The translations under genes were made by a program, and so were the position numbers. DNA of 64,000 nucleotides, taken from positions 2,905-66,904 of the forward strand of contig JAGNHS010000006.1 in the NCBI GenBank assembly GCA_018001635.1. Direction: 5' to 3'. Numbering within the stretch: the first letter of the stretch is position 1; each line of letters begins with the position of its first letter. Under the pieces are notes generated by a model. It had not been told where the DNA came from. It saw nothing but the letters and a program-made list of their open reading frames with translations, and did no database searches. This document shows, in pieces, positions 1 to 64,000 of the stretch. The stretch comes from Pseudomonadota bacterium. Lineage in GTDB: Bacteria; Bdellovibrionota; UBA2428.

Positions 1-441
1 TTTTTCTAAGCTTCCTACGAGGTCGCTTTCAGAGTTTTCATAAAAATAACGAGTGCTTTCTTCGCAAAGAATTTGAAGATCGTTTTGCGTTTTAAAAAAA
101 TCTAAAAGAAGATCAAAAAGTTCCTTAGGGTAAAAGAAGCCATCGCAGATATTGGGATTACTGAGCCATACGGCTTTGAATTGATTTAAATTTAAACTTA
201 CAATTTGTTCGGGGTCTCTGGGAATTTCGATGAGTTTGATTTTTAGGGCTTGGGCAGCTTTCTCGAATATTTCGGGGTAGGGAGCAATCACTCCAACCAC
301 ATCATTTTCGGATATATTTTTAACTTTTGCCCAAGTCATTAAAGCTTCTACAGGTGTTGAATAAAAATAAACTTTTTCAGGATTTTTAACCCAGATAAGT
401 TTCTGCAAATTTTTGAGGTCCGTTGGCCATGATTGTTCCAT
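1..441 (-). CDS. N-terminal part of a PLP-dependent aminotransferase-like protein (continues beyond window start)
   Basis: Open minus-strand frame from ATG at 441-439 to position 1 (MEQSWPTDLKNLQKLIWVKNPEKVYFYSTP...AVWLSNPNICDGFFY...). The ATG directly abuts the stop of the upstream gene (TAAATG). The AVWLSNPN block resembles the class I/II aminotransferase hhhxNPxNPTG region, but NPTG itself is absent. Confidence 0.35.
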   Translation of the reverse strand, partial: MEQSWPTDLKNLQKLIWVKNPEKVYFYSTPVEALMTWAKVKNISENDVVGVIAPYPEIFEKAAQALKIKLIEIPRDPEQIVSLNLNQFKAVWLSNPNICDGFFYPKELFDLLLDFFKTQNDLQILCEESTRYFYENSESDLVGSLEK

Positions 442-1362
442 TTAGCGATACCCCGTTCTTTGTATAGTAAATTGTACATTTTGATCAGCGTCGGCCACAA
501 GGACAAAGTCCCAACGAATACTCACTAGTCCATCGTCTCCAATCATACCTTGAGGCGGGTTGGGGAAGGGGGCAGATTGTCTGAACGCATCTGTGGCTGC
601 TCTATCAAGTCCAGCTAAGCCAGAGCCTTCAAGAATTTGTATTTTTTGGAGTTGGCCTGAAGGAGAGAGAAAAACTCGAATGCTAGTTTTACGAGTTTGA
701 TTGGAGATGGGGTGTCCTTGAGATTGGAGCAGGGGAATTTCCTCTCTGAGTTTGACTTGCCAAGTTTCGCTAAGTTTTTCGCGGATGCGAGCGTAAAAAC
801 TATAATATTTAAACTCTTTGGCGTTCAGCAGAGTTTGAGCTCCAATGGCGACATCTTGGAGATAGTCGTCAGTGGCTGATTCACCCTCGCCTTTGGGCCC
901 ATCTTCGCTAGCAGGTCTTCTTAATCGACCTGTTGGGGCGCTCGCGGGTTCGCGTCCTTTAGGAGGACTTTCAGTGCTGTCTGTGATTTTTAAAAGTTGA
1001 GAGATCTTTTTTTGATCTCCCCCATTGGGATTTCCTTGATTGAATATATTTTTAAATTTTCCAAATTTAGCGGCACGAGTTTCGTTGTCGGCAATTTGAT
1101 TATGACTCGATAAGTATTTTGCCTTTTCACTTGGGGCTTCTTCACTTTTAAGTGAAGGGTCTATTTGTACAATTTGTTTTTCTTTTGAGTTCGCTTCTAA
1201 TTCACGTTTAAGAGCTTTTTGAAAATCTGCTTCACTGACTGATTTGACTTCGATAGCAGATGCAGGAGCATAATTTTCTTCATGCTTTATGAGTGATTGA
1301 ATCACTAGCAAAAGAAATAGAATTAAGTGGCCAACAAGTGACCAAAGCAGGGATCTCTTCAC
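442..1362 (-). CDS. TonB C-terminal domain protein (energy transducer TonB-like)
   Basis: N-terminal TM helix (LLWSLVGHLILFLLLVIQSLI), a Pro/Glu/Lys-rich middle, and a C-terminal TonB_C-like block (IRVFLSPSGQLQKIQILEGSGLAGLDRAATDAFRQSAPFPNPP). Confidence 0.6.
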   Translation of the reverse strand: MKRSLLWSLVGHLILFLLLVIQSLIKHEENYAPASAIEVKSVSEADFQKALKRELEANSKEKQIVQIDPSLKSEEAPSEKAKYLSSHNQIADNETRAAKFGKFKNIFNQGNPNGGDQKKISQLLKITDSTESPPKGREPASAPTGRLRRPASEDGPKGEGESATDDYLQDVAIGAQTLLNAKEFKYYSFYARIREKLSETWQVKLREEIPLLQSQGHPISNQTRKTSIRVFLSPSGQLQKIQILEGSGLAGLDRAATDAFRQSAPFPNPPQGMIGDDGLVSIRWDFVLVADADQNVQFTIQRTGYR

Positions 1363-1425
1363 CTAGGCTTATTCGGCAGCCTAGCTTAGGAATTAGAGTA
1401 GAAATGGCGTCAATAAATTAGGGGT

Positions 1426-2013
1426 CTATTTCTTGACGTTAGTGGCTTCAACACCGCTTACAATGGCCGTGGCGACTAAAACTTTAACAATTAGACCCGG
1501 AACAAAGGGGTAAAATCCCATAACAAGTAGGCTTTTCATAGGAACAAAAAAGCTTAGGCCCACTAAGCCGAAGCTAAAAATTATAGCTTTTCCTATTAGA
1601 GACGCCATGAGTGTGGAGCCAATGTTTTTAGTCCATCCACGATCGGCAAGAAGACCCACGACATAAGAAGCTGCAAGCATGCCCACTAAATATCCAGCAC
1701 TTGGAAACACTAAACCGCTTTTGAATTCAGCAAAAATAGGAAGTCCCGCCATACCCAAGCCTAAATAGCTAAGTGTGGTAGAAGTAGCTAAGCGTGAGCC
1801 ATAAAATAGTGCGATGAGAAGAACTCCCAAAGATTGACCTGTAATGGGAACAGGCGTGAAGGGAAGTGGAATGGAAACTTGAGCTAAAGCGCTGAGAAGA
1901 ATCACACCGCTTATGACAAAAGCAAGATTTAATAGTTTGAGTTGGCTAGCTTTTCGATTGAAAGCAATTCGTTGAATAAGAGTTTGGGGTTGTGCTTTGA
2001 CTTTGCTAATCAT
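1426..2013 (-). CDS. bioY: Biotin transporter BioY
   Basis: Polytopic 195-aa protein with BioY hallmarks (VSIPLPFTPVPITGQSLGVLLIALFYG; GLPIFAE; GYLVGMLAASYVVGLLADRGW). Confidence 0.85.
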   Translation of the reverse strand: MISKVKAQPQTLIQRIAFNRKASQLKLLNLAFVISGVILLSALAQVSIPLPFTPVPITGQSLGVLLIALFYGSRLATSTTLSYLGLGMAGLPIFAEFKSGLVFPSAGYLVGMLAASYVVGLLADRGWTKNIGSTLMASLIGKAIIFSFGLVGLSFFVPMKSLLVMGFYPFVPGLIVKVLVATAIVSGVEATNVKK

Positions 2014-2033
2014 GAACTTAATAAAGTCGATCC

Positions 2034-3176
2034 CTAGATTTTTGGCAAGCTTTGAAGATAGTCTTGTAATTCTTTGAAGGCTCCTGCCATTTGAAGAACT
2101 TCTAAAAGCCGTGTTCTAGCAATGGGAATGTATTGGGCATATTCAGGCTTGCCGCCTTCCGTCGAAAGTCTTCCGTAGGCGCCTAAGGCCTGCATGAGTC
2201 TTTGACTTGCTGCAGGGGCAAAATAGTCGTGCTTCCAATCTGAGTAATTGAGATTTTGAGGAAGCACTTTGATTTTTTTTAGGCGCTCAAAGGAGTTTTT
2301 TAATAAATTTTCGCGAATATTTGGCGCTATCGAAACGTATGGGTCGTAAAGCAAAGAAGCAATGTCGTATTCGGGGCGTCCTAATCGCATGCCTTGATAA
2401 TCTATAAAGCCAGGAGAACGAGGTGTGGGAAAAAGTATATTCTCGGATTGAAAGTCTCGATGTAAAAGAAATCGTTCTTGGGAAGCAATTTTTTCAATAA
2501 AGGATTTTTGTTCAGCTTCGGGTAAAAGTTTGCGGGCTTTTTCTGAGCTTAAGCCCATATCTTTTTCTAATAGTTTTTCGCGAAATAAATCCTGTTCCCA
2601 GAGGTAATAATCAAAGTTAAAGGGGGGTTCCAGCGGGGCTCCTGCTAATTCACTTTCTTTGAGTTTATGCATTTTTGCCACTTCTCTTAGGACGGCCTTA
2701 TAATCGCGCTCAATGTTTTGAGGGCTTTCTTCGACTCTACGTTTGAGAAGTTGATCGCCAAAATCTTCGAGCAAAAGAAATTCTTCGCTTCCTTCTAGTT
2801 TTTCGTGGGCAAAAACTTTTGGGACTTTGACTCCATGGCTTTGGAGAAAGTCTGTGGCTTTTACAAAATTGAGATTGTCAGCACGACTGTCATTAAAGCG
2901 CATCACGATGTAGGACTTAAGCTTTCCGTTTTCACGACGTGTGATTCTATAAAATCTTCGTCCAGAGCCGCGTATGTCCATAACTTCTTTTATGGTCCAG
3001 GGAGAATTGTTGTCTTTATTGAGATTGGGGATTTGCTTGAGTTTATCGAAAACTAAATTGAGTTCTCCGTTTTTTTGACAAGCGAGTGTGAGGGCACGAA
3101 TAGCGCTATTATTCTCGGCATGACTTAATGGAATGAGGAGAAATGCAACTAAAAGAAATAAGCCTTCCAATGTCAT
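2034..3176 (-). CDS. Aminoglycoside-phosphotransferase-fold kinase, AmgK-like (anomeric MurNAc/GlcNAc kinase family), with hydrophobic N-terminus
   Basis: SGRRFYRITR...YIVMRF...FLLLEDFGD N-lobe pattern. Catalytic/brace region HRDFQSENILF...GFIDYQGMRLGRPEYDIASLLYDPY is typical of AmgK-type APH kinases. N-terminus is MTLEGLFLLVAFLLIPLSHA. Confidence 0.7.
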   Translation of the reverse strand: MTLEGLFLLVAFLLIPLSHAENNSAIRALTLACQKNGELNLVFDKLKQIPNLNKDNNSPWTIKEVMDIRGSGRRFYRITRRENGKLKSYIVMRFNDSRADNLNFVKATDFLQSHGVKVPKVFAHEKLEGSEEFLLLEDFGDQLLKRRVEESPQNIERDYKAVLREVAKMHKLKESELAGAPLEPPFNFDYYLWEQDLFREKLLEKDMGLSSEKARKLLPEAEQKSFIEKIASQERFLLHRDFQSENILFPTPRSPGFIDYQGMRLGRPEYDIASLLYDPYVSIAPNIRENLLKNSFERLKKIKVLPQNLNYSDWKHDYFAPAASQRLMQALGAYGRLSTEGGKPEYAQYIPIARTRLLEVLQMAGAFKELQDYLQSLPKI

Positions 3177-3240
3177 AGTTTTATTTTGAGCTATGGCAAA
3201 ATTAACTACAAGTACGAATTTAGAAGTTTTTCACTTAAGA

Positions 3241-4209
3241 CTACTTATACAAACCAATTTCACGAAGTCTTTGTGCCAAATATTCGCCTGCAGTGGTGGC
3301 GGGGTCTTTGGGGGGATTCTCGGCACTTGTGCAAGTGTCGAGAGCTGCTAATGACATGTCCGAAATGGGGTGTAGAAAAAAGGGAATAGAAAAACGAGGC
3401 TTGCTCATAGCAGAGCGATCTGTTGGATTCACGACTTGGTGTGTGGTGCTTTTAAGTCTGTAATTAGTGAGACGCTGAAGCATGTCGCCCACGTTAACTA
3501 CGATTTCATCGCGTCCACTTTGAAGTGCGACCCATTCGCCTTTGCGGTTTTTAACTTGGAGGCCGGGTTCAGATGCGCCAATCAAAAGTGTGATGAGGTT
3601 GATGTCTTCATGTGCAGAGGATCTGTAGGCTTTGGGTTCTTCATCACCCCTAAGTGGAGGGTAGTGAATGGGGCGAAGTATAGAATTTCCGTAACGGACT
3701 TTTTCAGTAAAATAATCTTCTGGAACTTCAAGTATGATGGAGATAGCTCTGAGCATGTCGATGCCAAGTTCCAGTAAACCACTATAGAGATTTCTAAGTG
3801 TTTGATCGAAGTCTTTCACATCGGATACGGAAACGTTTTTGGGATAAACTTTTGATAGTGGGTTGCTTTCGGGAACCTCAACACCAACATGAAAGAATTC
3901 TTTAAGATCAAATACAGGATTGTCTTTGGCGTGCTCTGTTTTAAAAGGTGTGAAACCTCGGGCGCCACCAGTATTTGGAATGTGGTATTTCATTTTTGTC
4001 TCATTGGGGAGAGCAAAAAAGTTTTGAACCACTTCATAACTTTTTTCTTGCAACTGTGAACTCACCTTGTGACCTTTGATGATCACAAAACCAATGTCTT
4101 CGTAGGCCGTTCGTAATCCCTGAACAAAGGCCTTTTTATCGCTAGAATTATTAGAATAAAATTGGTTGATATCGAGTGTAAGAATTTGGCTCATAGGCCT
4201 CGAATACAT
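3241..4209 (-). CDS. 2-oxoglutarate/Fe(II)-dependent oxygenase (isopenicillin N synthase-like family)
   Basis: N-terminal DIOX_N-like region (FVQGLRTAYEDIGFVIIKGHKV) and 2OG-FeII_Oxy core (AHEDINLITLL...GDMLQRLTNYRLKSTTHQVVNP) with the HxD...H triad pattern. Confidence 0.8.
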   Translation of the reverse strand: MYSRPMSQILTLDINQFYSNNSSDKKAFVQGLRTAYEDIGFVIIKGHKVSSQLQEKSYEVVQNFFALPNETKMKYHIPNTGGARGFTPFKTEHAKDNPVFDLKEFFHVGVEVPESNPLSKVYPKNVSVSDVKDFDQTLRNLYSGLLELGIDMLRAISIILEVPEDYFTEKVRYGNSILRPIHYPPLRGDEEPKAYRSSAHEDINLITLLIGASEPGLQVKNRKGEWVALQSGRDEIVVNVGDMLQRLTNYRLKSTTHQVVNPTDRSAMSKPRFSIPFFLHPISDMSLAALDTCTSAENPPKDPATTAGEYLAQRLREIGLYK

Positions 4210-4292
4210 GGCTTCAAAGATTCTGGCAACTCAATAGCCCTTACATCCTGGACCCAAGGCCGCTGCCTAATAAATCTACGAAATTTAACCCT

Positions 4293-6071
4293 TTATAAAA
4301 GCTTTAATGGCCCCGCGACGAGCTCTCCACCTCTGTGAATACTCGCTTGGTTGGGGTGATTCAGAGCGATTCCTGGTGAAAGCTGTGCATAATTTTCAAC
4401 GCTAGTCATTGTTGCGCGAGTTTCATAGAGCGCTTGAATGGGCAGAATGAGGTCGGCTCTGTCTGTGTAAATGCTTTGAAAAGAATCAGCCACTATAACG
4501 AGAGGGGCGCTGGCAAGATATTGTGCGAGAGCTTCAGAGCGTTTTCTTTGCGTGCTTTGAGCAAATAAAAATATGGGGCCCTTAGCTTTTTGCCCTTGAA
4601 GAGAATTTTCCAAGTACTCAATAGGGGCGAGACCTTCATTTAGAAGTCCTCGAGAATTAGTGCCAGTCCAAAGCACAAGCTGTTGGCATTGTGCAGAGGC
4701 TTGAGACATGGCCTTGAGGTCAGTATCATTTTTAGGAGCTGATAAAAGCAATAAGTCTTCTGCGCCAAGTTTAGAAAATTCAGAAGAGTCTTTGTATTCA
4801 ATCCACTGCAATTTAGATTCTCTAACAGCTTGGGCAATTTTTAATTTTAAAATTGGAATGAGTTTTTCAAGTGTGTCTAAGGAAATTGGAGAATGAACTT
4901 TTTTGACTTGAGCCCAGTTAATTTGACCGGCACCTTGTGGAGTGGCGGCCAGAGTTTTCCAATAATTTAAGAGACTCGCCGAAGCTGGGCTCGGATTGAT
5001 GACTTCAACTTTTCGCCCTCGAGCGATCCAGGAATCTCTTAATTCTTTGGCCCAAGAAATTTCTTCGTGGGGGGCGGTGTCTTCTATCCAAAATTCCCAC
5101 GCATTTTGATTGGAGTATTCTTCAATGTTTCTTTGAATCTCTTTTAATGAAACTTCTTCGAGAGCTCCATTTTTTGATCGGCGTAACATTGGGGATTGAA
5201 GTCGAAGTTCGTCGTTATTGTGAAAGTGATATCCCCATCGTCCTTCGTCACACATCCACCAACGATTGATGTTTTGATTTTTGCGAGGAGTGAGTCGTAC
5301 AATTTTTGGATTAGGTGGAGCTTTGTCGGGGCGAACGATTCCAGGGTGGCGATGCTTGGTGTCGATTTCAACGTTGCAACCCATTGAGCATCCTGTGCAA
5401 ATAGCATCGTGGCTTTTAAGTTCCCAAGGACGCGCGGCAAATCTAAAATCCTGAGCTGTTAAGGCGCCCACAGGACAGAGATCGACGACGTTTCCTGAAA
5501 ATGCGGATTTTAAGGGAGCGTTGTTAAAGACGTCTATGACGTTGGAATTACCTCGGTTGTTGACAACAAGTTCTGCTTTGCCGTCAATTTCAGAGGAGAA
5601 TCGTACACAGCGAGTGCAGAGAATACATCGTTCTTGGTCGAGAACGATTTGGTCAGAAATGCTTTTATGTTTATCTCTCAAAACTTTTTCGTCTTCCATT
5701 CGAGAGAGTGGGGGGCCATATTGATAAGTGTAGTCTTGAAGTTTGCATTCTCCACCGCGATCGCAAATAGGGCAATCTAGAGGGTGATTGAGCAGTGTGA
5801 ATTCTAAAGACGCATTTTGTCCGCTTTGAACTTTTTCAGATTGAGTGATGACTTTCATGCCTTCGGCAACAGGGGTCGAGCAGGCTGTAGCCAATTTAGG
5901 CATGCCTTCAACTTCTACAAAACACATTCGGCATTGGCCCACTACCGTGAGGCCTTCATGATAGCAAAAATAGGGAACATGTTGTCCCGCTTTTTTGGTA
6001 GCCTTAATGATGTTGGACCCCTGGGGAACGCTAACTGGGATTCCGTCTACTGTAAGATTTATATCGCTCAC
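4293..6071 (-). CDS. nuoG: NADH-quinone oxidoreductase subunit G-like (short form, 592 aa)
   Basis: 2Fe-2S ferredoxin start (INLTVDGIPVSVPQGSNIIKA...CYHEGLTVVGQCRMCFVEVEG...ACSTP). His/Cys cluster HPLDCPICDRGGECKLQD. 4Fe-4S motifs CILCTRCVRF and DLCPVGAL, then CTGCSMGCN. The C-terminal molybdopterin-like region is short. Confidence 0.85.
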   Translation of the reverse strand: MSDINLTVDGIPVSVPQGSNIIKATKKAGQHVPYFCYHEGLTVVGQCRMCFVEVEGMPKLATACSTPVAEGMKVITQSEKVQSGQNASLEFTLLNHPLDCPICDRGGECKLQDYTYQYGPPLSRMEDEKVLRDKHKSISDQIVLDQERCILCTRCVRFSSEIDGKAELVVNNRGNSNVIDVFNNAPLKSAFSGNVVDLCPVGALTAQDFRFAARPWELKSHDAICTGCSMGCNVEIDTKHRHPGIVRPDKAPPNPKIVRLTPRKNQNINRWWMCDEGRWGYHFHNNDELRLQSPMLRRSKNGALEEVSLKEIQRNIEEYSNQNAWEFWIEDTAPHEEISWAKELRDSWIARGRKVEVINPSPASASLLNYWKTLAATPQGAGQINWAQVKKVHSPISLDTLEKLIPILKLKIAQAVRESKLQWIEYKDSSEFSKLGAEDLLLLSAPKNDTDLKAMSQASAQCQQLVLWTGTNSRGLLNEGLAPIEYLENSLQGQKAKGPIFLFAQSTQRKRSEALAQYLASAPLVIVADSFQSIYTDRADLILPIQALYETRATMTSVENYAQLSPGIALNHPNQASIHRGGELVAGPLKLL

Positions 6072-6086
6072 TTTTTAAAAAACCTC

Positions 6087-7793
6087 TTACCTATCAATTT
6101 CGCCTAAAACGGGATCGAGACTTGCAATGGTTGTGACCACATCGGCGATGAGTTTTCCTTTAACGAGTTCGGGAATAATTTGTACGCTTCTATAAGAAGG
6201 ACTGTGTATACGAGTGCGCACGGGTTTGTTGCCGCCATCACTTTTAATGAAAAATCCAAATTCTCCTTTGGGATTTTCAATGGCGGAATAAATCTGGCCC
6301 ACAGGAGCTTTGAAACCCTCGGAGATAATTTTAAAGTGCCAGATTAGAGCTTCCATTTGAGTGTAAACTTGATCTTTTGTTGGAATCACAACTTCAGGAA
6401 CATCGGCATTAACAGGGCCAGTAGGAAGATTGTTAATGGCTTGTTCGAGAATTTTGATACTCTCACGCATTTCAAGTTGGCGTACGAGATATCGATCGTA
6501 AGCATCGCCGTTGTCACCTAGGGGAACTTTAAAATCGAAATCTGAATAGGCCAAATAAGGCATGTTTTTTCGAAGATCCCAATTGATGCCAGTGGCTCTT
6601 AAGTTCGGACCACTAATTCCGTATTGCAGAGCTAGTTTTTGGCTTATGGCGCCTACACCGCTAGTGCGATCAATCCAGATACGATTGTTAGTAAGCAAAT
6701 GCTCCATGTCGTCGAGTGTGGCGGGTAATTGCTTTAGAAACGCTTGTAGTTCAGTAATGAATTCTTTGCTGGCGTCGCGAGCCACTCCACCAATGCGTGT
6801 ATAGCTTGTCGTGAATCGATGCCCAGCCAGTTTTTCAATGAGATCGTAAATTTTTTCACGTTCATCGAAGGTGTGGAAGAAAACTGTGCCGGCTCCAACG
6901 TCGAGAGCGTAAGTTCCAAGAGCCAATAGATGGGAACTAATTCTTGCTAATTCACAGGCGATCACTCTTACGTATTGAGCGCGTTTTGGAAGTTCAATTC
7001 CAAAAAGTTTTTCAACAGCCATGGCGTAGCTCACATTGTTAGAAAGCGGCGCTAAGTAGTCGAGTCGGTCAGTGTATGGAATAAATTGATGGAATCTTTT
7101 ATTTTCAGCAATTTTTTCGAAACCGCGATGGAGAAATCCAATATCGGGAATGCATTGAATCACTGTTTCGCCATCGATTTCTAGAATCATTCGGAGCACC
7201 CCGTGAGTGGAGGGGTGTTGTGGGCCCATGTTTAAAATTAAAGTGTCGTTATGCTTTTTTTGTATAGGAGTGCTGAGTTTTGGAAGGCTTAGCTTAACGG
7301 GTTCGTCGGATCGACTGATGGGATTTAATCCATGACTGCGCTTAATCTTTTTTTGCACCGTAAATAGAGCTTGCATGAGAGCTTCGGGACGGGGGGGACA
7401 ACCCGGAACATAAACATCTACGGGGAGAATGTGGTCGAGGCCCTGAACTACGGGATAGCTATCGAACATTCCCCCAGTGCAAAGACAGGTGCCCATGGCG
7501 ATGACCCATTTGGGTTCCATCATTTGCTCGTAAACACGTCGAACAACGGGCGCCATTTTGTATGTGAGAGTACCAGCCACGATCATAAGATCGGCTTGGC
7601 GCGGAGAGAATCGAAGCACTTCGCTTCCAAAGCGTGACATATCAAATTTAGGACCAACGGTGGCCATCATTTCGATAGCGCAACAAGAAATTCCCATAGG
7701 CATAGGCCACAGACTATTGGCCCGACCCCAATTGATGAGATCCTCCAAACGAGTTGTGATTATGGATTCGCCTAGTTTTGACTCAAGACCCAT
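6087..7793 (-). CDS. nuoBD: Fused NADH-quinone oxidoreductase subunits B and D (no NuoC segment)
   Basis: Residues 1 to about 160 are NuoB ([19 protein letters not shown]; [12 protein letters not shown]; [10 protein letters not shown]). After a roughly 40-aa linker comes a complete NuoD ([16 protein letters not shown]...GFLHRGFEK...[13 protein letters not shown]...[10 protein letters not shown]). Total length (568 aa) leaves no room for a NuoC domain. Confidence 0.9.
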
Positions 7794-7795
7794 TT

Positions 7796-8164
7796 TTACA
7801 AAGTCTCCTCAAGATGTTCGTCTGCATCATCTTCTTCGCTCAAAGCGGCAGGTTTTTTCTTCATATCTGACTTGGATTGAAACTGTCGAATAAGGTGTTC
7901 TTCTCTTTGAAGAAGTTTGTCGATATTTTCAATTTTAATAATGAGGCGATCGATTTGCAGATCGGATATTTTGCCCTCTTTAGTGTGTTGAACTGCAATC
8001 TCACCAATTTTTTGTAAAAATTGAAGGCGCTGTTGCTGAAGTCTGGTCGCGTCATAAAGAGTTTGTGCAATTTTTCCGGTTCTAGAGAGTTCTTCGGCCG
8101 GACGAGCAAAAAATCGCCGAAAAGCATTGCTGATACTACGGGTAAAACTCTTTGATGTGCTCAT
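7796..8164 (-). CDS. Hypothetical coiled-coil protein (122 aa), immediately upstream of nuoBD
   Basis: ORF ends 2 nt before the nuoBD start. Heptad-like, charged sequence with an acidic tail. No family recognised. Confidence 0.45.
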
Positions 8165-8260
8165 AGGATAGGATAGTTATACCCAGACTTGAAGCATAAC
8201 TCCAGACCAAGCTAAAATTGCTCTTAGATCTAAGATTGTCTTTAGTTTTCATCGTAGCTC

Positions 8261-8291
8261 TTGATAAAATTGAGGCTTCCACTTAGATAAT
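8261..8291 (+). promoter_or_regulatory. Candidate sigma-70-type promoter for tRNA-Leu
   Basis: TTGATA (8261-8266), a 17-nt spacer, then TAGATAAT (8284-8291), ending about 13 nt upstream of the tRNA 5' end. Motif match only. Confidence 0.3.
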
Positions 8292-8303
8292 ACTTTCCAA
8301 TAC

Positions 8304-8387
8304 GGCTCTTTGGCGGAACTGGTAGACGCAGTGGACTCAAAATCCACCGCCTTCACGGGCGTCCGAGTTCGACTCTCGGAGGAGCCA
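8304..8387 (+). tRNA. tRNA-Leu (anticodon CAA), class II with long variable arm
   Basis: Acceptor GGCTCTT pairs with AGGAGCC (one G-U). D arm is GCGGAACTGGTAGACGC. Anticodon stem GTGGA/TCCAC carries loop CTCAAAA. A long variable arm is present, and the T arm is CCGAG-TTCGACT-CTCGG. Discriminator is A. CCA is not encoded. Confidence 0.9.
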
Positions 8388-8389
8388 TT

Positions 8390-9256
8390 TTAATGCAGTG
8401 GTCGCTTTTTAATCATTCCACCTCGGGTGTCTTTAATTGAATGTTGAATAATAAAAGCTTCTGGATCGATCAATTCAACTGCACTCAAAAGTTGAGTGAC
8501 CTCGAGTCGAGTGACGGCACAAAATAGAGCTTTGCGTTCTTCGGTGTCGTGACCTTTTTTTCCATAGCCACCTTCAGTTTTATAAACGGTGACGCCTCGT
8601 TGAAGCTCGTTCGTGAGCATCTTTCTAATTTTTTCAAACTTGGGCGAAATAATAGTAACCCCTATGTATTCTTCTATTCCGTTTAAAACGAAATCAACAC
8701 TTTTGGATGCGGAAACATAAGTGAGCATGGAATACATGGCTGTTTCAAAATTTAGTAAGAACGCTACGCCAATAAATAAAATAAAATTAAACAAGGCTAT
8801 AAAATCGCCAACTGAAAGGCTCGATTTTCGACTTATTTGAACTGCAAGCACTTCGGTGCCGTCAATAACAGCACCACCGCGAATAGTGAGACCTATTCCA
8901 AGTCCCAAGAAAACTCCACCGAATACAGCAATAAGTAATTTATCTTGAGTGAATGCAGGTATGTGAATTGAGTGAACGGCCAGAGCCAATATCACAATGG
9001 CGATGGCGCTTTTAAGGGCAAACTCTAATGAAATTTGTTTAATACCCATGAGTACAAAGGGAATATTCACAAGCACAATAAAAATAGAGAGATCAATATT
9101 TATAAAGTGGTTGAGTAATAGAGATATTCCCATGGCGCCACCATCAAAAAATCCGTTAGGCAGGAGAAAGCCCTTAAGACCAATAGTGGCAAAAATTATT
9201 CCTAATAAAATTAAAATATTTTTAGAAACCCATATAAATTTAAGAGGCTTAGGCAT
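8390..9256 (-). CDS. YitT family membrane protein (with C-terminal DUF2179 domain)
   Basis: Polytopic N-terminal part (GFLLPNGFFDGGAMGISLLL) and C-terminal soluble DUF2179-like block (GVTVYKTEGGYGKKGHDTEERKALFCAVTRLEVTQL). Confidence 0.8.
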   Translation of the reverse strand: MPKPLKFIWVSKNILILLGIIFATIGLKGFLLPNGFFDGGAMGISLLLNHFINIDLSIFIVLVNIPFVLMGIKQISLEFALKSAIAIVILALAVHSIHIPAFTQDKLLIAVFGGVFLGLGIGLTIRGGAVIDGTEVLAVQISRKSSLSVGDFIALFNFILFIGVAFLLNFETAMYSMLTYVSASKSVDFVLNGIEEYIGVTIISPKFEKIRKMLTNELQRGVTVYKTEGGYGKKGHDTEERKALFCAVTRLEVTQLLSAVELIDPEAFIIQHSIKDTRGGMIKKRPLH

Positions 9257-9365
9257 AGAGATTATATTTTATCAAAAATAATAATAGAGCAAGGCTCACT
9301 TTAAATTTAAGCCTTTTAAGAGAATTGCCGAAGTCTTCTTGATTCATATGAGTAGGAGACTTCAG

Positions 9366-10040
9366 ATGAGATTTATCAACTTAAATTTAAAAACCTTTGG
9401 ATTTGTCATGCTAGGCTTTCTAGGTCTGTTTCAGACTCCATGGGTGCATGCGGGAAAACCTTCAAAGTCTCCTGTTGTTTTGTCTATGGATCCTAGGAAA
9501 TGGAATTTTTTATACAGTGTGGGAATGCCACGAAATCCGAGAGCAAGCTCATCGAATTCTTGGATTTTTGATTTCCCCGATATTAGCCAAGGGGAAATTG
9601 ATTATATAACTCAAAGCGTTTCTGGTGCAATTATGGGCACTCTCTTGAGAGCGGATATCAAAATTACAACTTTAGGGAATCCGGTGTTTGACTATAAAAC
9701 TGAGAGTGGAAACACGTGCGATTTTCCCGCTCATGCAAGATTCTACATTCAGCGTGCGTGGACAAATAATAATTATGATCGATGGTGGGCTAATCCCATT
9801 GCTTTCAAATTAGAATCTGCTTCTGCAACTTTGAGTGTGCCTTTAGATCCTAGCCAATGGACAGACACTTGGGGACATCGCGGAAGCGAAGATCTAGCTT
9901 CAGTGGCTGGTTTTAAGAAAGCTCTCAATGAGGTGACTCAAATTGGTTTAACCTTTGGTGGAGGTTGTTTTTTTGGACACGGGGTTAGAGTTGTTGGTGG
10001 CACCGCTGATTTTGAAGTGACTCAATTTAAAATTGAATAA
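9366..10040 (+). CDS. Exported hypothetical protein
   Basis: ATG at 9366 is preceded by AGGAGA, 6 nt upstream. It gives signal peptide MRFINLNLKTFGFVMLGFLGLFQTPWVHA|GK. The track ORF begins at an upstream TTG (9339). No family recognised. Confidence 0.6.
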   Translation: MRFINLNLKTFGFVMLGFLGLFQTPWVHAGKPSKSPVVLSMDPRKWNFLYSVGMPRNPRASSSNSWIFDFPDISQGEIDYITQSVSGAIMGTLLRADIKITTLGNPVFDYKTESGNTCDFPAHARFYIQRAWTNNNYDRWWANPIAFKLESASATLSVPLDPSQWTDTWGHRGSEDLASVAGFKKALNEVTQIGLTFGGGCFFGHGVRVVGGTADFEVTQFKIE

Positions 10041-10042
10041 CT

Positions 10043-12979
10043 TCAATTTAGAGGTAGAACTAAAACGACCCAGTCTTTATCGAGGTCATTGGGTGGATTG
10101 CCCAGGTCTTTACGGGCTCCCTTAGTTTTAATTTCTCGAATGCTACCATTTTCGAAATTTCCACCACTTCGAGGATTAAACCAGAGCACTCTATATTTTC
10201 CTTCGTAGAGTTCTAGGGTGATTTTCTTAACTTTTGAGTCTTTGTAAACTACATGTTCATTGTTTGGAGTAGTTGCAATTCTAATGGGGGGATCATTTCT
10301 CTCATTTGTTGTAATTCGTAAATCCCAAAATGGGATTTTAAATTTCACAAAAAAATCATGGGCGATCTTAACTTGTTTCCAGAGCTTTTCACGTGTTCGG
10401 AAATCTTCAAGAGATAAAGATCCATCACTACCATTTGTGATTAATTCAAAGCCAGCTCCACCGGCAATGAGAGTCGGCCAAATGAATTCCTCTCTTTCAA
10501 CGTTATGGTCGGGATCAAGGCTGTCGGCAAAACCTGTACGAACAGCAGTCCCAGGTTCGTCGAGTGTTACTACCCATGGATGCTGATTTTTATTGGACCA
10601 ATATATCCATTTATAAACACTGTCAGAGCTTGAAACAGAAATTTGTTGGTTGCGATAACCTACATCGAATTCTTCAACGTTGTTTTGAAGGGAAGCTCCG
10701 TCAATGTTTTTATCTCCGAGTAAGCCAGAGTAAATTTTGTTTTTTTGCTTAGGTCCTGTGTGCACCACAATTGGGTGTTTGTAGGGATCTAAATTTTTAA
10801 TATAAGCAGCGAATTCCTTCAGGCGATCTGTTTTGTGATTAGTTTCTTCTCCTAAATTCCAAAAGAGTGCTGGATGATGAGCGAATCTTGCGATGAGTTC
10901 TCGATAATAAAGTTTTCTTTCGAGTGCTAATTTACCTGAATCAAGAACTTGGTCGACTTCACTTTCTTCAAGAACAAGATGTTGGGCGACTCCCATTTTA
11001 TCCATATGATTAAAAACTAGGTTCCATTGGGAGAGTTTACTTACGTCAAATCGAGTTTTTTCATCGGGGTTTATCCAAGGGAAAACGTCGTTGCCGTCGC
11101 CCCCATCAGAGTTATAAGTGAGAAAGTATTGAGTGTTTATTCCTTGGGAAGAAAGATAATTGATAGCGCCTATAATTCCTTTTCCTTTGCCATCGTCCCA
11201 CGTGGGGTCGCTTTCTTTCCAATCTTGAATATGGGCAGAGTAGAGGTGAGTTCTGTCTCCAGAGTTTTTCAAGTTTGGAACATGATAGGTGTTGTCGAAT
11301 TCTTTATAGGCTAAAAAATTTTCAGGATCGCTCGTGCCTGCTTTTAGAAAATATTTACCATTTGAGAATTTAAAAGCATTTTTTCCTACATATTTCAGAA
11401 ATCCATAATTACTAAAATCTAAGCTGCTATCGGTTTGTTGAGGAGTGACTAAAAATTCTCCTTTGTAGCCATGAAAGGCGAGAGTCTGAGATGGATCTTT
11501 GCTGAGTGCTTGGTCGAATTCATGAGTCAGAGCAATATTGTTTCCATATCGGAAAGTGACTGTAAAAGAACAGTTTCCTTGTATCTCTGGGCGATAATAG
11601 GCACGCCAAATTCGCCCACTGCTGGAATGAGAATTTTCACTATATCCATCGGCCGCATAAAATCCAGGGATGAGTAAATTTTGACCGCTGCAATTCATGT
11701 AGACATCCATACGATAATTGCTAAAGGGATTGTCTTCGGATTTTTCATCTAGATTGGGTCCCTGACAATCCACTTGCCAAGTTTGCCATTTCTTAACAAC
11801 TTTGGCGGCTCTGCAAAGTTTTTGTCTTTCCTCTAAATAAACTTTTGGAAATACTTTTTTAGTTTTAACTAATGTTTTTATGGGCATTGAGTGATTGAGT
11901 TTTTCAAAAAATCTATTGAGAGCTTTAGAGGCAGGAGCTTCAGTGACCTGATTTATTCTGGCGATAACCATTTTCCATTCAGGAATCACAATACAGAGAT
12001 TGTTGTTGCTTCCCATGGCCGCAAACGTTTTGGCTGGAGCTTTGTCCCATAGGGGTTTTTCTAAGCCATTAACCCACCATAGATATCCGTAGTGGCCCGG
12101 CCCGCTATCCCAATCACCCTTTTCGCTCTGTAGATGCGGTGATATCTGATTCTTTGTAGCCGCTTCAATCCAAGTTTTTGAGAGAATTTGTTGGCCTTTC
12201 CAAACTCCTTTATTTAAATAAAGGTGGCCCAGTCGAGCCAAATCCAAGGCACTGATTTCAAGCCCACGATTATTTCCAGAGGCAGAAGAAACCGGAAAAT
12301 TAAAGCCATAGTTGTCGTCTGGGGTCCAGGCGGTTTCCCAGTTAAAATTTTGCATCTCTAGGGGGCGAGCTATGCGATCTATAAAAATTTCTGCAAAGTT
12401 TTTTTGTGCGGCTGCAGAGAGTGCAAAACCCAGTATGTTGACCGAGTCGTCAGAATAAGACCATTGCTCAGCGGGAGAAAACTTTTTTTCAATGGAAAGC
12501 CAAGGGGTTTTAGATCCATCGCCACCTTCATCGACTCTATAACGACTGCCTTCAGCAAGGTATCCGGATTGCATAGTGAGTAAGTGTTCTAGAGTGACTT
12601 CGGGATAATTTTTATTCATCCAAGGCAAAAGCTCTGAAGCCTTTTGATCGATATTTATTTTTTTATCGTCGATGAGAATTCCTGCAACAGTTGAGGTGAA
12701 AGTTTTTGTGGCCGACCAAATTCGGTGTGATTGAGCCGCTTGAGATCCTTGGTAAATCAGGCGCCCATCGACAGCTATAACGGCTTCATCCATGGGAAAG
12801 GATCTTGATAATTCTGAAAGTGCATCTTTAAAAAGAATGGGGCTAATTCCAAATTTTTCCGGTGATTCTGTTATCCAATTTTTTTCTGGATAAACAACAC
12901 TGTTTTCATTGGAGAGACTCTTAGATGAATTAACTAGAAAAATAAAAAATAAGCTTATTTGATATTTTTTCAAATTCAT
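10043..12979 (-). CDS. Exported fusion protein: N-terminal serine beta-lactamase/PBP-like hydrolase plus C-terminal DUF5060/GH5-like glycoside hydrolase
   Basis: Signal peptide is present. The SxxK motif (WSATKTFTS) sits in a class C beta-lactamase-like N-terminal domain of about 360 aa. Next is a DUF5060-like beta-sandwich (NPFSNYRMDVYMNCSGQNLLIPGFYAADG), then a TIM-barrel-like region (FLKAGTSDPENFLAYKEFDNTY; ALFWNLGEETN). Confidence 0.75.
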   Translation of the reverse strand: MNLKKYQISLFFIFLVNSSKSLSNENSVVYPEKNWITESPEKFGISPILFKDALSELSRSFPMDEAVIAVDGRLIYQGSQAAQSHRIWSATKTFTSTVAGILIDDKKINIDQKASELLPWMNKNYPEVTLEHLLTMQSGYLAEGSRYRVDEGGDGSKTPWLSIEKKFSPAEQWSYSDDSVNILGFALSAAAQKNFAEIFIDRIARPLEMQNFNWETAWTPDDNYGFNFPVSSASGNNRGLEISALDLARLGHLYLNKGVWKGQQILSKTWIEAATKNQISPHLQSEKGDWDSGPGHYGYLWWVNGLEKPLWDKAPAKTFAAMGSNNNLCIVIPEWKMVIARINQVTEAPASKALNRFFEKLNHSMPIKTLVKTKKVFPKVYLEERQKLCRAAKVVKKWQTWQVDCQGPNLDEKSEDNPFSNYRMDVYMNCSGQNLLIPGFYAADGYSENSHSSSGRIWRAYYRPEIQGNCSFTVTFRYGNNIALTHEFDQALSKDPSQTLAFHGYKGEFLVTPQQTDSSLDFSNYGFLKYVGKNAFKFSNGKYFLKAGTSDPENFLAYKEFDNTYHVPNLKNSGDRTHLYSAHIQDWKESDPTWDDGKGKGIIGAINYLSSQGINTQYFLTYNSDGGDGNDVFPWINPDEKTRFDVSKLSQWNLVFNHMDKMGVAQHLVLEESEVDQVLDSGKLALERKLYYRELIARFAHHPALFWNLGEETNHKTDRLKEFAAYIKNLDPYKHPIVVHTGPKQKNKIYSGLLGDKNIDGASLQNNVEEFDVGYRNQQISVSSSDSVYKWIYWSNKNQHPWVVTLDEPGTAVRTGFADSLDPDHNVEREEFIWPTLIAGGAGFELITNGSDGSLSLEDFRTREKLWKQVKIAHDFFVKFKIPFWDLRITTNERNDPPIRIATTPNNEHVVYKDSKVKKITLELYEGKYRVLWFNPRSGGNFENGSIREIKTKGARKDLGNPPNDLDKDWVVLVLPLN

Positions 12980-13064
12980 TTCGGGGCGTTTATAGCACGC
13001 CGTGGCAACTTTGTTTAAAATTTTTCAAGGCTAAAGTGATGATATTCAGAATTTTTGTGGAAGT

Positions 13065-14105
13065 TTATGATTTTACATAACTATTAAGCCATAAAGTTTT
13101 GTCTATATTGGGCTGATTGGCCATGAGCATGACTAATCTATCCACTCCAACGGCAATGCCTCCGGAGGGAGGCATACCTTCTTCCAGGGCTGCTAAAAAT
13201 TCTTCATCGATGGGATTTTTAGGAAAGGATTTTCCGTAAACTTGCTCACGCAAATTCATGTCCTCTTCAAAGCGTTTTCTTTGCTCAATTGGGTCGCAGA
13301 GTTCTTCAAAAGCATTTCCAAGTTCAAGCCCGCCGGCATAGGGCTCAAAGCGTTTTGCCCAGAAGCTTCCATCGGAGTTTTGCTCAAGCACACTTAAGGC
13401 CGCTTGAGAGGGAGGATAATGGTAAACAATAACTCCGCGATCATGGGGCAATTTGTTTTCAATAAAATTGAGCCAAATTTTAAAGTAAAGGTCGTCCCAT
13501 GTGTCAGCAGCATCAACATTGAGACCTAGTTTTTTGGCTTCTTCAGCCATGGACTCTTGGGTGCTTGCTTTTTTAATGTCGATTTGGGTGAATTCTAAAA
13601 ATAGATCGTAAACTTTTAAGCGTGTCCATGGGGCTTTGAGCTCAATGGGTTTTCCACAATATCTAATTTGGCTTGAGCCAGTAATTTGAATGGCTAGAAA
13701 TTCCATGAGTTCCTCGAAATCCTTCATGATGTCTTCATAGGAGGCATGGGCGCGATACCATTCAAGGAGTGTGAATTCAGGATGATGTTGAGGAGATTTT
13801 GGCTCGACTCTATAGGCGGGGCAAATCTGAAAAATTTTTTCTAAACCGCCTACCAAAAGCTTTTTCATGGAAAATTCTGGAGACGTGGCTAGATACTCTC
13901 CCGTGTTCAGTTGATAGGGGCGAATGTGGGTTTCCATTCCCGGTGAAACTACGATTGTGGGAGTGCGTACGTGTATAAATTCACGCATTTCAAAAAACTC
14001 ATGTATTCCCTTTTCAACCCTGCGACGAATTTTAGTGGCATGTTGGCGTTCGGGGTCTTGCACATGTTTTGACCAATAAGTGCTTTTGGGGGGCTTTTGA
14101 TTCAC
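13065..14105 (-). CDS. epmA: Elongation factor P--(R)-beta-lysine ligase (EpmA/GenX/PoxA), class II LysRS paralog
   Basis: Class II aaRS core without an anticodon-binding domain (FIHVRTPTIVVSPGMETHIRPY; FQICPAYRVEP...HHPEFTLLEWY; GNAFEELCDP; PPSGGIAVGVDRLVMLM). GTG start. Confidence 0.8.
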   Translation of the reverse strand: MNQKPPKSTYWSKHVQDPERQHATKIRRRVEKGIHEFFEMREFIHVRTPTIVVSPGMETHIRPYQLNTGEYLATSPEFSMKKLLVGGLEKIFQICPAYRVEPKSPQHHPEFTLLEWYRAHASYEDIMKDFEELMEFLAIQITGSSQIRYCGKPIELKAPWTRLKVYDLFLEFTQIDIKKASTQESMAEEAKKLGLNVDAADTWDDLYFKIWLNFIENKLPHDRGVIVYHYPPSQAALSVLEQNSDGSFWAKRFEPYAGGLELGNAFEELCDPIEQRKRFEEDMNLREQVYGKSFPKNPIDEEFLAALEEGMPPSGGIAVGVDRLVMLMANQPNIDKTLWLNSYVKS

Positions 14106-14168
14106 AATTAGGACTTATAAGAGGCTTTAGCTTTATTCAATGTGCTTTGTATCGTATTAAGGTTGGTC

Positions 14169-15353
14169 ATGTATCCATCCCAAAAAAAACATCTTTTAGA
14201 TCTTTGGGTGGAGTATTGGACTCAGTCGGCCTATCAAAAATTTGATTTGTTTTTAGCTCGAGCTTTTAAAAAGCGACCCTTTATGGGGAAGCGCGATAGG
14301 GCTTGGTATTCTGAACAATTATTTACAGCTTTGCGTTTTGGTCTTTTAGCCATGGATTTAAAAACCAGTGATGAAATTTTTAAAGATGCCTCAATGTTGG
14401 CCTCTAAAGTTGCAAAAGTTGATGAAAATTTTTTTGATAAGGTCGAAGAAATTTCAAAAAATTCTCAAAATCACAGTGACTCTTCTTTTGAGAGTTTTTC
14501 TTGGCATCCTGATTGGATTCCTTTTTTTGAAAAATCTGGCTTGGATTTTAATAGACTTTCAAATTTAAACACTCGGGCTCCACTTTGGTTGAGAGCTAAA
14601 AGTCTTGCTGATTTAGAAAATATTAAAAAAGATCTTTCGCAAAGAAACATCGAATTTATAGTGGATGGATTGGCGTTGAAGGTGAGTGGAAACCCAAAAC
14701 TCCATGAGTGGACGAGTTTTAAGATGGGATCCTTCGAAATTCAAGATTGGGCCAGTCAGCAGATTTCATTGCTGGCACCCTTAAAAAAGGATGCTCTGGT
14801 GTGGGATGCTTGTGCTGGGGGTGGGGGTAAAACTTTGCAATTATCCGCGATTTTAGAAAACACTGGCGCAGTGATTGCTTCTGATGTGAGAGCCTTTAAA
14901 TTTGATGAAATTAAAGCAAGGGCCCTTAAAGCTCGAGCTCAAAACATAAGTTGTGTGGCTTGGGATGGCCGGCCTCAAATGCCGAATTTTCCTCAAGCTG
15001 TTTCTGATCATGGTGGATTTGATTTAGTGCTAGTGGATGCTCCTTGTTCGTCTTCCGGAACGGTGAGAAGAAACCCAGAGATTAAATGGCAAAGTCCTCA
15101 TTTGAAGTTGAGGACTCTTTCACAAACTCAGCTTCACATTTTAGAGGCTGTAGAAAAATCTGTAAAAACAGGTGGTCATTTATTGTATGGCACCTGTAGC
15201 TTTTTAAATGATGAAAACGAAGAGATCGCAAAGAAGTTTGCTGAAAAAATGGGAGCTCGTTGGAAGTTTTTAGAATTTAAGAAGCTCGGTTACTCGAAAG
15301 ATAATGATTCTGATTTGATGTTTGCAGCAATTTTTCAAAAGCTGACAAAATAG
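14169..15353 (+). CDS. RsmB/RsmF (NOL1/NOP2/Sun) family rRNA cytosine-C5 methyltransferase
   Basis: SAM motif DACAGGGGKTLQL. Catalytic motifs VLVDAPCSSSGTVRRNPEIKW and LLYGTCSF. ATG at 14169 is preferred over the track's upstream GTG (14142). Confidence 0.8.
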   Translation: MYPSQKKHLLDLWVEYWTQSAYQKFDLFLARAFKKRPFMGKRDRAWYSEQLFTALRFGLLAMDLKTSDEIFKDASMLASKVAKVDENFFDKVEEISKNSQNHSDSSFESFSWHPDWIPFFEKSGLDFNRLSNLNTRAPLWLRAKSLADLENIKKDLSQRNIEFIVDGLALKVSGNPKLHEWTSFKMGSFEIQDWASQQISLLAPLKKDALVWDACAGGGGKTLQLSAILENTGAVIASDVRAFKFDEIKARALKARAQNISCVAWDGRPQMPNFPQAVSDHGGFDLVLVDAPCSSSGTVRRNPEIKWQSPHLKLRTLSQTQLHILEAVEKSVKTGGHLLYGTCSFLNDENEEIAKKFAEKMGARWKFLEFKKLGYSKDNDSDLMFAAIFQKLTK

Positions 15354-15463
15354 ATGTTTTGTTGTCTGAATCTGAATTTAAGTGGAGCAAACTTTTGGAA
15401 TATTTAAAATTCTGAGTTTTGTGCTTTGGTCTAATTTATTATTCAAATCTGCTAACCCCTTAA

Positions 15464-16048
15464 CTATGAAAACCCTGTGGAGCTAAGTTTTGTATTGTTT
15501 TCAATAAATTTAATTCTTTCATAAATTTCTCTAGCAGAAACTCTAGAGATTTTTAGATTAACTTCAATTCTATTAAGTTTTAAGTAATCAACGGCATTTT
15601 TAAAGTGACGTCCCCAGGAAATGATTCGACTCCAGGGCCGGGCGTCCCAGAATCTACGTTTTGAATCTTTCAATACAGCCGAATTTCTGTGAGCTCCTAG
15701 AACTTTTCGAGCTATTAGTGAAGATATAATTCTCAAAAACTTTCTAAATTCTCTGCGATTATGGGCTCGAAGGACCAAATGTATATGATTTCCAGCGTTC
15801 GCAATTTGGTAAATATTTACAAAAAAGCGATTGGCTTGCTTTCGTATTTCAGAATCAATTATTTTGCTTTTTAAAAGAAGTGAATACTTCCCTTTAGCTA
15901 AAGTAGATCTCAACACTACATGTTGTGCGTATTTTGAATGAAAAGGTCGTGCCACTTTGGCGTTGTTGCCGTTAAGTAGAGAGCCTCCAAATCCGTCTTT
16001 AGTCCATTTTTGTTCTTCTTTAATTAAAAAAAGCTTACGGTTTCTCAA
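15464..16048 (-). CDS. IS200/Y1-type HUH transposase-like protein (RAYT/REP-associated tyrosine transposase-like), solitary
   Basis: HUH motif in GNHIHLVLRA. Downstream candidate catalytic Tyr lies in AVDYLKLNRIE. Size (194 aa) is typical of RAYT/TnpA-REP proteins. No IS ends or flanking hairpins were seen. Confidence 0.65.
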   Translation of the reverse strand: MRNRKLFLIKEEQKWTKDGFGGSLLNGNNAKVARPFHSKYAQHVVLRSTLAKGKYSLLLKSKIIDSEIRKQANRFFVNIYQIANAGNHIHLVLRAHNRREFRKFLRIISSLIARKVLGAHRNSAVLKDSKRRFWDARPWSRIISWGRHFKNAVDYLKLNRIEVNLKISRVSAREIYERIKFIENNTKLSSTGFS

Positions 16049-16355
16049 TACGTTTAGTAATAATGTAGCTAATTAAATGTGTCAAATAGAAATTAAAAAT
16101 AGCTAAGGGATTTTTTGGAAGATTGAAAAGAATCGCATGCAAATAGACCCAGAAGTTCTGAGCTGAAAGATGAGCCTAGGGCACATCTATGTAATAAATG
16201 GATCTATCTTTTAGGTTCGGGTATTAGTTTTTAGTATAATCTTCATACAATATTCACATTCAAATGCCCTTATAAGAAATTTAGACAGTTTTTTAACCAT
16301 AATTTAACTTGGTCTTATTGGGCTCTGAACCGATAATAGTAAGTCGGGGGCGTGA

Positions 16356-18068
16356 ATGGGTTATACTTTTAATCTGCGTAAAATTCATGTCTCTTTAATG
16401 GGTGTCTTTTTAGCTTTGTCGACTCAAGCTGAAGTCTGTAAAAATCTGAAAATCACTCCTTCTATTATATCTACATTTAATAAATATAATAGAGCCACAA
16501 AAGACTATGAAAATCTTGGTCCTGAGGCTTTTGTAAATTCCATGGCTCTAACAAAGCTCGATTCAAAATTTATGATTTCCTTATTGAAGGGACTTCCTCC
16601 TCTTCCGAAACTTTCATGGGATCAAAAAGAGTTTTGGGTATTGCGCCTTAGAGATAAAAACAAAACAGCAGTTCTAGATTTTTGTAAAATTGATGATAAC
16701 GAAGTGAGTGTGAATGGGTATAAATTCAAAATATCCGAGAAAATGAGTGTAGAAGAATTGGCTCAGTTTTTAGAACCACTTTTTCCGAAACAAAACAATA
16801 TTGGGTTTCTTTTGTGGATACAAAATCAGATTATACCCTCTGCCGAAGCCGTAACAGTAATGGGCGGAGCCATGATTGGTGCCTTGGCGGGTCTTGCAGG
16901 TATGCTTCTTATGAATGTATTTAACGGAAATTCGTCTAGTAAAACGCAATCTCAACCCGCACCTCACATTACGGTGTCTGATGTGGGTTCAGGAGGCTCT
17001 CTACCTGGGCATACTGGCGCTGGAGCTTCTCCTGCTGGTGGAGCTCCTGCTGGGAGCGCGCCTGGAGAGGCTCCCCCAGATGCTCAAAATCCTGCTGGCG
17101 CAAATTCTGGGGGTGCACAACCTAATGGAGGAGCTGCCGGCTCAGGTGCGGGCGGAGCAAAACCCAATGCCACGCCAAACGCTCCATCAGCTAATAATGG
17201 CGAAACAAAGTGTAGCGATAAAACGACACCTATAGCAGGAGATAGAAAAGCAGAGCTCAGTAAACTTTCAGACGATCAAATCAAAAATTTTCAATGTTTT
17301 TCAAAATATCATGAATTTGGAAATTCAAAACTTCAAGTAGCCCAATGGAATGATGGTGAAGATTGGCTATCTCTAGGGGTGGGTCATTATATTTGGTATC
17401 CTAAGGAGGGAGAAAAAAAATATACTGAGAGCTTCCCGGATCTCATTAAATTTGCATGCAGTAATGGTTACACAGGCAGTCTACCCAAAGAGATTGGATA
17501 TACGGGAGGCAATCCAGTTTTAGGAGTCTGTCCTTGGAATAGCAAAAAGGAATTCGAAGATCCTAAAACTAAAAATTCAGATGAGTTAAAAAATATTCAG
17601 AACTTTTTATTAGGCCAAGATATGCAAAAGCAACAAGCGCTTTTTCAATACAACCGACTTTTAGATTTTATGGATAAGTGGAAACCAGCTAATAAAGTTG
17701 AAGAACATGCAAAAGAGTTTGCAGGTAGACTCATGCAAGATCCCAAAGGACTTTTGCAAATGATCGACTATGTGAATTTTAAAGGAGAGGGAACAGCTCC
17801 TGGTGAATACTATAAAAACAACAAGGGTGAAGTAGATCGGTGGGGTTTGAAACAGGTTTTAGAAACAGCAGTTAATGAAGGTCAGGGATTAACTTTTATT
17901 GAAGCCGCGAAAAGTACATTAAATAGAAAAATTAATACTGATCCCAAGATTTGTGAAAAACATACTAATCCTGAAGAATGTAAAAAAGACCTTAAAGCTG
18001 GTTGGGAAAAGAGAATCAACGACTATTCCAATATTGCTACGGCTCAATCGAAGTACAATTGTAAATAA
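16356..18068 (+). CDS. Exported/membrane protein with Gly/Ala/Pro-rich disordered linker and uncharacterised C-terminal domain
   Basis: Signal peptide (MGVFLALSTQA|EV) and an internal hydrophobic helix (VMGGAMIGALAGLAGMLLMNVF). A low-complexity segment of about 90 aa follows (GAGASPAGGAPAGSAPGEAPP...). The C-terminal domain of about 280 aa (WLSLGVGHYIWYPKEGEKKYTESFPD) was not confidently assigned. Confidence 0.6.
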   Translation: MGYTFNLRKIHVSLMGVFLALSTQAEVCKNLKITPSIISTFNKYNRATKDYENLGPEAFVNSMALTKLDSKFMISLLKGLPPLPKLSWDQKEFWVLRLRDKNKTAVLDFCKIDDNEVSVNGYKFKISEKMSVEELAQFLEPLFPKQNNIGFLLWIQNQIIPSAEAVTVMGGAMIGALAGLAGMLLMNVFNGNSSSKTQSQPAPHITVSDVGSGGSLPGHTGAGASPAGGAPAGSAPGEAPPDAQNPAGANSGGAQPNGGAAGSGAGGAKPNATPNAPSANNGETKCSDKTTPIAGDRKAELSKLSDDQIKNFQCFSKYHEFGNSKLQVAQWNDGEDWLSLGVGHYIWYPKEGEKKYTESFPDLIKFACSNGYTGSLPKEIGYTGGNPVLGVCPWNSKKEFEDPKTKNSDELKNIQNFLLGQDMQKQQALFQYNRLLDFMDKWKPANKVEEHAKEFAGRLMQDPKGLLQMIDYVNFKGEGTAPGEYYKNNKGEVDRWGLKQVLETAVNEGQGLTFIEAAKSTLNRKINTDPKICEKHTNPEECKKDLKAGWEKRINDYSNIATAQSKYNCK

Positions 18069-19174
18069 TGAAAAGTTTATTTGTAAAATTTTTTCTATCT
18101 CTAAGAAATCTTTCTCTTCTCAATCTTATAATTGTTAGCCGTGTTTTTGCTTTCCAAGATGCCAGCGAAGAAGCCGTGCGAGCTTGGTATGTGCAAGGTA
18201 ATCCTTTTTATCCAACAGAAAGCATCAACATTCCTTCAACTGTGAATACGGGGCATCCTGAAGGGCTCGCTGTTTTTAATAATGATTATTATTTAAGTCT
18301 CATGGATGAAGATAAAACTTCTTCAAAAATTGAATGCAAACAATCTCGAATTCTTCATTTTAAAAAATTTGATTCGTCTTTAGTTTTAAAAGACGAAAAA
18401 ATTATTAGCACCAATGAACGTAATGAGTGCCATTTGGGTGGGCTTGTGTGGGGTGCTAACTATAATGAACTTTGGACAGCGTTGGCGCAATTTAAAGCCT
18501 CATCTTCGAGCACTATGCTCGCGATAAATCCTAACGATTTAAGTATTAAAAAAGAATTAAAAATAATGGATCATATCGGCTCCCAGATTTACACTCGTGA
18601 TGCTCTTTACGCTTTTAGTTGGGATTCTAGGAAGCTTTATAAAGCGGATCTCTGTGAGCATGATTTATCTAAGTGTAAGGTGTCGAAAATTTCAGAATCC
18701 AAGGCTCGCTCCAGTGCCTATCAAGATTGCAAAACATTAATCAGTGATGGGCGACCCATCACCGCATTTTGTAGTGGCTTAGACTTTGAGCCCTGGTCTT
18801 GGAACGTGATTGGCTTTTTGCGATGGGATTTATGGTGGAAAAATCAAAAGAGCTGGGAATGGCCTTTAAAATTAGAACGAACGGGCTATTTAGATTGGAT
18901 TGAAATCGACTCTAAGGGGACTCACTTATTAGGCCGCTTTAATTCGCCTAAGGTAGACGGAGTCTTTTTATCTCGCAACCCCATGGCAATATGGGAAGAG
19001 CGAAAAGATCATAAATTTAATTTAAATTTTGCTTTTGTTCCCGACGATCATCCTCGTTCTAAGCTTCTTATTTATGAAAGTGGATGGTTGGAATTTGCTC
19101 CTGTTAAAGAGAGTTCTGGCATGATTCTCCGTAATTTGTCGGGCGATGTCGATAAAATTAACAGCGATAATTAG
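18068..19174 (+). CDS. Exported hypothetical protein (possibly beta-propeller-like)
   Basis: The ATG overlaps the upstream stop (TAATG). Signal peptide ends ...VSRVFA|FQ. Repetitive beta-strand-like sequence. No family assigned. Confidence 0.6.
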   Translation: MKSLFVKFFLSLRNLSLLNLIIVSRVFAFQDASEEAVRAWYVQGNPFYPTESINIPSTVNTGHPEGLAVFNNDYYLSLMDEDKTSSKIECKQSRILHFKKFDSSLVLKDEKIISTNERNECHLGGLVWGANYNELWTALAQFKASSSSTMLAINPNDLSIKKELKIMDHIGSQIYTRDALYAFSWDSRKLYKADLCEHDLSKCKVSKISESKARSSAYQDCKTLISDGRPITAFCSGLDFEPWSWNVIGFLRWDLWWKNQKSWEWPLKLERTGYLDWIEIDSKGTHLLGRFNSPKVDGVFLSRNPMAIWEERKDHKFNLNFAFVPDDHPRSKLLIYESGWLEFAPVKESSGMILRNLSGDVDKINSDN

Positions 19175-19288
19175 ACCGATAGCCTTTAAAACGCATTTAA
19201 ATGCTTATTAAGCCCCGGCACATAGCTTGCTTATGATTCAAGTGGATTTATATATTTGAAATTTTTTTGCCCTAATGGAGGATCGTTT

Positions 19289-19489
19289 ATGGAGTTTTCT
19301 AAATATTTTAGTTTTGTAATTTCAAACACCCTTAATTTTCGAAAAAAGCCTGTAAAAAAAGATGAAAAGCCAAACTCTTCCTTGAGGTTTCATGAAGAAA
19401 GCAAAATCATGCGTAGACCTTCAATCACCGAACAGGTGGAAATATTTCGCCAAAATCTTATAAAAAAATCTACCGAAGACAAATCTTGA
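19289..19489 (+). CDS. Small basic hypothetical protein (66 aa)
   Basis: ATG at 19289 is preceded by a strong GGAGG, 7 nt upstream. The track ORF starts at an upstream TTG (19256). Lys/Arg-rich with no homology recognised. Confidence 0.35.
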   Translation: MEFSKYFSFVISNTLNFRKKPVKKDEKPNSSLRFHEESKIMRRPSITEQVEIFRQNLIKKSTEDKS

Positions 19490-19490
19490 T

Positions 19491-19988
19491 TTATTGATTG
19501 AGTGAAATCAATTTGCCTTGAATGAGTTTGTAGTGAGCGGGGTCTTCTTCGTCGAAGGCCTCGAAGTTAATTTCTTTATTGTTAATTTTAATTTTTCGAG
19601 TTTCATCCAAAAGGGTTTTCTCGCCCTGAAATCTCAAGATTTTAAAAATATGATCATTTCCTACAGAAATCTCGCCTTTGTTTTCTGTGAATAAAAGCAC
19701 TCTTTCAATTTGGTTTTGAATGAGTGTTCCCGCAATTCCCGCGTCGTAATGTAACATGTAGACGCTCTCATCCGGACTAAATGTTTTATTTTCAATTTTT
19801 AAAAGTATGGGTTTTTCTGGACCAATAATTTGCAGGCTTCCTATTTCCTTGCCCTTCCATAACAATTTGCATGAGTTCGAAGAGCAGCTTTCGGCTAAAG
19901 TGAATTCATCAAGTTTTATTTCAGCTTGAGCAAGTGAAATAAAAAAGACTAAAAAAAGACTAATTAATATTAAATTAAAAAACTTCAT
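19491..19988 (-). CDS. Exported hypothetical protein (165 aa)
   Basis: Signal peptide MKFFNLILISLFLVFFISLAQA|E. The start overlaps the stop of the upstream 371-aa gene by 4 nt (ATGA), suggesting coupling. Confidence 0.55.
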   Translation of the reverse strand: MKFFNLILISLFLVFFISLAQAEIKLDEFTLAESCSSNSCKLLWKGKEIGSLQIIGPEKPILLKIENKTFSPDESVYMLHYDAGIAGTLIQNQIERVLLFTENKGEISVGNDHIFKILRFQGEKTLLDETRKIKINNKEINFEAFDEEDPAHYKLIQGKLISLNQ

Positions 19989-21100
19989 AAAATCCCCTGA
20001 AAAAATATAAAGTCTTTAGGGGGAATCTCTTGTTCCATAAAGCTACTGGTGAGTTCTCGTAATAGAATGATCGGGTGAGTGATAAGGGCGTCTTGTGCCG
20101 ACCATCTTGGCACGAGGGCTAGAAATTTTGGTTTCTCCTGAGGAATTCTAAGAACTTTTAATCTTGGATGTTTTTTATAGAGTTCTTTGAGTTCTAATTC
20201 CTTTTTTCGAGAATAACTGAGGAGGCTGGGGGTCATATAATGTCGGGAGTCTTGCTCATTCAGAGGTTTGGGAACTTCAATATCGCCAGTGCTCATTCTA
20301 AAAAGCACTCGGGCTAGAGCTTTTAGCGCGGCTTGATCGTAGACTTTTAGTTTAGCATCATCACCTTTGCCCACCATTTTAGGCCCGAGGGCAACTTCCG
20401 CTAGATTTGGGTCGAAGGGTTCAAAGGATGTGAATTGAAAGCGTTGGGTGGCTACTTGCCATTTAGTTTTATTTTCGCTTAGGGCCTTGTCGACTTCACC
20501 TAGATTCATATTCTTTTGTGTGCGATTTCTAAGAACTTGAATCACGCTGGCCATCTTAGCTTGAAGTAGCAGGGAGTCTTCACTCATGAGTCCCCCAAGA
20601 TTTCGTGTTTCGCCCCAGGCCGTCAAGGCTTCAGGGAGAATGGAGGCATAGGCTGGAAATTTTTCTTGAAAAACAGAAACGAAATTTATGAATTTTTTTC
20701 GTGCTTTAAACTTTTGGCTTCGATTTTGCTCATTGTAATTAGCCCTAAGAGTTTTTTGTTGAGCTGAATTTAATTTTTCTTCGTTGCTGAGATTTTTTAA
20801 AAAATTTTCAGAATCTGAAGTTTCTATTTTGGCCTCTCGGAGGAGCGCATCAGAAGGTTTCTTTCCTTGGCTCATTTGCCAAAAAAGTTTTAAAGAAGCT
20901 TCTATTTGAGCTTCACTTTGAATGGAAGAATTTTTATTGGAATTAATAGAGTTATTGAGATTGGGTAGAGTGCTTTCATTGTTAGATTTTAAAATATTAG
21001 GGCGATTTTCTGTTTGAGCGTTGTGAAGGCTATCGGCGCTTATTGATTGACCCACTAAAAACAATGCAGACAAGGCAAAGTAGGCTTGCTTTTTACCCAT
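19985..21100 (-). CDS. Exported protein with SleB/CwlJ-type (Hydrolase_2-like) cell wall hydrolase domain
   Basis: Signal peptide and an Asn/Ser/Gln-rich linker. The C-terminal half has Hydrolase_2-like blocks (AWGETRNLG...MASVIQVLRNRT; QRFQFTSF; RHYMTP). Confidence 0.5.
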   Translation of the reverse strand: MGKKQAYFALSALFLVGQSISADSLHNAQTENRPNILKSNNESTLPNLNNSINSNKNSSIQSEAQIEASLKLFWQMSQGKKPSDALLREAKIETSDSENFLKNLSNEEKLNSAQQKTLRANYNEQNRSQKFKARKKFINFVSVFQEKFPAYASILPEALTAWGETRNLGGLMSEDSLLLQAKMASVIQVLRNRTQKNMNLGEVDKALSENKTKWQVATQRFQFTSFEPFDPNLAEVALGPKMVGKGDDAKLKVYDQAALKALARVLFRMSTGDIEVPKPLNEQDSRHYMTPSLLSYSRKKELELKELYKKHPRLKVLRIPQEKPKFLALVPRWSAQDALITHPIILLRELTSSFMEQEIPPKDFIFFQGIL

Positions 21101-21165
21101 TTAATAATGATAACGGGAAAGCCTTTTCAAAGCCACCTAGTTGGGATTATTGTCGTTTGGCTAAG

Positions 21166-22239
21166 ATGAAAATTTTACATGTCATGCCTGCGCGATTTCC
21201 TATTCAACTTTACGGTGGCGCGGAGCGTGCTGCCTATAATTTAGCCAAAGGTTTGGCGGAATTAGGCCATGAAAACTATTTTTTGTGTTTAGAGGGAAGT
21301 GAAATTCCTTTTGCTAAAGTTATACCTTGGGATTTTTCCAAGGACTGGCAAAATGCTGTGCCTGATGGAATTGATATTGTTCAAGTCTACAATACGCCCA
21401 ATCGTAGGCCAGAATTTCCTTATTTAGTGTGTATCCAAGGTAATGGACGGCCTGGCGAACGGTTTCATGGCAACACTGTTTTTTTATCCGCAAATCATGC
21501 CAAAAGACATAATTGGACAGAGTATGTTTTTAATGGAATTGACCCTGCTGAATATCCCTTAGGAAAACATAAAAATCCTGGCCAGCTTCTATTTTTAGCA
21601 AAAGCATCTTGGCCCATTAAAAATCTCTATGGAGCTATGGATTTAACCGTTCAGTCTGGATGTCGTTTGGAAGTCTGCGGCGGTAAAGGAAGTTTATACT
21701 ATAAGATTTTTAGACCCTATGTTCATTTTAATGGCATGGTCGGTGGTGAGAAAAAAATTAAAATTTTACAAGAGTCCGAGGCTTTGTTGTTTCCTGTTCT
21801 TTGGCACGAGCCTTTTGGAATTGCGGTGATTGAAGCGATGGCTACGGGTGCGCCGGTTTTTGCCTCTAATCGCGGCAGTCTTCCCGAGTTGATTGATGAG
21901 AGCTCTGGGGCCATTTGTAATACCCGTGAAGAATTTATTGTGGCCATTAGTCGTCGGCATCAGTGGACGCCGGAGCAGTGTAGAGCGCGAGTTCTTAACA
22001 ACTTCACACATCGCCATCAAGCCGAACGCTATTTAGAAAAATACAAGATAATTATGAGTCAGGGACAATTGCGAGAGGGGCAAGCCTATTGTTCGGAAAA
22101 TTTCATTTCAGAAGAAATAAAATTAATCCCAAGACTGCGATCGACTTGGAAAATTGATTATAAATTGCTGAAGCAAAAAGAAGCTAAGATTGTGGCTCGG
22201 CGAAAGCGTGAAGACTTGCGTCTTTTAAAACCAGCCTAA
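21166..22239 (+). CDS. Glycosyltransferase family 4
   Basis: MKILHVMPARFP...GGAERAAYNLAKGLAELGHE N-terminus. The C-terminal GT-B EX7E region is LLFPVLWHEPFGIAVIEAMATGAPVFASNRGSLPELI. The track start at 21043 would overlap the divergent gene, so ATG 21166 is preferred. Confidence 0.8.
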   Translation: MKILHVMPARFPIQLYGGAERAAYNLAKGLAELGHENYFLCLEGSEIPFAKVIPWDFSKDWQNAVPDGIDIVQVYNTPNRRPEFPYLVCIQGNGRPGERFHGNTVFLSANHAKRHNWTEYVFNGIDPAEYPLGKHKNPGQLLFLAKASWPIKNLYGAMDLTVQSGCRLEVCGGKGSLYYKIFRPYVHFNGMVGGEKKIKILQESEALLFPVLWHEPFGIAVIEAMATGAPVFASNRGSLPELIDESSGAICNTREEFIVAISRRHQWTPEQCRARVLNNFTHRHQAERYLEKYKIIMSQGQLREGQAYCSENFISEEIKLIPRLRSTWKIDYKLLKQKEAKIVARRKREDLRLLKPA

Positions 22240-22701
22240 GTTTTTTAAAGCGCTTTGTGTTTCTTGGGCGTAATTTTTCCAAGACAACCATTTTAGAACT
22301 TTTACAATTTTTTGATTTTCGTCGATAAGAAATGTGACTCGATTCGCTTTACCTATGGGAAGTAAAACTTCATAATCTTTAGAAACTTTTTTAGAGTCAT
22401 CGGCTAAAATAGGAAAAGGTATTTTATGGTGCTCGGCAAATTCTGCGTGCTTAATAACGGAGTCCGTGCTGATTCCAATGACGGGAATTTTAGCTGTTCT
22501 AAAGGCTTCGAATTCATCTCGAAAGCTACAAGCTTCAGCTGTGCAGCCCATGGTAAAGTCGGCAGGATAAAAATAAAGAATAATTTTTTGCCCTTTAAAT
22601 TGTGAAAGACTTTGCTCGTGATTGTTTTGATCTTTTAAACAAAACTCAGGAGCTTGACTTCCCTCGGCTAAACCTTGACCTAAGAATGACATCAATCCCA
22701 T
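22225..22701 (-). CDS. bcp: Thioredoxin-dependent peroxiredoxin Bcp
   Basis: AhpC/TSA fold with peroxidatic Cys motif (ILYFYPADFTMGCTAEACSFRD). Confidence 0.85.
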   Translation of the reverse strand: MGLMSFLGQGLAEGSQAPEFCLKDQNNHEQSLSQFKGQKIILYFYPADFTMGCTAEACSFRDEFEAFRTAKIPVIGISTDSVIKHAEFAEHHKIPFPILADDSKKVSKDYEVLLPIGKANRVTFLIDENQKIVKVLKWLSWKNYAQETQSALKNLGWF

Positions 22702-22718
22702 AAGAAAAATCTAGCAAA

Positions 22719-23960
22719 TCATTTATCGTTAGTCGTGAGTATAATTTTAGAAGCAAGCATTATTGTGAGAAGAGCAATAAGTGCAATACTTTGATTCACT
22801 TCAAGCCAATAGGCGGCGTTTGTTCCAATGATAGATCGAGGGCTGAGCGCAAGAAATAAACAAAGTGCCCAGATGTGTTTTGTATATTGAGATTTTTGAT
22901 CACAATAAAACAAGGCCGGTAAAATTATCCAAAAAAAACCATAAATGTGTTGCCATGGAAGTGGATTGATTAAGAGCGATAATAATATCCAAACTAGGGA
23001 GAGCGTGACCATAGAAGTTTGGTGCTTTTTGTATTGGAGGATTTTTAAAGTCCTAAATAATAAAAGTCCAACAAAGGGTAAGGCTAATAATAAAGAAAGA
23101 TTGGATCTTGAAGGAAGTCCTAAAAAGTGGCTGCCCATAGCAAAGAAACCTTGAAAATAAATGGAGCGATCTGAGAATGGAAAGAAACCCGTTGTGCTTT
23201 TAATTTGTTCTAACCAATTTTTCCATAAAATGGGATTTGGGAGGAGGGCCACACAAAGGGCTCCAGCAAAGAGCAACCCATATCTTTTATTTTTAAAGTT
23301 AAGCGATTGAGGGGTTAAGCCCAAGAGAGGAGTGAGCTTAAATATTCCTCCAAACATAAATAAGAATATTCCGAAAAATTCTCTAAAAATATTTTTAGGA
23401 TTTTTTAATAAGACTAAGGACCATACAATCAAGGCATAGGTGAGTTGATTGATGTTCTTGCTGTGAAACTCATTGTCGATAAATCTCAGGCTGGCTATGA
23501 GTCCAGCAAAACTTGTTAAGAGAAATAGTCTTCTTTGATTTGGGTTATTGGGAATAAATTCATTGTTAAACACATAATGAAGGGCCCAAGGAATGCTCAA
23601 GCAAGCGCTTAAATTGATAAGACCTAAGACCCAGCGAGCGTGATCTATGCTGACTAAGGCGAGGGGAGAAAAAAATAAAATTGTGATGGGAGGATATTTA
23701 AAGGGAAAGGCATCGCTGCTTAAGTAAATAGGATCACCCTGAAGCCAGCGGCTTGCGCATAGATAAAAGGCTTCGAAATCATTGTTGGAGGGGTCTTTGT
23801 AGCGACTTAAGAAACTTACAATAATGGGGAGACAAATTAAGGCCATTAGAGCGTAAAAAGGTTTTTCGTTTAAGGCTTTGTAAGGTTTCATTGAAGCAAA
23901 ATATCTCTCAGTCAATTTTCTATCACGAATCGATGGAATTTTGACTTTCTTAAGAAGCAT
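22719..23960 (-). CDS. Polytopic membrane glycosyltransferase, GT87/DUF2029-like
   Basis: About 10 or more TM helices. The N-terminal loop motif DFEAFYLCASRWLQGDPIYL...FPFKYPPITILFFSPLAL is typical of DUF2029/GT-C enzymes. Confidence 0.6.
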   Translation of the reverse strand: MLLKKVKIPSIRDRKLTERYFASMKPYKALNEKPFYALMALICLPIIVSFLSRYKDPSNNDFEAFYLCASRWLQGDPIYLSSDAFPFKYPPITILFFSPLALVSIDHARWVLGLINLSACLSIPWALHYVFNNEFIPNNPNQRRLFLLTSFAGLIASLRFIDNEFHSKNINQLTYALIVWSLVLLKNPKNIFREFFGIFLFMFGGIFKLTPLLGLTPQSLNFKNKRYGLLFAGALCVALLPNPILWKNWLEQIKSTTGFFPFSDRSIYFQGFFAMGSHFLGLPSRSNLSLLLALPFVGLLLFRTLKILQYKKHQTSMVTLSLVWILLSLLINPLPWQHIYGFFWIILPALFYCDQKSQYTKHIWALCLFLALSPRSIIGTNAAYWLEVNQSIALIALLTIMLASKIILTTNDK

Positions 23961-24057
23961 TTTTCAGAGAAAGTTGAGAAAGGGTTTATTTTCCGATGCG
24001 CGTTTAACCTTTTTACGAAGGCTAAGGGTCTACATCAGGAAATAAGGGGGAAGAGCC

Positions 24058-24435
24058 ATGAATGCTCAAAATCTAGCTAAATATAAAAAGTTACTTTTAG
24101 AAAAGCGCGCGCAGATTCTTAACCGCGCTAATTCGAGATTCAAAGAAGCTCTTTCTATCAATCAAGAAGATTTAGTTGACGAGTCTGATCATGCGGCTGC
24201 TTTAATTCAGCAAGGCATGGCTATGGAAGTTCAAGAGCGCGATCGTTATGTTCTCCGAGAAATTGATCATGCTTTATCTAAAATGGAAGATGGCACTTAT
24301 GGAATTTGCGAAGAAAGTGAAGAGCCCATCGATGAAGCTCGTCTAGAAGCTCAACCTTGGACTCGATACAGTGTTGAAGAAGCCGAGAGAAGAGAGCAGC
24401 GAGCTAAGAGATACGTTAATCAAAAAGGTTCTTGA
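24058..24435 (+). CDS. DksA/TraR-family RNA polymerase-binding regulator, Cys4 zinc finger degenerate
   Basis: Coiled-coil tip DxxDxA is retained (DESDHA, about 24178-24195). The C-terminal region GTYGICEESEEPI...PWTRYSVE aligns with the CxxC-x17-CxxC finger, but only one Cys remains. Strong RBS (AAGGGGGAAG). Confidence 0.75.
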   Translation: MNAQNLAKYKKLLLEKRAQILNRANSRFKEALSINQEDLVDESDHAAALIQQGMAMEVQERDRYVLREIDHALSKMEDGTYGICEESEEPIDEARLEAQPWTRYSVEEAERREQRAKRYVNQKGS

Positions 24436-24439
24436 AAAA

Positions 24440-25477
24440 TTACTTTGTAGGTTGATTTTTTAAATGCTCTAAAACTTTATTAATGGAAATGGCTTCGTTT
24501 TCTTTTTCAAGTTTCTTAGTATGACTTTTTTCAGCTAAGTTGTTGAGCAGATAAGCCAGGCGAATTCCAGCTTTAAAGAGTCGCTCTTCAATCACGGGTA
24601 AAACTTTGGCTACGTAGCGTTTATCTAGTGTAGGAATTTTTGATTTTTTGTAATTTGTTTCGTTAATTTTATGAGTGGATGGGTCTACGAATTTGCAATA
24701 AGCACGAAGTTTGGGGTCGGAGATTGCAATTTTGTCGGGATATACAACGGAGTGAAGCGCTTGGGATTCCTCAAACCAAATCTCGGGAGTGGCTGAGGAA
24801 ATTTTGTTGAGTTCTTCTGGGCTAAAAGTCTTTTCAAAGTTTTTTTCTAAATAAGCTCCGAGATATGGATATTGAAAATAACCCATAAGCTTTTTTTCTT
24901 TTTTGGCATTTTCAATGACGAGTTCCTTGAGCTCATCGACCATGGAATTGTCCCAAAGATTATGGAGATTCGTTTCCTTGCTTAGAAAGGAGTTGCGTGC
25001 TCTAAATTTAACGTCGCAAAGGTTGGCGCCACGATCGAGCCCATTGCCAATGTGCAGGGGTTGGTGCACGTCGCCCACTATGTGCACGAGATATCGAAAG
25101 AGCAGGGCTTTGTCGTTGTTGGAGAGGCTATTGTCTAAAAGTAAGTTTGGAACATTTTCAATGATGCTGGCGGCATCCTTTGGAGCGCGCTTTTCTGGGC
25201 TGATATCTTTGAACTTCATGCCTAAGGGAATTTCCAAGTAATGAAAGGGGGCAAAGTCTGCGAAGCGTTCATCAGATCGAACGAGGTCGGGCCAGACCGC
25301 TGATACGGCTAAGGGTTCGCTTCCCATAAAACTATTGATGAATCCTTTGGCTTTTGCTGTGAGGCGAGTTTCGGCTAAATATCCTACGGTAGAGTGACCT
25401 AAATCTCCCCAAGCGAAAATCTTTGCGGGAGCTAAGATTAAAAAACAGAGTGAAAGAATTCGAGTGTTTAGATTCAT
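24440..25477 (-). CDS. Exported S1/P1 family nuclease
   Basis: Signal peptide followed by the mature N-terminus WGDLGHSTVGYLAE. Zinc ligand blocks FHYLEIP, HIVGDVHQPLH and NLHNLWD. Confidence 0.85.
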   Translation of the reverse strand: MNLNTRILSLCFLILAPAKIFAWGDLGHSTVGYLAETRLTAKAKGFINSFMGSEPLAVSAVWPDLVRSDERFADFAPFHYLEIPLGMKFKDISPEKRAPKDAASIIENVPNLLLDNSLSNNDKALLFRYLVHIVGDVHQPLHIGNGLDRGANLCDVKFRARNSFLSKETNLHNLWDNSMVDELKELVIENAKKEKKLMGYFQYPYLGAYLEKNFEKTFSPEELNKISSATPEIWFEESQALHSVVYPDKIAISDPKLRAYCKFVDPSTHKINETNYKKSKIPTLDKRYVAKVLPVIEERLFKAGIRLAYLLNNLAEKSHTKKLEKENEAISINKVLEHLKNQPTK

Positions 25478-25538
25478 TTTTATTGATTATCGATCCGCTT
25501 AATTTTTGTCTATGCCAAGAATCCCTTTGTTCAATGAT

Positions 25539-25730
25539 CTATTGTGCGCGAGGAAACGGGCCTGGCTTATGAGCACCAAAATTTATTAATATCTTTAAAT
25601 TCAAAGACTAGAGCATCTTGGGGTGAGCGATGAGGCAGCGCCTCGAGCTTCAGGGGTCGCCCAAGCCGCTCTAGTTTTTGAATTTAAAGGTATATATAGA
25701 TTTCCAGGCCCGGTTCTTCGCGCACAATAG
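25539..25730. repeat. Long intergenic imperfect palindrome (about 190 bp, composite hairpin)
   Basis: Outer arms are CTATTGTGCGCGAGGAAACGGGCCTGG (25539-25565) and CCAGGCCCGGTTCTTCGCGCACAATAG (25704-25730), with 2 mismatches. Inner arms are CTTTAAATTCAAAGACTAGAGC and GCTCTAGTTTTTGAATTTAAAG. Further pairing occurs near the centre (CTTGGG/CCCAAG). Confidence 0.7.
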
Positions 25731-25748
25731 TTCTAGAGCGGGAGGGGC

Positions 25749-26552
25749 TTAATCCAAAGTCCAGGTGGCGCGGGCTTGCGATTTGCGGATTTGCTCTTTG
25801 GCTTCTTTGAGATAATGCTTCCAAGTTTGCTCCACAATTCTTGCAGCTTCTTTGGGATCATCGGTAACATGGAGATCGTCGAGATCCTTGGGATTGATCA
25901 TTCCATCTTTTACGAGAGTTTCTCGAATGAACTCGAGCAAAGGTTTCCAATATTTTTTCCCCATGAGAATGACGGGGAAGTCGCTGACTTTTTTTGTTTG
26001 AATGAGAGTGAGAGCTTCAAACATTTCATCGAGTGTTCCAAGTCCGCCCGGACAGATAACAAAAGCGTGAGCATATTTTACGAGCATCACTTTTCGTACA
26101 AAAAAGAAATTAAACATTTCGCTATCGTCGAGATAAGGGTTGAGACTGTCTTCGAAAGGCAATTTTATTCCCAAACCTATCGAATTGGCGCCAGCATCTT
26201 GCGCTCCACGGTTAGCTGCCTCCATAACGCCGGGTCCGCCCCCTGTAATTATGGTAAAACCCTTTTTCCCAAGTTCAAATCCCACTTTTCTTGCCATGTT
26301 GTAATAGGGTGAATCTCTTTTGATACGGGCACTTCCGAAGATAGAAACACCTTTTGAAACTCCATAAAGTTTATCTAAACCCTTGATAAATTCAGAGAGA
26401 ATTCTAAAAACGCGCCAAGTTTCTTGCTCGAGCGAATCTTCGCCGGAAAGGAAGCGAAACTCCTCTAATTTGGGTTTTTCAGAGGAGCGAAAATTTTTTT
26501 TTGATTTTTTTTGCATAGAGCTAAGTTTATCAAATGACAATTTTTTTACCAC
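25749..26552 (-). CDS. LOG family protein (TIGR00730; cytokinin riboside 5'-monophosphate phosphoribohydrolase-like)
   Basis: GGGPGVMEAANRGA and PGGLGTLDEMFE signature motifs. Confidence 0.85.
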   Translation of the reverse strand: MVKKLSFDKLSSMQKKSKKNFRSSEKPKLEEFRFLSGEDSLEQETWRVFRILSEFIKGLDKLYGVSKGVSIFGSARIKRDSPYYNMARKVGFELGKKGFTIITGGGPGVMEAANRGAQDAGANSIGLGIKLPFEDSLNPYLDDSEMFNFFFVRKVMLVKYAHAFVICPGGLGTLDEMFEALTLIQTKKVSDFPVILMGKKYWKPLLEFIRETLVKDGMINPKDLDDLHVTDDPKEAARIVEQTWKHYLKEAKEQIRKSQARATWTLD

Positions 26553-26661
26553 AATTAACCTATTTTCTTGGCACCACTGTCAAAATACTTGAGACTCAAG
26601 AATTGACGCCTGAGAGTTTTGACTTTTTAATCGATAGTAGGGGATATCGTTTTCGGGGATC

Positions 26662-26678
26662 GATTAACTAAGTTAATC
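26662..26678. promoter_or_regulatory. Perfect 7-3-7 palindrome upstream of the sigma-54 activator gene (candidate operator)
   Basis: GATTAAC-TAA-GTTAATC lies about 30-45 nt upstream of the candidate start codons. A second palindrome, CTTGAG-A-CTCAAG, is at 26588-26600. Sequence symmetry only. Confidence 0.25.
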
Positions 26679-26706
26679 AAGTAAAACGCCGGTCTCAAGA
26701 ACATCC

Positions 26707-28620
26707 ATGGGGGGGGAACTAGGGATGGCACACGGACACGTGAGTATTGTCTTGGGGGTTCAATCGGGCTTAGGTCCGATTGTTCACATCTTCGAGAGTG
26801 TCAAAAAAGGGATAGGTCTTAATCAGAACCTAAACTTTGCGACAAAAAACCGAAGCAGTGATTTTGACATCCACAACATTTTGGCACAGTTGCTCCAGAT
26901 GGATCAATTGTTGCGTCGTGAAGAAGTCGACGTCAGTTGGTCGCTTTTGGGATCTAATCCAAGAGTGGAACTACCGTTGCTTTTTTCATGTTTAGGAATC
27001 AGTCAGGAGACTGGGAACATCATGGGGCTTGAAAGTATTCAAGACACGCCCACCGATGCTCTCGTCTACGTGCCTGTGGACGTGCTTCAGTCACGTCAAA
27101 TCGAGCAACTGGCTCGTTTGACCATGATTTGTCCGCGCACACGACACGTGACCTTTGCAGCGACTCCACGATGGAATCACATGCAATTGATGGCTCTTAA
27201 AGAAACTTGGGAGTGGGTCGATCCTAAAGCGACTCAAGCCGTAACAAAGTTTGCTGAAGATATTATTCGAGCTAATGGTGGCATCACTCAGAAAGATCTC
27301 GATAAAGTGCAAACATTAATGTCGAATGGTGCTTCAGGCTCGTCTTCTGCTTCGTCTAAAGAAAAGTCTGTAGAACCTAATATCATTATGCACTCACCTA
27401 AAATGAAAGAGCTCATTCATTTGGTAGACGCTGTTGCTGATTCCGATAGCACCATTTTAGTTTATGGTGAATCGGGAACAGGTAAGGAGCTTGTTGCTGA
27501 AAGAATTCATGCACGCTCTAATCGCAATGGACATCCACTTGTGGCTGTGAATTGCGGCGCGATTCCTTCGGAACTACTTGAAAGTGAATTGTTCGGTCAT
27601 GTTAAAGGCGCATTTACTGGCGCTATTTCGAATCGTGAAGGACGTTTTCAAGTGGCAGAAGGTGGAACTCTTTTTCTCGATGAAATCGGGGAAATGGGCA
27701 CTTCTCTTCAGGTAAAACTTTTACGCGTACTTCAAACTCGTAAATTCGAACCTGTAGGTTCGACTCAAGCTATCAATGCGAATGTGAGAATCATCGCAGC
27801 GACAAATCGTGATCTCGAAGAGATGGTTCGTCAGGGCCAATTTCGCGAAGATCTTTTTTATCGCCTCAATGTGATTCCAGTTCACATTCCATCACTCCGA
27901 GAAAAGAAAGAAGATATTCCTTATCTCGTAGAGTATTTCGTGCGGAAGTTTAATTCCGAAAAGAAAAGACGGGTAACCGGCGTAACACGCGCCGCTCTTA
28001 GGGCTATGGTCGCCTACGACTGGCCAGGCAACATACGCGAATTAGAAAATCTAATTGAACGTATGGTGATCTTAAAGAGCTCAGGCATGATAGACGCGCT
28101 GGATTTTCCGGAAAAATATCGAAGGCAGACTTTGTCTGAGATCGAATACGAGGATCTGATGAATCCTCAAAGAAAAGAACAAGCGTTGCATCAAGTTCAA
28201 ACTAAAGCCACAGGGGGGGATATGGCTATGGACGATAATAACACGACCTTTAATTACAATTCTTCGTTGTTCCAAAAGAAGAACATCGAGCAAAGTGCTT
28301 CAAACATTGAAGGCACAGCTTCGATTTCTGCAAACAACGCAAGCACCATTGGTGGAGAAGACATGGTTCGCATCGAAGATGCCATTCGTATGCTTTCTGA
28401 CCGCCTTCATTTTCCTGTTGAAGGTTTAGATTTTAATTCTGTGGTCGATCAATTTGAAAATATTTTGATCCTTCACGCTCTTGAACGTACTGGTTGGAAC
28501 CGTAATCGCGCTGCAGGTCTTTTGCGTTTGAACCGTACAACATTGGTAGAAAAGCTTAAAAAGAAGCAATTGATTCCTCCAATGCATGCACAAGAGGGAA
28601 TGACTAGCGGAAACGCTTAG
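26707..28620 (+). CDS. Sigma-54-dependent transcriptional activator (bacterial enhancer-binding protein) with unassigned N-terminal domain
   Basis: AAA+ core has Walker A (GESGTGKELVAERIH), GAFTGA, Walker B (LFLDEIGEM) and RIIAATNRDL. The C-terminal Fis-type HTH is ILHALERTGWNRNRAAGLLRLNRTTL. The N-terminal 230 aa or so match no sensor domain I recognise. An alternative start is ATG 26725. Confidence 0.9.
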   Translation: MGGELGMAHGHVSIVLGVQSGLGPIVHIFESVKKGIGLNQNLNFATKNRSSDFDIHNILAQLLQMDQLLRREEVDVSWSLLGSNPRVELPLLFSCLGISQETGNIMGLESIQDTPTDALVYVPVDVLQSRQIEQLARLTMICPRTRHVTFAATPRWNHMQLMALKETWEWVDPKATQAVTKFAEDIIRANGGITQKDLDKVQTLMSNGASGSSSASSKEKSVEPNIIMHSPKMKELIHLVDAVADSDSTILVYGESGTGKELVAERIHARSNRNGHPLVAVNCGAIPSELLESELFGHVKGAFTGAISNREGRFQVAEGGTLFLDEIGEMGTSLQVKLLRVLQTRKFEPVGSTQAINANVRIIAATNRDLEEMVRQGQFREDLFYRLNVIPVHIPSLREKKEDIPYLVEYFVRKFNSEKKRRVTGVTRAALRAMVAYDWPGNIRELENLIERMVILKSSGMIDALDFPEKYRRQTLSEIEYEDLMNPQRKEQALHQVQTKATGGDMAMDDNNTTFNYNSSLFQKKNIEQSASNIEGTASISANNASTIGGEDMVRIEDAIRMLSDRLHFPVEGLDFNSVVDQFENILILHALERTGWNRNRAAGLLRLNRTTLVEKLKKKQLIPPMHAQEGMTSGNA

Positions 28621-28663
28621 TCCTTAGGGCTGCAGGCCCTAATAAATTTTGGTTCCTATGGAA

Positions 28664-28706
28664 AAGGGTTTCCAAGCAAGTTGCGCTTGGAAACCCTTAG
28701 TTTTTT
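28664..28706 (+). terminator. Rho-independent terminator downstream of the sigma-54 activator gene
   Basis: 14-bp stem AAGGGTTTCCAAGC / GCTTGGAAACCCTT with a 7-nt loop, followed by AGTTTTTT. It is preceded by a smaller hairpin, TTAGGGC-TGCAG-GCCCTAA (28624-28642). It sits between convergent genes. Confidence 0.65.
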
Positions 28707-29817
28707 ATGAGTCAATGTCGGCCGGGATTAATTCAGAGTCGCAGTGTAGAAGGCTTGGTGCGCTGAGGCGATGCCCGATTTCATTGGGCTTGAGTTTGAC
28801 CTGAAAAAGCAAAAAGTAATTAGGAAAAGGAATTTTTGTAAATTCCATAGTGGCTAAATACGAATCTGTGAGTTGAAAGATGTCGGCTATTTCGACTTTC
28901 ATTCTTTGAAAGAGTTCATGAAGAAAATAAATTCGGTCTCTGAGTGAACGATTGCGAAGTTCATTCTGCCAAATTCGGGATCGGGTTTGTTTAAAGAAAT
29001 TGTCTGAGTCTGTTAAAATCAAAAATCGATTTGGGTTTCTAAAAGAATCTTCAAGGTCGACAAGACCATTTCTTTGCCCGCGATTAATGTCAAGAGTCTT
29101 AATGTTAAGCAGTGCTTGTCCATGTTCGGCGAAAGAAGCCGCATAGAGTTCGGCAAATAATTTACGGAATAATTGCATCACGTGATTGGCTAAATCGTAA
29201 CTATTCATGAGTTCATTGTTTTGTAAGAAGCCGTCTAAAGTTTTTAAATGACGTGATCTTTCTTCTTTGGCAATCGTTAGGTTGGCAATAAGATCGTCAT
29301 TGTCCTCGGGTTTGCCGGGAGCATTTGAAAACAATTTAAAATTTTTATTGTATTCATGTTCTGCCAATCTTAAATTTTGTTGGGCTTTAACAATTTTGTA
29401 GTAACTTTGATAGGTCCTGGAAACTTCAAAGCCATTATTGAGGATTTCAGAATCAAAGAGCGCTTGTCCCAGTGCAGTTAGGTTGAGAATCATTTCTGGG
29501 CTTAAAGCCTTTTCGGCGTTAGGAATTCTGATTTTTTTATCTAGGGTGACCGTTAATTCACCAGGCCTCGACTGAACTGATCTGGGATTGTTCTCAACCT
29601 TTAAATAAAGATTGTTTTTAAGCTTAAAAGGTTCTGAGAGAAATAAAATATGTTCCAGCTGCCGTTGTATTAGGTGGGCTTTAGTTTTGTTGACTTCGTG
29701 AGAGGGGAAGAGAGTGTCGATAAAGGGCCTCGGGTGAGCGCTTATGGCCCTTGGGGCTAAGCAAAAAAGTATTAAGGCGCCTATGTAGCGCAATAAGGGG
29801 GGCTTCCTTAAAGTCAC
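28705..29817 (-). CDS. Exported hypothetical protein (370 aa)
   Basis: Signal peptide (IGALILFCLAPRAISA|HP). Helical, Asn/Leu-rich. No family recognised. Confidence 0.55.
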   Translation of the reverse strand: MTLRKPPLLRYIGALILFCLAPRAISAHPRPFIDTLFPSHEVNKTKAHLIQRQLEHILFLSEPFKLKNNLYLKVENNPRSVQSRPGELTVTLDKKIRIPNAEKALSPEMILNLTALGQALFDSEILNNGFEVSRTYQSYYKIVKAQQNLRLAEHEYNKNFKLFSNAPGKPEDNDDLIANLTIAKEERSRHLKTLDGFLQNNELMNSYDLANHVMQLFRKLFAELYAASFAEHGQALLNIKTLDINRGQRNGLVDLEDSFRNPNRFLILTDSDNFFKQTRSRIWQNELRNRSLRDRIYFLHELFQRMKVEIADIFQLTDSYLATMEFTKIPFPNYFLLFQVKLKPNEIGHRLSAPSLLHCDSELIPADIDS

Positions 29818-29879
29818 TTGGGATCTTTAGCATCCGAGCTCTAGTCTCATCCCCTTAATAAGCCTTAATTATTAAAAGC

Positions 29880-30779
29880 TTATAGTAGTGATATATCGCA
29901 GGCTTCAGTTGGGTTGATGGCTAAATTAATCTCAGATTCTTCATCGGGGCTGATGGGGCGAGTTTTCATGTCTTTTAATAAGAAAAAATTATGATGAACT
30001 AACTCGTTACGTTTGAGGCCTGAATATCTTATGGCGATGTTGACGTTGGGCCAGCGATTCTTTTGAATTTCCGCCATGAGACCTTGAGAGACGTGACTGA
30101 TATAGGCGTAGCTATCGTCGGAGAATTCAAAATAATGCAAATCATTCCATTTTATTGCTTTGCTTTGTGCTTTAAGGGGTTTGGAATTTAAATTGTCGAG
30201 TAAGTCCATGAGAACCCATAGTTTTGCATCTGGAGCCATAAGCTTTGCCGTGGGCCCATATTGATAGGCAATGGTGTGAATGTTTTCTAATTTTGGAAGA
30301 TCCGTAATGATATTTTTATCTAATAGATACTTTAAACCTTCTAGAAATTGTTCAGGCGAATGACCTCTGGAGGTGACGATGTTTAAGGTCTCTAAGACTT
30401 TGGGGTTTTTTAATGCACTATAGAATCTTCGAAATGCAGGGCCCCTAAAGCTTTCATCATCGATATTAGTTTTGAGTAGAGCTTCTAAAAAATAATTTTT
30501 ATCGAGTGCATCCGTGAATCTATAAGATCCGGCAAAAGGATTGTCGGGATCCCTTCTTATTTCGTAGCCAGGATAGGCATCAGAAATTCTATCGCGGTGA
30601 AGGGCCAATTCAGCTGAGCTGATAATTAACTCTTCAGTATGAGAGTTAGAAATAGGAAAAAGAACAACTGGAGCCTCTAAGTGGGCAATGTGCAAATCCC
30701 AATCCATGGCGAGCACAATAAGATTGTCGCTTTGAGCATGGCTATTGCTAAGACTTAGTAAACTCATAAAGAAAGTCAT
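29880..30779 (-). CDS. Exported hypothetical protein (about 300 aa)
   Basis: The internal ATG at 30779 gives MTFFMSLLSLSNSHA|QS. The track start at 30854 would overlap the divergent gene. It contains VLAMDWDLHI and NIVTSRGHS, faintly reminiscent of HAD motifs I and II. Not assigned. Confidence 0.5.
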   Translation of the reverse strand: MTFFMSLLSLSNSHAQSDNLIVLAMDWDLHIAHLEAPVVLFPISNSHTEELIISSAELALHRDRISDAYPGYEIRRDPDNPFAGSYRFTDALDKNYFLEALLKTNIDDESFRGPAFRRFYSALKNPKVLETLNIVTSRGHSPEQFLEGLKYLLDKNIITDLPKLENIHTIAYQYGPTAKLMAPDAKLWVLMDLLDNLNSKPLKAQSKAIKWNDLHYFEFSDDSYAYISHVSQGLMAEIQKNRWPNVNIAIRYSGLKRNELVHHNFFLLKDMKTRPISPDEESEINLAINPTEACDISLL

Positions 30780-30843
30780 TAAGCTTTTGCACACGAGATT
30801 TCTCGTGTATATAGATAAAACTCTTTTCACAAGGAATATTTGT

Positions 30844-31854
30844 ATGAACTTCAAAAAGATTGTTATTATTCTCTCCGTTACTCTAAATTTTCAATCTAAT
30901 GCCGCGCTCCCGATGCCCGATCCTAGTGCTCCTGAGTTTTGTTCTTTCTATTTAGAAGCAGAAACAAGAGAGTTAACAGAAGATGATGCCCCTTTGATTC
31001 AAAGTTTAAAGGCTCAAGTCGAGAGTGTTTGGACAAGATTTAAAGAGCTTCATAAGGGCCCAGTGACTTTTAGTGGTCTTGATCCTGTTTTTAGAGATGA
31101 AGTTAATCAACTCAGTATAAAGTTAATTGAATTAGAGAGCGTCTTTGGTTTTGATAAGGTTGTTGAATTAGGTTTGCATGGAGCCACTCTTGCCCAAATT
31201 TCGAACTATGCGGGATTTCTTCCTACAAAAGACGATCTTATTCAGCTCCAGAGAGATTTTTTTTCAGGTGCGGAAAAGGCCCTCAATCCAAGTTTAAGTG
31301 CAGACAAGGCTTATGATTTGCTGGCTGAGGGGCTTTGGCAAATGGGAGCTCAATTGCAGCAACTTCCTACTCTATATAATGAAGTGTTTCCGGAAAATTC
31401 TTTTGAAAGAGATTATGAATATGAACAAAAAATTATGGGACAACTCATTGCTAAAATGCGATTGAGTGCGATTAAAGAAAATCAGTTAACCAGCATATTT
31501 AATAAAATTTGGAGCGCAGAAACTACAGCTTCTCCTTCTGATTGGACAGAAGAAAATCCTTCTTGGGGTCAGTGTGCAGTGACGGCTTTAGTGGTTCAAG
31601 ACATTTTAGGTGGTGAGATTGTTTGGGCTGAGGCAGAATTAGCCGATGGTCGTAAAATTTCTCATTATAAAAATCTCGTGGATGGACGAGAAATTGATTT
31701 TACGAATCAACAATTCCCGCCTGATACGACAATCCCTGCAGGTGTTCCAAAAACTAAAACTTACTCTAGCACTCGTGACTATGTTCTATCTTACGAGCCC
31801 ACACGAAAGCGTTATGACCTTTTAAAATCACGCCTTATGGAAACATTAAATTAG
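30844..31854 (+). CDS. Exported hypothetical protein
   Basis: ATG 30844 (AAGGA lies 9 nt upstream) gives signal peptide MNFKKIVIILSVTLNFQSNA|A. The C-terminal block is NPSWGQCAVTALVVQDILGGEIVWAE...FTNQQF. The track start at 30745 is rejected. Confidence 0.55.
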   Translation: MNFKKIVIILSVTLNFQSNAALPMPDPSAPEFCSFYLEAETRELTEDDAPLIQSLKAQVESVWTRFKELHKGPVTFSGLDPVFRDEVNQLSIKLIELESVFGFDKVVELGLHGATLAQISNYAGFLPTKDDLIQLQRDFFSGAEKALNPSLSADKAYDLLAEGLWQMGAQLQQLPTLYNEVFPENSFERDYEYEQKIMGQLIAKMRLSAIKENQLTSIFNKIWSAETTASPSDWTEENPSWGQCAVTALVVQDILGGEIVWAEAELADGRKISHYKNLVDGREIDFTNQQFPPDTTIPAGVPKTKTYSSTRDYVLSYEPTRKRYDLLKSRLMETLN

Positions 31855-31860
31855 GTGAAA

Positions 31861-31997
31861 TAGTTGCAAAGGGCCTGAAATAAATAAATTCTTAGCAACA
31901 ATCCGCAGATCCATACCGTTTTAAGCATTTGTTAAAAGTGTATTCTTGGATCGAGGACGTTGCTAAGAATTTGCTTCTTTCAGGCCCCTTGCAACAA
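31861..31997. repeat. Long intergenic imperfect palindrome (about 137 bp) filling a convergent-gene spacer
   Basis: Left arm is TAGTTGCAAAGGGCCTGAAA...AAATTCTTAGCAAC...GATCCA. Right arm is TGGATC...GTTGCTAAGAATTT...TTTCAGGCCCCTTGCAACAA. Blocks of 19/20 and 14/14 pair. Confidence 0.65.
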
Positions 31998-32002
31998 TTC
32001 GC

Positions 32003-33211
32003 TTAAAATGCTCTCCACTGGCTGGCCGAGACTTCCATCACGTAAGACAACGCCAATTTGGCAAACATCGCTGAGTGCTCAAAATTGATTTCCGCAGTGA
32101 TAGTGTCTTGTGGCGTGTGAATGTTGGGATTGTATTCATCCATATGCGATTCAAATGGAATTACAGTAGGAAATCCATTGCGATACCAAGAAGCATGGTC
32201 GCTGCATCCATAACCACATTCACTATGAATAACTTCGCCACCTACATAGAGAGTGTTCAAATCTTCGATGAGCTTGCGAAGAGTGGGCGTTGTGAAATCG
32301 GTCATGTTTGAAAACTTAAATAGGCCACTCCCTGGAAATGAAGTCATATCTAATTGCATAACGGCCACAACATTTTTTCCTTCATTTTTGTAAGACTCAG
32401 CAATTTCCGCAGAACCCAAGAGACCAGACTCTTCTCCAGCATAGAAGAATAAATGGATACTTCTTTCGGGCGTGAATCCTGTTTCAGAGATGACATTAAG
32501 CACTTCAACAATGTCGGCTGAACCAGAAGCATTGTCGTCAGCGCCTGGTGCGTTGCCTCTAAAGCTGATGGAATCGGCGTGGCCTCCAAGGACGACAATT
32601 TCGTTAGGTCGACTGCGACCTGGAATGATCACACGGAGGCTTTTTTGCCCGGTACTATCATGCTCGATAAAGTCTTGAGTCCAGTTTGGGTGCGACACTA
32701 AGACACTATCTTGAAGTCTTTTGGCCAGAGCTTGCATAGGTAAATTTGAATCACGGCTTTTATTGTTTCTATTGGGAAAGCTGCTAAACCAAGAAACAAA
32801 ATCCTTAATACGTTCTTTTTGAACAAGCTTAAGAGCCTCTCGAATTTCTCTTCTTTCAGCGAGATTCTCAGAAATGCCAGGACCGGCTAATTTAATGTCT
32901 TTTTGTAAGAGTAAATCGCGTTTTTGAAAACTTTTAATTTTAGAAAAAATTCCGGCAATTCTATTTTGATTAAAAGTTTCTTTTTGAGAAAGCACTTCAT
33001 AGCCGCCGCAGCGTCCGCGAGCATGGGCTAATTGATGTAACCTCATTTCTTGTAATGGGTTTAAAACGGCATAAGCCACTTTTGCAGAGAGATCTTCGTT
33101 TAGCGCGGCGACTCCCATTTCTTTAAGTAACCAGGGATCGGTTAGAACCGCTGTTTGTGAAAACGCAGAGAAGCTTAATAGAAGTGTTAAACTGGCGAAG
33201 ATGTTTTTCAT
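32003..33211 (-). CDS. Exported M28 family aminopeptidase (bacterial leucyl aminopeptidase-like)
   Basis: Signal peptide and zinc ligand blocks (VVLGGHADSI; APGADDNASGSA; FFYAGEESGLLGS; CGYGCSDHASW). Confidence 0.85.
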   Translation of the reverse strand: MKNIFASLTLLLSFSAFSQTAVLTDPWLLKEMGVAALNEDLSAKVAYAVLNPLQEMRLHQLAHARGRCGGYEVLSQKETFNQNRIAGIFSKIKSFQKRDLLLQKDIKLAGPGISENLAERREIREALKLVQKERIKDFVSWFSSFPNRNNKSRDSNLPMQALAKRLQDSVLVSHPNWTQDFIEHDSTGQKSLRVIIPGRSRPNEIVVLGGHADSISFRGNAPGADDNASGSADIVEVLNVISETGFTPERSIHLFFYAGEESGLLGSAEIAESYKNEGKNVVAVMQLDMTSFPGSGLFKFSNMTDFTTPTLRKLIEDLNTLYVGGEVIHSECGYGCSDHASWYRNGFPTVIPFESHMDEYNPNIHTPQDTITAEINFEHSAMFAKLALSYVMEVSASQWRAF

Positions 33212-33314
33212 ATTAGGTGAGTTTAACGTGGAACATTCGTATTAAATAGCTTGTTAAAAAATCTAAGAGCTTTTAAGGCAGATCATTACGAGAAAGTGTC
33301 AATGCGTTGACGTT

Positions 33315-34394
33315 TTAAGGATGAAGTGAGTTGATAAATCCTTCTGGAATGCCCGTCACTTCTAAAGCCAAAGCTTTTGGACAAGCGGCGAATTCTCCTT
33401 GGCTTAAATTTTTGATCTTTTCGCTATCTGGATTTCCAAAAACTACCGTGAATCGCCAGATGCTTTCTTCGGGTTTTGAAAAGTTTTGAGAAACTAATTC
33501 TGCAAGCACCTTTTGACCTCTGAAGAGTCGGCAATGAGTTTCTTTGATTTTTGGAGCAATTTTAAGCAGCTTTCTTTGCTCTTCGTTTAAATTTCTAATT
33601 CGAATGTTTATGAAGTTAGCGAAGATTGTATAAGTTGTTCCACTTTCAAGGCTAAAGTTAGTAGTGTTAAAGGGGTATTGATCGTTGAAAAGTTCAGAAA
33701 ACAAACGGTTGATGAAATATTCGTGGCCGTAAATTCCATTGTCTTCAATTATGGAATATTCAGGATAAAATTTTTCCCAAACTTCTAATAAAAATTTTTG
33801 ATCGCTAAAAATATAATCATCAAATCTTTCATGAAGTTCGTGAGTCAGCGCGTAGGCTGCTTGCATCACTAATGAATACTTTGTTGGGCCTAGGTGGCCC
33901 TGCCAGTCCCAATAAGTTGAGAGCATACTCATAAAAACTTCTTGAACAAGTTCTTTGGGAAGTTTTGAGTCATTGGTGAGGACTTCGAGCCAGTAAATCA
34001 TAGCCACTAGAAAGTGTTGCTGGTCTAAAAGTTGAGTTCCAAAGACTTTTTGAGCATAGTTTTTAGCGCCGTCGCTAATAGTGTTTGTGCCGCGATCACG
34101 CATGAAAAGGCGTGAGAATTTTAGTTCGCGATTAAATATTTCAAGAGCATTTCGTATGAAGATTTGGCGGTCTTCAATGTTGAATGCTTTAATTTTTGTT
34201 TCGTAGATAGTGTCTAAACCCTTGCTTAAAAAACTAAAATCATCCATTTGAGCTTGGCTTAGTGGACCGCCTGATAAATTCATTTCACATTTATCAAAGG
34301 GGCCAAAATCGAAACGGCTTGAGCTATTGGTGTCCTGATTGTCTGCCCAAGTTACTAAACAGCTTAAGGTTAAGATTAGACTTAGAGCACGCAT
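33315..34394 (-). CDS. Exported hypothetical protein (359 aa)
   Basis: Signal peptide MRALSLILTLSCLVTWA|DN. Helical. No family recognised. Confidence 0.5.
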   Translation of the reverse strand: MRALSLILTLSCLVTWADNQDTNSSSRFDFGPFDKCEMNLSGGPLSQAQMDDFSFLSKGLDTIYETKIKAFNIEDRQIFIRNALEIFNRELKFSRLFMRDRGTNTISDGAKNYAQKVFGTQLLDQQHFLVAMIYWLEVLTNDSKLPKELVQEVFMSMLSTYWDWQGHLGPTKYSLVMQAAYALTHELHERFDDYIFSDQKFLLEVWEKFYPEYSIIEDNGIYGHEYFINRLFSELFNDQYPFNTTNFSLESGTTYTIFANFINIRIRNLNEEQRKLLKIAPKIKETHCRLFRGQKVLAELVSQNFSKPEESIWRFTVVFGNPDSEKIKNLSQGEFAACPKALALEVTGIPEGFINSLHP

Positions 34395-34465
34395 CGCGCG
34401 GGACTTTAAAGGTTTTTTGGAGGCTAACGCAAATGCTATTTACTTAAAAAGCCTTACGAAAGAGT

Positions 34466-34494
34466 TTGACTGAAAGGGGTTAAAACGACTAAAT
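34466..34494 (+). promoter_or_regulatory. Candidate promoter abutting the guaB start codon
   Basis: TTGACT (34466-34471), a 17-nt spacer, then CTAAAT (34489-34494), with only 7 nt before the ATG at 34502. No Shine-Dalgarno is visible. Motif match only, and the -10 is weak. Confidence 0.3.
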
Positions 34495-34501
34495 CCTGAA
34501 T

Positions 34502-35992
34502 ATGGCGCTGGAAATTTCACCAACAAATTTCAGTCATTGTTTCGCATTCGACGACGTCTTGCTCAAACCCGGATATAGTGAATTAGTTCCTTCTGAGGTT
34601 AAAGTAGATTCTCGTTTGGGTTTAATCCCACTCAAAGTTCCTGTTTTATCGGCTGCGATGGACACTGTGACTGAGGCTCAAATGGCTATTGCTATGGCCT
34701 TGCTCGGCGGTGTGGGTGTGCTCCACAAAAACAACAGCATCGAAGAGCAAGCTTCTGATGTGAGTCGTGTTAAAAAATTCCAACATGCGGTGATCACCGA
34801 TCCTATTACTGTAAAAGCTGATTTCACTTTAGCTCAGGTCAAAGAACTTATTCGTGAAACGGGTATTACTGGATTTCCTGTCATCGATAATAGCGGGAAG
34901 TTAGTGGGCATGTGTACGGGGCGCGACATTCGTTATGCTGAAGATTCTCAGATTCGTGTTCAGGATGTGATGAGTTCTCCTGTTAAGAGTCTTCCCGAGG
35001 GAAGCGATCATAAGCAGGCCGTAGAATTTTTCCGAAAATACAAAGTTGAAAAGCTTCCTCTTGTTAATAAAGAGGGGCATTTAAAAGGTCTCATCACCTC
35101 TAAGGATTGGCGTCAGCAATCAGATCACCCTTTAGCTCTCAAAGATGATAGCGGAAGTTTGATTGTGGCCGCAGCCTTGGGTGTTGGAAATAAAGACGGA
35201 ATAGATCGAGCCATGGCATTGGTTAAAGCTAAGGTCGATTGTTTGGTTTTAGATTCGGCTCATGGTCACTCCAAAGGAATCATTGAAACTCTAAAAGATC
35301 TTCGTAAAAAATTTCCTGATGTCACTCTGATTGGTGGAAATGTGGCCACAGTTGAAGGCGCTCAAGCGCTTATTGATGCCGGTGCCAATGTCGTTAAGAT
35401 TGGTGTGGGGCCAGGTTCTATTTGTACGACTCGTATAGTGAGCGGTGCCGGAGTTCCTCAGCTCACTGCCATATACGAAATTTGCCAAAACTTAAGAGCT
35501 AAGCACCCCAATGTGAGCTTTATTGCTGATGGTGGAATTCGTTATTCGGGTGATATTACTAAAGCCCTTGCGGCTGGTGCGCACGCTGTGATGTTGGGTT
35601 CGCTTTTAGCGGGGACTGAAGAGAGTCCCGGTGAAACCATAATTTACATGGGTCGTTCTTATAAATTTTATCGTGGCATGGGTTCACTTTCAGCCATGAA
35701 AAAAGGTTCTAAAGATCGTTATCGTCAAGCCAGCGTAGAATCATCTAAATTAGTACCAGAGGGCGTGGAAGCTCGAGTGCCTTACCGAGGTAAGGTTCAA
35801 GATGTGATTTATCAACTCGTGGGTGGTCTACGTTCTGGAATGGGTTATGTGGGCGCAAAAGATTTAGAAGACTTAGTTAAGAAAGCTCAGTTTGTAAGAA
35901 TTTCTCAAGGTGCACTTAAAGAGAGCCATGTTCACGATGTTTCAATTGTGGCGGAGTCTCCTAATTACAGTGGAAGGCCCAAGGAAGAATGA
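34502..35992 (+). CDS. guaB: IMP dehydrogenase
   Basis: Full-length IMPDH with a CBS pair. Catalytic loop is [11 protein letters not shown]. Also has [17 protein letters not shown] and YRGMGS. Confidence 0.95.
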
Positions 35993-37512
35993 TTCTTCTA
36001 TTTGATTTTGGATCTCAATACACTCAGTTAATTGCTAAAGCCTTTCGTCATATGGGTTATCCCTGTGAAGTTGTCGCCGGAAAAACTTCTGCCTCAGCTG
36101 TGGATTTATCAAAAGTACGAGGCTTAGTTTTTTCGGGTTCTCCGATGAGTGTGAATAAAGATTGGACCCCCGATCCTAAAATTCTCGATCTCAATTTGCC
36201 AATACTAGCTATTTGCTACGGATATCACTTTATTGCTTCTCATTTTGGTGGCGACATAGTGTCGCAAAAAAATCGTGAGTATGGAGAAGCCTGGGTTACG
36301 AAAACTTCTTTTGGAAAATCAGATCCCTTGCTTTCAAAGTTTCCCGAGCGTTCAAGGGTCTGGATGAGTCATGGTGACTCCGTAGGAGGATTACCTCCTG
36401 GCGCCCAACTTCTTCTTGAGTCTGGAGATAAACCAGCGGCTTTTTGTCTTCCCAAAGAAAAGGTTTGGGCCCTTCAATTTCATCCTGAAGTGGCGCATTC
36501 TCATGATGGTTTAAAAATCTTAGAAGCTTTTGCCTCTGATATTGTAGGACATAAGCCTGAGTGGAAAATGACCACGGTGCTCGACGATCTTCGTGCCGAG
36601 CTCAAGCTTCAACTTAAGGGAATCGACGAAGTTTATTGTGGCGTTTCCGGCGGTGTGGATTCAACGGTGATGGCGGCTTTGCTTTCTGAGTTCTGCAAAG
36701 TTAAAGCGCTTTTTGTGGATCATGGATTTCTACGTGAATATGATTGGTCGGATTTGCAAGGGTATTTCGCCAATTTTAAAAATGTTGAACTTCAAAAAAT
36801 TGATGCGCGCGATATGTTTTGGAAAGAGCTTAAAGGATCTTTTGATCCCGAAACAAAAAGAAAAATCATTGGGCGACTTTTTGTAGAAGCTTTTTATTCA
36901 AAGATTCCTTCCGATCGTAAAATTCATTTAGCTCAAGGAACTATTTATTCAGACGTTATAGAAAGTGCCTCTAATGAATTGGGTCCTGCTCATAAAATAA
37001 AAAGCCATCACAACGTGGGTGGATTGCCTAAAGATTTAAAATTTCATTTGCTCGAACCCCTTCGAAAATTCTTTAAAGATGAAGTTCGAGAAATTGGAAA
37101 ACTATTAGGACTTGGCTCAGAACTTTTAGATCGTCATCCCTTTCCTGGTCCTGGACTCGCCATTCGATGTTTGGGTCCTTTAGAACCTGAGCGCATTGAA
37201 TTGCTGAGGCGGGCTGATACTGTATTTCATAGAGAATTAAATAAGCGCGATCTTTATAAAAAAACTTGGCAGGCCTTCGTTGTGTTGCTCCCGATTTCGA
37301 GCGTGGGAGTTATGGGTGATGAGCGGACTTATGAGTCCACCTTGGCCATACGCGCAGTTTCTTCTCGAGAAGCCATGACCGCAGAGGCCACGGAATTTCC
37401 ATGGGAAGAACTCAAGGGAATAGCTTCAATTATTATCAATGAAGTGCGGGGAATTAATCGTGTGGTTTACGATCTGACCAGCAAACCCCCAGGAACTATT
37501 GAATGGGAGTGA
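35989..37512 (+). CDS. guaA: GMP synthase (glutamine-hydrolysing)
   Basis: GATase domain (ILAICYGYHF; QFHPEV), ATP-PPase P-loop (GVSGGVDSTV) and C-terminal GTIEWE. ATGA overlap with guaB. Confidence 0.95.
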   Translation: MILLFDFGSQYTQLIAKAFRHMGYPCEVVAGKTSASAVDLSKVRGLVFSGSPMSVNKDWTPDPKILDLNLPILAICYGYHFIASHFGGDIVSQKNREYGEAWVTKTSFGKSDPLLSKFPERSRVWMSHGDSVGGLPPGAQLLLESGDKPAAFCLPKEKVWALQFHPEVAHSHDGLKILEAFASDIVGHKPEWKMTTVLDDLRAELKLQLKGIDEVYCGVSGGVDSTVMAALLSEFCKVKALFVDHGFLREYDWSDLQGYFANFKNVELQKIDARDMFWKELKGSFDPETKRKIIGRLFVEAFYSKIPSDRKIHLAQGTIYSDVIESASNELGPAHKIKSHHNVGGLPKDLKFHLLEPLRKFFKDEVREIGKLLGLGSELLDRHPFPGPGLAIRCLGPLEPERIELLRRADTVFHRELNKRDLYKKTWQAFVVLLPISSVGVMGDERTYESTLAIRAVSSREAMTAEATEFPWEELKGIASIIINEVRGINRVVYDLTSKPPGTIEWE

Positions 37513-38129
37513 AGCAGCCTTGGTTTGTGTTTTCTTCTTCGTCGGGAGAAACTTTTGAGAAACTTTATAATTCTTTAAGTCATGAGGCTAAAAACTCGCT
37601 TCAAGCTTTTTATGTGGATCGTGAGTGTGGAGCTTTTGAACGAGCTCAAAAGATTTTAGGCTCCGATAAAGTTAAAAGTTTTTCTAAAAAAGAATTTGAA
37701 GCTTCGGTTTTAAATTTACTAAAAAATTCGGGTCACTCTCAGGCCATTATTTTGTTATGCGGATTTTTTGGAATTCTCACTAAGGCCTTTTTAGATCAAT
37801 GTCCATTTACAGTGCTCAACACTCATCCTTCTTTGCTCCCAGCTTTTCCGGGCTTAGATAAAAAGGTTCATCAAGCTGTTTTTGATCAAGCTCATTTTAG
37901 TGGTTTTACTCTTCATTTGGTCAACGAAACCCTGGATGGGGGCGCCATCGTTTTTCAAAAATCACTTTCGATAAAAGAAACGAAAACTTGGGAAGAATGT
38001 CGCGATAAGGTTCGCGATTTGGAGCAAACAGAGCTTCCTAAAATATGGGATAAAGTCCTAGAATTAAGTTTTCGTCCCGAAGACCGTTACTCAACGGCCC
38101 GACAACTCCTTCAGAAATATAATTTTTGA
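37503..38129 (+). CDS. purN: Phosphoribosylglycinamide formyltransferase-like (PurN family)
   Basis: Formyl-transferase motifs LNTHPSLLPAFPG and GFTLHLVNETLDGGAIVFQ. Overlaps the guaA stop by 10 nt. The N-terminal region is divergent. Confidence 0.7.
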   Translation: MGVKQPWFVFSSSSGETFEKLYNSLSHEAKNSLQAFYVDRECGAFERAQKILGSDKVKSFSKKEFEASVLNLLKNSGHSQAIILLCGFFGILTKAFLDQCPFTVLNTHPSLLPAFPGLDKKVHQAVFDQAHFSGFTLHLVNETLDGGAIVFQKSLSIKETKTWEECRDKVRDLEQTELPKIWDKVLELSFRPEDRYSTARQLLQKYNF

Positions 38130-38142
38130 GAATTTAAATTTC

Positions 38143-39591
38143 TTATTTTGTACCTGCCAGCTTAGGGAGTGAGTCGATTGTGGCTTGTGAAATCGCATAG
38201 CCCCTAGTTTGAGCAAGTCTTGCAGAAAGTGCCGATACGTAGGGCACCATATGTTTTCCAGGGCAATCATGACCATCATTTACGTTGAGGCAAACTCCCG
38301 TTAGGCAATGTCCTTTATCTCTATGAGTTCGTACGTGTTCTATAGGATATTTCATAGCGATTTGATCTTGAAGTTTTGTGAGGAGAGTTACAACTTCTTC
38401 AGGCACGGCATCTTTATCGTAATCTCCTGCAATTGAAACTCCGATAGATCGAGCATTGCAATCAGACGCGTGACAACCGCGATAACCTAATGGAGTTCCT
38501 TCAAAAATTTTCCACTCTCCTCGAGCATCCTTCTTAATCACAAAATGATAACCCAAATCTTTAAAAGGTTTTTGAAAGCGGTGAAACAAACTCATATCGA
38601 CAAGATTGGGTGATTGAGATCCATCGGTGTGGTGAATAACTATTTCATCGTAGGTGAGTTCTTGTTTTCTTTCCTGGAACCATTTTGGGTCCTGAGAGCT
38701 GACAGTCTGAGTGCTATATTTTCTTTTTTTTCCATTCACAGAGGAAAGAGCGCGATACTTTTGTCCATGGGCTTCCTCAGACCACCATTGTGCGCGAGAT
38801 ACAATATTGACATTTGAATTTGGGCTAAATCTTCGAGAGCTCACTTTGCTTTTGGCATTTTTAAGAGCGTTTCTGTCATTTTCAACAAGGGATAGAAATT
38901 TTGAATGCTGATTTCGGTAATCACTACTAGATAAAGAGAGCCATAAACTGTCTTCAACACATTTAAATTTTTTAGAAATATTGGAATTTTTTAAGGCTTT
39001 AATGAGGGCCAATTGAGTCTGCGTGACTTCTTGTTCTAAGGAGTCATTCTTAACAAGGGCTTCTTGGTCCATTCCGTGGGTTTTCATTTTTACAAAAAAT
39101 CCCTTTTGCGAATGACTTAAAAAGAAATGTTCTTGCTTTTGAACGGCATTCAAATAATTTATAAGACTCAAGTTTAAGCTACTAATGGCGGACTTTGTTC
39201 GACTCTTTTGAGGCCCATCGCTGAGCTTAAGTTTGAGTCCTTCGATGAAAGAAATTCTTTCATCAAGGTGATCTTTGTTGATGTATATTGCAAGTTGATC
39301 GAGATCATTGACTAGACTTGAATCAGGACAGGCACCCTTGTTAAAAATAAATTCTATAGGATCTGAATCAGTTTTAATATTATTGTTTGAACTTTGAGGA
39401 GTTTTTGTGTTTTGAATTTCTTCTCTTGAGGTTGCTTTTGTTGTTGTGTTTTTGTTGCTGTTCGCCGGATTCCTGTGAAAAATTCTACTAAAAAAACTAT
39501 CTGTAGCTGAAAAAACTGCTGGTATTGAAATTAAATTCAACAAACCTAAAATAAAAAAAACAAATGAGTACTGAGTTTTTTTCATGCCCAC
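38143..39591 (-). CDS. Exported N-acetylmuramoyl-L-alanine amidase (Amidase_2/PGRP domain) with long N-terminal region
   Basis: Signal peptide is present. The C-terminal amidase_2 blocks are IVIHHTDGS, LGYHFVIKKDARGEWKIFEGTPLGYRGCHA and NARSIGVSIAGDY. Confidence 0.8.
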   Translation of the reverse strand: MGMKKTQYSFVFFILGLLNLISIPAVFSATDSFFSRIFHRNPANSNKNTTTKATSREEIQNTKTPQSSNNNIKTDSDPIEFIFNKGACPDSSLVNDLDQLAIYINKDHLDERISFIEGLKLKLSDGPQKSRTKSAISSLNLSLINYLNAVQKQEHFFLSHSQKGFFVKMKTHGMDQEALVKNDSLEQEVTQTQLALIKALKNSNISKKFKCVEDSLWLSLSSSDYRNQHSKFLSLVENDRNALKNAKSKVSSRRFSPNSNVNIVSRAQWWSEEAHGQKYRALSSVNGKKRKYSTQTVSSQDPKWFQERKQELTYDEIVIHHTDGSQSPNLVDMSLFHRFQKPFKDLGYHFVIKKDARGEWKIFEGTPLGYRGCHASDCNARSIGVSIAGDYDKDAVPEEVVTLLTKLQDQIAMKYPIEHVRTHRDKGHCLTGVCLNVNDGHDCPGKHMVPYVSALSARLAQTRGYAISQATIDSLPKLAGTK

Positions 39592-39759
39592 CCCTACTTT
39601 GTATTTTAAAGTAAATCGCTGAGATCTTGGAATGAATGTTAAGAAATTCTCTCTCAGAAATCGATAACTTATACTTACATCATGTTTATAAGAATGACAC
39701 TTTGTCTAATAGATCTACAATTTTCTTAACAATTGAGATGAAATGAAAACACACCCTAA

Positions 39760-42700
39760 TTATTTTTTCTTCTTATTCTCTGTTTTGAATAGTTTTCTAA
39801 GAAGTTTTACAACATTCACTTTTTCTTCTTCCTCGGAGATGAGTTGATAACCTACAAAGTTATCCATTTTAGCTTTCCCGATGAGGAATTGTCCAAGGGC
39901 ATCTTCTTCGCTGTAAGCTGTAAAGTTTATAGTTCCAAAGAATCGTGAATTGCCCATAACTTTTTCAATATTAGATTGAGCTGAATCGCTAAGATCTGCA
40001 ATGAGGTCGCCAAACATGAATGTGAAACGATCGTATTCAGAATCTGGAAATTTGGCTTGCACCTCTAAGGCTTTAGCCGCGCCCACTCCATAATCTGTGC
40101 CTCCACCCAGTTGGACTTTATAGAAGTCATTTTCATGGGCTTCGTCAAAATCATAAGCCACTCCGTCAAAAGCCACGTAGGTAAAAACGATGTTTTTATA
40201 TTTGTGTTTTAAAAGTGAGCGAATGTTGAAAATGATTTCCTTCATTTTCTCTACATATCCCATCATACTTCCTGATAGGTCAGAGATAATAGTGACATGG
40301 GCAGAGATGTCGGGGTCAGGTTGCTGCCGATGATTTTTAGAATGAATGTTTTTCTTCTGTAAAAAGTCCACGCCAACTTCGAAGGGGTCAAGCTCGGAGG
40401 TATCCTCGCCCTCTTCTTCTCGAAGGTTGATCACGCCGAGTCCGAGTTTAATGGCATCGCGAACAATTTTCTTAGCCACATAGGGTTTACGGTCTAAAGG
40501 TTGAGAGCCAACAAATATTTTACGCATTTGTTCGGTTTGTCCCTTGAGTGGTCTTAGGTTGGGTAACTCAACTTCATCCTTTATGAGGCTTTGATAAAGC
40601 TCTAATGGAATTTCAATATAAGAGGGGTCGCCACCGCCGCAGCCTTGACCATTTGAGGGTTTGCCTGTGTCACTATCCTCATCGCTACCTTCGTCGGGTT
40701 CTCCGTCGCCTTCACCATCACCGTCATTTCCATCGCCAGGCTGGTTTGAGGATTTTTCAACATAGTATTCCTTGTCCTTAAGACCTTGGGGCTGCAAAAG
40801 AAGTCCATCATCAGTTACAAAGGGATTGTTGTCTAAATCATTCACTTTTGAGAGTAATCTTTTTATTCCGTTTTGCGCACGTCGATCGAAGACTATTCCG
40901 CCAACTTCAGGCAGCACTTTGAGGCTATAGCCGCTGCCAGTTCGAGTGAGGCCACCATTGTTGGCCGCTTTTGAGAATGCCGCTAAAAATCTTTCTGCAA
41001 CTTTTTGGTGATATCGATTGAGTGCTTTGAGAATTCCGTGAGGAACTTCATTGAGTGCCATAGAACCTACAACATCGTTGATGTTTTTATAAATACTACC
41101 TAGAGGATCAATTTCAATTCCTTCTTTGTTTTTGAGAGTGCTGACAATTCCCTTTGGAACTTCAGTTTGATCGATATGGTAATCTATTAAAAATTCTCTT
41201 AAATTTTTAAATAGATGACCGTAAATTTCTTTGTCTACTGTAGATTTTTCTGCAGCCTCAGGAGTCCATTCTCTAAAGCTAGGCGTTTGATGAATTTCAA
41301 TTCCTTCTTCCCAAGAAGAATTACTATCCAATATTTCCATTTTTTTAAGAGTTGAGACGTTTATTTGTCCTTCAGGGTTGACTCTTATTTTCGCTCTAGC
41401 CAAGCGATATCCAATGACTTTCATTTTAGGTTTGAAACTAAACCAGTCCCACGTCACTTCTTTTATAACATCGATGATAAGTGTGGCTTCTAATTCAACA
41501 GTTTTCCTAAGTATTTTGGCCCAACTGAGTAGAGTAGGGGCTACAGTTTTTCTATTGATGGGTGTGAAGTAACCCATTTCATTACTCACAGATAATTTCG
41601 CAACATCATCTGTCTGATTGTGCAAATTATTCCAGACAACACGCGGATAGGCGTAGGAGAGGTTCCAGTCCTGTTGCACTTGATATCGAATACGTTCAGG
41701 ATCGTGAGTGATGACCTGATAGAGGGTGCCGTCCATATAATCTTGAGGAAGAGGAGCCCCTTGTTGAGCAAGTTGGAATTTTTCTTCGTTGCTGAATTTT
41801 TTAACTAGGGCTAGGTGCCTGTTTTTGATCCATTGATCAGTCAGCTTAGAAAAAATAAACATGACATTATTGCCAAGGTTTGGATTGTTTATGATTTCTC
41901 TAGCATAATTTATAAATTTTTGATCGCGCTCCATTCCTTCCAATTTAATGTTTTCAGGGCGCCTATTGAATTCTTCTCTAATTTCTCTCCAAATTTCGAG
42001 TCCGAGAAAATAAGGATTTGTGAGTGAGGGTCGCGCTACTCTTCCAGCGAGCATCCCAATTTCAGCAGCGTCACCAAAACTTCGTGCATAGTCGGGGTGA
42101 TGTGAGAAAATAATTTCCTCAACGAGCATGGCAAAACCTTCATTGAGTAACTTTGTGTTAACGGCACCAGGAATAAAGCGATTCATTTTTTCAAATTTTT
42201 TCGCCATTTCTAATTTCCAAGGTGCGATATCGCTTGGTAGTTCACTAACAAAGGCTTGAAGAAGGCTTACCGTTTGCTTTCCTGAACTCTGACTAGTCTG
42301 AACAAGGCCATCGCGCCATTGATTGAATCCTATGGGTCTGTCAGCCTTTAAGTCTTTAGGTTCTACATAGGCACCGCTCCAAACATCTTGTGCCATTTCA
42401 AGCGAAAGTAAATGGAAAAACCAATCCTCTACTTCTCGAGGATCTTCATATTTTCCAATATCTGTCATTAGTTCATCGAGCTCAACAGAAACTCCAACGC
42501 GATCATGGGAAGTTTTGTGTTTAAAGTAAGAATTCACATGGAAGAAATTATGGCCATAGACGTGAGCCAATATGTTCATGAATAATATGGGACTTAAGTT
42601 GCTCAAGTAATAGCTATGCTGTGTGCTGTGGCCCGAGAGTACAAATTCTAAAACCCCTTGAAGATTTCGTGCTTGATTGAAAATTGCGGCCCCGTCACTC

Positions 42701-42969
42701 CAGCTGCCGACAGGGTAACGATTCACCGCCGCCATTCCAGCCACTGAAGACGGATTGAGTAATTCTACAATATGTTTTTTTATGCCATTTAGAAGACCTA
42801 ATTTATCGGCGATGTCATGAACTTCAGCTAAACGTTTATGATATTCCGCTGCGTCAGGTTGGTTGTGCGAGTCCGCTATTAAGTGCTCTTGGCAGCTGAA
42901 AGAGTGTTGGGCAAAGATGAAGCTAAGGATACTGAGAAACTTTAGAGTGTTTAATCTAATAAAGCTCAT
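39760..42969 (-). CDS. Fusion protein: N-terminal SpoVR/YcgB-like domain plus C-terminal YeaH/YhbH (DUF444, vWA-like) domain, with signal-peptide-like N-terminus
   Basis: SpoVR block GVLEFVLSGHSTQHSYYLSNLSPILFMNILAHVYGHNFFHVNSYF (about 42540-42660). A Gly/Asp-rich linker (GDGNDGDGEGDGEPDEGSDEDSD) follows. DUF444 blocks are YIEIPLELYQSLIKDEVELPNL, PDPDISAHVTIISDLSGSM and QLGGGTDY. N-terminus is MSFIRLNTLKFLSILSFIFAQHS. Confidence 0.85.
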   Translation of the reverse strand: MSFIRLNTLKFLSILSFIFAQHSFSCQEHLIADSHNQPDAAEYHKRLAEVHDIADKLGLLNGIKKHIVELLNPSSVAGMAAVNRYPVGSWSDGAAIFNQARNLQGVLEFVLSGHSTQHSYYLSNLSPILFMNILAHVYGHNFFHVNSYFKHKTSHDRVGVSVELDELMTDIGKYEDPREVEDWFFHLLSLEMAQDVWSGAYVEPKDLKADRPIGFNQWRDGLVQTSQSSGKQTVSLLQAFVSELPSDIAPWKLEMAKKFEKMNRFIPGAVNTKLLNEGFAMLVEEIIFSHHPDYARSFGDAAEIGMLAGRVARPSLTNPYFLGLEIWREIREEFNRRPENIKLEGMERDQKFINYAREIINNPNLGNNVMFIFSKLTDQWIKNRHLALVKKFSNEEKFQLAQQGAPLPQDYMDGTLYQVITHDPERIRYQVQQDWNLSYAYPRVVWNNLHNQTDDVAKLSVSNEMGYFTPINRKTVAPTLLSWAKILRKTVELEATLIIDVIKEVTWDWFSFKPKMKVIGYRLARAKIRVNPEGQINVSTLKKMEILDSNSSWEEGIEIHQTPSFREWTPEAAEKSTVDKEIYGHLFKNLREFLIDYHIDQTEVPKGIVSTLKNKEGIEIDPLGSIYKNINDVVGSMALNEVPHGILKALNRYHQKVAERFLAAFSKAANNGGLTRTGSGYSLKVLPEVGGIVFDRRAQNGIKRLLSKVNDLDNNPFVTDDGLLLQPQGLKDKEYYVEKSSNQPGDGNDGDGEGDGEPDEGSDEDSDTGKPSNGQGCGGGDPSYIEIPLELYQSLIKDEVELPNLRPLKGQTEQMRKIFVGSQPLDRKPYVAKKIVRDAIKLGLGVINLREEEGEDTSELDPFEVGVDFLQKKNIHSKNHRQQPDPDISAHVTIISDLSGSMMGYVEKMKEIIFNIRSLLKHKYKNIVFTYVAFDGVAYDFDEAHENDFYKVQLGGGTDYGVGAAKALEVQAKFPDSEYDRFTFMFGDLIADLSDSAQSNIEKVMGNSRFFGTINFTAYSEEDALGQFLIGKAKMDNFVGYQLISEEEEKVNVVKLLRKLFKTENKKKK

Positions 42970-45900
42970 TTTTTCTCCTCAGGAATCAATAAATATTCGC
43001 AACGATCGCCGAATCCAGCATGATTTCTTTCCAATTCCGGAACCTTATCTCTTATGAGATCATTACCTTCTAAAAGTTGTGTGACGTATTCAACAGTAAG
43101 AGGTGAGAGTGGAGATTCTTCAGTTTTAAAGGCAAATTCAGCGAATTCAGCTCGGGTGCTGAGCGCGGGTTCGTCTATGATTTCTTCGAGCATTTTCATC
43201 ATGAAAACGTTGGCATTGTCCCAGGGTAGATTGGCAATGGCTTGGTCTATAGCCCAAAGAAAAATAATCGCTAAATCACTTGAGCTCAAATTTCTGTGGA
43301 GTCCTTTTTGTACTTCTTTGAGTTTGGGATTTAAAAAACCCTGATTAGAGACAAACATTTGAAAGAGGTCTCTTATTTTGTCTGTAGTGCTTGCAAATTC
43401 TTCACGCACTTCTTTTGAGTTTTTCATGGAATCAAGCCAAGCTTGAGAGTTGGATTCTTGAAATCCATTGGATTGATAAAATTTGTAAAACAAATTTTTC
43501 ATGAGCGATTCAATGTTGATAATTAAGCGGCTTATGTATTCACGTTGTCCTTCTTGTTCCTGAATTGAGCCTTTAATTTTTAAAAAATCATCTAGGGAAT
43601 CGCTCTCAAGAACGCTAGACGCGGGAAGTTTGAAAGGAATAACGGGTTTTGAATTATGATGAGCATCCATGAGGTCTTGGAATTCGGAAAGGAAACCAGA
43701 GTGGTTATTTATTTTTAATCGAACTGGGGATAGATCCAAATTCCAAAATCTTAATTCTGGACGATTTCTTAAGTTGAGATAGACTCCCGTGATGAGCGGT
43801 TTGAGGTAGTACATTTCATTTTGAAGACTCGCCCTAAAAAACTTATGATTTTGGATTGAGTTTATGAAATGATTATAAAAATTGATTCTAAAAGAGTTAG
43901 AATTAAATTCTGCGAAATCAAGTCTTCCGCGAAGGTTGTCAAAGGTGACTGGTTTTACAACAACATGTTTCTTAATTTGGTTTCTTAATGTGGTTGAATT
44001 TATAGTGGAACCACCTTCTTCCACTTGATGATCATCATTGTACCATTCATCAACATTCCAATCGTCTTTGAGGTCTTTGCTGTCATGGGTATCGCTTTTA
44101 GAGCTAGTCACATAATAGAGTGGAGCGGGGGCTAGAGAGTCATCTTTAGCTTCTGTGAATAGAGAGTTAGTAACGGGCATTAAAAAGTTTCGCGCGTGAG
44201 CTTTGGGGAAAATTTGTGCAATTTCAGAAAGAATATGTGGATTCACTAAAATCAGTTTGTTTGAAAGAGTTAATTCTTGGAGACTTCGAGCTCTGATTTT
44301 TGAAATCAAACCCGAGGCTTTGGCCTCACGTGGAAAATCACCAAAGTTAATGAGATCAGAAAAACGAGCTAAGATGGAGGGCTCATATTGAGCACCTTCA
44401 ACTTGTGAAAGTGCTGCAATGATTTGTGATTCAATAGAACTAGCATCATCGATATATTGATCTCTAATTTCACGATTGGATGCAGGGTTGATGGTTACAA
44501 ATAAAGAGATATTTCTAACAGGAATTTCGATGGTCATTTTATCTTCAAGACGAGAGACTCTGACCAAGTTGTTGTTCAGTAAGTTTTGGATATAAGACAT
44601 AACTCGACTGAGAACGTTGGCGTTCTTAGCTTTGTGAAGATCGTCAATAAGTATGAAACCTCGGTAGCCGAGAGGAAGTGATAAGAAATTGTCTAAGTGT
44701 TTCAGTGCGTCTTCAACATATAAACTTTTTCCAGTGGCTTCTTCTTTTTTATCTACCAAATCTTCTACTTTTAGGAAAAAGGCTTGAGCATTTTCATCTA
44801 AAGGTCTGTTGAAGTCGTAAACTTTTATATCGAGTAATTGGATGAGCTTCTCAAAGAAAAAAGTTTTTCCTAAACTTGTTTCACCGAAAAATACGGCTGA
44901 TGAGGGAATTTGCTTTGAACTATCGGACCCTTGAGTTTGCGAAAGAATAAGCCTGAAAATTCTTTCTTTGAGATCCAGTTGACCAGCATATCCTAGTTTT
45001 GTGAGATCCACTGCGGCTCGAGCGGTGTCTTTAATTTTATGAAGAACGTCTTCGGGTTCAAGGGATTTATAATTTAAGGGGATGGGGAAAACTTTGGCTA
45101 AAAATCTTTCTACATAGTTTTCGTCAATCACTCGACTTCTTCTGAGTTTATGGTCGTCGACTAATGATTTTCTAAAAATGGAATAGGAGCGTACAAAGGC
45201 TTCGATGGGTTCTTGATTGAGTGAATTGGCAACAGCTTCAATTCGATTGGCTAAAAATTTGGTGATGTTCAAAAACGGAGCGCTGTTTCTTTCGGCGCCA
45301 GATTCGTTTCCATTGTATCGAAATGAGTAATTCAGAGTTCTAATGTCTTCTCGATAGAATAAATTTCTCAAAATGTTAGAGCGGTGCTCTACGCTTGGAT
45401 ATTCAAGTCGAACTATTTCAAAATCTTTTTGAAGATCCATAAAATGCGACTCAAGGCCTAAATCTTTTTCTAAATCTTCGATTTGTTCAGGAGTGGCTAC
45501 AATAATTTCTGAAACGCTTGGGGTAGCTTCATCTCTTAAGCGCCATTGCTTTTTTAATTTAGGTTGGATTCTTCTACCTTCGGAGGCCAACCACCACATG
45601 ATGTGAGGGAAAATTGTATTGGGTTTGTCTATGTCGCTACGAGAAGAACTGTTTCCATCTTTGTCACTGCCTTCGTTGGGGCTGTTGGCGCTCGATTGAG
45701 CCTCGGAAGCCGTTTCAGCTAATAGCTCAGTTTTTTTCATGGCCGCAGGATCGCTAATTCTAAAAGGTTTGATGTCGCTTTTTTCTCCAACTAGTGGACG
45801 TTCATTGCGTAAAAGGTCGCTCGCATCTGCTAAAAGAACAACACTATTTTCTTGGCTGAGTCTTCTCATGGCGTCTAGATTGCCAAAGATTTCTTCTTGA

Positions 45901-48900
45901 TGAACTTTTCCACCTTGTGGATATCTGAATATTGAAAGATGGGGATTTCGAAAATTCCAGGAAGTGTTTAAATTTGGATTTCCATTAGTATCTCTTTCTA
46001 GGGCCACGTTGTAGCGACTCGACCAATGAGTCATTAAAAAGCGAAGCATGAGTTTTTTGATGTTTTCAGGGACAACTATGATTCTATGTTTAGGTTTTTC
46101 AGGTTTTTTAGAGAGCTCACTCAAAATGGGTCTTAAATTTGGGAAAACTTGAAGATCGTCTGAGGTGAGCGCACTCACCGACATTCTTCTGATGTCAGGA
46201 GTGGATCTCGGAGTGTTCGGAGGCCAGTTGTACCATTGTGAGGTTAAGAATCTTGCATCGATTTCAAATAGACCTTTGTCTACTAAGCCTGCTTTGAATT
46301 CATGAGGATGAGCTTCTTGAAGTTTTAAAAGTTTTTTAGGAGTTGTTAGAACAACAGTTGTCACAGATTTGAAGGAGTCTGATGGAGAGCTTAAATCTTT
46401 AAGGTGTCGTCCTTTTCCTTCCGTGGCTAAGAGAAAAAGTCCAGAAAGTTTATGGGGCGAAGAGGGATCGTAAATGTGATCAGACGAGGTTGAGCGTGCT
46501 GATTCGGAGAAGCTTTCTTCATCGAGTTCATCGCCACCTTGGTTTGTTTCTACAACTTCTGGTTCATCTTCTTCATGCTTGTGTTTAGTTCCTTTGTTTC
46601 TGCCGTCGTTCTCTTCTTCATCCTCTTCGTCATCTTCTGTCTTTTTGTTTGAAGCTTTAGACTCGGGATCATTATTAGCGCTTACGGTTTCGATTCCCAT
46701 TTGTCTTTCAGAGTCGCTTGAGGCGTAGTCGAGTATGCTAAACGAGGATGCACTGTCACTATCTTCAGAGTTTTTGCCGTCTGTTTCTAATATGAAAGTT
46801 TGTAAAAGCTCGTCGGAGCCTGCAAATAGTACGTTTTGTGTTGTTGATTCAGAGGCAAGTTTTAATTCCTTGCGCATTTCCCGAGCATCGGATTGATGGT
46901 CAAAGAAGTAGAGTTCAAAATCGTTTCCACCGGGTTTCCATTTAAGGGACCAACCTGTTTTTTTGTTATCGAGTTTAAGGAGCATGAGGTTATAAAAGTT
47001 GGCGTAGTCTTCGTCAGACACTACAAGGAAAGTTTTTTTACCTTTTTTAGAAGGATCTACGACTAAGGAATCTAGGTACTCGTCTAAGAGTGGGTAAAGT
47101 GGTCCTTTCCCCCCAGGTCCGAAATTTAAATCTTTATAAGTTTTAGCTTGCTCAGCTTCATTTCCGTCGAGTGCTTTGGAAAGTGTTGAATTAATTGAGC
47201 GTAATCCAGTGGAGGATGAAATGCTCCATCGACTTCCTATCCAAAATAAGCGACCCTCTTTTTCGTTTTCCTGAACAATTCTTTCTTTAAGGCGAATATT
47301 AATATTTTCTTTTGAGGGAACAACAAGTTTAGAGACGTAATTAAAACATCTCATTTTATATTTTGCAGAAAAATAATCTTCATTGGGAGTGTCAACCCAA
47401 TACAGGGCACCATTGCCATCGGGAAGCACTCGGTCGCTAATGCGATTGGCGGTCACATAACTTTTTGTAAGCCAACCTGAGGAATCTGGAATGTTGTTGG
47501 CTGTGAATTCAATTTTTCCAGCTTTGAGTTGAGATTGAATTTCGTATCCTAGCAGATACACGCCACCCGTGTTCTGACGAGTCCTTTTGAGAAAGAGCAT
47601 AACGTAAATGCTGTTAGCGTGCTTTCTTAAACCTTTAAAAACTCTTACACCCTCAATTTGAGAGAATGAAAATGGAAGCTCTCGTGTGGCGAAGAAAGTG
47701 TTCTTTATGTTTTCTCCAACTCGACCCTCGTAATTAAAAAGGGTCACAAGATTGAATTTTCCTTCTAAATTAGGTTGCTGAGAGTTGTTTGGAAGCATTC
47801 CAAACAAATGGATTTTGAAGGCTTCCAATTGCTTCGAAGATTCGCTGAGTGGAAGATGAATGTCAGTGGTGTATAGAACAGCACGAATGGAATCTTTGGA
47901 AATGGATGTTCTTGAATTTTTCTTTGTCTTTGTTTTTGAGCTATTGGAATAGATAAGCTGTCCGGGAATGAATGATGAATCATCTTTGTTTAAATGCGAT
48001 GTTGAATCAGCAGGTGTTTCGTGTCGATCTGCGGAATGCGTATCCTCAAGATAGACTCCGGTTTTTTCATTGAGTTGTGATTGTTTGTCGTTATTGAATT
48101 CTCGATAAACAACATGGGGGCTCATGATTACGGGAAACTCGTTTTTAGCTTGAAGAAATACTGTTTTCTTTTTGGGGTCGCTTTCAGAGACGTTAAGATA
48201 GGCGGTGACTCGCAGTCCTCCGGGATTTTTTTGAGAATCACTTCTATAGGTTTTGGGCCCCACGCGAGGAGTGCTGTTGTCGAAAACTAAACCAAGGTTT
48301 TCCACATTCTTGATTCGTAATTCTAGTTCTTCTTTGCTGAAACTGTACGTATTCGATATAACCTGCATGTCTTTAACGCTGACGTGACCCATGGATTCTT
48401 CAAGTTCAATCGCGAAAGTTCCCCCTCCAGGATAATATTGAGTTTTTCCTGATAAAATTAAATAATGTTTTTTGTAAACCGCACCAGAAATGAGTTCGTC
48501 ATCAGGGGTGTTGTCTGAAAATCCAAAAATGGGTGCTGATTTTCTTTTTTCGATTTTAGGTTGTGGAAGATCAAAGGACTCTAGAATTATAACGTTGTCG
48601 TTGTTGAAAGGGTCGAATTTGAGTTTGGTAAATTGTTCTTGAACTTCGACAACCTGAATACTTCTGTTTCTGGATTTTAGTCTTAACAGAATGCTTTTAT
48701 CCAATGAGAATAAAACCTCAACAGAGGAATCGTTTGAGAGAGATCGAGTTAAAAACTTTTTATTGTCTTGATCCCAGCTGAGTCTTCCTTTTTGGGGTGG
48801 AGTACCTTCATATTGAAAGGAGAGCCCATCTCCTAAGGGTTCAAAGAATTGAGTGACTCCCGAAATGGCCATGTTAGAAACTTGAGGTTCGGGTCTTTTC

Positions 48901-49844
48901 TCGAGGACATCCACTAAGGGAGGATTAGTGAGCACACTCAGTTTAAGAGATTTTCCAGAATTAATATCGATGTCTCTATATCGACTTGTAAAAGTTTTTT
49001 TATCGATTTTGGAATTGGGGTCGAGATAATCCAATAAAAGCTTCACTTTTTTTAACCAAATATCAACGAGAGGGTGCTCTTTGTCGTTTTTCCATTTTTC
49101 ATAAACTGTTTTTAGAAGATAGGGGGAGTATGCTTTGTCGGGTGAATAGTCGGCAAAAAGTCTTATGAGTCCTTGGTCTGTGGGGTGAAATCTATAATCG
49201 AGGAGCACCGGTTCAGATATTTTAAATTCACCTGTTTCGATGCCTCCGTTTTTAACAATAGCAAAAGTGATTCCGTCAGAACCCATTTGAGGAATGCCTT
49301 GCTTAACTGAGATGATATACATACACGAGTTGTCTACAGGGTATTGTACAATCGTGATGTCTTTGGGGTCCTTTATGTTTTCAAGATAAATTTTACGTTT
49401 CGTGAGAGGATCGATGATTGGGACGGGAGTGGCAAATTTGTTGGGTATTTTTTGGGATTCATTAGCGCCAATAATGAGTGAGCTGGCTGCTTTTTTTTCT
49501 GAAGTGTTTTTGTTAACGATATAAATTTGTCCATCGAGAATGACTAAGGCTTCTTGATTTCCTTGTTGAGTGACAGGAGCTAAGAGTACAAAAGTTTCAG
49601 CGGATCGCTTATTCACGCCAAGCACTTCTTTTTGAATCAGTGGAGTAGAGTTTTCAGCTCCAGTATTAAAAAAATAAATTCCCTTTTTTTTGCCATTGAG
49701 TTCAGTGTTGAATACCAACTCGTATAAGGCTCTTGCATTATGAGGATGTGGAAAAATGAAAGACCCCTCGTCGGCCGCGCGTAAGGCTCCACTTTGTCCG
49801 ACAAGTAGGGCGGCAAGGGCAATATGTTTGAGGAGGTGTCTCAT
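42966..49844 (-). CDS. Giant (2292 aa) protein: signal peptide, unassigned N-terminal region of about 880 aa, acidic linker, and Clp/Hsp100-like AAA+ modules (last one with intact Walker A/B)
   Basis: Uninterrupted 6.9-kb ORF with signal peptide MRHLLKHIALAALLVGQSGALRA|AD. Walker A is FFGETSLGKTFFFE (about 44863-44886) and Walker B is GFILIDDLHKA (about 44641-44665), followed by NISLFVTINPAS. An upstream Clp D1-like block is IIVATPEQIEDLEKDL...FEIVRLEYPSVEHRSNILRNLF. ATGA overlap with the downstream gene. Confidence 0.8.
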   Translation of the reverse strand: MRHLLKHIALAALLVGQSGALRAADEGSFIFPHPHNARALYELVFNTELNGKKKGIYFFNTGAENSTPLIQKEVLGVNKRSAETFVLLAPVTQQGNQEALVILDGQIYIVNKNTSEKKAASSLIIGANESQKIPNKFATPVPIIDPLTKRKIYLENIKDPKDITIVQYPVDNSCMYIISVKQGIPQMGSDGITFAIVKNGGIETGEFKISEPVLLDYRFHPTDQGLIRLFADYSPDKAYSPYLLKTVYEKWKNDKEHPLVDIWLKKVKLLLDYLDPNSKIDKKTFTSRYRDIDINSGKSLKLSVLTNPPLVDVLEKRPEPQVSNMAISGVTQFFEPLGDGLSFQYEGTPPQKGRLSWDQDNKKFLTRSLSNDSSVEVLFSLDKSILLRLKSRNRSIQVVEVQEQFTKLKFDPFNNDNVIILESFDLPQPKIEKRKSAPIFGFSDNTPDDELISGAVYKKHYLILSGKTQYYPGGGTFAIELEESMGHVSVKDMQVISNTYSFSKEELELRIKNVENLGLVFDNSTPRVGPKTYRSDSQKNPGGLRVTAYLNVSESDPKKKTVFLQAKNEFPVIMSPHVVYREFNNDKQSQLNEKTGVYLEDTHSADRHETPADSTSHLNKDDSSFIPGQLIYSNSSKTKTKKNSRTSISKDSIRAVLYTTDIHLPLSESSKQLEAFKIHLFGMLPNNSQQPNLEGKFNLVTLFNYEGRVGENIKNTFFATRELPFSFSQIEGVRVFKGLRKHANSIYVMLFLKRTRQNTGGVYLLGYEIQSQLKAGKIEFTANNIPDSSGWLTKSYVTANRISDRVLPDGNGALYWVDTPNEDYFSAKYKMRCFNYVSKLVVPSKENINIRLKERIVQENEKEGRLFWIGSRWSISSSTGLRSINSTLSKALDGNEAEQAKTYKDLNFGPGGKGPLYPLLDEYLDSLVVDPSKKGKKTFLVVSDEDYANFYNLMLLKLDNKKTGWSLKWKPGGNDFELYFFDHQSDAREMRKELKLASESTTQNVLFAGSDELLQTFILETDGKNSEDSDSASSFSILDYASSDSERQMGIETVSANNDPESKASNKKTEDDEEDEEENDGRNKGTKHKHEEDEPEVVETNQGGDELDEESFSESARSTSSDHIYDPSSPHKLSGLFLLATEGKGRHLKDLSSPSDSFKSVTTVVLTTPKKLLKLQEAHPHEFKAGLVDKGLFEIDARFLTSQWYNWPPNTPRSTPDIRRMSVSALTSDDLQVFPNLRPILSELSKKPEKPKHRIIVVPENIKKLMLRFLMTHWSSRYNVALERDTNGNPNLNTSWNFRNPHLSIFRYPQGGKVHQEEIFGNLDAMRRLSQENSVVLLADASDLLRNERPLVGEKSDIKPFRISDPAAMKKTELLAETASEAQSSANSPNEGSDKDGNSSSRSDIDKPNTIFPHIMWWLASEGRRIQPKLKKQWRLRDEATPSVSEIIVATPEQIEDLEKDLGLESHFMDLQKDFEIVRLEYPSVEHRSNILRNLFYREDIRTLNYSFRYNGNESGAERNSAPFLNITKFLANRIEAVANSLNQEPIEAFVRSYSIFRKSLVDDHKLRRSRVIDENYVERFLAKVFPIPLNYKSLEPEDVLHKIKDTARAAVDLTKLGYAGQLDLKERIFRLILSQTQGSDSSKQIPSSAVFFGETSLGKTFFFEKLIQLLDIKVYDFNRPLDENAQAFFLKVEDLVDKKEEATGKSLYVEDALKHLDNFLSLPLGYRGFILIDDLHKAKNANVLSRVMSYIQNLLNNNLVRVSRLEDKMTIEIPVRNISLFVTINPASNREIRDQYIDDASSIESQIIAALSQVEGAQYEPSILARFSDLINFGDFPREAKASGLISKIRARSLQELTLSNKLILVNPHILSEIAQIFPKAHARNFLMPVTNSLFTEAKDDSLAPAPLYYVTSSKSDTHDSKDLKDDWNVDEWYNDDHQVEEGGSTINSTTLRNQIKKHVVVKPVTFDNLRGRLDFAEFNSNSFRINFYNHFINSIQNHKFFRASLQNEMYYLKPLITGVYLNLRNRPELRFWNLDLSPVRLKINNHSGFLSEFQDLMDAHHNSKPVIPFKLPASSVLESDSLDDFLKIKGSIQEQEGQREYISRLIINIESLMKNLFYKFYQSNGFQESNSQAWLDSMKNSKEVREEFASTTDKIRDLFQMFVSNQGFLNPKLKEVQKGLHRNLSSSDLAIIFLWAIDQAIANLPWDNANVFMMKMLEEIIDEPALSTRAEFAEFAFKTEESPLSPLTVEYVTQLLEGNDLIRDKVPELERNHAGFGDRCEYLLIPEEKK

Positions 49845-49862
49845 TTTCCAGCTTTACTCAGT

Positions 49863-52463
49863 TTATTTTTTGTCGTGCTTGTTGACGTGCTCCACTAAGA
49901 ATCGAAGCGCTTGCACGAAAGATCTCTCGTTGTATCCGTATCTTTCCAAGTTGCTGAGTATCTTTTGCCCAGCCGTTTGAGTTTCAGTGGCCACGGATCT
50001 TCCTTGCATGAAATCAAGGAGGCTTTGGTAGCTGTTAGTTTTTAAGTTCTGACTCATCAACCAATCAGAAATAGCTTTTTCAAGCTTAATCCACATGGGG
50101 AGGGGTGATCCGTCAGTATTATGAAGCGCTAAATTGGCAACATAAGCTTGGAGATCTGGGGGATTAAGATCGTCGCCCCAGCGTTTTCTAAAGGCCTTTT
50201 TAATTTCAGTGAGTCTATCAAAATTGATGGCAGTAGGTATGTCGCCTTTTGATTTAGTGTGGTGTGTGGCTTTAGAGTCTTGCGCTAAGTGTGAAATTTC
50301 CGAAGTGACTGCATCGTAAATACTGCGCACTTTATTGGTGTCGTTAGCAATAATCGAGTTCACATCGTTCATGAGCTTAGGAAGTATGAGCTCTGCTGCA
50401 ATTCTCTCGGCGAGTTCGAGCCATTTAGCGTATTCAGGGCGTTCCTTTTGAAATTGGTTTTCGTGAAGGGTGAGTCTAAAGGCGTCTTTTATTTCTACAG
50501 GAGTTAAAGTGTTTGAATGTCCGGGAGATTGTGCGAGTTCAAGGGCCTTTTTAAAGACCACTTCAATATCGCGTTGTCCAATTCCATTATCGCCTTCATT
50601 GAGAAGAGCTTCCTTTGAGAATTCCGTTAAAGCCGCTAGAACTTCTTGATTCTCAACAACTTCATCTCCTGTGATAATTCGAAGACGGTCAATTGGGTCG
50701 GTGAACCATCTTAGATCGGGACGTGTGATACGAGTGAGAATGTTGGCGTCTTTGAGTTTATCGATATTTGTTTCAAGCGAAGAGCCTGCGGCAATGCATC
50801 CCAAGAAATATAGCGAATAGGGTGAAATATCGACAAAGGAACTTTTGCTAGCGCTGATTTCAGCTGGCGAATCAATTTTAACTCTTACGGCGTAATGACC
50901 CTCAGGGCCTGAAATATTTCCATTGCTGTCGGGTTCTGCATAAATTTCCTTGATGAGGGGTGAATTTGAGCTTTCGTTTAGTGTGGCGAGATTTTTGTGT
51001 TCTGTTGAATCCAATTTGCGTGCACTAAAGTTATTGGGTTTGAGAGTGAGTAAAAGTGCAAGCTCTCTCCATCTTGGATGGAGGAGGTTTTTCATGGCAA
51101 TATGTTGTAAGCGAGATAGAAGAGCGTCGGTGTCCATGCGTTTTTTGGAATCTGCAATGGAACTATAGTTTGCAGAAAACACATTAAAGGTGTCCATCGC
51201 TAAAGCGGGGGTGTCTGAACCTTTGGCGACGCCTTCTTGTAATACAGAAAGTAGGAAGTGGAGAACTACGGGGTCGTTTCGAGTAACGTCGTCCCAAATG
51301 ATCATGGAGCCATCGTTTTGAGAGAGGGGTCCGTTAAAATGGAAGCCGAGAGTGTTATTGGCGCCTTTAATTCTTGCGGCTACGTTGGCAGTTCCAATTA
51401 AAGAAGAGGTGTCGGGGGCTTCTTCCATAGGACGAATAATGGGATCGCGATTGGAGGCAAGGCTGATGTCTTTTCTTGCAATACCCACAAAATTTTCAAA
51501 TATGGCTAAATAGTCAGCTACGGTGAGAGAAGTTGCTTTTGTGGCTTTTAAAATATGTTTTTTATAAAAAGGAATGAGAAATTCTCTTAGGATATCTTCT
51601 GCATGAGAATCGCGGGCGACAGCTTGGCCAGGATTTCTTTCGTAGAAATCACCAATGTCGAAACCTAACATTTTAGAGGCGGTGGCACCTAGAGTTTTTG
51701 CGTAAGCCACTTTGAGTTCGGTGGGAAGTAGGCTGAAGGGACTTCTTTGAAGGCTTGTAACATTAAGGCGATCGCTATCTTTGACTAAGAATTGATCGAG
51801 TCTTTGACCTAATGAAGGATCAGTTTGTTTTATCATGTCCAAATTTTTCCAAAAATAGGTGTATTCCTTGAATAGAGGATCTCGAACTGAGAGGTGGGCT
51901 AGGGCATATCGAATGACGTATTCGAGAACTGTTTTTCCAGTTCCTGGAGGTCCCTTTAAAAGTGGTCCTTTACTTCCGCGCATACCTTGTGCGGCTTCGG
52001 AGATGATTTTTGCCAAGCTCGAGCTAGCTTCATATTGGCCTACGAGAAAAAGTCCGCCAGTTGCGGGCAAGGCATCATGATAGACTTTGGGAACATTATA
52101 ATATTGGTGCTTGTAGACGGGGTCTAAAACTCGGCGATATCCAAAATTATTCAAGACCGCTAATTGTTTTTGATCAGCATTCATTAAAAGTAAGGGATGC
52201 TCTTTTATGAGATCGGGTAATTTTGAAAAAGGATACTCTACGGCGTATTCTTCGGTGCCGGCAATAGCTAGTTGAGCCACTGTTTCGGGCACTAAAAGAG
52301 TTGAGCATAATTTTGGATCAACATGAAAACTTTTAGGAGTGCTAGTTGTTGATTTAGCCGCGGATGCTTTTTTGCTTTCTGCTGCAAATGAAAAATTTTC
52401 TAAGCTCATTAAAAAAATAACGACGTGTGTAATTTTTAGAATTGTAGGTAGGCTTTTTCTCAT
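49863..52463 (-). CDS. PrkA/YeaG-like AAA+ protein (866 aa) with signal-peptide-like N-terminus
   Basis: PrkA-type N-terminal AAA blocks are SLAKIISEAAQGMRGSKGPLLKGPPGTGKT (Walker A about 51932-51955) and DGSMIIWDDVTRNDPVVLHFLLSVLQEGVAKGSDTPALAMDTFNVFSANYSS. A long helical C-terminal region follows. N-terminus is MRKSLPTILKITHVVIFLMSLENFSFA|AE. Confidence 0.75.
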   Translation of the reverse strand: MRKSLPTILKITHVVIFLMSLENFSFAAESKKASAAKSTTSTPKSFHVDPKLCSTLLVPETVAQLAIAGTEEYAVEYPFSKLPDLIKEHPLLLMNADQKQLAVLNNFGYRRVLDPVYKHQYYNVPKVYHDALPATGGLFLVGQYEASSSLAKIISEAAQGMRGSKGPLLKGPPGTGKTVLEYVIRYALAHLSVRDPLFKEYTYFWKNLDMIKQTDPSLGQRLDQFLVKDSDRLNVTSLQRSPFSLLPTELKVAYAKTLGATASKMLGFDIGDFYERNPGQAVARDSHAEDILREFLIPFYKKHILKATKATSLTVADYLAIFENFVGIARKDISLASNRDPIIRPMEEAPDTSSLIGTANVAARIKGANNTLGFHFNGPLSQNDGSMIIWDDVTRNDPVVLHFLLSVLQEGVAKGSDTPALAMDTFNVFSANYSSIADSKKRMDTDALLSRLQHIAMKNLLHPRWRELALLLTLKPNNFSARKLDSTEHKNLATLNESSNSPLIKEIYAEPDSNGNISGPEGHYAVRVKIDSPAEISASKSSFVDISPYSLYFLGCIAAGSSLETNIDKLKDANILTRITRPDLRWFTDPIDRLRIITGDEVVENQEVLAALTEFSKEALLNEGDNGIGQRDIEVVFKKALELAQSPGHSNTLTPVEIKDAFRLTLHENQFQKERPEYAKWLELAERIAAELILPKLMNDVNSIIANDTNKVRSIYDAVTSEISHLAQDSKATHHTKSKGDIPTAINFDRLTEIKKAFRKRWGDDLNPPDLQAYVANLALHNTDGSPLPMWIKLEKAISDWLMSQNLKTNSYQSLLDFMQGRSVATETQTAGQKILSNLERYGYNERSFVQALRFLVEHVNKHDKK

Positions 52464-52469
52464 GACGCA

Positions 52470-52499
52470 CCATTAGTGCTTTGTGAATAAATGTGTCAA
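52470..52499 (-). promoter_or_regulatory. Candidate promoter close to the PrkA-like gene start
   Basis: On the minus strand: TTGACA (52499-52494), an 18-nt spacer, then TAATGG (52475-52470), only 6 nt before the ATG. The -35 is perfect but the -10 is poor. Motif match only. Confidence 0.2.
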
Positions 52500-52573
52500 A
52501 AGCATATTGCATAAAGTCAGGATGTAAGGCGAATTAAGATTTAACGCAAATCGTCACGATGGAAAACAAAAAA

Positions 52574-52602
52574 TACAAAGTGTCATTGATGCCGACTATA
52601 TT
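52574..52602 (+). promoter_or_regulatory. Candidate promoter abutting the DUF3299 gene start
   Basis: TACAAA (52574-52579), a 17-nt spacer, then TATATT (52597-52602), with 6 nt before the ATG at 52609. Motif match only. Confidence 0.25.
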
Positions 52603-52608
52603 TGCGGA

Positions 52609-53148
52609 ATGCGAGTCGTTTTTGTTTTTTCTTTTTTATGGGCTGCGCTTCTTTATTCTGCCACAACGAGTCAAGATTCTGCGAGCACTATATATTTTAA
52701 GGTGCTCAAGGGTTTTGATGTAGAAAAAAAGAAATCAAATGCTGAAGTAGACGCATTAGTCGGCAAAAAAATTCGCATTCCTGGATTTATGGTTCCTCTT
52801 GAATATAAATCTCAAAAGGTGACTGAGTTTTTGTTAGTACAGTCTCTTCCCTCTTGCATTCACGTACCTCCCCCCTCTCCTAATCAAACCATTATGGTGA
52901 AGATGAAGGATAAAAAAACAGTGTCTTTGAGTATGGATCCCATTTGGGTGACAGGAATCTTAAAATTGGTCAAACAAGACAAATATACATTTGGTGATGC
53001 CGTTTATAGCATTGAGGGCGAGTCTTCTGCTCCTGTAGATTCAAAAGACTTTAATAAAGTGGGTTTATTTATGGGAGATCAGGTGGATATGGCTCCTTTA
53101 GAGGAGAATCCTTTTGGTGGTGAGAGTAAAACTAAGAAAAAGAAATAG
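52609..53148 (+). CDS. Exported DUF3299 domain protein
   Basis: Signal peptide is present. The DUF3299-like core is KKIRIPGFMVPLEYKSQKVTEFLLVQSLPSCIHVPPPSPNQTIMVKM...PIWVTGILK. Confidence 0.65.
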   Translation: MRVVFVFSFLWAALLYSATTSQDSASTIYFKVLKGFDVEKKKSNAEVDALVGKKIRIPGFMVPLEYKSQKVTEFLLVQSLPSCIHVPPPSPNQTIMVKMKDKKTVSLSMDPIWVTGILKLVKQDKYTFGDAVYSIEGESSAPVDSKDFNKVGLFMGDQVDMAPLEENPFGGESKTKKKK

Positions 53149-53185
53149 AAATAGTTTAAGAAATAGACTTAAAGGGTACGACATT

Positions 53186-53761
53186 ATGAAAAAGCATTTT
53201 TTAAAATCCCTAACATTAAGTTTGTGTCTCTCAATAACTTTGATGGCCAAAGAAAAACATCATCATCATGAGTCTTTGGCAAAGCATATTCACGGTGAAG
53301 CTAATCTCAATTTGATACTTGAAGATGATAAAAAGGGTGAGCTTGAATTTGAGGCCCCTGGCATGGATGTCGTTGGATTTGAATACGATGCCAAAACACC
53401 CAAGGAAAAAGAGAAGCTCAATCAAGTTTTGTCAGAATTTAAAAGCAAAGCTCAAGAATTATTTGTTTTGGATGCAAGTCTAAAATGCGTTTTAACTCCT
53501 AAAGAGGTGGCCTGGGAATCGGAGGATCACGAAGAGCCTGAAGGCGTTCATAGAGATCATGAAAAACAGCCCGTCGCAGAACATCATGCGATTGAAGCTT
53601 CTTACTCTATAAATTGTCAAAAGCCTCTTAAGGGGACTCGTTTTAATTTGGAGCTTTTCAAAAAATTTAAATCGTTAAAAAAAGTCAATTTTCAGTATAT
53701 GGGCAGCAATCTTCAGCGGGCCAGCGAGTTGTCTGCTGGAAAGTCTAGCATTGAGCTCTAA
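53186..53761 (+). CDS. Exported His-rich DUF2796 protein (ZrgA-like periplasmic zinc-binding protein)
   Basis: ATG 53186 gives signal peptide MKKHFLKSLTLSLCLSITLMA. Then KEKHHHHESLAKHIHGEANLNLILEDD...LEFEAPGMDVVGFEY, typical of DUF2796. More His/Glu lies in the middle (HEEPEGVHRDHEKQPVAEHH). Confidence 0.7.
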   Translation: MKKHFLKSLTLSLCLSITLMAKEKHHHHESLAKHIHGEANLNLILEDDKKGELEFEAPGMDVVGFEYDAKTPKEKEKLNQVLSEFKSKAQELFVLDASLKCVLTPKEVAWESEDHEEPEGVHRDHEKQPVAEHHAIEASYSINCQKPLKGTRFNLELFKKFKSLKKVNFQYMGSNLQRASELSAGKSSIEL

Positions 53762-54455
53762 AGAGTCCATTTCTGTAGAGGCTTTAGAGTTTTCATATGT
53801 AAGAAATTCTAAGCCCTTGTTAAAAATTCCTGATTTAAAAATATTAAATGGAGATAGAGTTTTTTTATTTGGCCCAAGTGGTTCCGGAAAAAGCACCTTG
53901 CTTTCATTGCTCACTGGAGTTTTGAAACCTCAAAAAGGCAAGATAACACTTTTAAATAATTTTGAAATATCTCAGGCTAATACTATGGCGGCCGATATTT
54001 TTCGGGGGGCGCATATGGGGTATATATTCCAGCAGTTTAATTTGCTTCCTCATTTAAGCGTGCGCGAAAATATTTCATTAGTTTTGGATTTAAATCCTCT
54101 CCGATTAAATAAAGTTTTAAAATCAAGCACTGTTGAATTGGAAATTAAAAGATTAGCTCAACATTTAGAGATTGAAAATATCTTAGATCGCTCTGCAATG
54201 GCTATTAGTGTTGGTCAGCAACAACGAGTTGCCGCTGCTCGTGCCTTAATTGGTGCTCCGGACATTATTATTGCTGATGAACCCACATCTTCTTTGGATA
54301 CAGATCGCCGAGATCTTTTTATGAAAATGATTCTTAGTGAAGTTGAATTGAGTCAAAGCACTTTGATTTTTGTGAGTCATGATCAAAGTTTGATGAAGCA
54401 TTTTAATAAGCATTTTTCTATTCTGGATTGGAGTGCAGAGGGAGTCGTGCAGTGA
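53751..54455 (+). CDS. ABC transporter ATP-binding protein (MacB/LolD-type)
   Basis: Walker A GPSGSGKST, Q-loop, signature SVGQQQRVAAARAL, Walker B IIIADEPTSSLD and H-loop VSHD. The TTG start overlaps the upstream stop. Confidence 0.9.
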   Translation: MSSKESISVEALEFSYVRNSKPLLKIPDLKILNGDRVFLFGPSGSGKSTLLSLLTGVLKPQKGKITLLNNFEISQANTMAADIFRGAHMGYIFQQFNLLPHLSVRENISLVLDLNPLRLNKVLKSSTVELEIKRLAQHLEIENILDRSAMAISVGQQQRVAAARALIGAPDIIIADEPTSSLDTDRRDLFMKMILSEVELSQSTLIFVSHDQSLMKHFNKHFSILDWSAEGVVQ

Positions 54456-55711
54456 TTTGGTGGCGTTTGGCGATTCGTTCTCTTGTCTTTCGTTGGCAGG
54501 CTTCATTACTAACTGTAGTTTCTATGGCGCTCAGTGTGGCGCTTTATTGTTCGGTTGAATCTCTGCGGTTGGGGGTTCATGAAACTTTTGAACAAACTGT
54601 AAGTCAAACAGATCTTATCGTGGGTGCTCGAAGCTCACCTCTGAATATTATTTTATACACCCTTTTTCATATGGGCGATGCTACGAACAATCTTCGTTAT
54701 GAAACTTTTAAGAAAATTTCATCGCATCCCGTAGTTCGATGGAGCATTCCTTTTTCTTTGGGTGATTCCCATCGTGGCTTTAGGGTGATGGCCACTAATG
54801 AAAGTTTTTATGAGTTTTTTCAATTTCGTGGGAATTGGCATATTGAATTTAATTCTGGAACTTTAGCCAAAGATGTTTTCGATGTTGTTTTAGGTTCCGA
54901 AGTGGCGGCCCGCTTGAATTACAAACTGAATGACAGAGTTGTGATTGCCCATGGAATGAGTTCAGAGAAGGGTGCTTTTTCAGAGCACAGTGATAAACCA
55001 TTTCATGTGGTGGGTATTTTGAAGCGCACAGGGACACCGGTCGATCGGGCTCTTTTTATAACTCTTGAAGGAATGGAAGCTATTCATATTAATTGGAAGG
55101 ATGGCTCAGCAGATGAATCTTCAACTCCTAAAGCGATAACAAAAGATCAGATTAAGGTGACACAAATCACATCTTTTCTATTGGGGCTGAAGTCGCGTGT
55201 TGCAGTTTTACATATGCAAAGGATGATTCAAAATTATGCGGATGAGTCTCTTGAGGCGGCTATTCCTGGTTTTGTACTGAGCCGCTTTTGGGAAAGTCTT
55301 GGAGCCTTTGAGCGCACTTTAAGTTTAATGACTCTAGCTATCTTTATAGTGGGGCTTATAGGTATGTTGATTGCATTGCTGACGTCTTTGGATCAGAGGC
55401 GAAGAGAAATGGCTGTCTTGAGGGCTTTGGGTTCTAGGGCTTTTCAAATATTTATTTTACTTTTAAGCGAAGCTTATTTTTTGATGGCTTCTTCTATTGT
55501 TGCAGGTTTGGGTCTCTATTCTCTTTTGTTCTTTCTCTTTCGTGATTTTGTTGAGTCAAAATATGGTGTGGTTTTAGTCTTGTGGCCCTTTGATTCTGAG
55601 AATCTCTATATTCTTTTAGGTCTCTTTGTGGCGGGAACTATCGCGGCATTAATACCTGCAGCTGTTGCCTACCTTAGAAGTGTTTCAGATGGATTGCAGC
55701 AAAGAACTTAG
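54428..55711 (+). CDS. ABC transporter permease, FtsX/MacB-type
   Basis: N-terminal TM, a large periplasmic domain, and a C-terminal FtsX 3-TM bundle (RRREMAVLRALGSRAFQIFILLLSEA...). The likely true start is the in-frame GTG at 54452, which overlaps the ATPase stop (GTGA). Confidence 0.85.
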   Translation: MECRGSRAVIWWRLAIRSLVFRWQASLLTVVSMALSVALYCSVESLRLGVHETFEQTVSQTDLIVGARSSPLNIILYTLFHMGDATNNLRYETFKKISSHPVVRWSIPFSLGDSHRGFRVMATNESFYEFFQFRGNWHIEFNSGTLAKDVFDVVLGSEVAARLNYKLNDRVVIAHGMSSEKGAFSEHSDKPFHVVGILKRTGTPVDRALFITLEGMEAIHINWKDGSADESSTPKAITKDQIKVTQITSFLLGLKSRVAVLHMQRMIQNYADESLEAAIPGFVLSRFWESLGAFERTLSLMTLAIFIVGLIGMLIALLTSLDQRRREMAVLRALGSRAFQIFILLLSEAYFLMASSIVAGLGLYSLLFFLFRDFVESKYGVVLVLWPFDSENLYILLGLFVAGTIAALIPAAVAYLRSVSDGLQQRT

Positions 55712-55865
55712 TTTAAAAAGTATTTGGTTTAATAGAAAAGCATGTCATAATAATTTTGCTTAGGTTCATAATTACAGGATTTAAATGATATGAAGTTTTT
55801 CATTAATTTAAATAGTGAAATTCTTTTAGAATTTAAAATTGTCTGTTCAAAGTTTTAGGTGAGAG

Positions 55866-57881
55866 ATGAATGTGGGGAGATTGTTGAATTTTAACTTTGT
55901 ATTGCAAGAAAAGTCATTTTCATTTTTAAAAAAAATTGTTTTTAACATCTCCTGGTGTTTATTGTTGACGCTTTCAGCCTCTTCTTTAACCTATTATTGT
56001 CAGGATGGAGTTAATTGCTATTTGTCCGATGGAGCCACTACAACTTTTCATAATTATGGCACAGACTGGAAGGCTAGTGCTAGCACTGGTTATGCCGGAG
56101 ACATCGGTGTCATTTCGACTGACGGAAGCATAAGAGTGACGTCTTCGGTGGCTTTAGCTGGTGCAGTGGCTTCTATTCAGTTCACTTCAGGTTCTTATAT
56201 AGTTGAATTGATATCGAGCGGAGGTCATGGTTCTGCGTTTCAACATGCAGCACATATGTGGGGTGAATGTGGTTTTGCCACTGAATGTGATAATCCAACG
56301 GAAGCAGGTTCGTTGGATGATGACTTCACTAAAGATCCCAGTACTGGGTTAGCCAAAAAAGAAACTTGGGGCGATCCAGTAAAAGCAAATTTATTGTCAA
56401 CGAAAGGGTTTCATGGGGTTGAAGGTTCTACAGATGGCTCGTCTAGTAGCCGAATTCATACATTTGAAGTTTTGCAAAATCCAGATACGGGTGCACAAAA
56501 TAGAATTCACTCTATAGTAAATATGGCTAATTTTGTAGCCCCCGATGGACGATCGGAATATAATTGGTGCAAGCCAAAACATTTATTGAATGTGCCTTCA
56601 ACTCAACCCATGGGGGATTGGTTGGAGAAATGGGTTGATGTTGGTGTGAATTTAAACGGCACACTATACCCTGATATCATTAGAACCAAATCTCGTTTTG
56701 TACCAGGTAGAGGAGCTCCGTTTGCAGATAATCGATTGATTGCTTATTTGAATGCTGGAGTTTTTACATGGCAAGCATTGTATAATCCTCGCACTGATAA
56801 ATATGTTGACCTTTTAGCTATAAGTCGTGACCTTGGATATTATGATTATTTATATAAATTAAATAAAGATTTTCAGGATACAGCACTTTGGCTTTCAACT
56901 GCTGTAGCAAGCGGAGTCAGTGCGGCAGATATTGAACTAGGAAAATCTTATCAAGAAACTCGCATCAAGCAATTAACGGATCTTCATCAAGCTTTCGAAA
57001 CTGAAAAATATGAGCGTATGAAAAAGGCGACACCTCCATCGGAGCTTGATAATTTTATTTATCAACCCTGGGTTGCTATAGCTACCAATCCTGATGGAAA
57101 TGTTGCAATGGGAATGATGGTTATGCCAACGTCGAGAGACGTGAATCATGTTATTTGGCAAGTGTCTTATACCGACGCCTCTTGGCAGATTGCCAATCCC
57201 AACTACCCTTATAGTTATGTTACTTTGAATGCACATGATTTTTACCGTAATGTAAAAAAAGATCAGGAATATATTATGAATTCCTATGCATTTGTTGGAA
57301 CTTTTGATCGTGTTAAAACCTTAGCTAAAGCAGTCTGCAAATCAAAAAATCTTTGCGGTTCAGATACAAGTTTATTGCAAAAACCCCCTGAAGACCCGAG
57401 CTTTTTTACCTCAGATAGTAACACTCTACCAGTTTGTCGGTACTATAGTGTAGATACGGGAAGATATACCGAACTTTCTTACGGGCGATATGGAAGTGGA
57501 AGTTCTTGGTTTGGGGGAAATTGGTATATTGGAATACCTGGAGATATTTACGCTGGAGGTTATTCCATTGCTAAATTGGCAAATCCTGATGATGGTAAAT
57601 TCGCCATTGTTGGTGCAGATATTCCACTTTATCGTTGTCTTTATGGTCATGCAAAAAGTGGGACTTATTTTACATTTGTTTCTAAAGATGAAAAATGCGA
57701 AGGCCAAGTGAAGCAAGATATTTTAGGATATGGCTGGTCCTCCAATACGGGAGGGTTAAAAGAGTTGGCTAGGTGCTTTAGGTCAACGCCTTCACAGACT
57801 TCGATATTAACTACTAACCCCGGATCTGATTGTTCTGGATGGAGTGAAATTATACATTTAGGGGTGTGGGCTATACCATGA
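55866..57881 (+). CDS. Large exported hypothetical protein (671 aa), translationally coupled to a prepilin gene
   Basis: Hydrophobic N-terminus (ISWCLLLTLSASS). Gly/aromatic-rich. The Cys-containing C-terminal part has repeated motifs (VCRYYSVDTGRYTELSYG; PLYRCLYGHAKSGTYFTFVSKDEKCEG). The stop overlaps the next ATG (ATGA at 57878-57881). Confidence 0.6.
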   Translation: MNVGRLLNFNFVLQEKSFSFLKKIVFNISWCLLLTLSASSLTYYCQDGVNCYLSDGATTTFHNYGTDWKASASTGYAGDIGVISTDGSIRVTSSVALAGAVASIQFTSGSYIVELISSGGHGSAFQHAAHMWGECGFATECDNPTEAGSLDDDFTKDPSTGLAKKETWGDPVKANLLSTKGFHGVEGSTDGSSSSRIHTFEVLQNPDTGAQNRIHSIVNMANFVAPDGRSEYNWCKPKHLLNVPSTQPMGDWLEKWVDVGVNLNGTLYPDIIRTKSRFVPGRGAPFADNRLIAYLNAGVFTWQALYNPRTDKYVDLLAISRDLGYYDYLYKLNKDFQDTALWLSTAVASGVSAADIELGKSYQETRIKQLTDLHQAFETEKYERMKKATPPSELDNFIYQPWVAIATNPDGNVAMGMMVMPTSRDVNHVIWQVSYTDASWQIANPNYPYSYVTLNAHDFYRNVKKDQEYIMNSYAFVGTFDRVKTLAKAVCKSKNLCGSDTSLLQKPPEDPSFFTSDSNTLPVCRYYSVDTGRYTELSYGRYGSGSSWFGGNWYIGIPGDIYAGGYSIAKLANPDDGKFAIVGADIPLYRCLYGHAKSGTYFTFVSKDEKCEGQVKQDILGYGWSSNTGGLKELARCFRSTPSQTSILTTNPGSDCSGWSEIIHLGVWAIP

Positions 57882-58525
57882 AATTAAAAACTAATTATTA
57901 CGGATTTACTATTGTAGAAGTTGTTATGAGTGTTGGAATCGGGGCTATTGCTTTGGTTCTTTTGGCGACGATCATAAACAATGGAATGAAATCTTTAAAT
58001 AAGATTGAAGTCAGTCAAGACCGAGATGAGGCTTTACGTTTAGCAAGGTTGGTATTATTGCAGCCAGGCCAATGTCGATGCAATTTTAAGGAATTGGTGT
58101 TGTCTGATACGGCACCAACACCAGTTAGCGCTATATCTCTATTTGCCAACACTCAAACGTGTGCCAATCCTACGGTAATTTTAAAAATAGGGCAAAAAGT
58201 GGGACAAGCAACTAAAAATATTTCTTCGATGGAATTACGTAAAATGGCTAATTTTGGAATTAAATCTACTTTAGCAGAGTTAAATGTTTTAATTTCTGGG
58301 GAATCTAATCCTGATACAGTTTTGTTCGGCGTTGACTATGGACCGTCCGGTATGAAAATTGCTCGATGTTACTTGGATCACCCCGCTACAGTCTCTAGAA
58401 TATGTAATACTTTTGTTAGCTCTACAGTCAACTCAAGCACTTGCCAAACAGGATGTACGCCCTTTGTTACTTCAGATGCCGGTGGATTGAAGTCAGGAAT
58501 TTGCTTGGAAGCTGCTACATTTTAA
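57878..58525 (+). CDS. Type IV prepilin-like protein (canonical class III signal peptide)
   Basis: MKLKTNYYG|FTIVEVVMSVGIGAIALVLLATII has Gly at -1, Phe at +1 and Glu at +5, followed by a hydrophobic helix. The C-terminal domain contains several Cys. Confidence 0.8.
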   Translation: MKLKTNYYGFTIVEVVMSVGIGAIALVLLATIINNGMKSLNKIEVSQDRDEALRLARLVLLQPGQCRCNFKELVLSDTAPTPVSAISLFANTQTCANPTVILKIGQKVGQATKNISSMELRKMANFGIKSTLAELNVLISGESNPDTVLFGVDYGPSGMKIARCYLDHPATVSRICNTFVSSTVNSSTCQTGCTPFVTSDAGGLKSGICLEAATF

Positions 58526-58533
58526 AAAATATT

Positions 58534-59181
58534 ATGAGAATGAAAAATAATTCAGGATCAATTCTAATGGCGGCGATTTTTACGGTAATATTTTTAGGAA
58601 TAATTGGATACACATTGCCCATTATTATTAAAAATTTTTCCACTAATAGATTAAACGAGGTCAAGGTACAGGCAGTAAAAGATTTGCATAGGCAACTCGT
58701 TTTGATCAGTACCTTAAGATCCAGTAAAGATTGTTGGATTAAGGATGTTCCAGATTCAAGCATTTTAAATTGGACCGATTTAAAAATTTACTCAGACAAT
58801 ACGTGTAGCTCATTTCAAAAATTATGGGAAGTTGGAAAAAATATTGGTTACTTAAAGTTAGAAAAAATCCAATGGAAGTTTAATTCTTTAGTCAATGGAT
58901 TTAGGGAAGGTAAATTAGTGCTTTCAGTATCTTCGAGCGCGTCCCCAAACTTGACCAAAACAATTGAATTAGATCTTGTTGCAAGGGTGGTGAGTGCTAA
59001 GTTTGTGTCTCTAAAATTAAAAAAAGCTCCTGATGGAGGTGGTGTTTGTCGAAGCTTCGCGCAAAATGCTTCAAGCCCTTTTACAATTTCTTGCCCCTCT
59101 GAATGCTTTCCATTTGTCACGCAAACAATAAACTCTGGTTTGAGTAATAAATTTTTTCGTGGACTGTGTTTAAGGTTATAG
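58534..59181 (+). CDS. Minor pilin-like protein lacking Glu+5 (PilX/GspK-like N-terminus)
   Basis: ATG 58534 gives MRMKNNSG|SILMAAIFTVIFLGIIGYTLPIII: a short basic leader, Gly at -1, a hydrophobic helix and no Glu at +5. The track start at 58441 overlaps the upstream gene and is rejected. Confidence 0.5.
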   Translation: MRMKNNSGSILMAAIFTVIFLGIIGYTLPIIIKNFSTNRLNEVKVQAVKDLHRQLVLISTLRSSKDCWIKDVPDSSILNWTDLKIYSDNTCSSFQKLWEVGKNIGYLKLEKIQWKFNSLVNGFREGKLVLSVSSSASPNLTKTIELDLVARVVSAKFVSLKLKKAPDGGGVCRSFAQNASSPFTISCPSECFPFVTQTINSGLSNKFFRGLCLRL

Positions 59182-59263
59182 GTGCTACGCGTTAGTGTTT
59201 GTGTTGATGCTTCAGTCTACTTTAAGAAAGATCAGATAAACTGTAATTGAAATTTAGATTAAA

Positions 59264-60385
59264 ATGATAAAAAAAATAGTCAGAAAAAAAAATGCATTTA
59301 CAATAGTACAAGTTATGGTCGCCCTTGCTCTGGCGGGTCTGTTGATGCTCAGTGTTTCTCAAATTGTTAGTTATATAAATAATGCGAGCGTTCAATCGAA
59401 GTCTACAGCGACACTTAATTTTCTTAAAAGCCAAGCTATTTCTATTCAAAAAGATCTTCCTTCATGGTTAGAAAAACTTCGGCTATCAAATTCATTATTA
59501 GCAAATTGCATTCCTTCTGGAAGTGTCACTCTTTTTTCTTGCCCGCCAGGAGGTGTTAATGACCCTCAAATCACGGCATTGTTTTCAGGACAAATTATTA
59601 CAAGTGTTGCATTAGTCGACTTTTTTCAAAAACCCTTAACAGGTACTGAGACTAGTCCACTTTATTTGGATATTTCTGGATCTCCTTGTATGACTACATC
59701 TTGTCAAAAGTTCTCACTTGTTGGATATATGGCTCGCGAAAATACATCTGGTAATCCAGGATCTATTGAATTTGCCTATAAAATCGTAACTTTTAAAACT
59801 CAGGTGAATGAAGTGCCAACAAAAGAAGTTATTGTAAGAATCCCTGTAGGAAAAAACTGGACAGACATGTCGGGACAATGTCCTCCAGCTGGATTCCCAA
59901 AACGAACATTAATGACTGGTATAGATTCTAATAGAATTCCAATTTGTATCGAGCCACCTCCTATTCCTCTGAGTTGTCCTCCTAACCATATATTGGCTCC
60001 CAATGGAAGTGGTGGCTTAATGTGTGCACTAATTCCACTTCCTAAAATAGTATGTACTGTGAGATCTTCTGATTTGTCGGGATTAGGATTTCCGGGCGCT
60101 ACTTGCCAAGCGGGTGAAGTATTAACAGGAGGAGGTTTTAAAGCTCACAATCCTAATGTTGCCTCGGAAACTTTTAGTAATTGTATAAAGACTTATAAAA
60201 CTCCTACAGCAGTAACTTCTGAAACAATTGGTTGGCCACATTCGATGGAGCCCATTGGTAATCAAATATGGGTAAATTTTTGGAGAGGACAGGTTGAACC
60301 AAAGGCTGATGGTGTTGGAAATACTGTTCACGAATATGATACTTGTGGAATTTCTTATGCCATTTGTTGTAAAATCTCACATTAA
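59264..60385 (+). CDS. Large pilin-like protein (373 aa) with variant class III signal peptide (Ala-1, Gln+5)
   Basis: MIKKIVRKKNA|FTIVQVMVALALAGLLMLSVSQIV has the prepilin architecture, with Ala at -1 and Gln replacing Glu at +5. The large C-terminal domain is Cys/Pro-rich. Confidence 0.6.
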   Translation: MIKKIVRKKNAFTIVQVMVALALAGLLMLSVSQIVSYINNASVQSKSTATLNFLKSQAISIQKDLPSWLEKLRLSNSLLANCIPSGSVTLFSCPPGGVNDPQITALFSGQIITSVALVDFFQKPLTGTETSPLYLDISGSPCMTTSCQKFSLVGYMARENTSGNPGSIEFAYKIVTFKTQVNEVPTKEVIVRIPVGKNWTDMSGQCPPAGFPKRTLMTGIDSNRIPICIEPPPIPLSCPPNHILAPNGSGGLMCALIPLPKIVCTVRSSDLSGLGFPGATCQAGEVLTGGGFKAHNPNVASETFSNCIKTYKTPTAVTSETIGWPHSMEPIGNQIWVNFWRGQVEPKADGVGNTVHEYDTCGISYAICCKISH

Positions 60386-60470
60386 ATATAATTGATTTTA
60401 GTCAATTCTGATTTTCATTTGGATGTATTTAGAATAGCTATTTTTGTTTTGTGTCAAATACAGAGAAAGG

Positions 60471-61766
60471 CTAATTAATTTTGTTAGTCTCTTCTACATA
60501 GGAGAGAATGCTCTTTTTAATTTCATTCACATCATCGCTGTCGACAACGTTGTCTAGGGGGTTGCCGGCAATTTCTTTAGTATTAATGTTGCTTTCCTTT
60601 ATGTAAATTTCCCAAATGCTTTGATTTTCAGCGCGGTCTCTATCGATGGACTTTCCTAGTTGATTGATTTTCAGTAAACCAAGTGAGCCTGTGTGATAGA
60701 AAAAGGCATTGTCTTTTTCGTTTTGTGTTTCGTTTGTAAGATCGCCAAGATTTTTAATTCCCATAGATAATATGGTTTTATGTTTTACAAAATCGGCCGC
60801 ACCTTCAGCGTATTCAAGGTGCCGTAGCATCTTATAAGTTTCGGGATATTTTGATTTAAGCTCTTTGAGGCACCACTCAATTTTGCTGAGAGACATTTTT
60901 TCTTCTTCGGGATTGGGTTGCGGGATGGATGTGATTTTAAAAACTTCTTTTTTATAAAGTTGGAGTAACTTGAAAACCTCAGGTTTGTTGTTCACTTCTT
61001 TTAATGTGTCTTCATCGGAATAATTTTCAGTAGTTTTACCAAAAGGTGGATTTTCTTCTCTGTTTCTGTCGCCTTCTATTACATGAAAGCTTTCATGGAT
61101 AAATGTTTCAAAAAAAATATTTCCTGATCCCTTTGGAAATTGTTTTTGATAGAAACTTTCGTTGGGAAAAAGTTTGCGTATAGGAGTTTCGTCTGGGGAG
61201 TAAATCGGCATTGTCTCAGCGCCAAGAGCTACGCGTAGAGGATGTTTTTTGTCGAAGTAATTTTCGTTAAAGGGGAGTGGAACAGGGAATCTCGCCCCTT
61301 GAAGATAAGTGAAGCCTAGAATCTCTCCCGTTCCTTGTTGCGAATCAATGTTTTGAGTGTTGATATTTTTTAATTCGTAGACTTTTCGGCCCATTCTTTG
61401 AGAGAGTTCTGGATTTTCCTTCATTCCAGCAACGGGTTCTTTATCCCAATTGAAAATATAAAGTGTAGCTATACCTTTTTCAGCTTTTCCAACTAAGCCA
61501 ATGGGACTTTTGCTGAGATTAAATTCTTTAAGGGTAGGGCCCATGTAGGCTTCGAGCGGGTGTTCTTGGTGTTCTTTAAGAAGATTTAGAAAATCTTCGA
61601 CTTTTTGATTTTCGTCTTTATTTAAATTCGGAATGATAGATTTATTGTCTGAAGTTTCTTGGCGGGGAGTGCTTTCATTTACATTTTTTGAGCTTTTGTT
61701 TGCGGTGTGTTCAGCCCAAGCGCTTATGTTAAGGATCAGTGAAACAAGTATGGCAAATAGACACAT
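60471..61766 (-). CDS. Exported hypothetical protein with HExxH motif (putative zinc metallopeptidase)
   Basis: Signal peptide MCLFAILVSLILNISAWA|EH. A single HESFH motif (61082-61096) lies in FFETFIHESFHVIEGD. No family assigned. Confidence 0.5.
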   Translation of the reverse strand: MCLFAILVSLILNISAWAEHTANKSSKNVNESTPRQETSDNKSIIPNLNKDENQKVEDFLNLLKEHQEHPLEAYMGPTLKEFNLSKSPIGLVGKAEKGIATLYIFNWDKEPVAGMKENPELSQRMGRKVYELKNINTQNIDSQQGTGEILGFTYLQGARFPVPLPFNENYFDKKHPLRVALGAETMPIYSPDETPIRKLFPNESFYQKQFPKGSGNIFFETFIHESFHVIEGDRNREENPPFGKTTENYSDEDTLKEVNNKPEVFKLLQLYKKEVFKITSIPQPNPEEEKMSLSKIEWCLKELKSKYPETYKMLRHLEYAEGAADFVKHKTILSMGIKNLGDLTNETQNEKDNAFFYHTGSLGLLKINQLGKSIDRDRAENQSIWEIYIKESNINTKEIAGNPLDNVVDSDDVNEIKKSILSYVEETNKIN

Positions 61767-61897
61767 TATTAATGCCTATCGGTAGCCATACTTGCTGTCT
61801 CAATGGCGGAATTAAATTAAATTTATTAGAGGAAAATCCGCGTTAATGTCTTGAGCTTAATAGGAATAATTAATTAATCTTAACTAAGTATTTTTAC

Positions 61898-62040
61898 GGA
61901 TTCTACTGTGCGACGTAAAGAGTGGGGCATGTGTGGGACCTGATCAATTGAGAGGGAGAGTCGTGGCGAGGGCTCGAAGGAGATCTGCATTTTTCCTAAG
62001 CATTTTGCTTCAAACACTCTTAACGTCGCACAGTAGATTC
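61898..62040. repeat. Intergenic element bounded by 26-27-bp inverted repeats (about 143 bp)
   Basis: Left arm is GGATTCTACTGTGCGACGTAAAGAGTG (61898-61924). Right arm is CACTCTTAACGTCGCACAGTAGATTC (62015-62040). They show 1-2 mismatches. The roughly 90-bp interior is not obviously self-complementary. A partial direct copy, GATTCTGTGCGA, follows immediately (62036-62047). Confidence 0.7.
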
Positions 62041-62175
62041 TGTGCGATCTTGATGGATTGGGGTTGAATTATCATGTGATTACATGTGTTTACCGTGAGT
62101 TCATAATCTAATTGTTATCTTGGGTTGAGCGACTTTAGATTGAGACTCTATCTTTAGTCTGCTAAGGCTTTGTCC

Positions 62176-62907
62176 ATGTTTGAGAGTCTTTTTGCCTATT
62201 TATCCTCGGCATTTTTATTGGGAGTCTCTCATAGTCTTCAGCCCGGACATGGTAAAACCACAGCCCTAACTTTCGGAACCGATCTCAAGCGCAATTGGGT
62301 TGATCTCGTGATTTTGTCTTTTTCAGCGGCGGCCTTTCAGTTGGCGCTGCTTTTATTTTTAGGTTTGGTTCTTCAGTGGAGCCTTTTTTCATTCTTTAAA
62401 ACAGAGACTAAAACGATTTTTGCTTTAGGTGCTGCTGGGCTTATGGCTTTATGGGGAATTGTTGAAACCATTAGGGCCTCTTTGCAGTATCATTTTAGAA
62501 ATCGTCATCCCGTGAGTCCTTCTGAGTGTTCGTTGATGAAAAAACCATGGCTTCATAAAATTCTAGAACGATCTGTGATTTCTCGTTCTCGATATTTCTC
62601 AAGTTTTTTGGTGGGACTCAGCATTGGACTTATTCCTTGCCCTGTAGCCTTTAGTGGTTTGATGACCAGTCTTTTGAGTAAAGGAATGTTTGCGGCGCTT
62701 ATTTATTCTTCTATGTTTTGTTTGGGAATCGGTTCTGTTTTGCTTTTTTGCGCGAGCTCATTGCGTTGGCCTTTGCCTTTTACAAAAAAGCTTTATGTAT
62801 CTCTTTTGCACTTTGACGATAGGCATCCTTATGCGTTGTCTTTTATGCGTGGAATTGTCCTACTTTTTACGGCACTTTCACTCTTTTTAAATCTCTCTCC
62901 TGCTTGA
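62176..62907 (+). CDS. NicO/RcnA-family nickel/cobalt transporter-like membrane protein
   Basis: Signature HSLQPGHGKT in TM1 and GLIPCP in a later TM. Six or so TM helices. No His-rich loop. ATG 62176 is preferred to the track's TTG at 62170. Confidence 0.7.
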   Translation: MFESLFAYLSSAFLLGVSHSLQPGHGKTTALTFGTDLKRNWVDLVILSFSAAAFQLALLLFLGLVLQWSLFSFFKTETKTIFALGAAGLMALWGIVETIRASLQYHFRNRHPVSPSECSLMKKPWLHKILERSVISRSRYFSSFLVGLSIGLIPCPVAFSGLMTSLLSKGMFAALIYSSMFCLGIGSVLLFCASSLRWPLPFTKKLYVSLLHFDDRHPYALSFMRGIVLLFTALSLFLNLSPA

Positions 62908-63019
62908 GGAGCGCTACGCCCCGCAGCACTCGGGCTTAGAAAATTCACTCTGAAAAAAGTGTGGTAGAGGATAGTAGTCGTGCATGCTATCTTCGCTGCA
63001 GGGAAAGACACCTCTGAAA

Positions 63020-64000
63020 ATGAGCGAAAAACAAAAAATGACATTTAGTCCCTTGGATGGTCGCTATCGAAACGATTTGCCTTGGGAACTTTCAGAAGAG
63101 GCCTCATTATTTTTTCAACTAGAAGTTGAAAAAGCCTGGTTTAAAATACTTATTGAAAAAGGTTTAACTCCAAAAATTTCAGACTCAGATTTAAATAAAG
63201 TTTTCTCAGCCGTGACCCAAGAGAAAATAGATGAAATTGAAAAGACCACTCGGCATGCAACTCGAGCCTTGGTTGAGGCCATCGCAAATGAATTTAAAGC
63301 CCTTGGACAAGTCGATGCGGCTCGTTGGGTTCACGTAGGTCTTACCAGTTTTGATACGGTCGATACTGCGCAAAGATTGCGTTTACGGGCTTATATGGAA
63401 AAAGCCTTTCATCCCGCCTTGGATTCGTTGAAAAAAACTCTTCGCGATTTAGCTCGAAAAAACAAAGACACACTTCAGTGTGGCCGAACTCACGGACAGT
63501 GGGCCGTGCCAACCTTGTTTGGACTAGTCTTCGCAAAGGCTCACGAGCGAATTAGTCAGATTGAGGAGAATCTTAAAAAAGCTACTGAAAGCCTTACGGG
63601 TAAATCCTCTGGTGCCATTGGTGGCTATCATGCTTCGGGACTTCTTTTTGAAAATCCAATTGAAATTGAATCAGAGTTTTTAAAAAAATTGAGCTTAAAG
63701 CGACATTTGTCTTCAACTCAAATTTTACCACCGGAAGATCTTTTGAGTGTGGCTCAGCTTACTTATCAAATTGGATCGGTCGTGGCTAAACTAGCAGAAG
63801 ACCTGCGCCATCTTTCACGTTCAGAAATTGCGGAAGTTGCTGAGGGTTTAGCGCCGGGACAAGTGGGCTCTTCCACTATGCCGCAAAAAAGAAATCCCTG
63901 GAATTTTGAACATGTTTGTTCGCTTTATAAAATTTTACTGACAAAGCTTCAGCTTTTAGAGCTAGACACCATTAGTGAGCATCAAAGAGATTTAACAAAT
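63020..64000 (+). CDS. purB: Adenylosuccinate lyase (5' part, continues beyond window end)
   Basis: Open frame from ATG 63020 (alternative 63038) to the window end. Contains SPLDGRY, TRHATRALVEA, GRTHGQWAVPTLFG and the fumarate-lyase signature GSSTMPQKRNP. Confidence 0.9.
   Translation, partial: MSEKQKMTFSPLDGRYRNDLPWELSEEASLFFQLEVEKAWFKILIEKGLTPKISDSDLNKVFSAVTQEKIDEIEKTTRHATRALVEAIANEFKALGQVDAARWVHVGLTSFDTVDTAQRLRLRAYMEKAFHPALDSLKKTLRDLARKNKDTLQCGRTHGQWAVPTLFGLVFAKAHERISQIEENLKKATESLTGKSSGAIGGYHASGLLFENPIEIESEFLKKLSLKRHLSSTQILPPEDLLSVAQLTYQIGSVVAKLAEDLRHLSRSEIAEVAEGLAPGQVGSSTMPQKRNPWNFEHVCSLYKILLTKLQLLELDTISEHQRDLTN

Follow-up and report, generated by a model that had tools for sequence, protein, structure and literature searches.

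Intergenic region and inverted-repeat element

The window analysed here, that is, the whole 64-kb stretch of DNA, contains between two divergent genes an intergenic region of 409 bp (61767–62175), in good agreement with an earlier note on this DNA that had placed an inverted-repeat element in about 400 bp of intergenic sequence upstream of a NicO-type transporter gene. The genes and features of the locus are as follows.

60471–61766, minus strand: divergent upstream gene (431 aa), without a family hit
61896–61924, plus strand: left terminal inverted repeat (repeat finder), ACGGATTCTACTGTGCGACGTAAAGAGTG
61905–61923: left arm core, ACTGTGCGACGTAAAGAGT
61925–62014, no strand: interior of 90 nt, about 50% GC
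62015–62043, minus strand: right terminal inverted repeat (repeat finder), CACTCTTAACGTCGCACAGTAGATTCTGT
62016–62034: right arm core, ACTCTTAACGTCGCACAGT
62036–62047, plus strand: partial arm-like copy, GATTCTGTGCGA, overlapping and abutting the right end
62079–62107, plus strand: sigma-70-like promoter match, ATTACA-17-CATAAT, downstream of the element and before the start codon
62176–62907, plus strand: downstream gene, NicO/RcnA-like membrane protein (243/245-aa ORF), with family hits under curated cut-offs

The inverted-repeat element is indeed present, with arms of 29 nt each (61896–61924 and 62015–62043) that are 90% complementary and spaced by 90 nt, and the CTAC/GTAG tetranucleotides, the partial direct copy GATTCTGTGCGA that follows the right arm, and the comparatively GC-rich interior (49–51% GC versus 27–36% in the surrounding intergenic DNA) were all recovered as described. 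The similarity of the downstream gene product to NicO/RcnA is weak and lies under the curated cut-offs. The whole element measures 147–150 bp (about 61897–62043) and contains no transposase gene; its 90-nt interior is far below transposase-coding length and is not common to the other family members presented below, and stop codons occur in four of the six frames of the ~147-nt element, frames +0 and −2 being open throughout. When the 64 kb were searched with an 18-nt arm probe allowing up to 3 mismatches, both arm sites and no others were matched, whereas the expected count in 100 shuffles was 0.01 and two or more matches were reached in 0/100 of them.

The plus strand of the whole element, as RNA or DNA, is predicted to fold with −68.5 kcal/mol (z = −6.9), more stably than the minus strand, and this stability is due almost entirely to the long 29-bp terminal stem. 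In addition, the partial copy at 62036–62047, which is absent from the other family copies, forms an 8-bp hairpin (TCGCACAG/CTGTGCGA) with positions 62026–62033 of the right arm (ΔG −8.6 kcal/mol), a feature of the window copy only. The element ends 133 nt upstream of the metal-transporter gene, and its distance to either of the divergent start codons is about 130 nt; space for both promoters remains outside the element, making this a typical tolerated insertion site. One sigma-70-like site was found in the intergenic region as compared with 1.7 expected by chance, and the match at 62079–62107 is thus weak evidence for a promoter. Four near-identical metagenome contigs carry the window locus, and the element is essentially unchanged in them.

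Related elements at two other loci

A scan for the arm core among 185,579 species-representative genomes added two elements to that of the window, and a single uncultured Bacteriovoracaceae MAG contains both.

L009, 3731–4049: element flanked by convergent genes, directly 3′ of an epimerase stop codon
L010, 2843–3130: element directly 3′ of the stop codon of an amidase gene

Both elements begin 0–3 nt past a stop codon. The six arms of the window, L009, and L010 elements align over about 26–28 nt (AGAWTCTACTGTGCGACGTTAAGAGTGG), and the flanking sequences beyond the arms are unrelated. The interiors of the L009 and L010 elements are longer than that of the window element and unrelated to it, each containing one nested copy of a ~195-bp palindromic repeat. 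The element family is represented by three distinct loci in related Bacteriovoracaceae genomes, one of them within the 64-kb window. The arm had no match in viral contigs, and a 20-nt consensus arm gave no exact match in the JGI metagenomes.

The epimerase-locus copy is also found in L011 and L012, whose flanking proteins are 94% identical, and the amidase-locus copy in L014, derived from sample SRR11088468, in which the window's own locus is found as well. The orthologous copies are 92.8–94.6% identical, as compared with 91–92% at third-codon positions of the flanking genes, and their arms are no more conserved than their interiors. With a divergence like that of third-codon positions, the copies behave as old neutral insertions and, judged from these alignments, look like neutral fossils. 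The sequences GCGCCG in the left arm and CGGCGC in the right arm of L011, which look like a compensatory change, were considered as a sign of selection for pairing, an idea that was rejected, the C/C pair being the state of the IS ends described below.

Empty sites were sought through homologs of the genes flanking L009 and L010, a search that returned orthologous filled sites only (L011, L012, and L014), the homologs in L013, L015, and L016 (55–60% at the amino acid level) being too distant to inform. It was also observed that the L010 contig ends about 90 nt past the element and that the L014 contig ends inside the nested palindrome; these breaks are consistent with multi-copy repeats fragmenting MAG assemblies.

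An insertion sequence with the same ends

A second scan of the JGI metagenomes, with the degenerate core ACTGTGCGMCGTWAAGAGT, returned 12 loci, including complete copies of an insertion sequence (IS) that shares the arm core.

L021, 6219–7528: complete IS, perfect 22-nt inverted repeat, 1.3 kb apart, with one 377-aa ORF
L017, 2747–3940: complete IS, 22-nt inverted repeat of 91% (2747–2768 / 3919–3940), with a homologous 373-aa ORF
L026/L032: third insertion, IS of the L017 type, in a different context

This parent-type IS is 1.2–1.3 kb long, with 22-nt terminal inverted repeats (A)ACTGTGCGCCGTAAAGAGTKG and a single ORF of about 375 aa, and the complete copies in L021, L017, and L032 have the 19–22-nt arm core as their terminal inverted repeat. 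Between the left core of the window and the IS end ACTGTGCGCCGTAAAGAGT of L021 and L017 there is one mismatch, over 19–20 nt in the comparison with L021. Moreover, L017 and L032 align at 91% identity along a stretch of exactly 1198 nt that ends at the outer edges of the arms, and their flanks are unrelated; this boundary of homology shows that the unit is mobile. The transposases of the L021 and L017 types are 61–64% identical, and yet the ends are almost the same, which would be expected of a transposase-binding site. As for the remaining matches, L020, L024, L025, and L027 represent one coding gene and L022 and L023 one locus, and L018, L019, and L028 are single arms with neither an inverted partner nor a transposase; all of these were taken as chance matches.

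The outermost 7 nt differ between the two kinds of elements. The small elements, designated MITEs below, carry AGAWTCT, whereas the retrieved IS copies carry TTWA, and the outer segment of the window's left arm, (A)CGGATTCT, is peculiar to the MITE family. Because of this difference, the retrieved IS copies are regarded as relatives of the parent and not as the parent itself. A tblastn search of the 64-kb window for a homolog of the IS transposase found none. Two short matches extend the resemblance into the interior of the window element: GGCATGTG beside the left core, in common with L017 and not significant alone, and CTAAGCATTTT, 9–20 nt from the right core, in common with L021, a collinear 11-nt match whose score was reached by 4/2000 shuffles. 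These subterminal matches, collinear on both sides, are no more than suggestive of an origin by internal deletion.

Two further observations concern the insertion sites. The L017 IS occupies the loop of a hairpin in the host DNA (TGAGCACCT ... AGGTGCTCA; 2730–2747 / 3940–3956), between convergent genes and directly after an epimerase-like gene; together with the positions of the L009 and L010 elements after stop codons, this hints at a preference of the IS and MITEs for 3′ ends or terminators. In L021 (7533–7542), as in the window (62036–62047), an arm-like fragment just beyond the right end pairs with the arm, forming a right-end hairpin of 10 bp in the L021 IS and 8 bp in the window element. 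These fragments could be the footprint of an adjacent or aberrant insertion, or a coincidence.

The transposase-like protein and its relation to IS1

The ORFs of the L021 and L017 types matched the NCBIfam model transpos_IS1 over model positions 17–151 with 30–32 bits (E 1e-7 to 5e-7) against a cut-off of 100. The protein has a conserved N-terminal CxxC...CxxC zinc finger followed by a weak HTH similarity (GerE/Sigma70_r4-like), together with the conserved acidic motifs FDGLENF, IYDFNF, and LSDEHFQY and a probable DDE domain. A search for Pfam transposase domains, including those of IS1, detected none in it, and the L021 protein had no relatives among 72,556 plasmids, viral contigs, and PDB sequences; the transposase clusters comprise two members each.

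The parent-type IS thus resembles the IS1 family in its single ORF, its N-terminal zinc finger and HTH, and its match to transpos_IS1. It differs in scoring 32 versus 100 bits and in the Pfam IS1 domains, which were not detected. Furthermore, IS1 ends typically begin GGnnnTG, and those of the parent-type IS do not. Because of the sub-cut-off score and the absence of a Pfam domain, we call the IS remotely IS1-like and not a member of IS1. The 9-mers flanking the L021 insertion, CTAATTTTA and TTAATTTAA, are identical at 7/9 positions, as compared with 4/9 in L017 and 5/9 in L032; two of the three IS insertions showed no 8–9-bp duplication.

A second palindromic repeat family

The window contains a solitary copy of a ~195-bp palindromic element at 25534–25729, with termini TTGTGCGCGARGAAACGGGCCTGG and TA/TA flanks; its neighbours are genes for an S1/P1 nuclease and a LOG/lysine-decarboxylase-like protein, one on either side. 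It is 87% identical to the palindrome nested in the L009, L010, L011, and L014 copies. The first 9 nt of this repeat (ATTGTGCGC) resemble the IS terminus (ACTGTGCGC), and the repeat may derive from a related IS. In a comparison of L009 (3808–4002) with L011 (~1093–1290), the inner segment of the nested palindrome is inverted between the two strains and a 13-nt indel lies on mirrored sides, which suggests recombination between the nested element's own inverted repeats.

Interpretation as a probable MITE and alternative readings

MITEs are defined as small elements (about 50–600 bp) with no transposase gene, whose terminal inverted repeats match the ends of an autonomous IS and which recur at different loci with a target-site duplication like the parent's, a co-resident parent IS providing transposase in trans (PMC6382973). 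We consider the element at 61897–62043 to be a MITE, a non-autonomous derivative of the remotely IS1-like IS, with a probability of about 85%. The earlier note had left the choice between a REPIN-like doublet and a MITE; the occurrence of the same arms at unrelated loci and the identity of the core with an IS end speak for the latter, and the lack of a hairpin in single arms speaks against the former. In the MITE reading, the element would have arisen by internal deletion of a parent IS and, retaining just the two transposase-binding ends, would move only when the family transposase acts on it in trans. The window copy would now be an inactive fossil that lies between two divergent promoters and need not have any function. 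Candidate target sites are TA...TG at the window copy and TA...TA at L009 and L010, with 1-nt offset differences; when boundaries of 2, 3, 5, 7, and 9 bp were tried, no target-site duplication was consistent across the copies.

Just one copy with the window interior is known, so that it is possible that this copy never transposed as a MITE. A full-length IS could have inserted here and lost its interior in place, leaving a local scar that never moved in its small form. The window interior indeed has no second copy in the window, the 185,579 species representatives, or the JGI metagenomes, and the subterminal resemblance to IS ends that it may have at left and right fits this course of events equally well. 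Against it, L009 and L010 carry small non-autonomous elements with the same AGAWTCT outer arm, showing that small derivatives of this sub-lineage did spread, and we regard deletion in place as unlikely. The two accounts differ in history only, not in the sequence identity of the element.

The position 133 nt upstream of the metal-transporter gene and the very stable plus-strand fold (z = −6.9) might also point to an RNA structure that regulates this gene in cis, for instance a riboswitch-like element or a leader, or to an sRNA that controls it. This we judge very improbable, however, in that nearly all of the stability comes from the 29-bp terminal stem, the element is missing upstream of an 81%-identical ortholog of the transporter (L007), and the other family members share the arms only and occupy the 3′ ends of unrelated genes. 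Moreover, the sole promoter-like site is downstream of the element, and the orthologous copies diverge in a neutral-like manner. With the covariance models of Rfam 15, nothing in the whole window reached the gathering threshold, and 61000–63000 gave no match even at E ≤ 1.

Least credible of all is a REPIN or REP doublet mobilised by a RAYT-like HUH protein, a reading prompted by the CTAC/GTAG adjoining the arm core and by one weak Y1/IS200-like ORF in the window.

15464–16048, minus strand: RAYT-like ORF (194 aa), Pfam E 1.5e-3, NCBIfam REP_Tyr_transpos 28 bits versus a cut-off of 80

The element resembles REP/REPIN–RAYT systems in being an intergenic pair of inverted short repeats, and a GTAG/CTAC tetranucleotide is present. 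Each REP is a hairpin, however, and the arms here are not: single arms remain unfolded (ΔG 0 for the left arm of the window and both arms of L009, and −0.2 kcal/mol for the right arm of L010; the three arms folded with minimal flank all gave 0, and those folded with outer flank −0.2, 0, and, for the window's right arm only, −8.6 kcal/mol). This last value comes from the 8-bp hairpin, which requires the partial arm copy that lies outside the arm and is peculiar to the window. REPINs are also numerous and flank the RAYT gene, neither of which is true in the window, where there is one element in 64 kb and where a repeat search of 15200–16400 revealed no REP-like or arm-like repeats around the ORF. 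Finally, an IS with a transposase of a different type carries the arm core as its terminal repeat, and the CTAC by the core is TAAC (GTTA) in the homologous IS ends. The ORF at 15464–16048 might represent a Y1 protein that has degenerated or been domesticated.

The transporter locus and possible co-option

The sole diverged ortholog of the transporter locus, L007, encodes a transporter 81% identical in protein sequence, and no trace of the element was found in the 157-bp region upstream of it. There a MacB/FtsX permease gene immediately precedes the transporter gene. In the window, that permease gene ends a DUF3299-ZrgA-ABC cluster of the zinc-uptake type (52609–55711), and about 6.4 kb (55712–62175), absent from this position in L007, lies between the permease gene and the transporter. 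Because its upstream neighbour gene differs, L007 is not a clean empty site. The 6.4-kb segment holds five ORFs without Pfam hits, and the ORF at 59264–60385 has a prepilin-like N-terminus. A 14-bp near-palindrome, CATGTGATTACATG, at 62073–62086 overlaps the −35 element of the promoter-like site and is absent in L007; a metal-responsive regulator could use it as an operator.

After the 6.4-kb insertion the transporter may have been in need of a new promoter, and there is a small chance that the window element was co-opted for its expression. A wider proposal, which we put forward tentatively and think rather doubtful as a whole, is that of an IS group, undescribed as far as the searches show and rare, with a single-ORF Zn-finger/HTH transposase and strongly conserved 22-nt ends (AACTGTGCGCCGTAAAGAGTKG), that has left MITE derivatives in predatory Bacteriovoracaceae, the window element having possibly been co-opted, by way of a 5′ hairpin or an outward-facing promoter, for the expression of a metal-transporter gene parted from an ancestral Zrg-type ABC zinc-uptake cluster by the 6.4-kb insertion.

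Comparison with known elements and implications

Among the closest known counterparts is MITEAba12, a type I MITE from ISAba12, 60% of whose copies have no recognisable target duplications (PMC6382973). Like MITEAba12 (PMC6382973), the window element is about 150 bp long and ORF-less, has ends near-identical to IS ends, and lies in AT-rich intergenic DNA, with copies at unrelated loci. Unlike it, the window family has a very low copy number (three loci so far), and its outer 7 nt differ from those of the retrieved IS. For the window family, moreover, neither a consistent target-site duplication nor, in the 64-kb window, a parent IS in the same genome was seen. Correia/NEMIS elements of Neisseria, about 100–155 bp long with 26-bp terminal repeats, intergenic and possibly TA-flanked, have an architecture comparable to that of the window element. 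There is no sequence similarity to them, and whereas Correia elements number in the hundreds and are not known to have a parent IS, the window family has a tiny copy number and an identified parent IS family. The literature on the arm sequence and on MITEs in Bdellovibrio-like organisms yielded nothing relevant.

Collectively, the window element is probably an ordinary, inactive IS-derived MITE, and it opens no new biological question. The conspicuous, stable ~150-nt palindrome can be annotated as transposon debris, and not as a regulatory RNA or a REPIN, and the RAYT-like ORF at 15464–16048 should stay unlinked to it. As a by-product, the analysis provides a rare, remotely IS1-like IS with well-defined ends that is fit for IS catalogues, and IS/MITE repeats of this kind would help to explain the assembly breaks and small repeats in Bacteriovoracaceae MAGs.
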